From: Octopus vulgaris
Lineage: Eukaryota
Reading direction: 5' to 3'
Length of the DNA stretch: 64,000 nucleotides
NCBI GenBank assembly: GCA_951406725.2
Contig: OX597826.1
Location: forward strand, 18,104,001-18,168,000
How positions within the stretch are numbered: position 1 is the first letter of the stretch; every line of letters starts with the position of its first letter. The translations under genes were made by a program, and so were the position numbers. Below, piece by piece: positions 1 to 64,000 of the stretch. The notes beneath the pieces are model-generated. The model saw only the letters and a list, made by a program, of their open reading frames with translations. It did no database searches and was not told the DNA's origin.

Positions 1-53
1 ATTCACACATTGATGGTCACATCTACCATTGTCCTCCTGACATTCATTCAAGT
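1..53 (-). CDS. Exon, cbEGF module, truncated by window edge
   Basis: ggtttctgtag|AC TTG AAT GAA TGT...; (D)LNECQEDNGRCDHQCVN runs off position 1. Confidence 0.9.
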
Positions 54-194
54 CTACAGAAACCACACAAGAGCATATTAGAATAGCTCCCGTAGAGGGG
101 GCATTAACACAATACATATATGCGTGTGTGTGTGTGTATGTGTATGTGTGTACATATATATATATTAGACAGACAGATAGACAGACAGACAGTA

Positions 195-305
<111 letters not shown>

Positions 306-639
306 CAGATCGATGTAGGTAAGGTTTTAACTGGAAAACTTTCTACATTATTAATACTGTGTTACTGTGTTGATATACATTTATCATTATTTGTTTCATT
401 GATATCAAGAAATTCACTGAAAATTATATTGAAATGTCTGTTGCTAAGAAGGTATTAGTGGGAGATAACACACAGACACAAACATCAATATTGATTTCTT
501 TTAACTAGACCTAAGACCCTTTACGTAGAATATAAGAATAGGCAATTTAATTGACTCCAGTATATCACTTGTACTATTGCAAAAAAAAAAAAAAAGAAAA
601 ATACAAAAAAAAAAGCTACTTATAGGGAGATTTGAACTT

Positions 640-703
<64 letters not shown>

Positions 704-1361
704 CAACAGCAACAAGCCACACTAGATACTGTAAATAAATTTCTGGCATTTTATTTTTGCATCAGTTCTATGTCTGTCATGTAAAACAATAGCTACACTA
801 CTTATCATTACTTTTTACAAACACAAATACTTCTAAAACTATACAAATTAGGTTATATTTGCTGTCATAGAGAAAGGTGTTAGAAGGAGATGTCTGTGAG
901 CATATCTATTGTGACTATCTGTGAAATTTGTACAATTCCTCTGCAGAAAGAAACTAACAGAAGAAAATAATATAAAGGGGGCAAAATATAAAAAGAAAGG
1001 AAAGGAAATCCATATAAAGACCAGAAGCTGATTTTTAGCAGAGAGTCAGTGGCCAGGTCACAGAAGTGTGACAGAACTTTTTGACAAGTCATTATAATAA
1101 ATATAAAGTAAATATAATAGTTTTTGTATGTTCTCCTTTGGCCAAATTGACTGCTGCATGACATAATTGATCATAGGAAAGGAGGTTCATCGTGATAGAC
1201 CACACAAGATCCAGTGCTATTTGTTGACACAATGTGTTTTGTAACAGAATACGATTAGCACTAATGATATGCTTAACGCAATTGTTACAACTGTCATAAT
1301 CATTATTATCGACTAAGTTGAGGTTATGAGCAATGGTGGCTTGAGGTTGATTCTGAACAAT

Positions 1362-1451
1362 CTGAACAGTTACTTCTGAAAAGCTCCCAGATTAGGAACT
1401 ATAAACCTGAGCAGTCACTTCTGAAAAGCTCCCAGATTAGGAACTATAAAC
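1362..1451. repeat. 45-bp tandem duplication
   Basis: ctga(a/g)cagt(t/c)acttctgaaaagctcccagattaggaactataaac twice (1362-1406, 1407-1451). Confidence 0.9.
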
Positions 1452-3261
1452 AACTTAACAAAAGTCCTTGGCATAGCAATGCTCAGGCATGGAAACATTA
1501 ACAGCTGATTCTGACTGGGATGCATGCAGTGGGATAAAAGCCATCCTGCATGCCATTGTTCCGTTTTTATGCATTAGTGACTTGTGTTGAACAGCTGCTG
1601 TTGCACGGAGGATGAATCTGGTTGTCCAGCAAGTCTATTGTGAAGCTTGATGTGTCACCTTCCTTTGGCAGGGAAGAGAAGCAAATCTCTCTGTTTGTTG
1701 CCTGTGGCAAAAAAGATCTTTTGATGAACTCATCTGAAAGATTTCAGATAGGCCCCTTTGTAAGTGGTAAAGCTCTTGTCAACCTCTATAATTACCATTT
1801 GAAGGGGAAGACAAGGATAGAGAGGGAAGATCTGCTTTGTAGTGTATTTTTTAAAATGGCCAGACTGGCAAGTGCAATGGAGTTACCCTGAGTATACTTT
1901 TCTAAGTGAGAAAAAAGAAATTGGGAGAGGGTACTTTTGATGCCTTGGTAATGGAAAAGTAACCCAGGCTTCTTTGTGAGGAGATTCCCCAAATTACCCA
2001 AAGTGGACTATTGCAGAATTTTTTCTTGTTGAAGTTTTTATTGGAATTCTATTTTTTTGTATCTTTTGTTATATCTTTATTGTTGTTTACCTTCACCTTT
2101 TGTAAGTTTCTTCCTTCTTTTATAGTGTCCTCAACGTCTTGGGACATCGTGGCAAAAAGAAAACATTATCATTGCTGTTTTTGTTATCATCATCATCATC
2201 ATCATCATCATCGTTACTATTATTATTATTATTATTATTATTATTGGCTCTTGTAGAAGATACATGTTTCTACTTCTCTTTTGAGACATGACTTTATCCA
2301 AGCATTGCCAAATTTTCTTTGGAGTACTTGCCAAAAAGAATTTTAATTACCTGAGAATAGTCAACCCTCTCAAAAAGTGTGGTTTTATAGTTTATTTTAG
2401 TTCATTAAACATGTTGGTCACATTTCACATCCAACATGTTTACCAGATAAAAACATAATACAAGACAAAACATTGTGAATGCAAACAGGGTGAAAAAGCC
2501 AGACCAAAATAACACCACAAAATGAACAGAAAGAAGAAAATAATAACAACTGATAGCAAAAAATATTTCCTAATGTCAAATAAATAATTCTGAAGACAGC
2601 AATAACAACTACAACAATGACAATTGCACATATTGTGCAATTGTTCATAAAGCGGCAGCATTAAATCTAATATTGCCTTAGCTGCAAGACAGACAGTTTT
2701 TTAGCTGCAAGACATGGTGTGGTCATGTATTTAAAGCAGGGATGATAAGAGGAAACATATGGTTAGTGGTATCAGAATGGATTTACAAGTCCTAATGCCT
2801 CCAAAAGACTACAAAATTTTACTATAACTATGCTGAGTGAGGGCACGGATACAGAGGGCCTGAGTTTGATGGTACAAGGCAAATGTCCTGTTTCCACATA
2901 AGTTGTGAAAAAAACCCCAAAATCCTCAAAGCTCAAAATAACTGGAAAGATTTGGCAAGAAAATGAAATGAACATCAACAGAAGCTAGCGAGAGCCAGAA
3001 GCTCGAGCATCAACAGTCACAGCTCTGGGAATGACAAAGGTACACAGTCCTAGAAACAAGGGAGCAGATTCTCTATCCCTAAAGAGAGTAGCAACCAGCA
3101 GCATCCTCCATTATCTTGTGATGAGGAAGACATAATGGCTGCAGGGGAAAATATTCAATTGTTGGTGTGTATCATTGTGGGGATCACAAAAGAAAAGTTA
3201 ATACAAAACAATGAAAGTGTGTCGGGAGGAACAGGTTTATCATCAAAATAATAAGGAAGAA

Positions 3262-3460
3262 GATGGTGCCACATAAAAAGCACCCATTACACTCTATAAA
3301 GTAGCTGGCATTAGGAAGAGCATCCAGTTCTATAAACCAAGCCAAAACAGAAAACGGAACCTGGTGTAGCAGCTGGTCTTGCCAGCTTCTGTCAAGCCAT
3401 CCAACACATGCCAGCATAAAAAACAGACATTAAATGTTGATGATGATGATGATGATGATG
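3262..3460 (+). mobile_element. RTE-tail SINE/short copy (others: 9401-9600 -, 20113-20330 -, 25520-25735 +, 27398-27455 -, 31920-32295 +, 51366-51975 -, 56810-56985 -)
   Basis: Same ggcatccag...ccatgccagcat..aaa..gac.ttaaa(tga)n tail as the RTE LINE at 37900-38816. Confidence 0.75.
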
Positions 3461-3838
3461 GAGAAGAAGATGATGAACTAAAATTCACTGCTCTTTGAAA
3501 ATCTAATGACAGCTAATAGAAAAAAGATCATGTGTCTGTGGTGTCATGGATCTCCCAATGAGATAGAAGTGACAATGTTGCAGTCGGGTTTGAAATACAG
3601 AAAACACACGAAGGACAGCTTGTTAATAGAAACAAAACAAAACATTATAAATAACTGATTCAGCTCTATTGTAAAGACACAAATCTTATCTTTTCCTACA
3701 CTCTCAGTATAAGATAGTAGGAAGACTACTAACATGATCCTAGTGCTGGATATGGTACTAATTACTGGGAGTAGGTATATTAGTCGGAAGGTAGATAAGT
3801 GCATTTTTTCAAAAGGCTGAAATTGCTGCTATACTTAC

Positions 3839-3961
3839 CAGAACAAGTATGTCCATTTTTGCGCAATCTATAACCAGCTGTGCAGTTGCAACTATAGCCA
3901 CCCAGTTCATTAACGCATATCTGGTTGCATTTACCATTGTTTTCTTCACACTCATTGATGT
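3839..3961 (-). CDS. Exon, cbEGF module
   Basis: ccatatctag|AC...TCT G|gtaagt; 123 nt; (D)INECEENNGKCNQICVNELGGYSCNCTAGYRLRKNGHTCS. Not in the ORF track. Confidence 0.95.
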
Positions 3962-4591
3962 CTAGATATGGTATAATGGTATAAAAGTTGACAACATAAA
4001 AATGGTAGTTTTTGGTATACTAATCAACTGGTGTGATGTTTATAATATACGATGATGCGGTTGAAAAGAAAATCATGAAAGTGATATATTTATAAGATGG
4101 TATGATGGCAAAGAAATATGATACTCATATTGGGATACAGTGGTCTAACAATATGAATATAATACAGTAACAAGTGAAAATAAAGGCTTACAGGAGTACA
4201 GTGCATCACAGGTATTGTGGTATGGAAAAGGATAAAAGTATAAAATTTTAAAATGGCAAAATATCAAGAAGACATATTCTATGAAAATAGTTACAGAAGT
4301 TTTTTGCACATTTATGGGCTGATCAAATCATACCACAATGGAGAGAAGGGATCAAATCACACTGCAATAATGTAGTCAGATGAAGTTTCAATAGAATTGT
4401 TAAATTATGGTATTATTTTGTAATCAGTTTAAGAGATAATCAAATAGATATGCACCATGGAGTATCTAGATCGATTTACTTTGAAGTAGACATATCAAGA
4501 AATAACAGAACACAGCATGATAAAATCGATTGATTGAATAAAGAATTTTATAGAATGGTCAAGTGAATGGAATAAATCATGAAATACTTAC

Positions 4592-4786
4592 CTCTACAAG
4601 TGATATTATGTCCTGACCAAGAGCCAGTCTTCAAGCATACTACCATTGAAGGACCTTCCATATTAAAACCTTTTAAACAATTTATGTGACATCTTTGGCC
4701 AAACTTTAATCTTCGATTTCTCTGGCATAAGTGGTTTTTTATTACTGCGTGTTGAGGAACTTCAAAACTTTCGCACCCATCACTTG
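4592..4786 (-). CDS. Exon, sushi/CCP module
   Basis: tcatatgcag|CA...AGA G|gtaagt; 195 nt, phase 1-1; (P)SDGCESFEVPQHAVIKNHLCQRNRRLKFGQRCHINCLKGFNMEGPSMVVCLKTGSWSGHNITCR contains the CCP C..GF...G.....C...G.WS.....C motif. Confidence 0.92.
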
Positions 4787-5199
4787 CTGCATATGACATT
4801 TTAAAAGCCAGAAAAAAAGATAGTTAAAGAGCTTTATATGATACAGAACTTATTGTATTTTGGATGCATGCAGGAAGTTTTATGATTGTTAGAATAAAGA
4901 GATAGCACCCACTATATTTTCAGACAGTCTGAGAATGTGGGATATTGACAACTGGGTGAGATTAAAGTGGTTCATGTTTTGCTTGAATGACGACAAGCTG
5001 ACAGAAGAAGCATAGAAATATGAAGAGAGATTAATGGTACTTCAATGATTGTAATGAATATATATATATACATACATAAATTTATATAAATAAGGATAAG
5101 ATCATTATTTAAAATACCGATCATATCAAGTGGCTGGCATGGGAATAAAAACTTCATAGGTAATAGTTATTAATAATTAACAATAATAATTATATATGT

Positions 5200-5252
<53 letters not shown>

Positions 5253-5344
5253 AATATATATATATATATATATATAATATATATATATATATATACATAT
5301 ATATAAATATATATAAATACATATATATATACATATACGAACAT

Positions 5345-5404
<60 letters not shown>

Positions 5405-5421
5405 CATATATATACACATAT

Positions 5422-6612
5422 ATACAAGATCTGTCCAGAAAGAAACCATTTGATAAAGCAAGCTCATGACACCAGTTTTGTGATTAGGTGACCTTGACCT
5501 TCAATCTAATAATAGTCACATGACACTATATAAGTTGGTCATTGAGCTATGTATGCTGGACTAAATATGTATTTAGTATACTTGGTAATTTGTCACAAGT
5601 TAAACAATGAATGATTTGAAAGAGAATAACGAAGAATTTGTGGGAATTTCGGTTTAAAACTGGAAAAAAACAAGTTGTGTCTTCAAGAGACACAAAGAGA
5701 CACAACATGATGTCGATGGGGGATTGTTTGAACTGCACAGAATTCACAATTGGTGCAGCTGTTTCAGAGAGTACATCCATCAAAAAGGATGCATGACAAC
5801 AGATAGGAAAAGTATGTACTGTGATCTGTGAAAATTATTGTCTAACTGCCTGGAGAATTTCCAATGATTTAGATATGAGACATCTGTACTACATGATTTA
5901 AAAAAATTGAAGATGCATCACATTGCCTTCAGAATCTGCTGATGGAGGAGCAGTCAATTATGAGCTGTTTGATCAGCAGAATGTAGCTAAAACTGTTTTT
6001 GAAAAGTATCAGAGCAGGTAACAAAATGTGGCTGTAAAGTTATGATGTTGAAACAAAGAGGCAATCATCAGAGTGAACTGGATCATCCTTGCCCCATGAA
6101 CAGAAAAAATAAAGGATTTCAAAGTGATATTGGTTGTCTTTTTGAATGGAAGGTAGTCAATCAACGAGGAGCTGAATGTCCTGAGGTGTTTGAGAGAAAC
6201 TGTGTGAAGGTAGAAGCCTGAGGTATGGAGAAACAACACCCGAAAGCTGCACCCTGGTCACACACTTGCTCATGGGCTATTTATCACCCACAACTTTTTG
6301 ACAAGTCACATGGTAATCATTATCTCCTAGCTACCCTTCTTTCCAGATTTGATCGCTGAAGAGTTTTTGGTTTTGTTTCCAAAGCTGTTTCCAAAATATC
6401 TAAAAAAATTTGTTATGAGGACGGTGCACTACATTTGAAAATAAGTTCCAGGCTGTGTTCCAAAATTGGAAAAACAAACCCATTGTGATTGCTTAATCAA
6501 GAGTTGAGAGAAATATTTTGAAGAAAATAAGTCTGGCTGAATTGTAAATAAAGCAATAAATTTATTTTAAAAAAGAAAAGAAAAAGTCCAGTTTAGTTTT
6601 TGGATAGAGCTC
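5422..6612 (+). mobile_element. Highly decayed mariner (DD34D-type) element
   Basis: Imperfect TIRs tacaagatctgtccagaaag ... tttttggatagagctc; relic peptides R*KPEVWRNN, a degenerate LHHDNAPAH-like segment and a PDL..E/F..LFPKL segment. Confidence 0.6.
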
Positions 6613-7472
6613 ACAGTGGATGAGGGAACAAGTATTATTATGAATTACATTATATTATATAATCATAAACAATATAATTTTAACTCCTCACAGACAGTAA
6701 TTGTGATAGTGTGTAACAGTGAAACTCTAGCAATGAAGATAGATCTATTATGAGTGGGAAATGAATAAAGCATGACCTGAAATGTTGGAAGGAATATAAA
6801 CGGTAAATGTGAGAGGGAATCACATATCAAAAGAATCCAGGGTTTGTGTCAACAACAGAATGTAATGCAGACGGCAAATTATGAAGAAAACAATCAGTAT
6901 GTATATTACATAATAAAGAAAGGAAAAGATTTTGATATTTCGTTTTGAGGAAGAAGATAGATAGAAAAAAATAGGGAAAGTGTGCATGTTGCACAGCCAA
7001 GTGATGTTGCAAAGTAACAGAGAGTATGGAGTGGGTGAATCTACCTGCAACACACTGAAGGGAATGGAGTAAATATAATCCATGGGGTAGTCAAAGTGTA
7101 CTCTCTCAAGTTAGACGTATGATGTATGTAAAGTGAGAAGCTACATAACTATCAATGTGTAATTGAAATTGTATGTTCAATGAACAGGTATTATATAGTA
7201 AATGAACAAATATAAACCAAATATATACCTGAGGAAAGACCAATCAAACTGTTCATCCATTCCTATACTTTTATCTGTAAAAGGAATAAATGAAAAGAGA
7301 TGCTTCTTTCCATAGATAGAACAGTGTTTTCTATGATCTTGGAGCATATAAAAGAGGACAATAAACAGATATTGATGAACTTAATAAGAATTCTGAAGTT
7401 GACACAGGTGAGAACTAAAGTTGGAAACCTCTCAATAAAAGTAAGAACAAGATGAAAACATAATTGACTCAC

Positions 7473-7595
7473 GTAGACAGGAATGGCCATTAGTTGATAA
7501 AGTATAACCTTCGTTACATGTGCAGTGAAAGCTACCTACATCATTGACACATTGATGACTGCAGTTACCATTGTTGAAATCACACTCATTGGTCT
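7473..7595 (-). CDS. Exon, cbEGF module
   Basis: ttttaactccacag|AG...CTA C|gtgagt; 123 nt; (E)TNECDFNNGNCSHQCVNDVGSFHCTCNEGYTLSTNGHSCL. Confidence 0.95.
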
Positions 7596-8260
7596 CTGTG
7601 GAGTTAAAACAACATTTCGTTTGATACATGAATATATCATTGTCAAATATTTGAATATAAAGTGTGTAGTAGAGACTTTGTATATTAGTGTTAGTTGTTA
7701 AATAGATGCTGACTGCATCTATTTAACAATACCATTTATATGTAGAACTAAGTACAAAGATATTTGATCAAAATTATTGTTCTGCTGATATTCTACCTGT
7801 TTCCATTGTCCTTCTTGTGAACTTTTTGTCCTATTTTAATTTAAAATATGTTATTCTTATTTCAAAGAAAGTAGGGAATTTACTGAGAGAGTTTTTTGCA
7901 GGTACAAACAGGTACAGAGAAGTTCTGTTTTTAGTTCCCATCACTATCTTGACACTTGTTAAAGTGTCATAAAGTGTCATTAACTCAAAGTAAATGATAC
8001 TGCAACCATTATGATCAGTTCTTATATCTATATGACAGGGTAACTATCATTCCAGGTAGTGGATATTTTAATCAGACTTCAGACATGAATAATATAATAT
8101 TTAAAGAATAAGTATACTACATATGTAAAGTGTTTTACATAATCTTTTGAGTCATTTATAAAGAATCTATGTATAAGGACGAAGCTTATTGTTCTATTTT
8201 CAAATCAACAAAACTGAGAAATAATTATGATTTCTATTTTACCATTTTCTGGTTGATATT

Positions 8261-8474
8261 GGTTTCAAATTTTGGCACAAGGCCAGAAATTTCAGGGAAG
8301 TACGTAAGTTGATTACATCAACCCCTATGCTCTACTGGTACTTATTTTATCAACCCCAAAAGGATAAAAGGCAAAGTTGACCTCAGCAGAATTTGAACTC
8401 AGAAAGTAAGGATGGATGAAATGCTGCTAAGCATTTTACCTGGTGTGCTAATGATTCTGCCAGCTCACTGGCTT
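8261..8474 (-). mobile_element. tRNA-derived SINE, family A
   Basis: Head gtgagctggcagaatc, B-box gagttcaaattc; 16-bp TSD ttttctggttga(t/g)att. Confidence 0.8.
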
Positions 8475-10040
8475 TTTTCTGGTTGAGATTAAGAGTGCTC
8501 TCTATCTATGAACAGTTGTCTTAAAAATTTATTCTGGTTTATTAATCACCATACCACTTATGTAATTACACTAAATTAAATTCTACAGTAGTTTTTGCTT
8601 CTCTGAAAATGTTGATTGTATATCATGCATGTAAGGACTGAGGCTATTCCCTAACCCAGACATCTCCTCCTCTAATCCCCAAGTTCATCTCCCTCGTTAA
8701 ACTTCAGTGTATTTGTCATTGTCTAACCTTAGGTCAGCCCTCATCAAGAGACCTATGATAAAAGACATTCCAGCTTTGACTATCATGTCTTTTCGAATAT
8801 CTAGGACTACACTGTTCAACATAGTCCTCCAGCTTAAGCTAGAAGGGTGGGATTTGAAGGAATTTTCCAGCTATTTCTAGCAGTAAAATGACCACGCAGA
8901 GGTTTCTTCATTAAACAGTGGTCCTTAAATAGATTGGAAAAAGTGAATGTGAGAAACAAGAATTAATAGTGAAAGTTGAGGAAAGGAAGTAACAAGAAGA
9001 AACTGAAGTTAATGGAAGGACAATGGCCACCTCTATCCATTTTCCAAGATTGCTAAAGAGTTCTTGGTGATATTATCTCCAGCTTCTGACGATTATCCTG
9101 CCTCTAGCATTTCTGTCTTTTGTTACCTTCGCCTCACCTTCCTTTAATCTTTTCTATTTACTGTTTTACTCCTTACACTCACTGCTTTCCACTGTGAATG
9201 AAATATACTCATGGTAAATAAATTGATTGGATTTGATTTCCTCTCCCATCAAGGAATGCTTCTACCAAAAGTTTTATACTTCTAATATTTCTCTCAGTTC
9301 ACTCCATTTTGCAAACATCTTGTACATTATTTGCTGATGAAGGAGATCATTATCAGTTTCCATGGAATCTATTGTACCTTGAACAATTAACCTAACCCTT
9401 CATCATCATCATCATCATTTAGTGTCTGTTTTCCGTGCTGGCATGGGTTGGACAGTTTGACTGGAACTGGTAAGCTGGAGAGCTGCACCAGGCTCCAGTC
9501 TTCTGTTTTGGAATGGTTTCTATGGCTGGATGTCCTTCCTAACACCCTCCATAGAGTGTACTGGGCATCTTTTACATCACACCAGCCCTGTCACTAGCAC
9601 TCTAGAATTTTTTATCTCCCCTAATCTTCAAAATATTTGATAGAACGTTAACTATATTCTTGTTCTTGTCTCAATGTCTGGGACATGCTCCAGAAAATGG
9701 CTGTATGGTATTTCATTGGTTAACTAATAAATATAAAATGCATTCACATAACAAACCCAGTTTCAAAACTGATCAAGTCTTTATTAAATAATGTGTCTGA
9801 TAAAAAGACAAAATCAGTCATGACAAGATAAGCCTTGATCATAGATCTGGTCAGATGTGGCTGGCCTGAGTTGAAACAATAATATGTACAACAGTTATTG
9901 TATGCACTTCAGCATCTACATGTAAACTAAATCAAACTCAGATGACCATCTTTAGGGACTGTCACGAAGAGGTGAGTCTTAACAAAATCTTATTGAATCA
10001 TATTTACAAACTCTTCCAAAATCATCATAAAATGGCTTAC

Positions 10041-10166
10041 CCTCACAAGTATACCTGTCGCCATACAACATGCGAAATCCTTCATTGCAGTCACATTTAT
10101 GGCTACCAATTGTATTGATACAGACCTGATTGCATTTCCCATTGTTTTCAGCACATTCATCAATAT
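10041..10166 (-). CDS. Exon, cbEGF module
   Basis: atcattttag|AT...GAG G|gtaagc; 126 nt; (D)[41 protein letters not shown]. Confidence 0.95.
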
Positions 10167-10512
10167 CTAAAATGATAACAGGGATCAATTGTAAGGGATT
10201 CAGCTTGACTGAGTTGATTAGTGAAAAAGGTTTGTTATTTGAATCACTGCTCAAACAGTTACCTTTCAAAGGTCCATTCTGTCTAGCAGCAAATAAAGGT
10301 CATAAAGAAACACATATCAGCTACACAAGAGCAACAGAGGTTACACTTTCTCATGGTTCTGAACTCAAATCCTTCCTCCCTTCTAAATTATTGCACATGA
10401 CTTCAAATCAAAGTAATTTCATATAAGTACACTTGTTTTTATTGGATATTTTGTTGACTTTGACAGATATTTTTCATAACTCATTGCACATATTGAGGGA
10501 GTTTGTCTAGGT

Positions 10513-10765
10513 CAGCAGTTCTGAACCAAGGTCCATATGACCCTTGGTGGGGGTCTGTATAAGGTTTTGTTGTTAAAATTTATGTGCAACGCATTAGTTA
10601 TACTTCTACAATATATAAAAAATTTTAACATTTTTATGCAGTTCCTAATATTTAATTATAAAAATATGATAAAGGATTTTAAAAAAGAAAAAAACTATGA
10701 AGGTCCACTGAAATAAAATAGGAATCAAAGGAGTCCATAAGTAAAAAAATGGTGGAGAAGCATTG
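10513..10765. mobile_element. hAT (Charlie-like) MITE
   Basis: TIRs cagcagttctgaacc / ggtggagaagcattg; 8-bp TSD gtctaggt (10505-10512) / gtttaggt (10766-10773). Confidence 0.7.
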
Positions 10766-11323
10766 GTTTAGGTCAAGTGGGGCTTGCTCTCTAGGTAATG
10801 TATTTAAGTCAAGCCAGGCTTGATCTCCATGCAGTGTGTCAAGATCAAGTCTACAACAATGAACAATATCACCTCCGGCTTCACATATTTACAACTATAA
10901 GAACTAAACTATAGAGTTATGTGTGTTTGGGATAAATGCAGTTCAACAACGGTGCAGAGACTCAAACTGTTAAATGCTTAGCTAGAAAGGCAGCATTCTA
11001 TGACAACACATTTTGACGACTTTAGAAATACCACATCCTTGACATCAGAATAAAACATTTTCAAAGGAGTTAGTTATGACTGAATAACTAGTAACTTACC
11101 AACACATTCTGAACTACTGTTGCTTTTGAGTTGGAAGCCACTATAACAATAACAGTATGGCTCGTCTTGACTAAGTTTACAGTACTGGGAGCAGTTTAGA
11201 CCGATTTGCAGACATGGATGGATATCTGTTAAAACAAATTCATAGATATTCAGTCATAAATATATATGTATGTGTCAGTTTTATTTCAAGATTTGTATGT
11301 ATGTATGTATGTTTGTTTGTTTG

Positions 11324-11368
<45 letters not shown>

Positions 11369-11433
11369 CACATATATACATATGTGTGTGTGTATATATA
11401 TATATATGTGTGTGTGTGTGTATATATATGTGC

Positions 11434-11482
<49 letters not shown>

Positions 11483-11495
<13 letters not shown>

Positions 11496-11889
11496 ATAAG
11501 GGTAGAATTTGATATTAATCAATTAAAACCAGTGGCATAGCATATTTTTAAAGAATCCGAAGATTAAAAATTGTTTTACATACAAAATTTAGAGGACTGA
11601 CCACTAAATGTGACAGCCTATATAAACATAGACGTCTGTAAATTGTTTTGTAAACGACAGACTATGCTGATGATCTTGCAGACGTTTGTGTGTCCATATA
11701 CATAAATATTAACAAGTGAAACCAATAGTACTTAGGTAATCGTTTTTAGTTCGTATATTTTCATTTGTCTTGATTATTTTTACATTTTGGTTTCTTTGCT
11801 GAGATTTGTATTATATATATATAAAATTAAATAATGGTAGCATATAGGCTGTCCACTTTTAGTGGTCAGTCCTCTAAATTTTGTATGTA
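11483..11889. mobile_element. Non-autonomous element with inverted arms around a hammerhead (Penelope pseudo-LTR-like)
   Basis: About 47-bp inverted repeat 11577-11623 / 11842-11889 plus direct repeat tatataaaattaaataa(g/t)ggtag at about 11482 and 11818; embedded in (TA)n. Confidence 0.5.
11652..11745 (+). ncRNA. Degenerate type I hammerhead ribozyme
   Basis: CTGATGA at 11667-11673, stem II CTTG/CAAG with an inner TTTGTGTGT/ATACATAAA hairpin, GAAAC at 11718, GTA at 11728-11730, stem I AAACGA..CTATG / CTTAG..TCGTTT. The first stem II pair is T.T, so it is probably inactive. Confidence 0.5.
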
Positions 11890-12552
11890 TGTATATATAG
11901 ATATATATATATGCATATGAACAACGATGTGTCTTTGCAATCGCTCTCAGATGGATGAGGTCAACTCTTTTGACATTCAGGTGTGATATTCAGTCCTGTC
12001 TGTAGAATTCCCAATGCATAGTAGTTATACAGAGGAGGATGTTTAGTGTAAGGTTTGTAGTGTAAAACAGAATAGGAGTGTTGGAAGGAGGAGAATTCGA
12101 TGCAAGAAATAACTTTTGGAAAAGATAGTATTTTTTTATGGTTTAGTTAAAAGAGGAAGGGTAACATAAGTGCTGAGCAATGAGACTGAACTCAAAGCCA
12201 CATCGTTATGAAACAAAATTCTTAACCAGACCTGCTGTATAGATTTTAATAGTTTATAGAAACAGAAGTTATTAAGAGAAGAGACAGAAATGGTAAACAG
12301 GAGATCATAAGTGAGAAATTTGGGGAGGCAGTAGATATGTTTGAAGTGATTATTAATGTCAAGGGCAACATCACATTCACTGAAGAACAAGAGACCACTG
12401 GTGTGTGATGTAGGACAGTGGCTTTCCTGAAGATTCTGTGGTCAAGGAATAGAAAGTTAAGATGACAGAATGGTTGGTTGGTTGGTTGGTTGGTTGTTCA
12501 TGGTTATTTTCACTATTTTAGATGTGTTGTCAATGAAGGTAATTGGGGGTGA

Positions 12553-12874
12553 AGGCATGTGGATTAGTGGTTAGAGCATTTGGCTCACGATTGCAAGGTC
12601 GTGAGTTCAATTCCAAGTGGCATGTTATGTCCTTGAGCAAAACACTTTGTTTCACATTGCTCCAGTCCACTCAGCTAGCAAAATGAGTGGTACCTGTAAT
12701 TGAGAGATGTCAACCTTGTCATAATCAGTGTCACACTGAATCTCCCTGAGAACTATGTTAAGGGTACACATGTCTGTGGAGTGTTCAGCCACTTGTATTT
12801 TAATTTCATGAGCAGGCTGTTCCATTGATTGGATCAACTGGGACCCGTGTCATCATAAGCAACGGGGTGCCAGT
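12553..12874 (+). mobile_element. tRNA-derived SINE, family B (other copies about 25812-26060 and 29587-29825)
   Basis: A-box tggattagtgg, B-box gagttcaattcc, shared core ttgctccagtccactcagct; TSD taattgggg(g)tga. Confidence 0.8.
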
Positions 12875-13199
12875 TAATTGGGGTGATATTTTGGCAGGAC
12901 CTGAACAGCTGCACATTTTTAGGCTCTGACACTTTTACATGGCTTTTCCAGATGAGAGATATCCATCAACAGGTAATATGACTGCTTAACTTTTGAACAT
13001 GTATGAAAGAAATGGCAGTTGTGATGTTCATTCTTCTAAAATAAGGCAGCATTGAATTGTGTGTGTGAAGTCAAGGAGTTACCAATAATTTGAAAGGTTA
13101 CATGACATTCTATCTTCCAATACTTCTGTGAATGCGAAGAATTACAGCCAAATTCTCATCCTTTTATTTCTTTTATTCGATTGGTCTGAAGAATGACTG

Positions 13200-13620
13200 T
13201 GCACAAGACATTCAGATGTCCTGCAGTACTGGTGAGATGAGCAAAGTTAAATAAAGGAAAAGACATATGCTGGGAGGAGGAATACCACAGGATAAGTATT
13301 ACAGGGAGAAAGAACGGAGTGTAGGGATTAGTGCAAAACCTGAGGCTGAGGACATAATATGGGTGATGTAAGGAGGAGAGGTGAGTGTCAAGAATACTTG
13401 AGTGGATCTGACATGAAGGGAGCCAGGAAGAGCAGAGGCAAGTGTAGTAGCAGTAGAAAAGGGAGAGGGAGGAAACACAGCACACCTGTGAGTCAGAAGC
13501 TGGAGTATGTTGATGAGTAATTTTATGCCAATCAAGTAAATGGCTTCTTTGAATGCAGAATTGGAGGGGAGCCTGTGGAGTGCTGTTGGGATTTAGTGTG
13601 GAAGAAGAAATACAGGTTAG
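13200..13620 (-). mobile_element. L2/Crack-like LINE 3' fragment (similar fragments near 56330-56760 and 59100-59400, minus)
   Basis: LINILQLLTHRCAV / VSSLSLFYCYYTCLCSS; near 59.2 kb PRMSTIWNYLP. Confidence 0.55.
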
Positions 13621-13883
13621 CAAGAACGTCTAAAAGTTATAGTTGTTGGGAGGTTAAATAACAAAAAATAGTATGGGATCAATAAATTTGGGCAAAGTGT
13701 GTGTGTGCGTGTGTGTGTTTCTCTAAACCATTGATGTTGCAGCAGAACTAACAGAAGGATGGCACAGATGGACAAATAGTGGTAGAATGGTGAATGAAGG
13801 TTTGTTAAACAAGCAAACAGATCAACACACACGTGTGTGTGTGTGTGTGCATAAGAGTGTATCTATCTATCTATCTATCTATC

Positions 13884-13915
<32 letters not shown>

Positions 13916-14091
13916 CATATGCATTCACACACACACACACACACACACAAGGGTAGATGATATTTATCATAAGACCAGTGGTCTACATATTAAAAAGAAT
14001 CGAACGTGTGTGTGTGTGTGTGCATAAGAGTGTATCTATCTATCTATCTATCTATCTATATATATATATATATACATATACATATTTTGTG

Positions 14092-14143
<52 letters not shown>

Positions 14144-14485
14144 TAGATAGATAGATAGATAGATATATGTATGATATACATACAGAGATACACTGAAGCT
14201 GATGATGAAGTTATCTTAAAACAATGTAAAGAAGGCAATGTGTATATTAAGTAAAGAATATATGTCAAAACTATGAGTCAGCTATAAATCAATGTTCATA
14301 TAAGAAATAAATTTTTAAACATGTTTGAAGTATGTTTCTAAGCAATTAATCTTAATTTGAAAATATTTTTTATCAATAAAATTCAATTAGAATATAAATG
14401 CATAGTTGATAACAATTTATTAAAAAATATTTCTGTGAGATGTGTACATGTGTATGTAGGTGCATGCACATCAACAATCATATAT

Positions 14486-14518
<33 letters not shown>

Positions 14519-14950
14519 CATATATATACACAAAATGCTTGGTTTAATTTACATTATAAAAGATCACATTTCTATTTAAATTGCGAACAGGTTTGTGTAT
14601 GAAAGTGTGAAGTAATGTTTGCGTGTCAATATATGTGTATGAGCACATGTATAAGCATGCATGTGTGTGTGTGTGTGTGTGCATAGGCAGCTGTGTGCGT
14701 GTGTGCAGGCAGCTGTGTGTGTGTGTGTGTGTGTATGAGCAGTCAGCTGTGGTGGTGATGTGTCAGTTATTAGCTGCACCTGTATGCATACATTATATCA
14801 GTGCTGAGTGAGTAACAACATCACAACGGTGAACTGAAAAATGCACTCTACATGCACTGTATAACAATTGGCTAACACGTGCTAACAAGCTGTCTCGTGA
14901 CATGCGGTTTAAAGAGAAGCAGACAGTGGATTATCAGAATGGAATGGAAT

Positions 14951-14986
<36 letters not shown>

Positions 14987-15785
14987 ATTTTTCTTTCTTT
15001 CTCCGTGTACTCCTTGTTGATGTTGTTTTTTCTTACTGTTGTTGTTGCTGTTGTTTTCACTGCTTTAATATGAAGTTCAAAAAAATTGTTATAAATAATA
15101 TGTTTATGATATTTAGAATTTTTCTAATTAGGTTTTTTTGATACCAGGCACATGACCAAAGGATGTATAGAAGGGCTATAAGTCAACCAAATTAATCCTA
15201 TCATATTATTGGTAGTTATTTAATCAATACTAAAAGGATGATAGACTGATAAACTGTTGGAAATGAATTAAAAACCATAAAAGGCAAAAAAAGTATTATC
15301 TGTCTTAGCCATTTCCATCATCTTACACACACACATATATATATATATATATATTAATACATAATTTTTCTCTCTTTCTCTCTTGCTCTCTTTCACTCCC
15401 CCTCTATCTCTCTTCCTCTCTCTGTATATAATTATATTTAATATGTATATGATATATATGTTGAATATCATATTATATATATGTATATAATATATATTAA
15501 ATATCATATATATAATATGTATATAATATATATATATTAAATATCATATATACATTATGTATATATATTACATATATCATAATATATACAAAGCAGGCAC
15601 ACACACACACACACACACATGTGAACATACAAATGCAAAATAAGCAGAGAAAATTAGCACAAGAATACCAAAAGTAAAGTTTGAGTTTTATTGAAACTAT
15701 AAAACTTCACAAACTGTTACTCTGAGTTTCACATTAGTGACCATTTGACATGTCTAACAATCAGATACACGAGGCAGGAATATAT

Positions 15786-16225
15786 GAGGTGGATTGACAG
15801 AATGAATAAACAGAACAGTAATATGGAATAAATAGAGCAGTGTGAGATGGATTGACAGAATAAATAGAACAAGAACATAGGAGGTGGATATGAGAGAGAA
15901 TGAATGAAAGAGTAATATTGGTGGTGGATTAACAGAATGAATGAAACAATTATATTGGAGGTGGATCTGAGATAAAATGAATAGAATAGTAATATGGGTT
16001 GCAGATTGACAGAATAAATAGAGCAGCAATATATGAGATGAACTGATGGAATAAATAGAACAAGAACATAGGAGGTGGATATGAGAGAGAATGAATGGAA
16101 GAGTAATATTGGAGATGGATTAACAGAATGAATGAAAGAGTAATGTTGGAGGTGGATTTGAGAAAAAGGAATGAATAGAACAGGAAAATATGAGAGGTGG
16201 GTGGATAGAATGAATGGAGCATTAA
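15786..16225. repeat. Minisatellite, about 35-39 bp unit
   Basis: About 11-12 degenerate units of gaggtggatt(g/a)acagaatgaat(g/a)aa..agtaatat. Confidence 0.8.
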
Positions 16226-17782
16226 CATGGAATGTTGGCTGACCGTCTCAGAAGAATGTGAGGCAAAATACCATGTGGTATTTAATAGTTTCCATTCATG
16301 GTCTGAGTTCATATCTTATTTGAGTTGACTTTGACCTTTATTTTTTTTTTCTGATATTAGTAAAATAAGTATCTAAAATATTATGTCTGCCATAATTGAC
16401 TACAGTCCAATGATTTTTATTAATGAAAGAGACAAAAACATATAGCATAGTTGTCAAACAATCTGTGTATCATTAGTACCATTAAAAAAAAACCCATCAT
16501 TATATAATATAAACATCATGTTTAAACAATGCATTTGCAAGTAGATCTGCATAAACAGAATACCTAGAATACATATGTTAATTCTCTGCTCCATCACACT
16601 GGAACAATATATCTTTATCATGTTTAAAATACAGGGACCTGGCTGGCTCCTATCAGTTTGTACTGGTTGCCCTCAAGAAGTCATGTGTTCTTAGAACCCA
16701 TACTACTGATTTCCTCCACAAAAATAGGGATAATGGTAGTCCTTTGGAGAAGTGACCCTCACAAGGGAGGAGTGGCTGCTGTAGCAAATGTCACTGACCA
16801 TTCACCATGGTAACACCATCACAGTCATTACCATGGGGCATGGTTGAGCACACCATTTGTTCTGGAATATGTGGTGCATCACCCTCTCCCCCTTCATCTT
16901 CCACTGCTTTACCCCCCACTTTTCTTCCTTTTCTTTTGTTTTCTTTCTTATCTTTCTTCTTTCATGTTTCTTTGTCTTCAAATGTTCTCATAAAATAAAC
17001 AATGAACATTCAATGGTAGTGGCTATTGCTGTTAAAAACAAAGGTTTGTCTATTTTGCAACAGAGAAAGAATCATATGTCAGTGGCAGGAAGGTCTAAGA
17101 TAATTTGCATCAGCAGTTTACCTAAAGAATAACTAGTGACTAATCCAGATGACCATCAAATGATGTGAGGAAATCATCTACAGGACCAGAAAATCCAATA
17201 TGGTCTGACAATAAATATAACAATCAACCTTTTGATACAAAGAATCAATTGAAGAAAATTAAATTTGTCTTTTCTCATCTTACAAAAATTGAAAGTAATA
17301 TCATAAATCAAAATATTTAATAGAAACTTCACTATAGAATTATCTCGTGTATATCTAACATCATAAATTCTCTTTTATTTTAAAATAAAACTTATTTTAC
17401 TGGAGTGTTTTTTTATTAAATGCTTTGCAAGAATTGAATTGAAACTATATGTGAAAACTCAGGTAAAAAATGTACTTTTATCTGTTCTGGTTATCTTGCA
17501 AATATATTACACAAGTTACCTATTTATGTCCTCCAGGTAAAATAACCAGGATTTGACATGATAATTAAATTTTCTGCCATAACGACATAAAGACTTACTG
17601 CAGCTATCAGAAGTGCATTAAAAACTATACAAGTGGCTACGTGTTTGAGATGCTTAGCCACTAAATTCATTTCAAATAGTTACGTGTTCAAATCTTGCCA
17701 CAATCTGTGTTTTTACTTCTGAGTAAGGTACATTACGTGCTGAAAGACTACCAAGCTGTGAAAAAATAAACAAGACTGTTCC

Positions 17783-17818
<36 letters not shown>

Positions 17819-18369
17819 TATCAGTGATTGGTATTAGGAGTAAATAGTTTTTCCCAACAACTTACACAAATCTTAAAGTTCTCCAAATATCCAATGAATG
17901 TCAGCACAGAACATGACATATTAGACAAGTGAAATTAATATATAGGATAATGGTGTACAGAAATGTTTAATTTATCTATCTTTACATCACACATGTGCAC
18001 GGCTGTGTGGGGGCTGGGATGTTAAAGAATAGACTCAATGTTTCCTCTGTGAGCTGTAAAAGGTGAGACTAAAAGAGGTTGGGAAGAAGATTTGCACTTC
18101 AACTTCCTAAAACCCACACCAGCAACAATTACCCAAACAAATCCATGAATTGGAGGGTTGTTGCCTGAGTACTGCAAAGGTGCCATCTGTCAGGAGTAGA
18201 GAACCACCATCAAATGATGGATGCAGTGACATACTGTTATAGTCCATGCCCTCACACTACTACATCTGCTATAACAAGATGAAGTGTGACTACAACCTAG
18301 TTTCTAGCTAAGCATTAGTTTAAGACAACCAATTTTTATTACTAAAGAAATACTACAGAAGTACCGTGT

Positions 18370-18595
18370 AAGGTGGTGAGCTGGCAGAATTGTTAGCATA
18401 CCAAGCAAAATACTTAGTGGCATTTTGCCTGTCTTTACATTCTGAGTTCAAATTCTGCCCAGGTCAACTTTGCTTTTCTTTCTTTTAGAGTTGATAAAAT
18501 AAGCGCCAGTAGAATGCTTGGGTGGTGGCAGGGTCAGTGTAATCAACCCAGCCCTCCTCTAAACTTGCTGCCTTGTGGCAACATTTGAAACAAAT
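18370..18595 (+). mobile_element. tRNA-derived SINE, family A
   Basis: aggtggtgagctggcagaattgttagca...ctgagttcaaattctgcc...; same family as 8261, 23282, 55970, 63406. Confidence 0.75.
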
Positions 18596-19149
18596 ATTTT
18601 AAGTCTCCTGTTTGAATGGCTCAGTTATAGTCTGAGGGAAAGACATATGGCTTATTTTGAGGACGACCTGATCTGATTGTTTGCACACCAGCACTGGCAA
18701 ATTATATTGACCACCTAAGACCAAGAACAGCAGTTCTCTGGACGGGTACATCTAATAAAACTCATACACAAGTCCTTAGTCAACTACAGACTATGGTAGG
18801 AAACATCAGCCAAACCAAGACTGAACCTCAAATGATGCAATCCAAAGTAAACCCAGCTGATCACTCAGTCATGTCTTTATAAAAAATATATTATTATCCT
18901 AGAATAGATTGAACTTGTGACTACTGAGAGTCATCCTGTAATCCAGTCAAGTAAACTGATGCATGTAAAGTGTTATGACTAACGACAAGTAATTTCAGGT
19001 GCTCAGGTAGTTTGGAGTATTGTTTGGACATGTGATTTATGGATTTAACAGTATAAACCACAAAGAAATTAATGTTACTCCCTAGTTGCACAGACTGAGG
19101 CAAGTGAAATTGAAATGGTGGGTTGTCAAATTAAATTTCTTTGAATTTT

Positions 19150-19450
19150 GTTCCATACCACAACACTGAACACCAAGTCCAGCAGCATAGGCTATGGTGG
19201 TGGTTTGGCCACACCTGCAGGATGAGCACTAGAAGACAACCACACCAACTTTTGTGGTGGTAGTGACCCACTCCCTGGAGAATCCAATGCAGTGTAACAA
19301 AGAAGATATGGGTGAAACACATTGAGGAAGACCTGAAGTCACAGTGCCTCAACCTCAAGCATGCTAAGGCCAGTGCCATGGACTGAAAAGCATGGAATAA
19401 CATCATCACCAGAGTCTATCATCCAGTAGCACCCACAGCAATGTATTGGT
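19150..19450 (+). mobile_element. RTE LINE 3' fragment
   Basis: RLWWWFGHTCRMSTRRQPHQLL...KKIWVKHIEEDL...AMD*KAWNNII. Confidence 0.7.
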
Positions 19451-20472
19451 TGAGAACACAGTCACTCCCTCTGGTCGCCAGTTAGAGATTTTACTTACTA
19501 GCTACAAGATACTAGGTTCAAATCAAGATAGGATCAACTTTGTCTTTACTCTGCCAGAATAAATAAAAATATGTATGAGTAATATACTGGATTGGAATCC
19601 CATAGGATCAGGAACAGGGTGTGCAGGGAGTGCAAGCGCACACCCTAGAATTTGAGAGGCAAGGGACAATGAAAAACTGGGTTTGCACCGACTAATCAAA
19701 TTCTGTTTCTGCACTTGTGCGGAATCCATTAATTTACTCCTTTTCTATAAAAGTTGACCTTATGCTAAACCAATGTTATTAAATATATTTCACTCTAAAA
19801 ATCTACCATAAAGTATTAATTTATCAGATATAGGATGTAACTCCTGGTTCTGTGGAAACAAAAATAAACATCAAATTGTAGAAGTTATAAGATCTAAGCT
19901 CTGACCAGCAGTAATGGTCTCAGGATTGTCAGTGAATTAACTACTGTCAGTCCAGCTGGTCATTATGGTCATTATAGTCATTTAGGCAGAGGTGAAGAAC
20001 AAAGAGTTAAGTCAAAGCCTAGAAGAAGATATTCCTTTCAGTATTCTTTTATTTAATGTTTTCAGCCAATAGAAAATAACATTCAAGCTTTTAATTATTG
20101 AATGATTTAAAATCATCATCATCATTATCGCTTAATGTCTGCCTTCCATGCTGGCATGGGTGGGATGGTTTGACAGGAATCAGCCAGGCAGAAGCCTGCA
20201 CCAGACTTCTGCAACTGTTTTGGCAGCATTTTTACAGCTGGGTACCCTTCCTGACACCAACCACTCAGCAGAGTGGACTTTGTGCTTTTTACGTGACACA
20301 AGCACAGGCAGGGTCAGTTTTGGCAAGGTTTTTAGTAAGGAAAATATTTAACAAGTCTAAGAAAATTAAAGATATTTATATACATGTATGTATGTATGTA
20401 TGTATGTATGTATGTATGTATGTATGTATGTATGTATGTATGTATGTATGTATGTATGTATGTGTGTATGTA

Positions 20473-20536
<64 letters not shown>

Positions 20537-20560
20537 TGCGCATGTGCACAGAAATACATA

Positions 20561-20609
<49 letters not shown>

Positions 20610-22729
20610 AGGCACACATGCACACACGTATTTATGTTATCTTTTTCAGCCAATATTTAGTATCAGTTCATATGTCCATACCAGCAGTCATCTTTTCTGC
20701 AAGCATCAGTTCATGTTTTAATGCTCAGCCATTCTCTTAGCTCACTTTTGCTGTGCCTTTCAAGCATATTAACATCAGAGAACATTCTTGCCCCACTTTT
20801 TTTTTCAAGTGTAGAAGATCACAGATCTTCTACATTCAATGTTTATGCTTCACTGCCATATGGCCATTACATTCTTAGTAAATGCTTTACACATGAGAGA
20901 AATATCCTTTTGTAGTCAACTAAGGTAACAGCTTCAAATCTCCCTCTGCAACTTTCTTTAGCTATAATATTTCCCATTAATTAATAAAATCAGGTCACAT
21001 TAATTAATAAAGGAAAAAATCTAAAGAACCAACTGAGAAGTTTATCGGCTTTATGTCATTTCAAATGCTAACTAATCCCAAGCACCTAGCATGCTTAATT
21101 CTCAGTCAGATTACCAGAGATCCAACTGTATCGTTCGGATACTCATTGTTTTATCTATATTTTTACCATGTTCATATTTATTTACATGTCTTTATATATA
21201 TTTTATTTATATGAAATATTTAGAAAGATCCTCGGGAAATACTGACTTTACATAGCTTAAAGGAAATACTTTGTAGAATTCTATATATGTCTGTAAATAA
21301 TTATCGGCATATACTTCTCTTTTATGGGAAGCGGTAGCCCTCTGTGTGTGTGTGTGTGTGTGCGTGTGTTCGTGTGTGTCTCCTTGCCATGACATTGATT
21401 GTTGTAAATGATTATCATCCATTTCCAATATTTTACAAAAGATATTTCTGGCCCTGGTGAAATATTGCCTTTTTTGAAAGAGGTAAGGGTTGGCAACAAG
21501 AAGGGTTGGCCATAGAAAAAATCGTCTCAATAAACTCTAACCTATGCAAGCATAGAAAAATGAAGATTAAAATGAAGATTAAAATGATGATGATGATGAG
21601 GAGGAGGAGGAGGAGGAGGAGAGTGATGATGAGGAGAATGAGGAGGAGGATGAGGAGGGGAGGGTGATAACAGTCAATATGAATAATCCATACACATATA
21701 TAGGACATGCTTTTGTCTCAATTTCATAAATAAAAGTAGCATTCCAACATGAGTGTTTTTGTGAAAGCTTTAAGCACGTTACTGTTATTTACAGACTTCG
21801 GAACATCTCTTGACTGTATCCGCACAATAAAGCAGTCAAACCACTCTCAACAACATCTCTTCTGTCTTTAAATTTGGGACTTTTTGCTTATCTATAAACT
21901 ATTGCAGCTCTAAATTTTAGAACAGTATAAAGAAGTGTGAATAAATAACAACCACAACAACAGCAACAACAACAACAACAACAATGTAATCATAGACAAT
22001 GAAAGTAAAACAGAAATGTAAATTAAGAAGCAATGAGTCAAATAGGTATTTTTTTTTTTTTTTTCCAAGATATCATTACAATAGAATTGGTGTTAGTTTA
22101 ATGTCTGTTGTCTGACAAAATTGCAGTTTTTCCATTCTCTCTAGGTATATATAAATATCAAATTTCAAACTAAAACCAATTTCACATCAGCTGCTAAACA
22201 CTGTGGAATTAAATACTGACATTCTGAAATCATTAAAACAGTTTTTAATTTGAATCTGAGACAGCAACAATTTTCTTTCTTATTTTCATACATATTTAAA
22301 CAGATAGTATCTAAAACATCACCATTGGTTTTTACTGTGAACAATTTTATAATCCTACAGTTACTAATTTCAAAATATAGTAAAATATATTAAATATGGA
22401 CTGAAATAAAGTTGATTTGATTGAAACATTGTAATTATCAGGGTTTATCTGCCCTCAAAAACCATCAAACCATATCAAATATAAACATATTGTATCAGAC
22501 ATAAAACTTTATAAAACGCATTACATTTAAATTTCAGACTACAACATTAATATTTGATAAATCATCAAATATACTAATGAAAAATATATTACAATTTGCT
22601 CAGTTTTCATGAAGGAATTTAATTAAAGACTTTTCAAAATTAGTATATATACATACATAGTTATAACTGTATGTATGTATGCATGTGTGCATATGTATAT
22701 GTGTGTGTATGTGGATATATATGTGTGTA

Positions 22730-22781
<52 letters not shown>

Positions 22782-23281
22782 TATATATATATATATATAT
22801 GCATGTATATATAGTGCGTGTATGATTTTTAAATATTTCTTTTTTTCTACATTGATAATTTTGAAGATTCCAATAGACTTCTGTTAAATTAACACAGCAA
22901 ATAAAACTTTAGAGAAGTCTTAAAGTAAGTATGTATGTGCATATATGTATGTATGTGTGTATGTATGTATAAAAATGATAATACATATATATCAATATAT
23001 ATATGTATAACAACTAAAAGAAGCCAGTTGAACGTGTGTGTGTGTGTGTATGTTTGTTTATATTTGTGCTTTATAAATGTCATGAGTTATGAGTGGTACA
23101 GTTGCCACTTCTTCTGTCTGTCTGTCTCTCTCTCTATATACATATATAATCCTTCAAACTGCATCCAGTAGTGGGGCCCTGCATTAGGAGTTCCCTCTAA
23201 ACCTCTATTGTTCTCATTGTTCTCAGATATTCTCTGACCTAGAGTAGTAGCACCTGTCAGGATCACAGCTCTAGATCAATT

Positions 23282-23503
23282 CTTTTCTATTTTTCTACTC
23301 TAGGCACAAGGTCCGAAATTTTTGGGGAGGGGGCCAGTCAATTAGATCAACCCCAGTACACAACTGGTACTTAATTTATCGACCCTGAAAGGATGAAAGG
23401 CAAAGTTGACCTTGGTGGAATTTGAACTCTGAACGTAAGGACAGATGAAATACCATTAAGCATTTCGCCCAGAGTGCTAACGTTTCTGCCAGCTCACCGC
23501 CTA
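23282..23503 (-). mobile_element. tRNA-derived SINE, family A
   Basis: Family consensus; 15-bp TSD agctctag(at/gc)caatt at 23267-23281 and 23504-23518. Confidence 0.85.
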
Positions 23504-23749
23504 AGCTCTAGGCCAATTAGGAAATCAGCCAGACAGATGGAGTACATCATCCTGATCGGGAACAATCCATCTAAGAGAAGGAAAATACTGATTCTAAACT
23601 TCTGCTGCTTTGCAGCCCCAGCCAGCAATGGGAAAGGCTTTCGGAGTAATCCTGAGGCAGTTCAATGTTGTTATCTACTTCCTAGTTCTGACAGCTCCTG
23701 CACTGATACCAGTTCCAAATTGGTCATGATGTTCCTTTGGATCCATCAG

Positions 23750-24240
23750 TGAAAAATGTCAAGTATGTCCTTCAGAGTCACTCTAAGTTCAACCACAATG
23801 GTTATTTTTGGCACTCCTGGAGAGCAGGAACAAGTCTGGATGGAACAATGTTACTGTTGCCACCTGTTCTAAAAAAGACAGGTCTACCCTTGTGATCTCT
23901 CACAGCTGCTTTTGCTTTAGGAACATTGCTTCCTTCCCTTAGAAACCTGATGCCTTTGGGTGATGATAGCTGCTCCTTATTGGCTTTAAACCTCTGCTGG
24001 GCTATCCACTTAGCAATTTCTGTAAGGATCTTGTTGTGCTTCCACTTGTATTGGACTAGGGCATCCAGTCAAAGTATGGTTCAGGTTGCAAAGAGTTGCT
24101 GCACACTGCTGTCAGGATGGGTCTTCTTTGTGTTAGATTTTAAGGTTATTTGGAGTTGACAAGAGGTCAACCCCAAATAACACACAGGAGGAAGGACAAT
24201 TATTCTTGGTTACTACTTCAGAGTTCTTTCCAGGACGGTT
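23750..24240 (-). mobile_element. Fragment of NeSL/HERO-like RLE non-LTR element
   Basis: Minus strand LLSTPNNLKI*HKEDPS*QQCAATLCNLNHTLTGC...YKWKHNKILTEIA (CCHC plus RH motif) and HPDLFLLSRSAK / IVVELRV (REL). Confidence 0.7.
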
Positions 24241-24409
24241 CTCACTAACGCATGTAATCATCAACTGATGATATGCTTGATAATCAATTTAATTACTGAT
24301 TATAAATTATTGAAACATACATGAAGTATTTGTAATCAATAATTTGTTTTCTGCTTCCTTCTTCTATACACACTATGTACACACACACACACACACACAT
24401 AGTAATTCA

Positions 24410-25180
24410 TTTCTTGGATGTAACCCTTGATTTGGGCACAGGTTCATATAGGCCCTACTGCAAACAAAACAAAAGGTTGTTACTCTTCATCACAGCCTTC
24501 TGCCATCCACTATTAGCATTTTAAAACTTTGTAAAGGGAGTCAGTGGGAAGATGTTGAATCTATCCTCCAGCAAGGGGGTTTCAACACAGTGGTCTCCCA
24601 TTATAACAAGGCTCTGGTAGCCTGCAGGTTCAAAGACAGCCTCAATTACATGTCCAGCCCTAACACCTGCAAGAGACAGTGCCACTGAAGAGTCATGTGG
24701 TTTCCACACCACCATCAATTTTTCACTCATTATGAAAATCTGGATGAGAAGGATCTTCCTTAGATTAACTGATAAACATTTTACACTGGATCATAGGGGC
24801 AAGGTACTCATGTAGGATTTACAGTGAGTGCCCAGTAACTGGTCATTCAGCATGGAAGCCATGGTCTATGAAACAGAAATGGGGTTGACCAATATCAATA
24901 GAGCAACAGAAATATGTTGGGGTAATGGAAGACCCTTACAAGGCCGGACTGAATAATCAGAATTCCTCATTTAGAATCCAAGAGAGGCACACTGTTATAA
25001 TTTTAGCCAGCTATATATGACAATTAAATCAACTAGAAGTTTTTGGAGTGTTCTTGGCCATTTTCAAGTCCTATCATGTTTGTCTTTTTATACCCCAACA
25101 GCTACACTGCCAACTTGAACAATATTGCCAGAAAGTGTTGAAATTGTGATGTGTGGTCAACAACTTCAGAGAAATTGAGC
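24410..25180 (+). mobile_element. Penelope-like element relic (RT thumb, linker, GIY-YIG endonuclease)
   Basis: FLDVTLDLGTGSYRPYCKQN...NLSSSKG...HYNKALVACRFK...IFLRLTDKHF...MVYETE...YVGVMEDPYKAGLNNQNSSFR...LASYI, with frameshifts. Confidence 0.75.
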
Positions 25181-26217
25181 TTCTATGCATGTGATGTATT
25201 TTTCTGCTTATCTGTAAATTCCTTTGTCATTCCCTTGTGTGACATTTTCGCTCATATATATGTAATACATACACAGACATCTCAAGAATAAATAGACAGC
25301 CTTCATTATATTGTTTCATACATGCAGACATTACTTTGTACTTCAAACTTGTTAATGCATTGTGCACAAAGCATGCCTGCTTAATACTAGATTAAGTATT
25401 TAAATGTATTGAATGACATTTTGTTTCTCTCCAAAATGATTCTGTCTCTTTACCTTTAAGATGCTTGTGTATATATATTAGTGTATGTATATTTATGTAT
25501 ATATGCATACATATATATGGCCAATGCCGGTGCCACATAAATGGCATCTGTGCCAGTGACACGTAAAAGACACCCAGTACATTCTGCGGAGTGGATGGCA
25601 TTAAGAAGGGCATCCAGCCATAGAAATGAAGCCAAGCCAGACTGGAGCCTGGTGCAGCACTCTGGCTTACCAGTTCCAGTCAAACCATCTGACCCATGAT
25701 AGCATGGAAAATGGATGCTAAATGATGAGGATGATATATACACAAATACATGGTTATTAGTGTGTGTCTATATCTATATGTATGTAAGTATGTGTGTCTA
25801 TTTGAATATATAGAGGTGTGTGGATTAGTGGTTAGAGTGTTGAACTCATGGTCATGAGATTGTGGTTTCAATTCCTGGATTGGTCAATGCATTGAGTTCT
25901 TGTACAAAACACTTCGTCTCACCTTGCTCCAGTTCAATGAGCTGGCAAAAGTAAGTAACTCAGTGATGGATCAACATACTGTCCAGGTAAGGATGTGTAC
26001 ATATATACCATAGAGTTTGGGAAATCAGCCTTTTGGGTCTATGGATCAGAGAGGACCTTTGATCTTTTTTTTATGTTTAAATGTATGTATGCATATATAT
26101 ATTTACATATTGATACTGGAGCAGAAGCTAACATCAAAATATAACACCTTAAATAATATAAAAGATCTCTATAAAGGAAGAAAATTTTAAGAGCTTTTTT
26201 TATGAATGAGATTTCAC

Positions 26218-26373
26218 CTGTACAGTGTTCCTTTCCAAACCTGTCTCTAATAAATCCTGATGCACAAAAACAGTCCTCAATGGATGTGCTGCCAGCGTCA
26301 GCTGTGAATGAATCTGTTGGACAACGTTGACAACCTGTATCATTTACACTTCGATAACTATCATGAGGACATT
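26218..26373 (-). CDS. Exon, ephrin-receptor-like (GCC2/GCC3-type) cysteine-rich module
   Basis: ttttctttcag|AA...ACA G|gtgaaa; 156 nt, phase 1-1; (K)CPHDSYRSVNDTGCQRCPTDSFTADAGSTSIEDCFCASGFIRDRFGKEHCT has the CP..Y.....C..CP..S.T...G.TS..DC.C..GF pattern. Not in the ORF track. Confidence 0.92.
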
Positions 26374-27209
26374 CTGAAAGAAAACCAACAGAGGTGTGTT
26401 TAAATCGGAAGGATTAACCATTTTGTTTAGTCTTTATATAAAGTTTCTCCATGCTAAAGACAATAACACTGAGGAAAAAAATTTTATAGTAGTTCATTCC
26501 CAGAAGAAATATTGTGCTTATTAATTTACTATTTTCATCATCAGTTTCTTCATCAAGTCATTTTTTACCACAAGTCAATGAGGGAGATTCTACAAGGTTG
26601 TACAACTTGCTAGAAATTGCAGCCATATTATCCCTCTTCCTTCAGATTACACTCAGACATCTTAAAAAAAGGAGGAACATAAAGAATGTAGTCATGTCTG
26701 GAATAAGACATGCTGGCTATGGCTAGAAGACCTTTGTTTTAAATCATAAAATACGTCCTAATCAGAGATGAGAAGGAGAAGGACCACTGCCACCCACATC
26801 ACCCTCACCACCAGGTGTACAAGGATGAATCTGGTCCTCTATGGACACTGTATGCCCCACCAACAAGTCTCTCAGCAAACGTAATATATAAGGGCTGAGC
26901 ATTTCTTTCAGTACTGTCAGCTTCCCACAACAAAACTCTTATCTATGTCCAGTGTATTTTAAAAGAAGCTACTAGAAACCCTTTTGTGTAAAGCAGCAAG
27001 GACCAGAAAAACAGTGGGTTTTGAGCCTTTAACCACAGCACCAATAGCAGTACTATTATCAGCATCACTGAGTTCACATTTATATATTTAAGGATACATT
27101 CCACAGAAAGATAAAATGGAATAAGTAGAACAAGGGGAGAAACACAGGATAGAGAATCACTGAAGCGGTCACAGGACATGTGATGAAAGAGCTTTGACAA
27201 AGAAACTAA

Positions 27210-27307
<98 letters not shown>

Positions 27308-28489
27308 TGATAATAATAATATGACCATCCCCAAGTATAACAATATCTGTTTCAATACACAATTTCACATCAAGAATCTTGAGAAACAAATACATAAATC
27401 ATCATCATCATCATTGTTTAACGTCCGTTTGCCATGCTGGCATGGGTTGGACATGATATTTAATTTTGTTTGAGATTTGAATTTCTTACACCTCCATCAA
27501 TTCAGTTATTGATTTAATCCTCATCCAATACTATAACATTTGGTCTGAAATAGAGTCATTTTAATTTTCTGTGAAATGGAGAATCATTCTAATTTGCAAT
27601 GTGAAGGAATGAAGATTTTAGAAAATAACAGTTACAAAATTTCTTGTTCTTACACAGAAGTTTAATACTGATATTAGAAATTCAACAATGCCTTTCCCCA
27701 AACCCTTGAACTATGGAAAATGAAATTTACTTATAATACATACTTTCAACAAAAGAAATCTGATATAATAAAGTGAAGGCTTTGGAAGGAGCCAAAAAGT
27801 TGTAATTAATTTAAATGGCACCAGCAAGAGAAAATAAAATTAAAAAATAAAATTATTAATTTTGTTCAAGAGAGACAGGGGAGGCAACTCTGAAATTGAA
27901 ATTAATTTAAACTAATTAATTATACAATATAGTGTGGAGTGATCAGCATCATCACTGTCACGGTAATGATGATGATGAAGATGATGATGAAGAAGGAGAA
28001 GAAGAAGAAGAAGAAGATGCATTGTGTTCTACCAAACCACAGTGGCCACTTTTTTCTACTACAACAGAGCGGATGCAGTTGTCATGAACAGAAAGGATTC
28101 TGTAAGTGGTTTTCCATCTCATTCTAACAGGACAGTGCAACTAATACTGTGTTCAAGAAGGAGACTATGAGAGAGAGAGGGAAGAGAGAGAGAGGAGAAT
28201 GACAGACAGATGGACAGTGAGAGAAGTGGGATGGGATCAAACTCAGTATTTGACTGGTCATTTATTTTCCTAATATTTGAAAGATGAAAGATAATAATGA
28301 CCTTGATTGGATTTGAACTCAGAATGTGTAAGGTGGTGCAAAAACTGCAAGGCATAGATTAAATACTCCAAACATAATTTCCAATTCACCAACCATACAT
28401 AGTATTTGGGCCCTGCACTCAGTAAAAGAATGTCTGTCTAGGCTCAGGGTTTATAATTCTATCAATATTTTATTTCACTGCTGAAGGTT

Positions 28490-28680
28490 GCAAGGTGGTA
28501 GAATTGTTAGTACTTAACAGCATTTGATCTGTCTTTATATTCTGAGTTCAAATTCTACTGAGGCCCCTTTGTCTTTCATTTTTTTGGGGGGGTCAATAAA
28601 ATAAGTACCAGTTGAGCAACTAGGATCAATGTAACTGACTTTTCCTCTCCCACTAAAGTGCTGGCCTTGTGCCAAAATAT
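28490..28680 (+). mobile_element. tRNA-derived SINE, family A (decayed)
   Basis: ctgagttcaaattc...aaaataagtaccagttgagc...ggccttgtgccaaaat. Confidence 0.65.
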
Positions 28681-29424
28681 TATTTCACTGCTTCATCACT
28701 TTTGTATCAAGTTTGTGGGCGAACATCAAGTATTTGCTTATGCTTGTACCTGGAGTCTGCTTCATATGGAAGAAAAAATATCATTTCTGAATATAATGGA
28801 AGTTACTCTAGTATAGATGTCTTCTCTTTTCTCAAGATAAAGCCAATCTGCCAGGAAACTAGAATAGTATAATATCTCATTGATATTTATTATATCAAAA
28901 ACTGATGTTAAGTATAGTTTTAACTCCACTGAAATTTGAACCAAAAAGGCAAGACTATAACTAATATGCCATCATTAGATGATGATGACGATGACACCAA
29001 CGACGATGACAATGATGCCGATGATGATGACAACAATGATGATAGCTAAGAAGCATTGAGCCCAATGTTATCTCAGCCACAGAATGCGATACCTGAACCA
29101 GTTTAAAGATATCCTCTCCCTTATTTATGAAATATAAAAGATTTTATAGAGAAATGAAATGGTTAACTAGCAGATACTGGACTGCCAACACATTGATCAT
29201 AATTTCAAATCTGCCATGTTTTATTTGAGACTTTTTAGTTTTTTTCTCAAGCAAGACATTTAATTCTGCATAGCTCACTTCACCTTAATATCAAGAATAC
29301 AAATCAGTTACAAAAGAACTGGTATCCTCTCTGCCATGATGTATGGAGATAAGCACCTTCTTTATAGAGTACTGTGGTATGCAGAAAGATTTATCAGCTT
29401 TTTCCTCAAAAGTCTATAGGTGTG

Positions 29425-29468
<44 letters not shown>

Positions 29469-29506
29469 GCATATATATATATATATATGTATATGTATGT
29501 ATGTGC

Positions 29507-29558
<52 letters not shown>

Positions 29559-29586
29559 ATGTGTGTGTATATATATATATATATGT

Positions 29587-29825
29587 GGAGGCACGTGGCT
29601 TAGTGGTTAGGGTGTCAGCACCATGATTGTAAGATTGTGGTTTTGATTCCTAGACCGGGTGACGCATTGTGTTCTTGAGTTCGTTGTGTATATTTCCCGT
29701 TGCTCCAGTCCACTCAGCTGGCAAAAATATGTAACGTTGCAATGGACTGGCATCCTATCCAGCTGGGGAACACATACGCCATAGAAACTGGGAAACCAGG
29801 CCCATGAGCCTGGCTAGGGTTAGGG
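29587..29825 (+). mobile_element. tRNA-derived SINE, family B
   Basis: ggaggcacgtggcttagtggttagggtg...gattcc...ttgctccagtccactcagctgg; lies immediately upstream of the hammerhead element. Confidence 0.75.
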
Positions 29826-29892
29826 CTTATATTTTATATTTTTATATTTATATGTATAAAAAAAATTTTTTCACACTTATAATAAATTAAAT

Positions 29893-30003
29893 TCTCTGAA
29901 GAGTCCGTGGGGCATCCTTGTTAATGTCTCATTTATACCTGCCTTATATGGCTTATAAGTTAAATGAGGCATACTTGCCCTTACGGACGAAACAGCTGTC
30001 AGA
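29893..30003 (+). ncRNA. Type I hammerhead ribozyme (long stem II, minimal palindromic stem III)
   Basis: TCT-CTGAAGA(29896-29902)-GTCCGT...ACGGAC(29983-29988)-GAAA-CAGCTG-TC(30000)-AGA. The CUGANGA/GAAA/GUC core is complete and stems I-III can pair. Confidence 0.8.
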
Positions 30004-30187
30004 TATGATATAATTATATATTATATTTTATATTTTATATTTCTATTTCCTTGTCTAATTATATTTACTATATATCTTGTATAATGCCTTTACTGTTATG
30101 TAATGGTGTAATAAAGTATTGATTGGGTATCATCTGATGGTTGATGTTTGATTGATTTAAGTATGTTTTCTCCATTTTCTAATTTTG

Positions 30188-30237
<50 letters not shown>

Positions 30238-30654
30238 CTGAAATAGATGTGCTTTAAAAAAAATATTAGAATGGCTTAAAATCATTTTAGCCTCAACTAT
30301 AACACATTGAAATGTAACTAGCACCTACTTTCCAGCTAAGTAGTTTGAGAGAAACAATATATCTTGCTTAAGGACAACTACAGAAATAGTTTCAATAACA
30401 AGTCTTCATCAAAAATATGTTATGTTATAATATCATCCAAGGCGAAACTGAACTTGTAGTTCTTGCCATCTAAATAGATCTATGTTAACTTAAAATTTAC
30501 TTTTGGGGACATGATTTTATGATCAACATCATAAATTTCATCATCCAGATGCTGTACTCAGGATACTTTTCATAAAAGGAAAGATAATACAGTGTCAAGA
30601 AAAACAAACTATAATACTAAATAGCAATAAAACAAAAAAATAACAAACACTTAC

Positions 30655-30777
30655 TGCTACAGGATGTTCCACTTGACATTTTGTAGCCACTGGGACAATC
30701 ACATTGATAAGAACCAGGAATATTAATGCAGATATTGGAACAGCCATGAGTTTTGTTTGAAGCACACTCATCAACAT
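30655..30777 (-). CDS. Exon, cbEGF module
   Basis: ggtttccag|AT...AGC A|gtaagt; 123 nt; (D)[40 protein letters not shown]. Confidence 0.95.
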
Positions 30778-30929
30778 CTGGAAACCAAACGACATTGCAG
30801 ATATTTATTTTATGTACAATTTCTCTGCAGGTATTATATATAACTGACTTGTATTTCATTAGTTTACAGATTTGGGTCCAAATTCCCTATTGACATTTAA
30901 TGTAATGTAGTGATGGGTTCTACTAAGAG

Positions 30930-31169
30930 CAGAGCTGGTTTTAAGCCATTAGATAGACTTGTTCAAATTGGGGGCCACACCAAGTGAGGGCCCTGCACAC
31001 ATGGTCGAGTGGAGAATACTATGATGAATTTTTAGTATATCTTTGTGGCCTTTTGGCCAGGACTGGAATGCTACACAAAGCATAAAACATCAATCTTCAG
31101 TTAATGTAGAATAGAGGACCTCACTGACGATTCTCTATTTGGGCCCTGCACTTCCTAGCACCAGCCCTG
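30930..31169. mobile_element. hAT-like MITE
   Basis: Ends cagagctggt / accagccctg, internal gggccctgcac repeats, imperfect 8-bp TSD actaagag/actagtag. Confidence 0.5.
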
Positions 31170-31285
31170 ACTAGTAGTAATATTTATTATCCAAGTTTGT
31201 ATCATGAAATCAATGACATTAAAAAAGAAAATATTAGAGTAAAATTAAAGGATTGTGCTTAAATGGGCAACCTCTTCACAACAAT

Positions 31286-31321
<36 letters not shown>

Positions 31322-33043
31322 TAGATGCAGACATGGATATATGATTAAGCTGACTTTGCAATCACATGACCTCAGGTTAAGTTTGATTTGTATTGTACCT
31401 TGAGTAAGTGTCTTCCACTTGTCTCAGACTAAATAACACCTTGGAGCTGCGAGACATAAAAATTTATAGAAGCTTGTCATGTGCATCTGTACATGTGTAT
31501 ATGCATGTGTGCATGAACATGCATACATGCATGAGTGTGCATGTGTCTTTGTGCAGAAATGTCATTTGTTCTTCTTCACATGAGACCATCTAAGCATAAA
31601 ACATTGATGTCACATTTACAGTCTCTGTGAACAATATATCTTGTACTTATGTGCTTTTGAAGTTAAGTGGGAAAAAAAGTCCCTTAGTAGAAAAACTCGT
31701 AAAAGTTGGTGACAGGAAGAGCATCTGGTCATAAAATACTACTTCAAATAAGTTCTCAACTAACCCATGCCAGTATGAAAAGAACGAGGGTAAAATGAAC
31801 GAACTGCAAGCTAAGTAAATACATAAAATTTACATGGAGGTTAAGCAAGTGAACTAATACTTATACATGGTAACTATCCACATTATGGAGAACTGAAGTG
31901 CAGAAAGGTGACCCAGGACGTTGAACTCTTCAGATGAGATGATAAAGAACCAAGATACCTGGTGCCTTGTTGTACCCAAGAAGACTTGTTCTCTTCGCAG
32001 CAGAGACCATATCCCCTGGTGAAGAGGATTGGCTTGCAAGAGTCCTGTACTGGAACCACATAAAAAGCACTCGTGCCTTTGCCACGTAAGAGCACTTGTC
32101 CCAGTGCAACAGTAAAAGCACCAACCACACACTGTAAAGTGGTGTCGTTAGGAAGGGCATCCAGCCATAGAAACCATGCCAAATCAGATTAGGACCTGGT
32201 GTAACTATCCACCTTGGCAGCTCCAGTCAAACTGTCCAACCCATGCCTGCATGGAAAATGGACATTAAAGGATGATGATGATGATGATGATGATGATAAC
32301 GGTGAATGAATGTATCTTTCCAAGGGGATGTTATGCAGTACTATATATGATAATATATGAACTTTCAATTTTTTATCTGAAATAGGTTACATTCTCAACT
32401 CAGCCAGTAGTACTGGTTTGTTTAGATATCATTAATTCCTCTTTCTTCAAATACAACCGTAGCAAGAACAGCATTAATGACAACCTCACCACCATCACCA
32501 TCCCTATCTCAGACTACACAGAACTGGTTGAATCAACAAGGGAACTCCTGCATGGTCACTTGACCTGCTAGAAACAGCAGTCATGTTTCCTTCAAACTGC
32601 ACACTATTGTATTAAAAATGGGAAAAAAACACATGGATTAATATAGTTCTAGGCAAACATAAAATACGGAATGGTTATGGCTGAAATGCATCTGAATATA
32701 GGCCATTCAGTTGATCAGGGTTTAATCATTGGAGACAACTGGTTACAAGCACAAATCTTGGTTACAAGCACAAATAGCATTTTATCTTGGAGTTAATACT
32801 ATCCACCCAAAATACCTAATATTCTTGAAGCAAATGAAAGATCTGTGATATGGTCACTCAACATGACAGGAAAACATCCCTTCGATGGCTTGACTGCCAT
32901 CTTAGAAAAGGAAAGACACATTTGATGATCTTATATGTGAATGAGAAATAAGATGGAACAGTTATGCCTGGAATGTCTAGGATTCTAGGTTTGATTAACA
33001 GGAATGATCTGTGACTAAGTTGCAACAGCACTAATATTCCTAC

Positions 33044-33166
33044 CTTGGCAGGTGTATCCGTCTTCACTTAGGGTATATCCAGTCATACAGTAACAACGGT
33101 AAGAACCCTGTGTATTCTCGCAGGCCTGGTGGCAGATACTTTTATTCAGGAAGCATTCATTGATAT
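33044..33166 (-). CDS. Exon, cbEGF module
   Basis: tttctaatttcag|AT...CAA G|gtagga; 123 nt; (D)INECFLNKSICHQACENTQGSYRCYCMTGYTLSEDGYTCQ. Confidence 0.95.
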
Positions 33167-33429
33167 CTGAAATTAGAAAGCAAAAATAATATTGCTCATT
33201 ACATAAACCATAAGAGCTGCAATAAGTGTGTCGGAGAGGGTTTGTTTCTCGTTTGACACACTGATCTATCCACCCAAGAGAGAGTTGGTTGTCACCTGAG
33301 ACTCAACAAACTCTACAAAGAGAACAAGCACAGCATGTTTTACATCACCAGGAGCTGCTCACACACAGTCCATAGCCACAGACCACTAATACAAAGAATC
33401 AAACATACTGAAAATGAAAGACTATCCAA

Positions 33430-33770
33430 ACTAACACAAATGGACATGCTTACAAAATCAAAAAAACAACACAGTACCCATGACTTTCAGAAATATTTTT
33501 TATTCACACACAGAATCGCTAAGGCATGGAATAAACTACCGGCATCTGTTGTTAGCAGTCAAGACACTACACCCTTCAAAACTTCCATGCTTCTTGAAAT
33601 TTTCCAACAGTATACCTGATGTCCCACCACACCTGTTTTTTCTTTTATATAGATTTATTCACTGTTCACTTCCTGTGCACATTTTATATACTGTTCATGT
33701 AATTTTTGTTACTTTTTCTGATGAGTTGTAGTGCACCTGAGCACTGTATACAATAAATTCCTTATCATTA
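33430..33770 (+). mobile_element. CR1-type LINE 3' end
   Basis: TNGHAYKI / KQHSTHDFQKYF.FTHRIAKAWNKLPASVV..QDT..FK, followed by a 3' UTR ending in aataaa plus att repeats. Confidence 0.7.
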
Positions 33771-34220
33771 TTGAAGAAGAACCATTTGAACCATTTGTTA
33801 CCGTAGTGAAAGCTCCAACTCTCACTGTCTCTGGCTCTGTGTGTGCAATTACCCCTTTAACACACAGACTCATCTGCAATTCCACCTTCTTACAACACCA
33901 CCCTAATACTTTCCTTCCTAAATCAAGCAAACAAACATAAAAAGCATATATGAAAGAAAATAAAAGCAATGTTGATAACCCCAAACAATGTCCTGGGACA
34001 CACACAATTACTGGTACATCATTCTCCCATTGATTCCACCTCATCCACTTCCCATGTTATGACCACAGGAGCCTACAGGTGCCACACACATTCACACATT
34101 CATTGTACAGAGAGAAAAGTTCAACACATTCAGTCACATTGTCCTCTTTACAATAAACCATTGTATATCAAGCAGTAGAATGTTTGTTAACTTGTAGGGC
34201 AATAGTATATCTGGAACAAC

Positions 34221-35639
34221 AGCCATAGTCTCATATAAATTGAATCAAGGAAATATTATACCACAGGGAGAGATCAGAGGCAGATGGGTTGAATTGTGCA
34301 AGTTCAGAGAATATAACACTACAGACAAAATACTCATTAGGAACAGATTGGTAACACCCAACTATGGCTGTCTGGTCTTTAGTGTTTAATTAGCTTTGCT
34401 CTGACAACGATGACAACAACAATTACAACAACTGTTTGATTGTGCCTACTTATTTGATCAACATTCTATGTCTACTTGATGCAAGTTGACCAGAGGTTAA
34501 ACAAGGACATGCAATGCACAACTAGATTTTGTCTTCTTTATTTGTACCACTGCTATTCTAAAATTTCCAAACTAATGCTGATCTCACCTAAAACCTGATA
34601 AACAACAGCTGCTGCTACTGCTGCTACTGCTGCTGCTCACTCTTTTGATTCCTTTTTTGTCTTCATCTCCCTTGCCACAAGATCTGTTGCTATCACTAGC
34701 AGAGCCTCCTCAACATCACCTTGTATAGTGTGATCAACATCAGACTCCAAACAAAATATTTTACCCAAACCTCTTTTTAAGAGAAGCATATTGTTTTGGA
34801 AATCCTTCCTAACCTATTTTCTTCCTATGTATTAACTTATGGCAATTCTAAACGAACCAAATGAAGAGAATCATCAGAATGTATAATCCAAGGATTGTGT
34901 CCATGTGAATCAGATTGGAAATAAAATCTTAGCTGTATATTGTTGTATGGTTAGCTGAGGTAAGGACTAACAGTTTGTGTAATACTCTTTATTGAAAAAG
35001 AAAGGGGAACGATATTCATTTCTGCAAAACATTCTCTATTCCAACTGCACAGCAACATACTTCTTCAATTAACCATATCTAGTTCATCGCCAGCCCCTAG
35101 TATCATTTTCTGCTTCCCTTGCTTATGCTAACACATAAGCTGAAAATCTTTTAGTAAGCCTCTCAACTACTTACCAATCTTAATAGTTTTAATATGAAAT
35201 GCTATATAGAGTGACATGATTAGCTACAATAGATGTCTTACAGTTGGAATATCAATCACTAAGGCATGAAATAGGATCAATACTTAGCTTTCAACAAGGT
35301 AGAACCTTGTTTACTTGCTTGTAGTAGTTAGATCAAACCAGTTTTTTAACCAATGTTATTGGGAAAGGCCTGAACATCACAATTTAGTATTTCCCATAAT
35401 TACTTTTATTTGTAATTTAGAAATCATTTCACTTGGTATGTCATAACATAAATAGCCATTGTCATATAAATTGAATCAAGGAAATATTATCCCACAGGGA
35501 GAGATCAGAGGCAGATGGGTTGAATTGAGTAAGTTCAGAGAATATAACACTACAGACAAAATACTTGTTAGGAACAGATTGGTAACACCCAACTATGGCT
35601 GTCTGGTCTTTAGTGTTTAATTAGCTTTGCTATGACAAC
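34221..35639. repeat. About 185-bp direct repeat pair (34221-34408 and 35454-35639)
   Basis: Near-identical copies, only about 10 differences by eye, about 1.23 kb apart. Confidence 0.9.
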
Positions 35640-36039
35640 TATTGTAATATACTGTAAGGATTTTGCAATTCTACCTTGTCCTTTAAATGCATGAGTGAAA
35701 TAACTGAGTAGTTTTAGTATAGTATAACCAGCTCAGAGCCATCCAGTAGATATGGGTTTGTATAACCAGCTCAAATAATACTTGGTACTATATAACTAGC
35801 ACATAAGATATTAGAGAAGCAGCTTAAACAAGGTGAAGCATAAAGATCTCCCACATTTGGAGTGGGCCCTGTGTGGGCTGTAGTGGTGGTATAAAGGTGG
35901 AGCAGGTCTTATTCAGTAGGCTAGACTCTGTTATTTTCATTTTCTGCATCAATTATCATAGCAATTTCTCTATCATTTTCAGAACCCATCATGAGTTGGA
36001 TCAGTGAACATTGTGACTTTGTTATATTATGAAAACAAC

Positions 36040-37127
36040 CAATCTGTAATAGCAAGACAGCAAGAGTTCCATAGACACTTTCACGCACAGTACAAATACA
36101 TCTGTACCAGATCAGAAAACAATTTTGCTTTGTAAAGAAAATCACCTGGCAGACCTACGACCGTTAGAACTCCAGAAAATGTGGCAGCAGTAAGAGCATC
36201 CATTCAGCTATCACCAAAGTGTTCCACTCATAAGCAGAGAACTAGAGTTTGAGGAAGATTCTGCATGCCAATTAGAAACTGCATCCTTATAAAATGATGT
36301 TGGTTCAAGAATTAACTGAGACAGGTCATAATAACCGCAGAGCTGTATGTGTGAATAGTCTTGCACAAGTTTCTGCTGCAGCTTTTCTTTTGAGTACCAA
36401 TGAGGTTCAATAACATATCAATGGAACTGTAAACAAGTAAAATTTTCGCTACTGGGCTGAACATAATCCTCATGAACTCCACCAATGATTGCTTCACTCT
36501 TCTCACATAACTGATTGGTGTGAAGTTGCCAGCTTTGGTATGATCAGCCCGTACCCTTTTGAAGAAGGTGGTGCAACAGTAACTGTTACCTCTGACTGAT
36601 ATGTTGCAATGTTGGAGGCCTTTCTGCACCCCAAACTGGACGATTTGGACACAGAACATCTGTGGTTTTAACAGGACGAGGCCACAGCTCACACAGCATG
36701 ACATTTACTCAGAGTGTTAAGGGAAATGTTTCCTGGGCATTTGGTTTCTTTAAGGGGAGACGTGGGGTGGCTGGCAAGATCACCAAATTTAAGCCCTTGT
36801 GAATTTTTCCTTTGGGAATACTTAAGGGAAAAAGTTTTCTGACATCGTCCTCAAACTCTTGAGGATTTGAAGGAAAGGATCAGAGATGAAATTGATGCAA
36901 TTCCACCTGAGATGACATGGAGAGTCCCGAAGAACTGGGAATGACTCCATCAATGTATTGCCACCAACGACTGCCATTTATCAAACATAACTTTTAAAAC
37001 CCATTAAAATAAAACTATGTTTTATGTACTTTTCAGAAATATAATCAGTTTTTTCCTAGATAGTTGTGTTCTTTTTTTATATCCATTTGGGATATAAAAA
37101 TTTGGGAAATCTTTATGTCCCACCCTG
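36040..37127 (+). mobile_element. Tc1/mariner DD41D (rosa/Visitor-type) transposon relic
   Basis: RPTTVRTPENV...LHPYKMMLVQEL...NFRYWAEHNP...WF*QD-41 aa-E(D)FFLWEYLREKV; multiple stops; ends in CACCCTG TIR-like terminus. Left boundary approximate. Confidence 0.85.
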
Positions 37128-37668
37128 TCATCATGGTATTTGTATAATCATCTGAGTGATTATTGTATTGCATGATCTGCTTAAAGATATAGCATTGTAT
37201 AACCTGTTAATATAAATGGTACTGTAGAACCACCTCAAAGATATGCTTTATAACCAGAACTTATAGATTTGGCACAGTATAATCCACTAACAGATACAAG
37301 TATATTATTTAATAACCGTCTAAGAGATATGATACTGTATAACTAGCTGAATAGATATAGTACTATATAACCTGCATACAGATATAGTATATCAGTTCAC
37401 TGATATGGTTTGTGTAGCCAGTTGAGTAGATGTGATATTGTAAAACTAACACCTAGATATAGTATTACAAGAGAAGATGTGATTCTTATCAATCTAAAGC
37501 TTTGAAACAGGAGCTAAACACCATTCTTTTAAATTCCCTTGAAACTGTATCAAGCATATTCAGGTCAAGAGTTTCTAATTACATAGATTGTCTATAACTA
37601 AAACACTAAAATACATAAAATTGATGAATCGGTTAGAGGATGAATAAGAAAAGGCTCAAATAACTTAC

Positions 37669-37791
37669 CAATGCATGATCTTCTGTTGCTGTGTAGGATG
37701 AAACCAGTTTTGTTACAGAAACATTCAAATGATCCATTATTATTGACACAAACATCATCACAGATGTAATTATCTTCACACTCATTGATGT
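37669..37791 (-). CDS. Exon, cbEGF module
   Basis: ctttgtctag|AC...ATT G|gtaagt; 123 nt; (D)INECEDNYICDDVCVNNNGSFECFCNKTGFILHSNRRSCI (within track ORF 37598..37810). Confidence 0.95.
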
Positions 37792-37899
37792 CTAGACAAA
37801 GAAATAACAAGTTTGAGAAATATTAAATCTTATTTATACCAATTTGATGGGGTTGGTGCATAAAGAGTTGTCAACAGGAGGAACTTGAACTTAACATTT

Positions 37900-38816
37900 T
37901 ACATGTGATGTCAGTGTGCATACTCGGCAGAGTGTAGGTATCTTGAGAGAAAAGTTGGACCTAAGAAGCATCAGATGTGGTGTGCAAGAGAGACAACTGC
38001 ACTAGTATGGACATGTGGTGCAAATGGATGAGGACAGCTATGTGAAAAAGTGTCACACCTTAGCAGTTGAGGGAATCTGTGGAAGAGGTAGACCCAAGAA
38101 GACATGGAATGAGGTGGTGAAGCATGACCTTCGAACATTGGGCCTCACCAAAGCAATAACTAGTGACCAAGACTTTTGGAAATATGCTGTGCTTGAGAAG
38201 ACTCGGCAAATGCAAGTGAGACTATAACCTTGTGGCCTATGCTAGGGGTGTAACCAGCCCACTTATGCATACTTTTCCTTCGTTGGACACTAAACTCTGC
38301 TTGGGAAGACCTGTTGAGGCAAGTGAAATTGAAATCAAAATCAAATTTGGTGACTGGCATCCGTGCTAGTGGAGTGATAAGAGTACCATCCGAGTGTGAT
38401 CGTTGCCAGAGCAGCAAATTGGCTTCCATGCCAGTGGGACATAAAAAGCACCATTCGAGTGTGATCGTTACCGGCATTGCCTTACTGGCACTTATGCTAG
38501 TGGCACGTGAAAAAACATTCAAGTGAGGTCATGACCAGTGCTGCTGGACTGGTTTTTGTGCAGGAGGCACGGAAAAAAAACACCATTTGAGCGTGGATGT
38601 TGCCAGTACCACCTGACTGGCCCTCATGTTGGTGGCACGTAAAAGCACCCACTACACTCTCAGAGTGGTTGGCATTAGGAAGGGAACCCAGCTGTAGAAA
38701 CTCTACCAGATCAGATTGGAGCCTGGTGCAGCCATATGGTTGGCAAGTCCTCGGTCAAATTGTCCAACCCATGCTTGCATGGAAAGCGGATGTTAAACGA
38801 TAATGATGATGATGAT
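37900..38816 (+). mobile_element. 5'-truncated RTE LINE with full 3' UTR and (GAT)n tail
   Basis: LREKLDLRSIRCGVQERQLH*YGHVVQMDEDSYVKKC...GRGRPKKTWNEVVKHDL; 3' UTR with internal subrepeats (aaaaagcaccattcgagtgtgatcgtt) ending ccatgcttgcatggaaagcggatgttaaacgat(gat)n. Confidence 0.85.
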
Positions 38817-39092
38817 ATGTGAATAAGCCACCATATCCACAACTATTCATAAACTGTTCCATAACAGTCAGAAGCATCTCCAAGAGCAAAATGAGTATCC
38901 AGTTTTAATGTACAAATGAAGGTAATTTCCATGGGAGATGTTTTTGACAAAAGCTGTTGCTAACCAAGAAAGTAGTTAAGTGGGGATAAAGAATTAGATT
39001 CTACTTTTTTTAGGGTTTTTTTCTTCTTTTTTATAATTTCAAATCTCTTTCCCTTAGCTCAGATGAATAATGTAGGCTTTTGTATGATAAGC

Positions 39093-39430
39093 TCATGTGG
39101 GACTCACACAGGGCCCACACAAACAAGGGAGGCTTAAACTGAGGACACTCTGAAAAGCAACCTTAAATGGAGTGGCATTAGACCATGTGGACTTCATGAG
39201 CTCTGCTGCAGACAGATTAGCATGGCTTCTCACCTCACAAGCAGTGGCTGCCTTTGAAGAGGACCAGTGTTTCACCGTTGCAAGAGACAGACATCACAGG
39301 GCAGGTAACAGACTATTGTTGTGACATCTGTAGGTGCCTGTGTGCTTCCAGGTTTGGACTGCTAAGTCACATGTGCCTTCGTTGCCAAGAACACAGACTC
39401 TGTCATCATCGGACACGTATGGATTACCAA
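39093..39430 (+). mobile_element. RTE (BovB-like) LINE 3' fragment
   Basis: LTQGPHKQGRLKL / DTLKSNLKWSGI...AADR..W...AFEED and terminal CDICRCLCASRFGLLSHM zinc-finger-like end. Confidence 0.7.
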
Positions 39431-40064
39431 GAAAAGGTATGGTTAAAAAGTTCACACCACAAGCATGGTGCCACTTGTTCAATCCCACTATGTGACATCA
39501 TGAGCAGGATTGAAGAAGCTTCAAATCAAAAGGCAGAGAATTCTGATTTGTAATAATAACCACAGAAGTAACTATTAAGGTGGTTTAGTGTTAGTCCTAG
39601 TTACAACTATGTTGAAGCTATTTAGGTGTGTCTGTGTGTTTGTACAGGGAAATTAAAGAGGGATGGTAATTGTTGAATACATTGGTCAAAAATATTTAAA
39701 GACTAGAAAAACTGAAGTAGAGGAAAGAAGTTCCGAAAGAAGAGAACTTTAAAAGAGTTAACACCTCTTTCAGATAGAAACACAGATAAAGATAATAGAA
39801 TAACTTGGTGCATGAAGATAAATTTTTTTCAAATTTTACCATTTACAGAACAAAATCAAAAAGTACAAAAATGAAAAAGGAGTAAGTTGTTATTTATTTA
39901 TATTTATATTTTTCAATTTCAAGGTTCACTTAACACATTTTTTAAAACACAATGAGTTATAGTTTTTACTAAATATTTAATTTCTTTCCTTCTTTTAAAT
40001 ATGTATATTTATTTCTGAATTTATTTAAAAAAAGAAAATCATTTGTGTGGATGTACATATATGT

Positions 40065-40655
<591 letters not shown>

Positions 40656-40857
40656 GCTGAATATATAAGCATATAGACCTATAACAATCTCCAAATGATG
40701 TATTTGGCTAAAAACCATAAATGAGGACACAAACATAAAGGAAAAGAAAATTATCTGGAGAAAGAAGTTTTGGTGTTTTTCATTTTGTTGGACCTATTTA
40801 TTGGTTTAGCAAACAATAAAACTTGCAAGTTAATCTGACTACAAGCATTTTACTGAC

Positions 40858-40980
40858 CAGTACAATTTTTGGTATTTGGCTTCAATTTAAAACCATGAGA
40901 ACAGGCACAGTAGCTGCTGCCGACAGTGTTTACACATATCTGTGAACATCCGTCATTTTCTTTGGCACATTCATTTACAT
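40858..40980 (-). CDS. Exon, cbEGF module
   Basis: tttttcctctcag|AT...ACT G|gtcagt; 123 nt; (D)VNECAKENDGCSQICVNTVGSSYCACSHGFKLKPNTKNCT. Confidence 0.95.
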
Positions 40981-43900
40981 CTGAGAGGAAAAAGAAATAT
41001 TCATATAAAACTCATAACAATAAAAAAAAAGTATTGCTCTGTGGTCAGAATCTTCTCTGAATGAGAGAACAGATTTAGAAAGTAGAAAATTGTAGATTTG
41101 TTTTATCTTTTCTTATATCTTTAATCATAAAGAATGTAAGAATATCATACCATTGCAGACAGGAGTTCAAGCATAATGACTAATTGAAATGACATACTCA
41201 CTGTCTTGCACCAGCTGAGTATTGACTCCATTTATAACTTAGGTACCACACTGTTGGGGTTCCTAGCAAAAACCTGTTCAGTCACAGAATGCAGTTGCTT
41301 CACTGAACCTGGCTCCCTCACTTTACTCTGCTCAACCAGATTACTATGGCAGGTTGTGAACTAGTGAGCAACTGACTGTATCGCATGCTACACACAGTAA
41401 CCAAATATCTCACAATTAGCAAACAGTCATTCTGGAAAAGGGAGAGAAAAATATTAGGTACTCCACCCACAAACTGATAAGCAGGTCAAAGGTCAAAGTT
41501 AAAATGCCTGAGATCCTTGGCTTGTTGGATCAGAGTTGACTTGAAACTACACAACAATCTCAACAGATTGACTTTTCTTTTAGTATATTCTCCCAAAACG
41601 TCCCACAAGGTTACTTAAATCAAATTAATTTGTACTGTATGAGGACACAATATTTACAGTACTTCTAATTAGACCCACAGTACCTTGTAGCCATACTCAG
41701 AGTAGCCACAGATCTAGTCTTTCTCATTCGCAAAATGGGATCCCCCCTAATTTTGCTCAGATTGCTTTCAATTTTGGTGTATCGATGCAAATCTGAATTT
41801 TGATTATGACCAACCAATTACTTTATCTTGTAAATTAAAGAATCTGATGTTATTTGGAATTAAAGTTGGGAAATTAGGGTAATTTTGGCCAATCAACAGA
41901 CAACGTGGCATTAGCAGGTTGTTACCATGACAACCACATGTTATGTTGTTGTTCACTGTTGTCTGTGCTGCAGTTGTTTATGTTGATTTTTCACACTTAG
42001 TTTTTTTTACTTATTTTTCATTTCATACATTTTTGTGATTCATTGTCTCAGATAGCTGGATTTATGATTTCACTAGGTAAATTCTATTCATAAAAATTTA
42101 AATTAGGAGTATTTCTTAAACCGTTAGCTTCACATTTCAACAGCTTAACTGAAATTTAGCACACGTAACAGTAACTGAGAGGGATATTGTGGAACAGAGA
42201 AACCGTGGGTGATACAGATAATTTGACATTCTTGTTGAATTCTGCATGCAGAAATATATACTATACAGGAATTCTTTTCCTTGGGTCAAATTCTTTGTTG
42301 ACCAGTATTATTCTTATCGTAGTTTACAAATCCAAGCATGAAAACGTTACTCAACTTTGGAGTTTTGGAGACAGATGCCCATTTTTCACACACACACAAG
42401 CACTTATATATTATTGGTGTACATAAATACATGGTAGATATACATAATAGTGAAGTATACATAAAGCAAACACATGCAGACAAATATATTAATATAACAA
42501 ATTAAAAATAATAAAAACATACAATCAATAAAGAGACAAAAGAAACACTAAGATGATAAATGTTGATTTTATTAGGTATTTCTGTTTATTTAGAAACCTA
42601 AAATGAAATTAGGTATTTCTGTTTATCTAGAAACCCACAGTGAACAGGTTAGATGCTAAACTATAAATTTCACAGGGTACAACCTTAAAGTTGACACTGC
42701 TCTGTTTTCTAAATGCAGAAAATTTCTGTCTTGGCTAAAAATATCCAGTTTTTTCAATTTTTAAACCTCTGTAACTTGTATCTCAAATTTTTTTCTCCAC
42801 ATCATACCGTCAAAGCAATGAGACTGGAAGGCTACATTATTATAGCAAATTTTCAGATTTTTTACTTCCTTTTAAAAAATGCATATTTTGCAAATGGAAA
42901 AAAAAAAGATCTGTAGCCTCTTGCTAGATCAAAGCTGCTTTCTTGACATACCAACACTACATTCCAGCCACACAAACACCATCTTCTAACCTTTACCATC
43001 ATTATTACCTTCAAGCTATACCAACATTACTACCTAGCCATGGTAAGACTTGCTTCTAGCTATTTCAATAAAACCTAGCGGTATCAAAATTACTTCCTAA
43101 CTATACCAACACTGCAGGCTATACAAATACTACCTTCCATATACAAATGCTGTCTTGTAGCTATACAGCTCAACAAGCACTATCTTGTTGCTATACTAAT
43201 CCTACCTGCTTGCTAGATCAACACTACAGTCTAGGCATAGCAACACTACCTTCTAGCTATATGAAAATTATCCTAGCTATATGAACATTATCTTCTGACT
43301 TATACCAGTACTAGCTTGCAGTTATATCAACACTGGTGGTCATTTAGCTCCTCTTATACAACAAGCTACAAAATGATTTCAACAGTCTTCACAGTAACTG
43401 TTTTAGTGCCTTTTACATCAGTTGTCCTATGGCTTGGAACATCCAATGTTAACAGAGTTACATCCATGTTTGCTATGGGACACACTTCAAATGAAACTCA
43501 TTTTCTTCATTGTTTCACAACTAGTGTTGGTATGCTTACATCCCCATAACTTAGTGGTTTGGCAAAAGAGACATATAAAACCAAGTTTAAAATTTAAAGA
43601 AAAGCACTGAGGTTGATTCATTCATCTAATATTCTTCAAGGCAATGCTCCAGCATGGCTGCAGTCTAATGACTGGAACAAGTAAAAGACAAAACATATGT
43701 GATCTTCTTTGTGACACAGATTACCATATTTGTAGAAACAGATAGTCTTTGCCTTCTCAAATCCACAACCCATTTAATATATTAAATATGTATATATAAG
43801 ACCTTATCATTTTGCTTTTTTCCTTGCTGTAAATTGCATTTATCTCTTTTAACAATTTTCAATTTTTCTTCTTGACTGAGTCAGCAACAAATCATTTATT

Positions 43901-44687
43901 TTTTTTTTTTACTAGCTGGTAGAGAACCAAAATGTCTTTCCAAAGCTCTATTTCCATGTGACTTTTTAATCTTTTTTTTAATAATTAATTGCACTTAATT
44001 TGAATTTAGCTATGTATGATAGTCTCTTTTCTTTAGACATCCTGAGGGTGTGAAAGGTAAAACAAAAAAAAAAAAATGAAGAAACAAACTGTTTTGCTTT
44101 CTATGCTTTCAATACTTTGGCTTCCGGTTATGCATCCAGCTGATGGTAAGCACATACCAGACAGCCAAGTAGCTGACAAAATTTTAAAAAATGATTAGGT
44201 GGTTGCTAACACTAATTGCATTAAGCACTTTGATTGGTCAACCGCAAAGCACATTTGCAATCCAAGGCAAGCACTCAAAAACAATTTTTTTTGTTAAAAA
44301 GTTAGGCCAGAAATTCATCAATATCAAAAATGGCCTTACTCTATACTCTCTAATTTACAAGCTCTTTTACTCTCATTTGTTATTATAACATATTTTTTTA
44401 AACATTTCAGGGAGCATTTACATGTTTTTAAAAATAAAATATTTCTATTGATATAAATATAGTTGAACTGTATGCATTCTTATCTACATATATCTACATA
44501 GAACACGTGTATACCATACATCATCATCATCATATACTGTCATTTATATATATATATATATATATAAATATATATGTATATACACACATATATATGTATA
44601 TATATATATATTTCGTTTTGGGATTTGGTTTGCAAGTGGTAAGGCTTCAACATGTAGTAAAACATTTGATCAGCGAAGAGGATAAAG

Positions 44688-45084
44688 ATAATGTTTTAAT
44701 AAAAATCACAAATCATGTTAAATACAGCTACCAAGGTTTTCCGGGTCAAAATAATTTATTTTACCATTTTTCAAGCTGAGAACAAGACCGTTTGTCAGGT
44801 GTCTTTTGAGCAGATAGTGTTTAAATAGTCTTCTTTTAAAAACATATAATGCTCCCCAAAAAGTATGTCTGCATTTCAAGAAATACATCTTGTCAGATTT
44901 CAAATGTCTTTTTTTTTTCTTGCCTTCTTCCTTACCAATGTCTCTTATTTAACTGTCATCTGCTCAAAAGACAACTGACAAATGGTCTTGTTCTCAGTTT
45001 GAAAAATGGTGAAATAAACTATTATTTTGACCAGAAAACCCTGGGTAGGTGCATTTAGCAAGATCTGTGGTTTTATTATAACAT

Positions 45085-45087
<3 letters not shown>
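44688..45087. repeat. Foldback inverted repeat, about 140-bp arms with 118-bp spacer
   Basis: 44688-44827 is the reverse complement of 44946-45087 with scattered mismatches (shared core ctgagaacaagacc.tttgtcag.tgtcttttgagcagat); (TA)n tracts on both sides. Confidence 0.85.
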
Positions 45088-45130
<43 letters not shown>

Positions 45131-45829
45131 ATTCTTACCTTTGATGTCTATGGCACAAGCATATAAATTTGGGCAGGGAAATAGGTGTTTCTCATTCATC
45201 AAAAAGTATAGCACATACATTATATGAGAGACTATTTTCAGTTTCTGTCTACCATATCAGCTCTCAAGGTTTTGGCCTGTTTGGTGCTTTAGTTGAAGGA
45301 TGCCATGCTGTGAGACTGAACCCAAAACCACATGACTGGGAAGAAGACTTTTTAATCACACAGCCATACCTGCAGCTTGCTGTAATAACACTACCTTTTA
45401 CTAATTAGTTGAGGCAGATTTTCTACAGCCAATACCAACCCTGTCACAAGCCATACCAATACTACCTTCTAACTAAACCAACAGTATTAGATGTATCAAG
45501 ACTATTTTCTATATCGAACCTGCACCACTTAAGTGATAGTCTTTGTCTCAAATAATACCTAGTATGCATTTTTTTTTCTTTTTGCAGACACTTTGCTCCC
45601 TCTCTACAGATGACAGTAATGAATTCCTATGATGCTTCATCTTATCATTCATCCTTTTGGCTCTCTTTATCCAACAACCATTAATATAACTCAGAATGAC
45701 TTCTCTTCTGTTTTTAACTATTTAAATTCTTCCTCTGAGGAAGGAGCTGGTTTCTAACAAAGATATAAAACACCATCATTGGAATGTAGATAATGAAAAC
45801 AAGGCCACATTTTAAATTTGAGAAAAAGC

Positions 45830-48800
45830 TTGCATATTTTTACTGTTTCACTTACTGACTGTATTTGTAATGTGTGAGTTTGTTGGTTGATTTGTTTTTC
45901 TGGAAATCTTAGTTTATCCAGACTGTCAGTTAGGCATTTACTCGCAAAACCAAGTGTACCAATTACTATTGGTATGAATGTAAATTTGAAATCTGGATTT
46001 GGAAGCTGGAGGTTTCAAAGCAGTTGTCCAGAGTTAGCTTCTTTCACTTTGATTTTCAAAGAGATATTCACATCACCAGGACAGCTAACCTCTATGACAC
46101 TACATACTTTTCTTGTCTGTTTCAAACAACAATATCCAGCCTATTGTGCTTACATTTGACAAATGTTTTGATGGAAATGTTCCACTGGTATTCCTTGAGT
46201 TGATGTTTGCGTATTCAATAATAGGAGATGCTCCTTATCTATTTCTGAATGACATTGTATATTGTTTTTGCAACAAAGTTGTGTCAGATTGGGAGATAGT
46301 ACCTTGATGACATTTTTGGGCAGGTGCTAATCGCCTGTTCAATGCCTTCCACTGAAATATGACATCATCTACATTTTTGGCTGCATCCTGCAGTTCCAAG
46401 GGCTTTACTGTCTCTTTTGTTGATTGGATATTTTGTAGCAACCTCATGTTCCTGGATTGCATAGCTTTTGAAGCGTGATGTCTGATGTGATGTAGTGATG
46501 ACAAGTTGATATTACTGTCTTCTTCAAGTTTTGGGGAAACATGTCCATGCATAGTGTTTTTTAGTATGCTCAGAGTTCCACATTTAGATCTTCTTTAAGA
46601 TATATTAGCCCAGCTGTTTTGAGGTTGTATGGAAGGTCATCTGAAAGAGAATGCTTCCTGAGGAGCTCACATGTAAGAAATTGTCCTCATCACTTTTTGA
46701 CTGCTAAATTAATGTATTTATTTTTGATATTGTTCTTTAGCAAGTGGTGTCTGAGAAATTATAGGACATCCAAAAGCTCTCTGCACTGATCCCAAGCTTC
46801 CGCCTCCTTTATCTCTTCTTAGGTAGAGTCTGTTGATATCACTATTCTTGTGGAGATTTCCATTTGATGTCAGTATCTTGCAGTCTTCAACATCTATGGA
46901 GTAGATTTCTTCTACAGACCAGTCAAGTAACCCAACTGTTGGAATCAGCACTGGTATTGCAAATGCATTGTGGGATATTGTCTTGCTATAAGAAGAGAGT
47001 TCCAATTGCCATATTTGTATAATCTTGAGTCACTCTAACTTTATTCACAGTACCATTGTATGATAGTTTTCATCCATTCCTAGGCACTTGTAGCATTCTT
47101 TGTGTGGGACAGGAGAGATAGCAAGCCCATTGATATACAGGTTTTGAGTCAGGGGGACTGATTTTCCCCATTCAACATTCAACTGTGTACATTTCTTTTG
47201 ACCAAATTTCATTTCCATTTCAACTAAAATGCTGTTATTAATTCCACCTGTTTTGATTTTTGGAGGGGGCTGGACATTGTTAACATTTTAAAAACATTAA
47301 CAAAGTCCCCCCCCCCCCCCCCCATAAATCTTGAAGTCATCCACAAAGAAATTACGGGTTACATTAATGTCTCTAACAGTTGTAGACCTTAGCATGTAGC
47401 CGCTTGATTTTTCTAGCTGGAATTATAATGGTCTAATGCTAAAATGAACAGAATTACAGAAAGATTATCTCCTTGGAATATTCCCTTTGTAACATTGGAG
47501 ACAATTGTCCCACTCTCAGTTCTAAGTGTAAGAATTGTTGCCCAGGTTTTTGTAGACCTCTCAATGGCAGCAATTAAGATAACAGGCACTTTTGCCTGTT
47601 ATCAGCCATAAGTGGGGAACAGAGTCAAATACTTTCTTATGAAGAAACCATACTGCTGTAAGGCTCCTATGATGTTTTTTTTTTAACTTCAGACAGTACA
47701 GCTTTGTTTATCAAAACATTGTTCAGTGCATCCCCACACTCCATTCTTTCCACCTGCCTACTCATCAGTTGCTATGTTGTTGGATTTGAGGCAGTTTATG
47801 TACAGTTTATACATAATCTTTAGGCAAGCAATAGGCCTATAGTTTTCAGCCAGCTTGGTGGTTTCATTCTTGGCTATAAGATTTGTCCATGCCATAGTAA
47901 ACCAATTTGGTTTGTCAGTGCTTCTGTATATACATATTAGTGGTTTTCCATAAAATGTCAGCCTCTTATACCAATATCCAATTATTAGGCTCCTTGCAGG
48001 TGCCCTCACATGATGCACTTTGCATACAGCTATGGTGAAAGTTTCATTGCATGTATTTTACTGTTGATGTTGCTACAGTGGTCTCTCCTTACTGTAATTA
48101 GCCATGATGCACTAAGGCTGAGATCCCTTTTTTTGCCCCAGATTTCCAATTAGAATCAATCAAGGTCTTGAGTGGAAGCTTCCTTAATGGTAATATTTCC
48201 CCTCCTCATCTCTCCTCTGTGAGTTAGAAGCAAACTTGTAATTTATGTAGGCTCATTCAAAAATTCACCTGTAGCAGTGAAGATTTTTGCTCAGTGTCCT
48301 GAGCTTGTGTTTTAGAGCAACTAACCTTCTTTCAAGAGCTAGGTGTGTAAAGAATCATCACAGAATTTACTTAATTTATTCAGAAGATGTAACTGATGAG
48401 GTGGAAACTCATTTTCCTTTTTACATTTCATTCTTGTGGTTAATCATCCTACATGATGGCACAGATTGTTGATGTTTTCTTCAAGGTTCATTTCTCACCT
48501 GGGTCGTTTCCATTTAGTAGTTTCATTATCAATTACACTGCAGATTTGTATAGCTGTGTATATGAGAGAGTATTAATATTCTTGTTATTAACATCACATG
48601 ATTTCATGTGTTCTCTAGCAAGATCATTGATAACTTTCAACATTAGAGCTGGTGAATCTTTTTTAAAATCTTATTAAGAATGAACTATTGCTTAACAATA
48701 ATTTCAAAAAAGTGAAAAGCTATCAGATCGTTTTTGTTGCTGTCAAAATTTTCTATTTTTTAAAATTTTGTTCCAATTATTTTCAAATTTGGTGTATTGA

Positions 48801-50430
48801 TGTAGTTTTGTATGTTAATTATAGAAAGGAAATTCATTTTGTTCATAAGTTAATAAATAAAAAGTTAATAATGTTTAAAGTTTGCAAATTTTGGGTAATT
48901 TTAGCCAATTGAAAACCACAGATACATTAGTGTCTGTTCCCATAGTAATAAAACAAGTTGTACTCTACTCCTGAAAAAGATGCAGCAAGTGTGTGTCTGT
49001 CAGAAAAGATATATAATTGGAAGGTGACACCCATTTTACTAATAGAGTAAAGGTACTGCTATTTTACCTTTACTCATGGGTCAAAGAATTGACTTCAGTT
49101 TGGTTTTGTGTTGAACTAATTACAATAGCTATGTTTGTGACGTAAGTGCAGAAAACCTGCTTCACAACCCAGATAGGGGGTCCTGGGAAGATAGTCAAGA
49201 TAAACAAAACAGTCTTCTCAAGATGTAAATATAACCGAGGAAGGGTAGTTGTTATTTGAGCAGTGGATTTTTGGAGGAGTGTGCCATGAGACCAAACATG
49301 CTTTTCTTTATGTGGTGCTGTATCGGAATTGTGACTCATAAGAGGAATGCATACAACAGTTGATCCTTCCAGGAACCACAATTTTGAGTGACATGAGGAG
49401 GGCCTATTCTCACATTCCTAAAATTGATTATAATTTTTGACATAGAACAGTGAACCACAGTGTTGAGTTTATTAACTCAAAAGATATTACCAACATGCAA
49501 CAAGTAGGAAAAAACACATGGGCTTATGTAAAATGAGGGAATAAACAAAGCTGCAGGACCCACTGTTGTGGGTGACTCATATGTCAGTGAGTTTTAACCC
49601 TAATCCTAACCCAAACCCTGAGAGTGTATCCCACTTTTGTTTTCGAATTTTTGCAACAAAAAATGTACTGTTCACATGAACTGGACTATTACTATAGTAT
49701 TATAATGTACAATTTGTTTTGTTTATTTTACTGTTTTTCACAAAAAAAAAAAATTCCATTGAGGATTTTTCTTTCTTAAATTGTTTACATGTCTGTTCTA
49801 TTATTTCACATGATTTTATTCATTAAAACTTATTAAAACTTTGAACTGCAAGAGTAACAGAAAAGATTCAAGTTTCCTGGGAACAGTGATTTCAGAATGT
49901 TTCTAAGTTGAGTATATTCCATAGTTGTCTCTGTTGACTTGGTCACTTTTGGAGAGGCACAAAAATTTAATGATGCTGGCAACAGTTTGTTTACATTATT
50001 TTCGATCCCTTTTCTGGCAAGCTTGACCAGTTCTGTTTCTATTTTTGAGAAGATTGATTTACATCACCAGAGCAAGACACTTTTTTTTTAAAAAAGAATG
50101 CTTGTTGTCAAAATTGTTCCACAATTCTTAAATTAGGGTGAACTTCATCCCAGCATTTTTTTTAACTGCTTCATATATCCAATAGAAGGGTCTTCACAGG
50201 CTTTTTCATAGCATCAAAGTAGATCTTGGTTTAGATGCGAAATCCCAAATTCTTATGATTTCTCAGATAGCTAACTGGTGCTGTAGTGCTTGTTTCATTG
50301 GTAATGGTCTTATTAATTTCAGCCATGATTATACCAGCAAACTTACACATTATATAAGGTATATTTCTTTTGAATCCAGTCTGAATAATGCTGTGTTGGC
50401 AAGTAAAGGGTGTTTCTCTTATTCATAATG
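45830..50430 (-). mobile_element. Decayed non-LTR retrotransposon with restriction-like endonuclease (R4/Dong-like), interrupted by an insertion at about 48.68-49.84 kb
   Basis: Minus-strand peptides with stops and frameshifts: SIGYMKQLKK/WDEVHP (about 50.15 kb), NYRPIACL, KKVFDSVPHLWL, KGIFQGDNLSVILFILAL, NFFVDDFKIY (RT catalytic), and C-terminal KHNRLDIVV...IEVSCPGDVNI...FIPIVIGTLG (PD-D/ExK REL domain). Confidence 0.88.
49121..49523 (+). mobile_element. Merlin / IS1016(IS1595)-like DDE transposase relic
   Basis: Frameshifted plus-strand translation YNSYVCDVSAENLLHNP / IGGPGKIVKINKTVFSRCKYNRGRVV / EQWIFGGVCHETKHAFLYVV...LILPGTTILSDMRRAYSHI...HRTVNHSVEF follows the ISXO2-like consensus IGGPG..VEIDES...RKYNRGR...WVFGG...PGT.I.SD...AY...H..VNHS. 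Confidence 0.85.
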
Positions 50431-51980
50431 GAAAAAAATCAACCAGTTACTGATTTAAGCTGGAGGAGTTGGCATCAATGGAGATGGAAACATTCAAAAA
50501 AAAAAATGTAATTTTAAAGTCTCCTCTACACCTACACGTCTGGTGCTAACGGCACCATCTTGTTTGTTTGTCTGTCTGTCTGTCTGTCTGTATGTATGTA
50601 TGTATGTATGTATGTATGTATGTATGTATGTATGTATGTATGTATGTATGTGTGTATGTATGTATGTATGTGTGTATGTATGTATGTATGTATGCATGCA
50701 TGCATGTATGTATGTATGCATGTATGTATGTATCTAGGTATGTAGGTATGTAGGTATGTATGTATGTATGTATGTATGTATCTAGGTATGTATGTATGTA
50801 TGTATGTATGTATGTATGTATGTGTGCATGCATGTATGTATGCATGCATGTATGTGTGTATGTGTGTATGTATGCATGTATGTATGCATGTATGTATGCA
50901 TGTATGTATGTATTGCAATGTTATCATCAGTCCAAATATGCTTGATGCATGTTTGAACTTGGGACCAAGCTACTCACTGCATGACAAAATATTTGGACTG
51001 ATAAATAACATTACAGTTTTTCTCATCCCTGCTTAGTATGTATTGTATGTAAACTGCTTTCAAGTCAATGAACTGTAACTTGGCTCGTGTGCCATCTTCA
51101 ATGCCAGTCATTAATATTGATTGTTGTAGACAAGTTCTTATTTGAACAAGTTTGGATTGATCTAGGATAATATCGTCCTGCTTTGTGAATTTTTACCTGT
51201 AATTCAAACGATAAATCCTTGTCAAACACATTATGTCAGACTGATTCTGCCTGAAAATTATGTTGAGGGTATCCATTTGTGTGGTATACTCAGCCACTTT
51301 CCTTGTTAATTCAGAAGCAGTCAATTCAAATGAGTGAATGAATGAATCATTGGAACACACTGTTTCATCATCATCATCCTTTGGCGGATGTTTCCCATGC
51401 TGGCATGGGTTGGACGGTTTGACCAGAGCAAGCAAGAGAGCTGCACCAAGTACCAGTCTGGTTTGTCTTGGTTCCTTCAGATGGATGCCCTTCCTAATGA
51501 CAATCACTTCAGAGAAAGTGCTCAGTGCTTTTTACATGGCACCAGCATGGGTGCCTTTTACGTGGCTTCAGCAGGGGTGCCTTTTACAGGGTACAGCACA
51601 AGTCCTTTGTACATGGCACTAGCACAGGACTCTTGCAAACCAGGGGGAATGGCATTAACACTTCTGCTGTGAAGGACAGGGCTTTTTGAGTACAGCAAGA
51701 TACCAGATATCTCAGTCCTTTGTTTACATATATATAAACGATGATGATGATGATGATTAACATCATTATCTTCTTCATTATCTAATATCTGTTTTCCATA
51801 TTGGTATGGGTTGGACAGTTTGACAGGAGCCGGCCAGATAGAAGACTACACAAGGTTACTGTGTCTGTTCTGGTAGGGTTTTTACAGCTGGATGCCCTTC
51901 CAAATGCCAACCACTTTACAGTGTGGACTGGATACTTTTTTGTGGCACCAGCACTGGCAGGGTCACCAAGTAAATATATA

Positions 51981-52815
51981 AGGAGTGGCTGTGTGGTAAG
52001 AAGCTTGCTTCCCAACCACATGGTTTTGGGTTCAGTCCCATTGTGTGGCACCTTGGGCAAGTGTCTTCTAATATAGCCTTGGGTGACCAAAGCCTTTTGA
52101 GTGGATTTGGTAGATGGAAACTGAAAGAAGCCCGTCGTATATATATATATTTATAAATATATATATACATTTGTGTGTGTGTCTGTGTTTGTTCGCACAC
52201 CATCGCTTAACAACTGATGGTGGTGTGTTTACATCCCTGTAACTTAGCAGTTCAGCAAAAGAGACCAATAGAATAAGTACTAGGCTTACAAAGAATAAGT
52301 CCTGGGGTCGATTTGTTTGACTAAAGGTTGTACTCCAGCATGGCCACAGTCAAATGACTGAAACAGGTAAAAGAAAAGAAAATATATATATATATATATA
52401 CACACACATATGTGACTGTGTGGTAAGAAGTTTTGTTCCCAATGACATGTTCTCCGGTTCAGTGCCATAGTGCAACACTTTGAGCAAGTGTCTTCTACTA
52501 TAGCCCCAAGCCAATTAGAGCCTTATGAGTCGATATGGCAGATGGAAACTGAAGGAAGCTTGCCATATAGGTTTGTGTATGTTACTGTCTCTTTGCCTTG
52601 ACATTGCATGATAGTTTTAAGTGAAAGTCACTGACATACAAGCAGTGTCGTTCATGCCCAATCTTTCATGAAATATGTCTGGCGATGTGGAAATATTACC
52701 TTGGAAACTTGTGATGGGCAGCAACAAGAAGGGCATCCAACTATAGAAAATCTGCTTCAACAAATTTCTTGCAATCATGAAAAAGTGGACATTAAATGGT
52801 GACGATTATGATGAG
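51981..52815 (+). mobile_element. Two tandem tRNA-derived SINEs, family C (51981-52375 and 52412-52815)
   Basis: Shared head ctgtgtggtaagaag...ttcccaa...ggttcagt...gcaagtgtcttcta...gatggaaactgaa; minus-strand copies near 45230-45370 and 60495-60635. Confidence 0.75.
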
Positions 52816-53714
52816 AGTGATGTAAATATGCTTTCAAAGGATCGCCATAATTTGATGATGAGAATTCAGTTGTTCACTATTTGGAATTACCTACTCCTGA
52901 ATTAACATGTAAGTGGCTGAATATTCCACAGACACAGGTACCATTTATTGTGACTCTCAGGTAGAATCAATGTGACACAGTGTGTGACAAGGCTTTATCT
53001 TTTGAATTACATGTGCAATCCACCAGATTGGTGTCTATACACTGTGTCTGCCTGTCTGTCTGTCTCACTCTACACACACACATACACACACACACATACA
53101 CACATACACACACTCATGCATATTATATATGGTTGCAAACAAACTTGCTCAACTTATACTACACAGCACTTATAGAATTACAGAATTACTTATTGATTTT
53201 TTATGCATTTGCTTTTATGGATAAGATATCAAAATTTTGATATTCTAAATACTATTCTTTGGAAACAAATGGTCACTTTTTAATCATCATGATCATAATC
53301 CAGTTCATTTATATTACTCCTTTGGTCAGTTGCACAGAAAAGATACTTGGTGCCTGGGGGCAAATATATTTTGGTGATCAAACTTTAATTAGTAGATGTG
53401 ACAGGCCAAAGGATATTGTACGTCTCTTCACACCTATACACAGGAAGAGTTTCACTGCTCCCCTTTCACTCTGGTTACATCTATACTCATACATGTTACA
53501 TGGTTCACTGAATCATTTCTTCATATCTTTCAACGCTTCTTTTTTTCCCTCTCATCTAACACTTTTACAATATTCCCAAGTCTGTGTTTAACCATTTCCT
53601 TTCAAGTCTTCATTGTTCTTTCACAGTTACATTTCGGCACACAGGCCACTGGTGTTATTCAGCTGGTATCGTGTATTTCCAAGTGCATACCAATATAATT
53701 GTCTTTTCCATATA

Positions 53715-54533
53715 TGCTGGGTGCAATGGGTAAATTGTCACCACTTTATACTTTTAATTTCCCACATGCACGTTGTTTGTTTTTGATTTCGTCAACTACA
53801 CAGTATAGTAGGGTCAGTTGGGCACCATCTGTGAGAAAAAACAGCACCATGATGCAATTCACTCCGTCAGAAATTTGGAAACAACATTCTGTACTGCTTG
53901 GAAGTGATAAAAATTGTGCTGAGAGTGATAAAAATCAAACATTCAAACATCATGGTGTTTGGAGTGATCACTAGTGATGGCGACATTATGCCTCCATTCG
54001 TCTTCCCACACAGATTCAGACTGAACACAGAAGTCAACATCAAGTGGAGGAGGTAGTGTCACCCTGGGTCAAGAGGATGGTTGCTGGAAGACATTATGTT
54101 TGGCAACAGGACTCTGCACCATGCCACACAAGCAGAACCCAGCCATGACTGCCAGACAATTTCTGTGACCACATCACCCCTAACATCTGACCACCTAGCT
54201 CCCCAGACTGTAACCCCTTTGATTATAATGTGTGGGGCACAGTTGAGCAAGAAACCAACAAAACTACGTGTAACACCGAAAATGAACTGAAGGCAAGGAT
54301 TATGGCAGCATTCACCAAATTAAACAAGGAGGCCACCCGGAAGAGTTGCAGGAGATTCCGAAGTTGTCTAGAGGCCATGGTTGAAGCCAATGGCGATTTT
54401 ATTGAATAAATCCACTCTTAAGTATTTCAAGATATTTCCATGTAATTTTGGTAAATATGTCTGTTAAAATTAGATGTCATTGTTATTTTCATTGTTGCAT
54501 AATTTAGACAACAGTTAATTCACCGCACCCTGT
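53715..54533 (+). mobile_element. Internally deleted Tc1/mariner element of DD37D (maT)-like type
   Basis: N-terminal MMQFTPSEIWKQHSVLLG joined to IMVFGVITSDGDIMPPFVF...YVWQQDSAPCH...PPSSPDCNPFDYNVWG...ANGDFIE*; 36 codons between the last two Asp in this copy; TIR-like ends gggtgcaatgg / caccgcaccctgta. Confidence 0.82.
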
Positions 54534-55781
54534 ACATTGACCAATGCCATGACCAGCTGCTTTCTCACTCATTGTTTTTCCTAAAGTAACATAACATATC
54601 CAACTAACTTAAGAATCACCGATTTCTCTCCTCGAGCTGATATTTGGAACTGTGAAATTTTACCCAATTAGGACAGAGGACAAATTAAATCATACTTAAA
54701 ATTTTGATAATTTTCACATCTTCCTTTGTACTCTTATTTTATTCACTGTCATACAAAGTCAAGCAACATGTAATACTAACAAACAAAAAAATAATAATAA
54801 TTAAAGCTGTTACATTTTCTGTTCTTTTTTTTTTTTTTTTTCCTAATTCATTTTATCTTCAGTGTTTCTGAGATCAGTAGTTCTGAAGCCTTTACAGGTC
54901 AGTATTCTTGAACTTATGGGTCATTCCTTCATGCTTTATCAGTTGTGTCCATGCAATAGATTTTCTTTTACCACACAACACAACAACTCATCATCATGTC
55001 TAAATGTCTATTAATGCTCTTCACTGAAACCATTATTCAGAATGATATATGTGCCAATAACAACACAATAAAATTTAAAATAGCAATAATTCATTTTGTA
55101 GTTATTTTTAAATATAATTGATGAATTTGACTCAATGGATCAACAGCTCTCTAAAGTCCTATAGTCATTAACATCAGTCTTAGATGCTACAATCAAATAT
55201 CGTTTGAGTAACTACTTCATATTTTGATAAAATTTCATTGTGATAGACAAATGAAGCCTGCTATTTTGTATCACAATGCCATAAGGACTTCTAATATACA
55301 CTTGTCAGTCAACACATCTTTAGTTTATTCCATCAACCTATGCTGTTGGTATTATCTAAAAGGATAATTGTTTATACCATACATTAGTGTTTGCCTTCTT
55401 TTACTCGTTAACCATTCAATCATCTTTTGCAGCATTGATAGTTGAGACAAAATAATCATTACTTCTTGCAGAATAGGTACCAAACTGTTCAAAAAGTAAT
55501 AAAGAGCAAAGCTTCCTTTCTAGATTCCTTCTACAATTCTCTGTTTTCTTAACTAAAAACCAACCCAGTGTAATTCTTGAGATGGCATTTAATTTTGGTA
55601 AATATTTCAATAGCACATTTTATATACACAAAATGATAGCAGAATCTAATTTTCTAAAGATTTTACATGAGAGAATAGATGAGTGATACAGGTCTTTTAG
55701 AAGTGAAGTTCCCAAGCAATTCTTTGCAGTTTGATTTATTCTCAGCATCTAAATAGGATGACTTTAGTAATATTAACTTAC

Positions 55782-55907
55782 CAGAACAGGAAAATCCATT
55801 TTCTGCCAAAACATATCTCTCTGGTTCGCACTCACAATGATGAGAGCCAATAGTGTTAATGCAGATTTGTGCACAGTTCCCATTACTGCTAAGGCATTCA
55901 TTGATGT
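55782..55907 (-). CDS. Exon, cbEGF module
   Basis: ttttcttgtttag|AC...TCT G|gtaagt; 126 nt; (D)[41 protein letters not shown]. Confidence 0.95.
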
Positions 55908-55969
55908 CTAAACAAGAAAAAGTACATAAAAATAATTATTTCTAGCATAGGTACAAAATAATTTAATAC

Positions 55970-56180
55970 TGATTTCAGATTCTGGCACAAGGCCAGCAAC
56001 TTTAAGAACGGAGCTAAGTTGATTTCATTGACTCCATTTACTCAACTGGTATTTTACTGACCTTAAAAGGATGACAGACAAAGCTAACTTCAGCAGAATT
56101 TGAACTCAAAATGTAAAAACAGACAAGATGTCACTAAGCATTTTGCCCAGCGTGCTTACGATTCTACCAGCTCACTGCCC
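55970..56180 (-). mobile_element. tRNA-derived SINE, family A
   Basis: 18-bp TSD tacaaaataatt(t/c)aatac at 55952-55969 and 56181-56198. Confidence 0.85.
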
Positions 56181-57709
56181 TACAAAATAATTCAATACAA
56201 ACAACGACAGTAATCAATGCCATCGGACACATATGAAACGTTTTACCCTGTATTGCAACACAAGAGGGCTGTGAAAAACATGACCTGCCAGAAAAAACAT
56301 GACCTGGCAGAGAATACCAGATAGCTGACATTTTAAGGAAGAACTTGGAAAGGAGTTAAGGAGATGACTCAAGGTGGGATGAACTCAATATTGGTGATGA
56401 GAATAGGAGATAGAACTGAGTCAGGAATGCTTGAGTGGTAGTGTGAGGAGAAACCTCTATATGTGTTTGACTGTCACAATATAGCAGCTAGATTATATAT
56501 CTCATACCACATAGCAGCAACAATTCTCACAAAATTTTATACTGAGAATAGTAGTTAATGCAGAGGAGGGGAGGGGATGCAGCAGGGTTGATGTGAGGTG
56601 GAGAGATAAGTGGTTTGGGAATGCCTGAGTGGTGGAAGTACAAAATCAGCAAGCTCCAAGAAACAGAGACTATTATAGAAAAAAAAGACAGAGTAGACAA
56701 CATGTCTGCCAATTAGTCAAGTGGCCCTTCTCAGCAACACTGTTCTTGATCTGGGAGTATTACTTTATTGAAAGACTTGTGTGAGCCTTGTAGAATGGTG
56801 GCATAACTTCATCTTCATCATCATCATCATTGTTTAGCATCCATTTAACATGCTGGAATGGGTTGAGCAGTTTGACAGGAGCTGGCCAACCAGAGAGCTC
56901 TCCAGACCCCAATCTGTTTTGGCATGGTCTCTTTGCTCTCCCTAATGCCAACAACTTTACAGTGTGAATATTTGCTCCTACCACAAAAAAAAAAAAAAGA
57001 AATTCTATTTTTTTATAAAGCAGTTAAATATCATAAAGCTTTTAAATTTGTCCACTTCCTATGGATAATACCATAATAGGACTGAAAGGATGAGGGAAAT
57101 TCAGTTAGGTTAATTGACCTGCTACAGATAGCAGGCAAATCTACTTTAGATTCTACTATTTTATCATCACAATAGAAGAATATAGTGGATAAATTAGTCC
57201 TAAATATAATATAGCAAATCCAGGTAGGGTGGTCATGGTTGGAATAAGACAAAAATGATCAAAGAGCAAAATACCTATGGGACACACCTAATCATTCAGC
57301 TGACTGCATCAACATTGCATAAATATGTTTCACTAGAAAACTCCAAAACCATGGAACAGCAGGGATGACTTTCACCAAAGGCTATTATTTATAGTAGGTC
57401 AAGCAATCCTACAGACTCCCCTTCATTGTCTTAGACCTTTTATGCTGTAATCTATTGACATTAGATAAATTATTGAAAGCTCTACAATAGTCATCCATCT
57501 TCTTTACGAAAAGCTCTGAGACGCAATTTTATTGATGATGGCATCGTTGCAAAATATTTTTTATTGTCAAATTTACATACAAAGTAGTCGTCTTTCATTT
57601 GTTTCCAAGACTGACTATTCCTTATATATCACATGATTCTGTGATCCTGAGAGATATTTAGAAGATGAAGAAGAAGAAGAAGAAGAAGAAGAAGAAGAAG
57701 AAGAAGAAT

Positions 57710-57743
<34 letters not shown>

Positions 57744-57793
57744 GCAACTACAACAACAACAACAGCAACAATGAATAGTAAAGTGCTTATTAC

Positions 57794-57916
57794 CAGTGCA
57801 GTTCTTCTTATTTTCTGTTAGTTGGAATCCTTTGGGACAGGAACAGTGGACAGAGCCAGGAGTATTGTGACATTTGTGTTCACAGGCAAAATAATTGTTC
57901 TCGCATTCATCAATGT
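57794..57916 (-). CDS. Exon (first confident one in window) of a multi-EGF/sushi/ephrin-receptor-like extracellular protein gene: cbEGF module
   Basis: Minus strand ttttctccacag|AC...ACT G|gtaata; 123 nt, phase 1-1; (D)IDECENNYFACEHKCHNTPGSVHCSCPKGFQLTENKKNCT matches the 6-Cys calcium-binding EGF consensus. Not in the ORF track in this frame. Confidence 0.95.
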
Positions 57917-58120
57917 CTGTGGAGAAAATGACAAATGATAAATGGTAAACACTTCAATATTTCCAATAAAGTTACTAACAGACCCATTCCTGAAGAATTT
58001 CTGAAAGATATTTATTCTGAGGGGCAAGTATTGGACAATTTAGCACAGAATGTGGCAAGTGTGATATTTAAATAATCTGAAAAAAGAAAGGGGCAACTGC
58101 ATCGTGTGTGTGTGTGTGTT

Positions 58121-58152
<32 letters not shown>

Positions 58153-58374
58153 CGCACATATGTTTGTGTGTGTGTGGGGTGGGGTGGGGTGAGGCCAGTT
58201 CTTAGTTTGCTAGTTTAGCATTTAAACCAGCCATATTTTAAATGTTTTATGCTCAAATTGACCAGATCCAACCTCTCACACCTACCCTACAAAGTTATTC
58301 GAAAAATAAACAATCACATCGATGAAATCTCAAAGCAGGATTAATTCAAAACAAGGTAAATAAAAAATCATAAT

Positions 58375-58603
58375 GAGGGAGTGCTGAAAATTTCTTGGCT
58401 TTAAGGGTATCGTGAAAGGCCTGGCTGGAGACCCAGCCTTCTGAGTTCTTTTACAGGGCTTGGAGAAACTGACAGACTGCTGCAATAAGGGTTTGAATCT
58501 GAGAGGAGGGGAATATGTTGAATAAGATCATAATTAACTGATCCCACTCCTGTATTTTCTTTTACCCAAAGCCAGGAACTTTTCAGCATCCCCCACCCCC
58601 GTA
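58375..58603. mobile_element. Mariner-derived MITE
   Basis: TIRs gtgctgaaaatttcttggcttt / aaagccaggaacttttcagcat; interior keeps a mariner C-terminal relic (GLEKLTDCCNKGLNLRG..EYVE*). Confidence 0.75.
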
Positions 58604-60104
58604 CATTTCACAGAGTAATCTGAATGCTGAAGATGGAACTGGAGCCATTATTGTCGTGACATCGGAATGGATAGAGACGTTGCATGCTTGTGAATCAATG
58701 GTTGTATTGTGTTGCTGAGTAAGCACTTGTCTGTTGCTAGATAACCTCCAGACAGATTTGTTATGTATTGTACAGCTGTACCGTACTAACAGTACTCAAC
58801 AGCTGAAGTCTGTTTATTCTTTTCTACTGACTACAATATACACCACCACCACAGTAGGGGTATACGCCCAAGCTACAGTCTCAGTTACTCACTTCGTAGC
58901 ATTACAGTCTATCTAATATATATTTCTTTACTACCCACAAGGGGCTAAACATAGAGGGGACAAACAAGGACAGACAAACGGATTAAGCCGATTACACCGA
59001 CCCCAGTGTGAGACTGGTACTTTGTTTATCGACTCCGAAAGGATAAAAGGCAAAGTCGACCTCGGCAGACATAAAGAGACGTTTTACGTTTATATATTTC
59101 CATTGCTTACAAATGATTTGGTTCTTCAAGACTGTCAATGTTTTCCAAGAATAGCAACTAGTTGATGGCTATCAGGAAAACATGTGTAGGTAGATAATTC
59201 CAGATGGTTGACATTCTAGGGAGGAGGTAATGAGGTGTTTCAAGGTGAGATGAGAGTAGGAGAGACAGATAAGTCAGGAGTACCTGAGTGGTGGTATGAG
59301 ACCAGTCAGCTTTGGGGAAAGGTCACAATGTCACTGTGGTTGTCTGACCTTCTCAGTAGAGCAGCTAATTTATTTCTGCATCACAATCTTTGAACAACAA
59401 CAGCATTAGTTACAGGTTTCTGTTGGGTCATTTACAGGTTCACTGCATTTCTGATGGGGAAAATGACAAGGGCCCGTCACTAGTTTTTCCATTTTTCATC
59501 ACTATACATCAGCAAAATGCATACACACCCACACAAGCGCACACATACAGGTATGTGTTTATTCTATGCATGTGCATATAACGTCAACATCTTCATCCTA
59601 ATGCAATATCCGTCTTCCATGCTAGCAAGTGTTGGGTGGTTTGACAGGAAGACTGCATGAAGCTCTAACGTCAGTGTTGTCATAATGGCAACAGCTGGCT
59701 GCCCTTCCGAATGCCAACTGTTTAACAGAATTTGATGACACTAACAATAGTGAGGTTGCCAAGTAACTTGCAAGACAAAGAAAAAGTCACTTGAAGTGAG
59801 TGGGGTTGTAGCAGAGAGGGGGGTGAGGGGTTATGCCGGATGTTGAGAAACTAAAGTATGATAGAGTAACAGGTATGGGTGTCTTGCTGTAGAAGATATA
59901 CATGGTTACTTCACATTATTCAAGGGTGAGTGGGAGTAACTGGAAAGATGAAAATAGAAGTGACAAGGTATCAGAGCAAACTGATGGCACTGGAAGGTGA
60001 GTATAAGAGAATGGGTAGGAGGGTAGGTTTATAAGAGTGTCAGAAGGGAGTGATATGCATTTAGTGATGGAAGTAGAGATGAATGTGGTGATGATGAACA
60101 ATGG

Positions 60105-60396
60105 TGAACCCCAATTTCTGGCCTCCTAATTCCCCCAATTGTAATCCCATTTGCGGGACATGGTTGAGAAAGACACCAACTACGACACCAAAGCTGAGTT
60201 GGTGGCCAAGATCAAGGAGGATTTTGAAGATCTCTCTAGTGACACAGTGAGCAATGCATGCTCCAGGTTTCAGAACCCTCTCTCAGCCATAATCGGGCCT
60301 GATATATTTTGATCTTTTAAATACTTGCATTTTTGGATGGGATATTGTTTCCTTTTCTTTTTATGCAAACTGTCAAATTTAGCCCAAGCACCTTGT
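60105..60396 (+). mobile_element. 3' fragment of maT-like mariner element
   Basis: PNFWPPNSPNCNP...VEKDTN..DTKAELVAKIKEDFEDL...NACSRF, ending in gcaccttgta. Confidence 0.65.
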
Positions 60397-61149
60397 ACGT
60401 GTGTGTGTGTGTGTATGTATAAAGTGATAGCTTGTTGCCAACTTATTGTGGCAGTCCTAGGAAAAGGAAGAATGTTTTATATATATATATAAGGCAAGCT
60501 TCTGCACAGTTCCTGTGTTATTACTCAATCTGAGATTATGGTTAGGAGAAGTTTGCATGAGGTGCAATGCAGTTGGATTGAACCCCAAAACATAAGATTA
60601 TGATGCAAATACCTTTGCTCCATCTTCATGCCTGTGTCCATACAGCTTACTCACAATAAAATGCTGTCTTTAAAACTATGATTTGCACATTTTTAAGTCC
60701 TGAATTCTTGAAGAAGATGTCCCAAATTAGAGAGAAGTTGATGACCACAATTATAATGGTGACTGATTATTAAAGTTCAAACCAGAACTGAGATCCTATG
60801 GACATCTTGTATCAGGACATTAGGAGTTTTGAACTCAAGTGTTTGTCCTTTCGTATTTTATCAGTTATCGCCATGATATAGATTTTCTTTTCAATTAGCA
60901 GAAATTCAGTGTAATAACAAGAACTGATGAGCAATCTTAATTACTCACCACACCACCACAATTCACATCAATCTAGTGAACCCAGCCTATAGCTAGTGAA
61001 TATCTTACCTGTTGTTGTCAACAAAGATTTTAAGCACAATTTCAACTAAGAAAAGGAATGTAAAACATTCCTACTCTTTCATCAACAGCATAGACAACTA
61101 AGGGTGATGGGTAAAAAATGGTTTTAGTGCAGTTGTTGTGATGAAGTTG

Positions 61150-61206
<57 letters not shown>

Positions 61207-61559
61207 ATAGTAGTAGTTGCAGCAGCAGCAGTGGGGGTGGTGGTCAAACTCGTGTTTTCTAATAAAATATTTTTCCAAATTTTTCACAAGAATTACTTTT
61301 GCTAGTTGTTACAGCAACAACTGCAATAGTAGTAGTAGTAGTAGTAGTAGTAATAGTAGTAGTGGTAGTTGTTGTTAAACTGTCATGTTTTCTTATAAAA
61401 GTGATAAATTAAATGGGAAAGTTGTCATTGAGTAATAATTGTCTGATTAATTATAGCAATTAACTTATTAAGGGAATTGACAATTATGGATTTGCAGTTT
61501 TTTCGTTTTTTATTTTATGAGAGGTGGGGTTGAAAATTTGTTTTTAAATACCTAACACA

Positions 61560-61702
61560 ACATCATGATCATCATGATAATCATCATCATCGAGTTGTTA
61601 TCAATGTCATTTACATCATAATCAGGGTTTTCATCAACATTACAATTATCATCACTCTCATTGTCATCATTGTCACTACTGGTGCAAATATTCAATCATC
61701 AT

Positions 61703-61780
<78 letters not shown>

Positions 61781-62330
61781 ACATCATCGTCATCATCATC
61801 ACTACTCTTGAAATTTCAGTTATTTTAGAAGGTCATGCTGATGATGATGATGACAATCATCTTCATTATTAACACTTCCATCATCATCATCGTTTTCATT
61901 GTTGTTGTTATTGCTGATATTGTGATCATTCGATTTATCATCTTCATGATTATTACTTTCATCCTTCTTATCATCCCAGCTACCAACAATAACAACATCA
62001 CCACCACCACCACCACCACCACCACCTTCGTTTTTTTATCGTTATCACTGATGTTGTTGTCATCTTCATTGTGATCACTGTCATCATCATTGGCATTGTT
62101 GTTGTTGTCATTGTTATCACCATCATCATCATCATTGTTGGCAGCATCAACATCAGTATCATCATCATCCTCTTCTTCTTCACCATTATCAACCTCATCC
62201 CCGTTTTCTTCATCCTCACCAGCATCACCACTATCATCGTTTTCATCATCACTAACATTATCACCATCATCATCATCATCACCATCACCATCATTATCAT
62301 CACCATCTTCATCATCATCATCATGCTACT
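61560..62330. repeat. Long degenerate (CAT)n/(CAC)n low-complexity tract
   Basis: Trinucleotide-derived tract that produces spurious poly-I/S/M ORFs. Confidence 0.85.
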
Positions 62331-63405
62331 ATGTTGATACTGGTGAAATACATACACATTTTTCATCTCTTTCCAAAAAACTTTATCATATTTTTATCTT
62401 TCTTACTCACTGCATCTTTAATTTTAATGAAAATTTTTATATATTTTTTGGTTTCCTATTGAAAGAAAAACGTTTTTTTTGTATTTTTAATGAAATAAAT
62501 TACTTTTGATGTTGAGCAAAATCTGAACAAAAATTAGAACCATTGTCAGCACTGCTACTGCCACCACTACAACTACTACTACTGCCACCACCACCACTAC
62601 CACTGCTATTAATACCATATTTACTACCACCACCCCTACTATTACCCCTTTACTACTCCTGTTACCACCACACCCTCAACACTTTAACCAGCCCCACAGC
62701 TTTCACCACTCCTTCTCTACCCTGCACTGCCACCCTGCCCTCATCACCACCACTATGACCAATACCACTATTCTGATACCACCATATTCCAACAACTTCT
62801 TAAAACAGCCATATCTGGAGGTCTGATCAAAATACCTTATTTCAAATGTGATTTGGCCTGAATTCTCCACCCTCTCTTCTTTTTCCCCAACCCCACCAGC
62901 TTTCCTTCACAAATTATATTTCAAATATCTAATCAAATTATCTTTGTAACCCTCTCCAACCAACTTCCACCCCACCCCCACCTCATGTACCCTTTACTAT
63001 TTAAGTATACAGTCCCTTCATTGGGTCATGTGACACATTGCCTTAGAGATTTGAAGGAGACATTTTGTGAATGTTTGCTAGACGCACAAATAGTGCTGCT
63101 TTCCCCTCGAGATGCAACCAGCAACAGCATATCCGGAACGAGGGTCACAGGAACCAGCAAAACTCAACAGCTGCACCCTCACATGTGCACTCTACCCAAG
63201 CTGCTTCTGCCCAGAAAAGTTTACTCCCTAAAACAATCCACGTCTGTTGTGTTTGATGTCCCAATGAAGAAAGGGGTTGTTCAAAGACCCAGCTTCTTGA
63301 TGTGACATCACTTCCCCTTGCTTCCAGTCCCCTCATCACTCTTCCCTCATCCCCTTCCTGATCAGGTAGGAACAGACTGGACAGCGAGTATGCCCATAAC
63401 ACTCT

Positions 63406-63613
63406 TTTCTACTCTAGACACAAGGCCTGAATTTGGGGGGGGGGGCATTTGATTAGATTGACCCCAGTATGCAACTGGTGCTTAATTTATTGACCCTGAA
63501 AGGATGAAAGGCAAAGACGACCTTGACGGAATTTGAACTCAGAACGTGAAGACAGACGAAATACCGCTAAGCATTTTGTCTGGCTTGCTAGCGTTTCTGC
63601 CAGCTCACCACCT
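63406..63613 (-). mobile_element. tRNA-derived SINE, family A
   Basis: 17-bp TSD tatgccca(ta/ac)acactct at 63389-63405 and 63614-63630. Confidence 0.85.
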
Positions 63614-63642
63614 TATGCCCAACACACTCTAATACAGCACTA

Positions 63643-64000
63643 TATGAGGTGGTATCAAAAAGTTCTGGGACTAGTTCTGTAGCACACCAACAGATGGCAG
63701 CACATGGTTGTGGGCACAGTGAGAGCTAGCAGTGACCTTCATGAGACAGTGTGCCAAGTGACATTGCAGTGTTTACTTTGCAAGTTGTGAAATTTAGGTT
63801 TTTGTGATGTGTATGCTGTAGTTTGTAATTTCTGTCATAGACTGGAAGTTGCAACAAAGAGGCATCTTGAAATTTTGCGTTAAACTTGGGAAGTCTGCTA
63901 CAGAGACATTCTGCATGCTTTGGCAAGCTTACAGGGACAAGGCAATGGGTTGCACCCAATGTTTCGGATGGCACAAGCACTTCAAAAGTGGAAGAACATC
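63643..64000 (+). mobile_element. 5' end of mariner element (TIR plus N-terminal HTH), runs off window
   Basis: TA-tgaggtggtatcaaaaagttc TIR-like start; from 63837 (I)DWKLQQRGILKFCVKLGKSATETFCMLWQAYRDKAMGCTQCFGWHKHFKSGRT is a mariner HTH domain. Confidence 0.85.

Follow-up and report, generated by a model that had tools for sequence, protein, structure and literature searches.

Does the hammerhead-like motif that lies within an intron of an Octopus vulgaris gene represent a genuine ribozyme, which element brought it there, and is it likely to act at this site? The stretch of DNA analysed, called the window below, is 64 kb long. A type I hammerhead, with a CUGANGA/GAAA/NUH core, three helices and ends in stem I, is found in it with the following parts:

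29893-29895, + strand: 5' strand of stem I, pairing with 30001-30003; 3 bp here, 2 bp in several relatives
29896-29902, + strand: catalytic core CUGAAGA
29903-29988, + strand: stem II, 86 nt; 7 bp, bulge, 5 bp, internal loop, 12-bp helix and capped hairpin
29910-29914 with 29976-29980, + strand: GGGCA/UGCCC helix of stem II
29924-29935 with 29961-29972, + strand: 12-bp helix of stem II, including one G-U pair, with the GCC-uuauau-GGC cap above it
29989-29992, + strand: catalytic core GAAA, located by the Rfam match and by its coordinates
29992-29999, + strand: palindromic stem III ACAGCUGU; 2 bp as a monomer, 8 bp as a dimer, self-duplex -11.1 kcal/mol
29998-30000, + strand: GUC triplet; cleavage predicted after 30000, placed via the Rfam alignment

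The core, the stems, the G10.1-C11.1 pair and the GUC triplet all lie where the first-pass annotation had put them, and its caveat that stem I holds only three firm pairs is borne out. Comparison with the Rfam Hammerhead_1 model (RF00163), proposed there as a check, yields a match to the full model at 29891-30006 (24.2 bits, E 0.0031), stem II representing a 78-nt insert relative to the model. As this score lies below the gathering score of 34 bits, which is a library cut-off and not a biological feature, a default Rfam scan of the 64-kb window at the gathering score returns no match. The folding z of the region 29880-30020 is -4.15, with none of 200 shuffles as good, and that of stem II alone is -6.4. 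In most copies of the element described below an extra 4-bp helix is found under the stem II cap; it is weakened in the window copy by an A at 29958. The whole core is intact in 50 of the 54 marker-selected copies that span it, as the annotation's test of conservation among genomic copies had foreseen. The window motif is confirmed as a genuine hammerhead.

The window copy is the 3' end of a dispersed element

The hammerhead is part of a short copy of a repeated element:

29827-30187, + strand: 5'-truncated 3' end (pseudo-LTR region) of a Penelope-like element (PLE) assigned to the Hydra clade, subfamily A1, 361 bp
30188-30234, no strand: (TA)n run that follows the 3' end of the copy, probably the target of insertion; the same type of junction is seen across copies

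A genome search gave 1,516 first-look candidates, and the 40 that were scored are all 95-100% identical, which bears out the earlier suggestion of a dispersed young family. A 32-nt marker located downstream of the hammerhead has 470 exact matches in the genome and none in the control. The copies share a common 3' end, followed mostly by (TA)n, and extend upstream to a variable degree; inverted pairs occur in L022, L023 and others. The window copy is 96-98% identical over 354-361 bp to four of them (L002, L003, L034 and L035), and L034 and L035 (96-97%), the two among ten long stretches fetched in which an ORF is reached, run 4-5 kb upstream into this ORF on the same strand. The first-pass annotation had proposed a non-autonomous retroelement family; this proposal is not supported, the window copy being the 3' end of an element and colinear with copies that reach a reverse transcriptase (RT)/endonuclease ORF.

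No second hammerhead or other piece of the element is found elsewhere in the 64-kb window, and among the families listed by a repeat search of the window there are only microsatellite-dominated ones. On its upstream side the copy adjoins a very high-copy repeat (29586-29826, + strand), with a depth in the thousands, which we take to be SINE-like; the 5' junction lies in the AT-rich end of this repeat.

A protein search for the element gave 124 matches among 121 scored of 9,043 candidates. Among the family A copies read, intact ORFs occur only in subfamily A2, which is about 81% identical to the window copy; those of L052 and L053 encode 955 and 960 aa. The four A1 copies read that carry the ORF (L034, L035, L051 and L056) are all frameshifted or truncated. 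A pLTR-ORF-pLTR layout with a unit of about 5.6 kb is observed in L053 and L054, where each pseudo-LTR contains a hammerhead, 5,579 and 5,604 bp apart. In L054 a 177-bp tail at the 3' end continues into the next unit, and about 520 bp separate the hammerhead from the start codon downstream of it. A minimal hammerhead with a 12-nt stem II and without stem III, located upstream of the A2 element (L052:1696, + strand), is probably the end of another PLE family sharing the (TA)n site.

A fold search was used because the Pfam search of the element proteins gave no match and their PDB sequence searches failed to recognise them, the best match being a retron RT at E 0.014. The predicted structure of the L052 protein has a mean pLDDT of 77.5. 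Its top matches are telomerase RTs (Foldseek E 5.4e-9; VIA Z 16.8, rmsd 4.0, 293 aligned), and residues 834-937 match the GIY-YIG domain of I-TevI (Z 10.1, rmsd 2.3, 89 of 92 aligned). As judged from this predicted A2 structure, the element is a Penelope-like element with a telomerase-like RT and a GIY-YIG endonuclease in one ORF. Two Asn-rich inserts of low confidence (residues 514-633 and 722-813) lie between the RT and the endonuclease, and are still longer in families B and C. Named homologues are found in Argonauta hians and Octopus bimaculoides, which makes an octopus host likely and agrees with the cephalopod family of the first-pass annotation.

The element is placed in the Hydra clade by motifs and (TA)n targeting; the protein tree comprised only these families and unnamed or non-TE-annotated homologues. 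The features described for this clade are DKT, RWK, CxCX5C, CxxC, CxH and (TA)n targeting (PMC8557442). In place of DKG, L052 has DKT at residue 147, as do all five of the family proteins that were scanned. The third residue of the N-terminal RWK motif varies (RWR in A2 and B, RWK in C, RWL in D). The CxCX5C linker is present in L052, L053, L054, L055, L065, L058, L059 and L061; its second Cys is Phe in the A1 copies L034, L035 and L056 and in L064, and no match to the linker was obtained in the family D proteins. In the clade, CxxC and CxH surround the conserved E and N of the endonuclease, which has no CCHH; L052 has CxxC..E at 915 and a terminal CxH, and a reading by eye shows no CCHH in it. 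Insertion at (TA)n is seen at 3' junctions across copies. In family D, head-to-tail units of 3,624 bp occur in L314 (G000:C1:119514200-119522400), with ORFs of 899 and 867 aa that have no CxCX5C linker; elsewhere in the genome family D still ends in (TA)n.

The lack of any intact ORF among the four A1 copies, together with the short and non-coding nature of most copies, could be taken to mean that A1 is itself a non-autonomous, retrozyme-like element, which appears improbable. Published definitions of retrozymes require tandem units of a few hundred bp (PMC7229834; 10.64898/2026.07.22.740005, as far as the available text of these sources goes), and non-LTR retrozymes are short tandem non-coding units with no ORF. 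The copies of the window family are not short tandem monomers; they end at a common 3' position, begin at staggered positions and align colinearly with the element that bears the ORF. Since none of the four ORF-bearing A1 copies read has an intact ORF, the A2 protein may now copy A1 in trans.

Tandem arrays of another kind exist in this genome. Those at L240/L241 (G000:C1:33099609-33105375) and others are composed of units of about 545 bp with a 26-nt stem II and a palindromic stem III, and are retrozyme-like. Two further arrays, of 534-bp units (G000:C1:5011305-5012441; arm of 50 nt) and of units of about 594 bp (C1:10836774-10838643; arm of 70 nt), are candidates for true retrozymes with long arms.

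An insertion antisense to a host gene

The copy is located within a host gene that extends over 26042-41011 on the minus strand, contains several EGF_CA exons and an Ephrin_rec_like exon, and may be SCUBE-like. The exons that enclose the hammerhead are the following:

26042-26413, - strand: Ephrin_rec_like exon, on the other side of the hammerhead from the two EGF_CA exons
30620-30886, - strand: EGF_CA exon, domain at 30656-30781 (Pfam PF07645, E 1.1e-9), splice sites visible; opposite in orientation to the hammerhead
33018-33302, - strand: EGF_CA exon, flanking the hammerhead

Since minus-strand exons flank 29827-30187 on both sides, the hammerhead is antisense within an intron, as the first-pass annotation had noted, and this holds at the level of sequence. 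An intronic position and an intact core might point to co-option, the copy acting on the RNA of the host gene. This is highly implausible: the hammerhead runs opposite to the host exons, lacks a partner within 64 kb and is 96-98% identical to young dispersed copies, so that its intact core is explained by youth. The retention of CpG in stem II had been attributed to youth or constraint. Retention is indeed seen (observed/expected 0.58 against 0.20 for the window, small numbers, there being only 3 sites), and of the two explanations youth suffices, the family being young. This single intronic antisense copy, without a partner in the window, is probably an inert insertion, and is of no evident importance for the host gene.

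Palindromic stem III and proposed dimeric cleavage

How could a hammerhead of this type be cut? In family A, stem I is 2-3 bp long, and 4 of 14 variants cannot form its outer pair. The full hammerhead fold of the monomer is predicted at -32.7 kcal/mol, against -36.1 for stem II alone, so that closing stem I and the monomeric stem III would cost energy. When two copies are folded together the prediction is -88.3 kcal/mol, compared with -81.8 for two monomers, and the palindrome is paired between strands.

The palindrome offers a comparison that supports dimers independently of folding models. Its two central bases, left free in the genome pattern described below, cannot pair within one strand. 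They are nevertheless complementary in a Watson-Crick sense in 20 of 27 sequence clusters (27% expected), and with G-U included in 26 of 27 (39% expected), through several different dinucleotides, the clusters sharing ancestry and thus not being independent. Self-complementarity of a centre that is unpaired in the monomer favours cleavage as a dimer and is the best evidence here for a putative dimeric helix III. Together with the cofolding, it agrees with the earlier suggestion that the palindromic stem III belongs to the type I kind of Penelope pseudo-LTRs thought to cleave as dimers. A dimeric helix III has been proposed for PLE hammerheads (PMC4209133; PMC6765202).

A long stem II is the rule among pattern matches

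The first-pass annotation had called stem II unusually long. At 86 nt it is so relative to published Hydra hammerheads (10-24 nt), but the length is not specific to this family and is the common form among pattern matches in this genome. In the ORF-linked families stem II measures 55 (D), 57 (B), 60 (C), 85-86 (A), 100 and 106 nt. A genome-wide pattern consisting of the core, a G, a spacer, GAAA, a six-base stem III and GUA or GUC, with the reversed pattern as control, gave 784 matches (control 38) for stem II of 9-39 nt, 18,765 (40) for 41-71 nt and 3,603 (30) for 72-102 nt; the pattern excludes minimal hammerheads without stem III, those with another base after the core and those with a stem II of 40 or more than 102 nt. 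A long stem II is the rule among the pattern-matching hammerheads of this octopus genome, 22,368 of 23,152 matches (96.6%) having one of 41-102 nt. When the first 50 long matches were examined, 47 had two or more adjacent pairs in stem I. In most of them the arm pairs with itself, in a few only poorly, and the sequences form 27 clusters. In tblastn searches with the element proteins, 2 of 62 pattern loci (with 1.5-kb flanks) had an ORF match, so that for most long-armed clusters the present data give no link to an ORF.

Several variations accompany these motifs. One family (L246, L249, L252 and L255) has a stem II of 73-80 nt by virtue of a simple-repeat loop, which is one way in which the arm grows. 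Other families (L059-L063, L105 and L103) have G10.1-U11.1 instead of the usual G-C, together with a GUA triplet.

Helix II of family A covaries. In 14 hand-picked variants 97.2% of cells are paired and 3 pairs show double changes, all in the proximal 12 bp (8 of 500 shuffles reach as many; kinship among the sequences can by itself outdo shuffles where no structure exists). In the same variants, pairing of the distal helix amounts to 99.6%, with one-sided changes only, one pair occurring as C-G, U-G and U-A. With the two most divergent relatives added, 94.1% of cells are paired and 8 pairs show double changes (0 of 500 shuffles), the alignment of these 16 being less certain. Slid controls are 26-42% paired. 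The compensatory changes that the annotation had sought in the stems of genomic copies are therefore present in both sets. Judging from folding and comparison, the long stem II would fold on itself as a rod, keep its G10.1-C11.1 base and be tolerated as long as it remains paired. A kissing-loop role for the apical loop was considered and dropped, the loop differing between subfamilies.

Could the arm be a selected functional module, either a binding platform for the element protein or a dimer-stabilising arm that replaces loop-loop contacts? The long stem found in every ORF-linked family examined (55-106 nt), its predominance among the 23,152 pattern matches and the near-complete pairing of the distal helix in the 14 variants would suit such a role, which we regard as possible but rather unlikely. 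Arm length and sequence vary freely between families, 50 motifs falling into 27 clusters, and some arms consist of expanded simple repeats. The outcome would look alike if error-prone copying tended to lengthen hairpins. Slightly more speculative still is the broader proposal that Hydra-clade elements of the octopus have extended stem II to an arm of 50-100 nt, which selection would maintain in dozens of families and over 22,000 genomic copies because it binds protein or stabilises the dimer of a ribozyme that works only in pairs, and that a large ribozyme population is thereby hidden from standard Rfam scans.

Do copies begin at the predicted cut?

If cleaved RNA served as template, copies might begin at the hammerhead cut. 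Of 95 marker-selected copies of family A, 17 have their 5' end between -2 and +18 of the cut against 3.1 expected (Poisson P 4e-8), including 6 in -2 to +2 against 0.7 expected. Four of the 95 rows (L197+, L194-, L131- and L143+) are not counted as true ends, since an internal deletion or a run of T had cut the alignment short; rows from -169 outwards, which include alignment stops at subfamily indels, are counted only as at risk; and inverted pairs are counted as two ends. The family A stretch near the cut is TA-like, however, and can anneal to the (TA)n target, and the excess relative to other TA-like stretches has a P of 0.08. Family D, which has no TA-like stretch at the cut, shows 2 of 63 starts in -2 to +18 against 4.8 expected, and 7 starts at -21 to -13, the 3' base of stem II, against 1.8 expected (P 0.003), a position that fits stalling of the polymerase at the arm. 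That copies begin at the cut thus seems doubtful, and as a general rule it is not accepted, families A and D giving opposite results. Four contig sets, whose RNA type is a guess, contain pieces of family copies and are uninformative on strand, on starts and on this locus.

A model for the window hammerhead

The explanation that we favour, and consider probable, is that the motif is the hammerhead of a pseudo-LTR, carried by a truncated Hydra-clade Penelope element of which 361 bp are present, that a full-length RNA of this element is likely to be cut after GUC only when two hammerheads pair through their 8-nt palindromes, and that the lone antisense copy is probably inert. By analogy with published PLE work, transcription would start from the upstream pLTR, the element endonuclease would nick the (TA)n target, and reverse transcription would start at a fixed internal site near the 3' end; its early termination would have left the window copy behind. 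The fixed 3' end with its optional 177-bp tail fits such internal initiation, as shown for the anole element. Full-length transcripts would bear two hammerheads, so that pairing in cis may be possible.

The hammerheads of PLEs cleave weakly, even as dimers (PMC4209133), and may be dispensable; in the anole element cleavage needed protein and was dispensable for insertion in vitro (PMC11167929). The octopus genome provides many related families whose ORFs are intact, whose arms range from 55 to 106 nt and whose palindromes differ, a panel suited to tests of dimer dependence, protein assistance and use of the arm. Because motifs with a long stem II score under the Rfam cut-off, as the window copy does, ribozyme counts in similar genomes are likely to be far too low.

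Comparison with known systems

Lunse et al. are said to have treated dimeric PLE hammerheads, in what is reportedly the most relevant paper on the subject. A literature search returned no report of long stem II hammerheads in octopus or in PLEs from the portions of the sources available, and Lunse et al. or the supplements of PMC4209133 may already show long stems.

The metazoan PLE hammerheads of Cervera and De la Pena (2014, PMC4209133) resemble that of the window in being of type I, in their short helix I, G10.1-C11.1 pair and palindromic helix III, in a bulge within helix II, as in D. virilis, and in their proposed dimeric action; scattered single and opposite-strand copies derived from truncated PLEs are likewise common to both. 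The helix II described there as "larger than usual" has 7-8 bp, however, compared with about 30 bp in the window hammerhead, and family A lacks the extra base between positions 9 and 10.1. Metazoan non-LTR retrozymes (PMC7229834; 10.64898/2026.07.22.740005) share with the window copy a type I hammerhead, AT-richness and a likely PLE origin, but consist of short tandem non-coding units, whereas the window copy is the truncated end of an ORF-bearing element. Poseidon PAc of Anolis (Frangieh et al. 2024, PMC11167929) has, like family A, two fixed 3' ends, with and without a tail into the next unit, and an AT-rich target. Its tail is 30-40 bp long against 177 bp in L054, and its hammerhead overlaps the start codon instead of lying about 520 bp upstream; the two belong to different clades.

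The Hydra clade itself, including Hydra-1_Obim (Craig et al. 2021, PMC8557442), shares with the window family a single ORF with RT and C-terminal GIY-YIG, the DKT, CxCX5C, CxxC and CxH motifs, (TA)n insertion, a canonical hammerhead near the 3' end and inverted 5'-truncated copies. The units are longer here, 5.6 kb in family A and 3.6 kb in family D against the "generally <3 kb" of published Hydra elements, a descriptive and not a diagnostic feature; the excess in family A corresponds to a 2-kb 3' UTR and the two Asn-rich inserts. Three stem III motifs of the octopus families have no match in the available supplement of PMC8557442, a weak comparison given that its File S2 splits motifs into columns. 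Hydra pseudo-LTR hammerheads are already published, including one octopus family. Stem II with its loop measures 10-24 nt in 25 published Hydra families, and the longest among the File S2 rows listed, about 52 nt, belongs to a non-Hydra plant element; in Hydra-1_Obim it is 22 nt, against 85-86 nt in family A.
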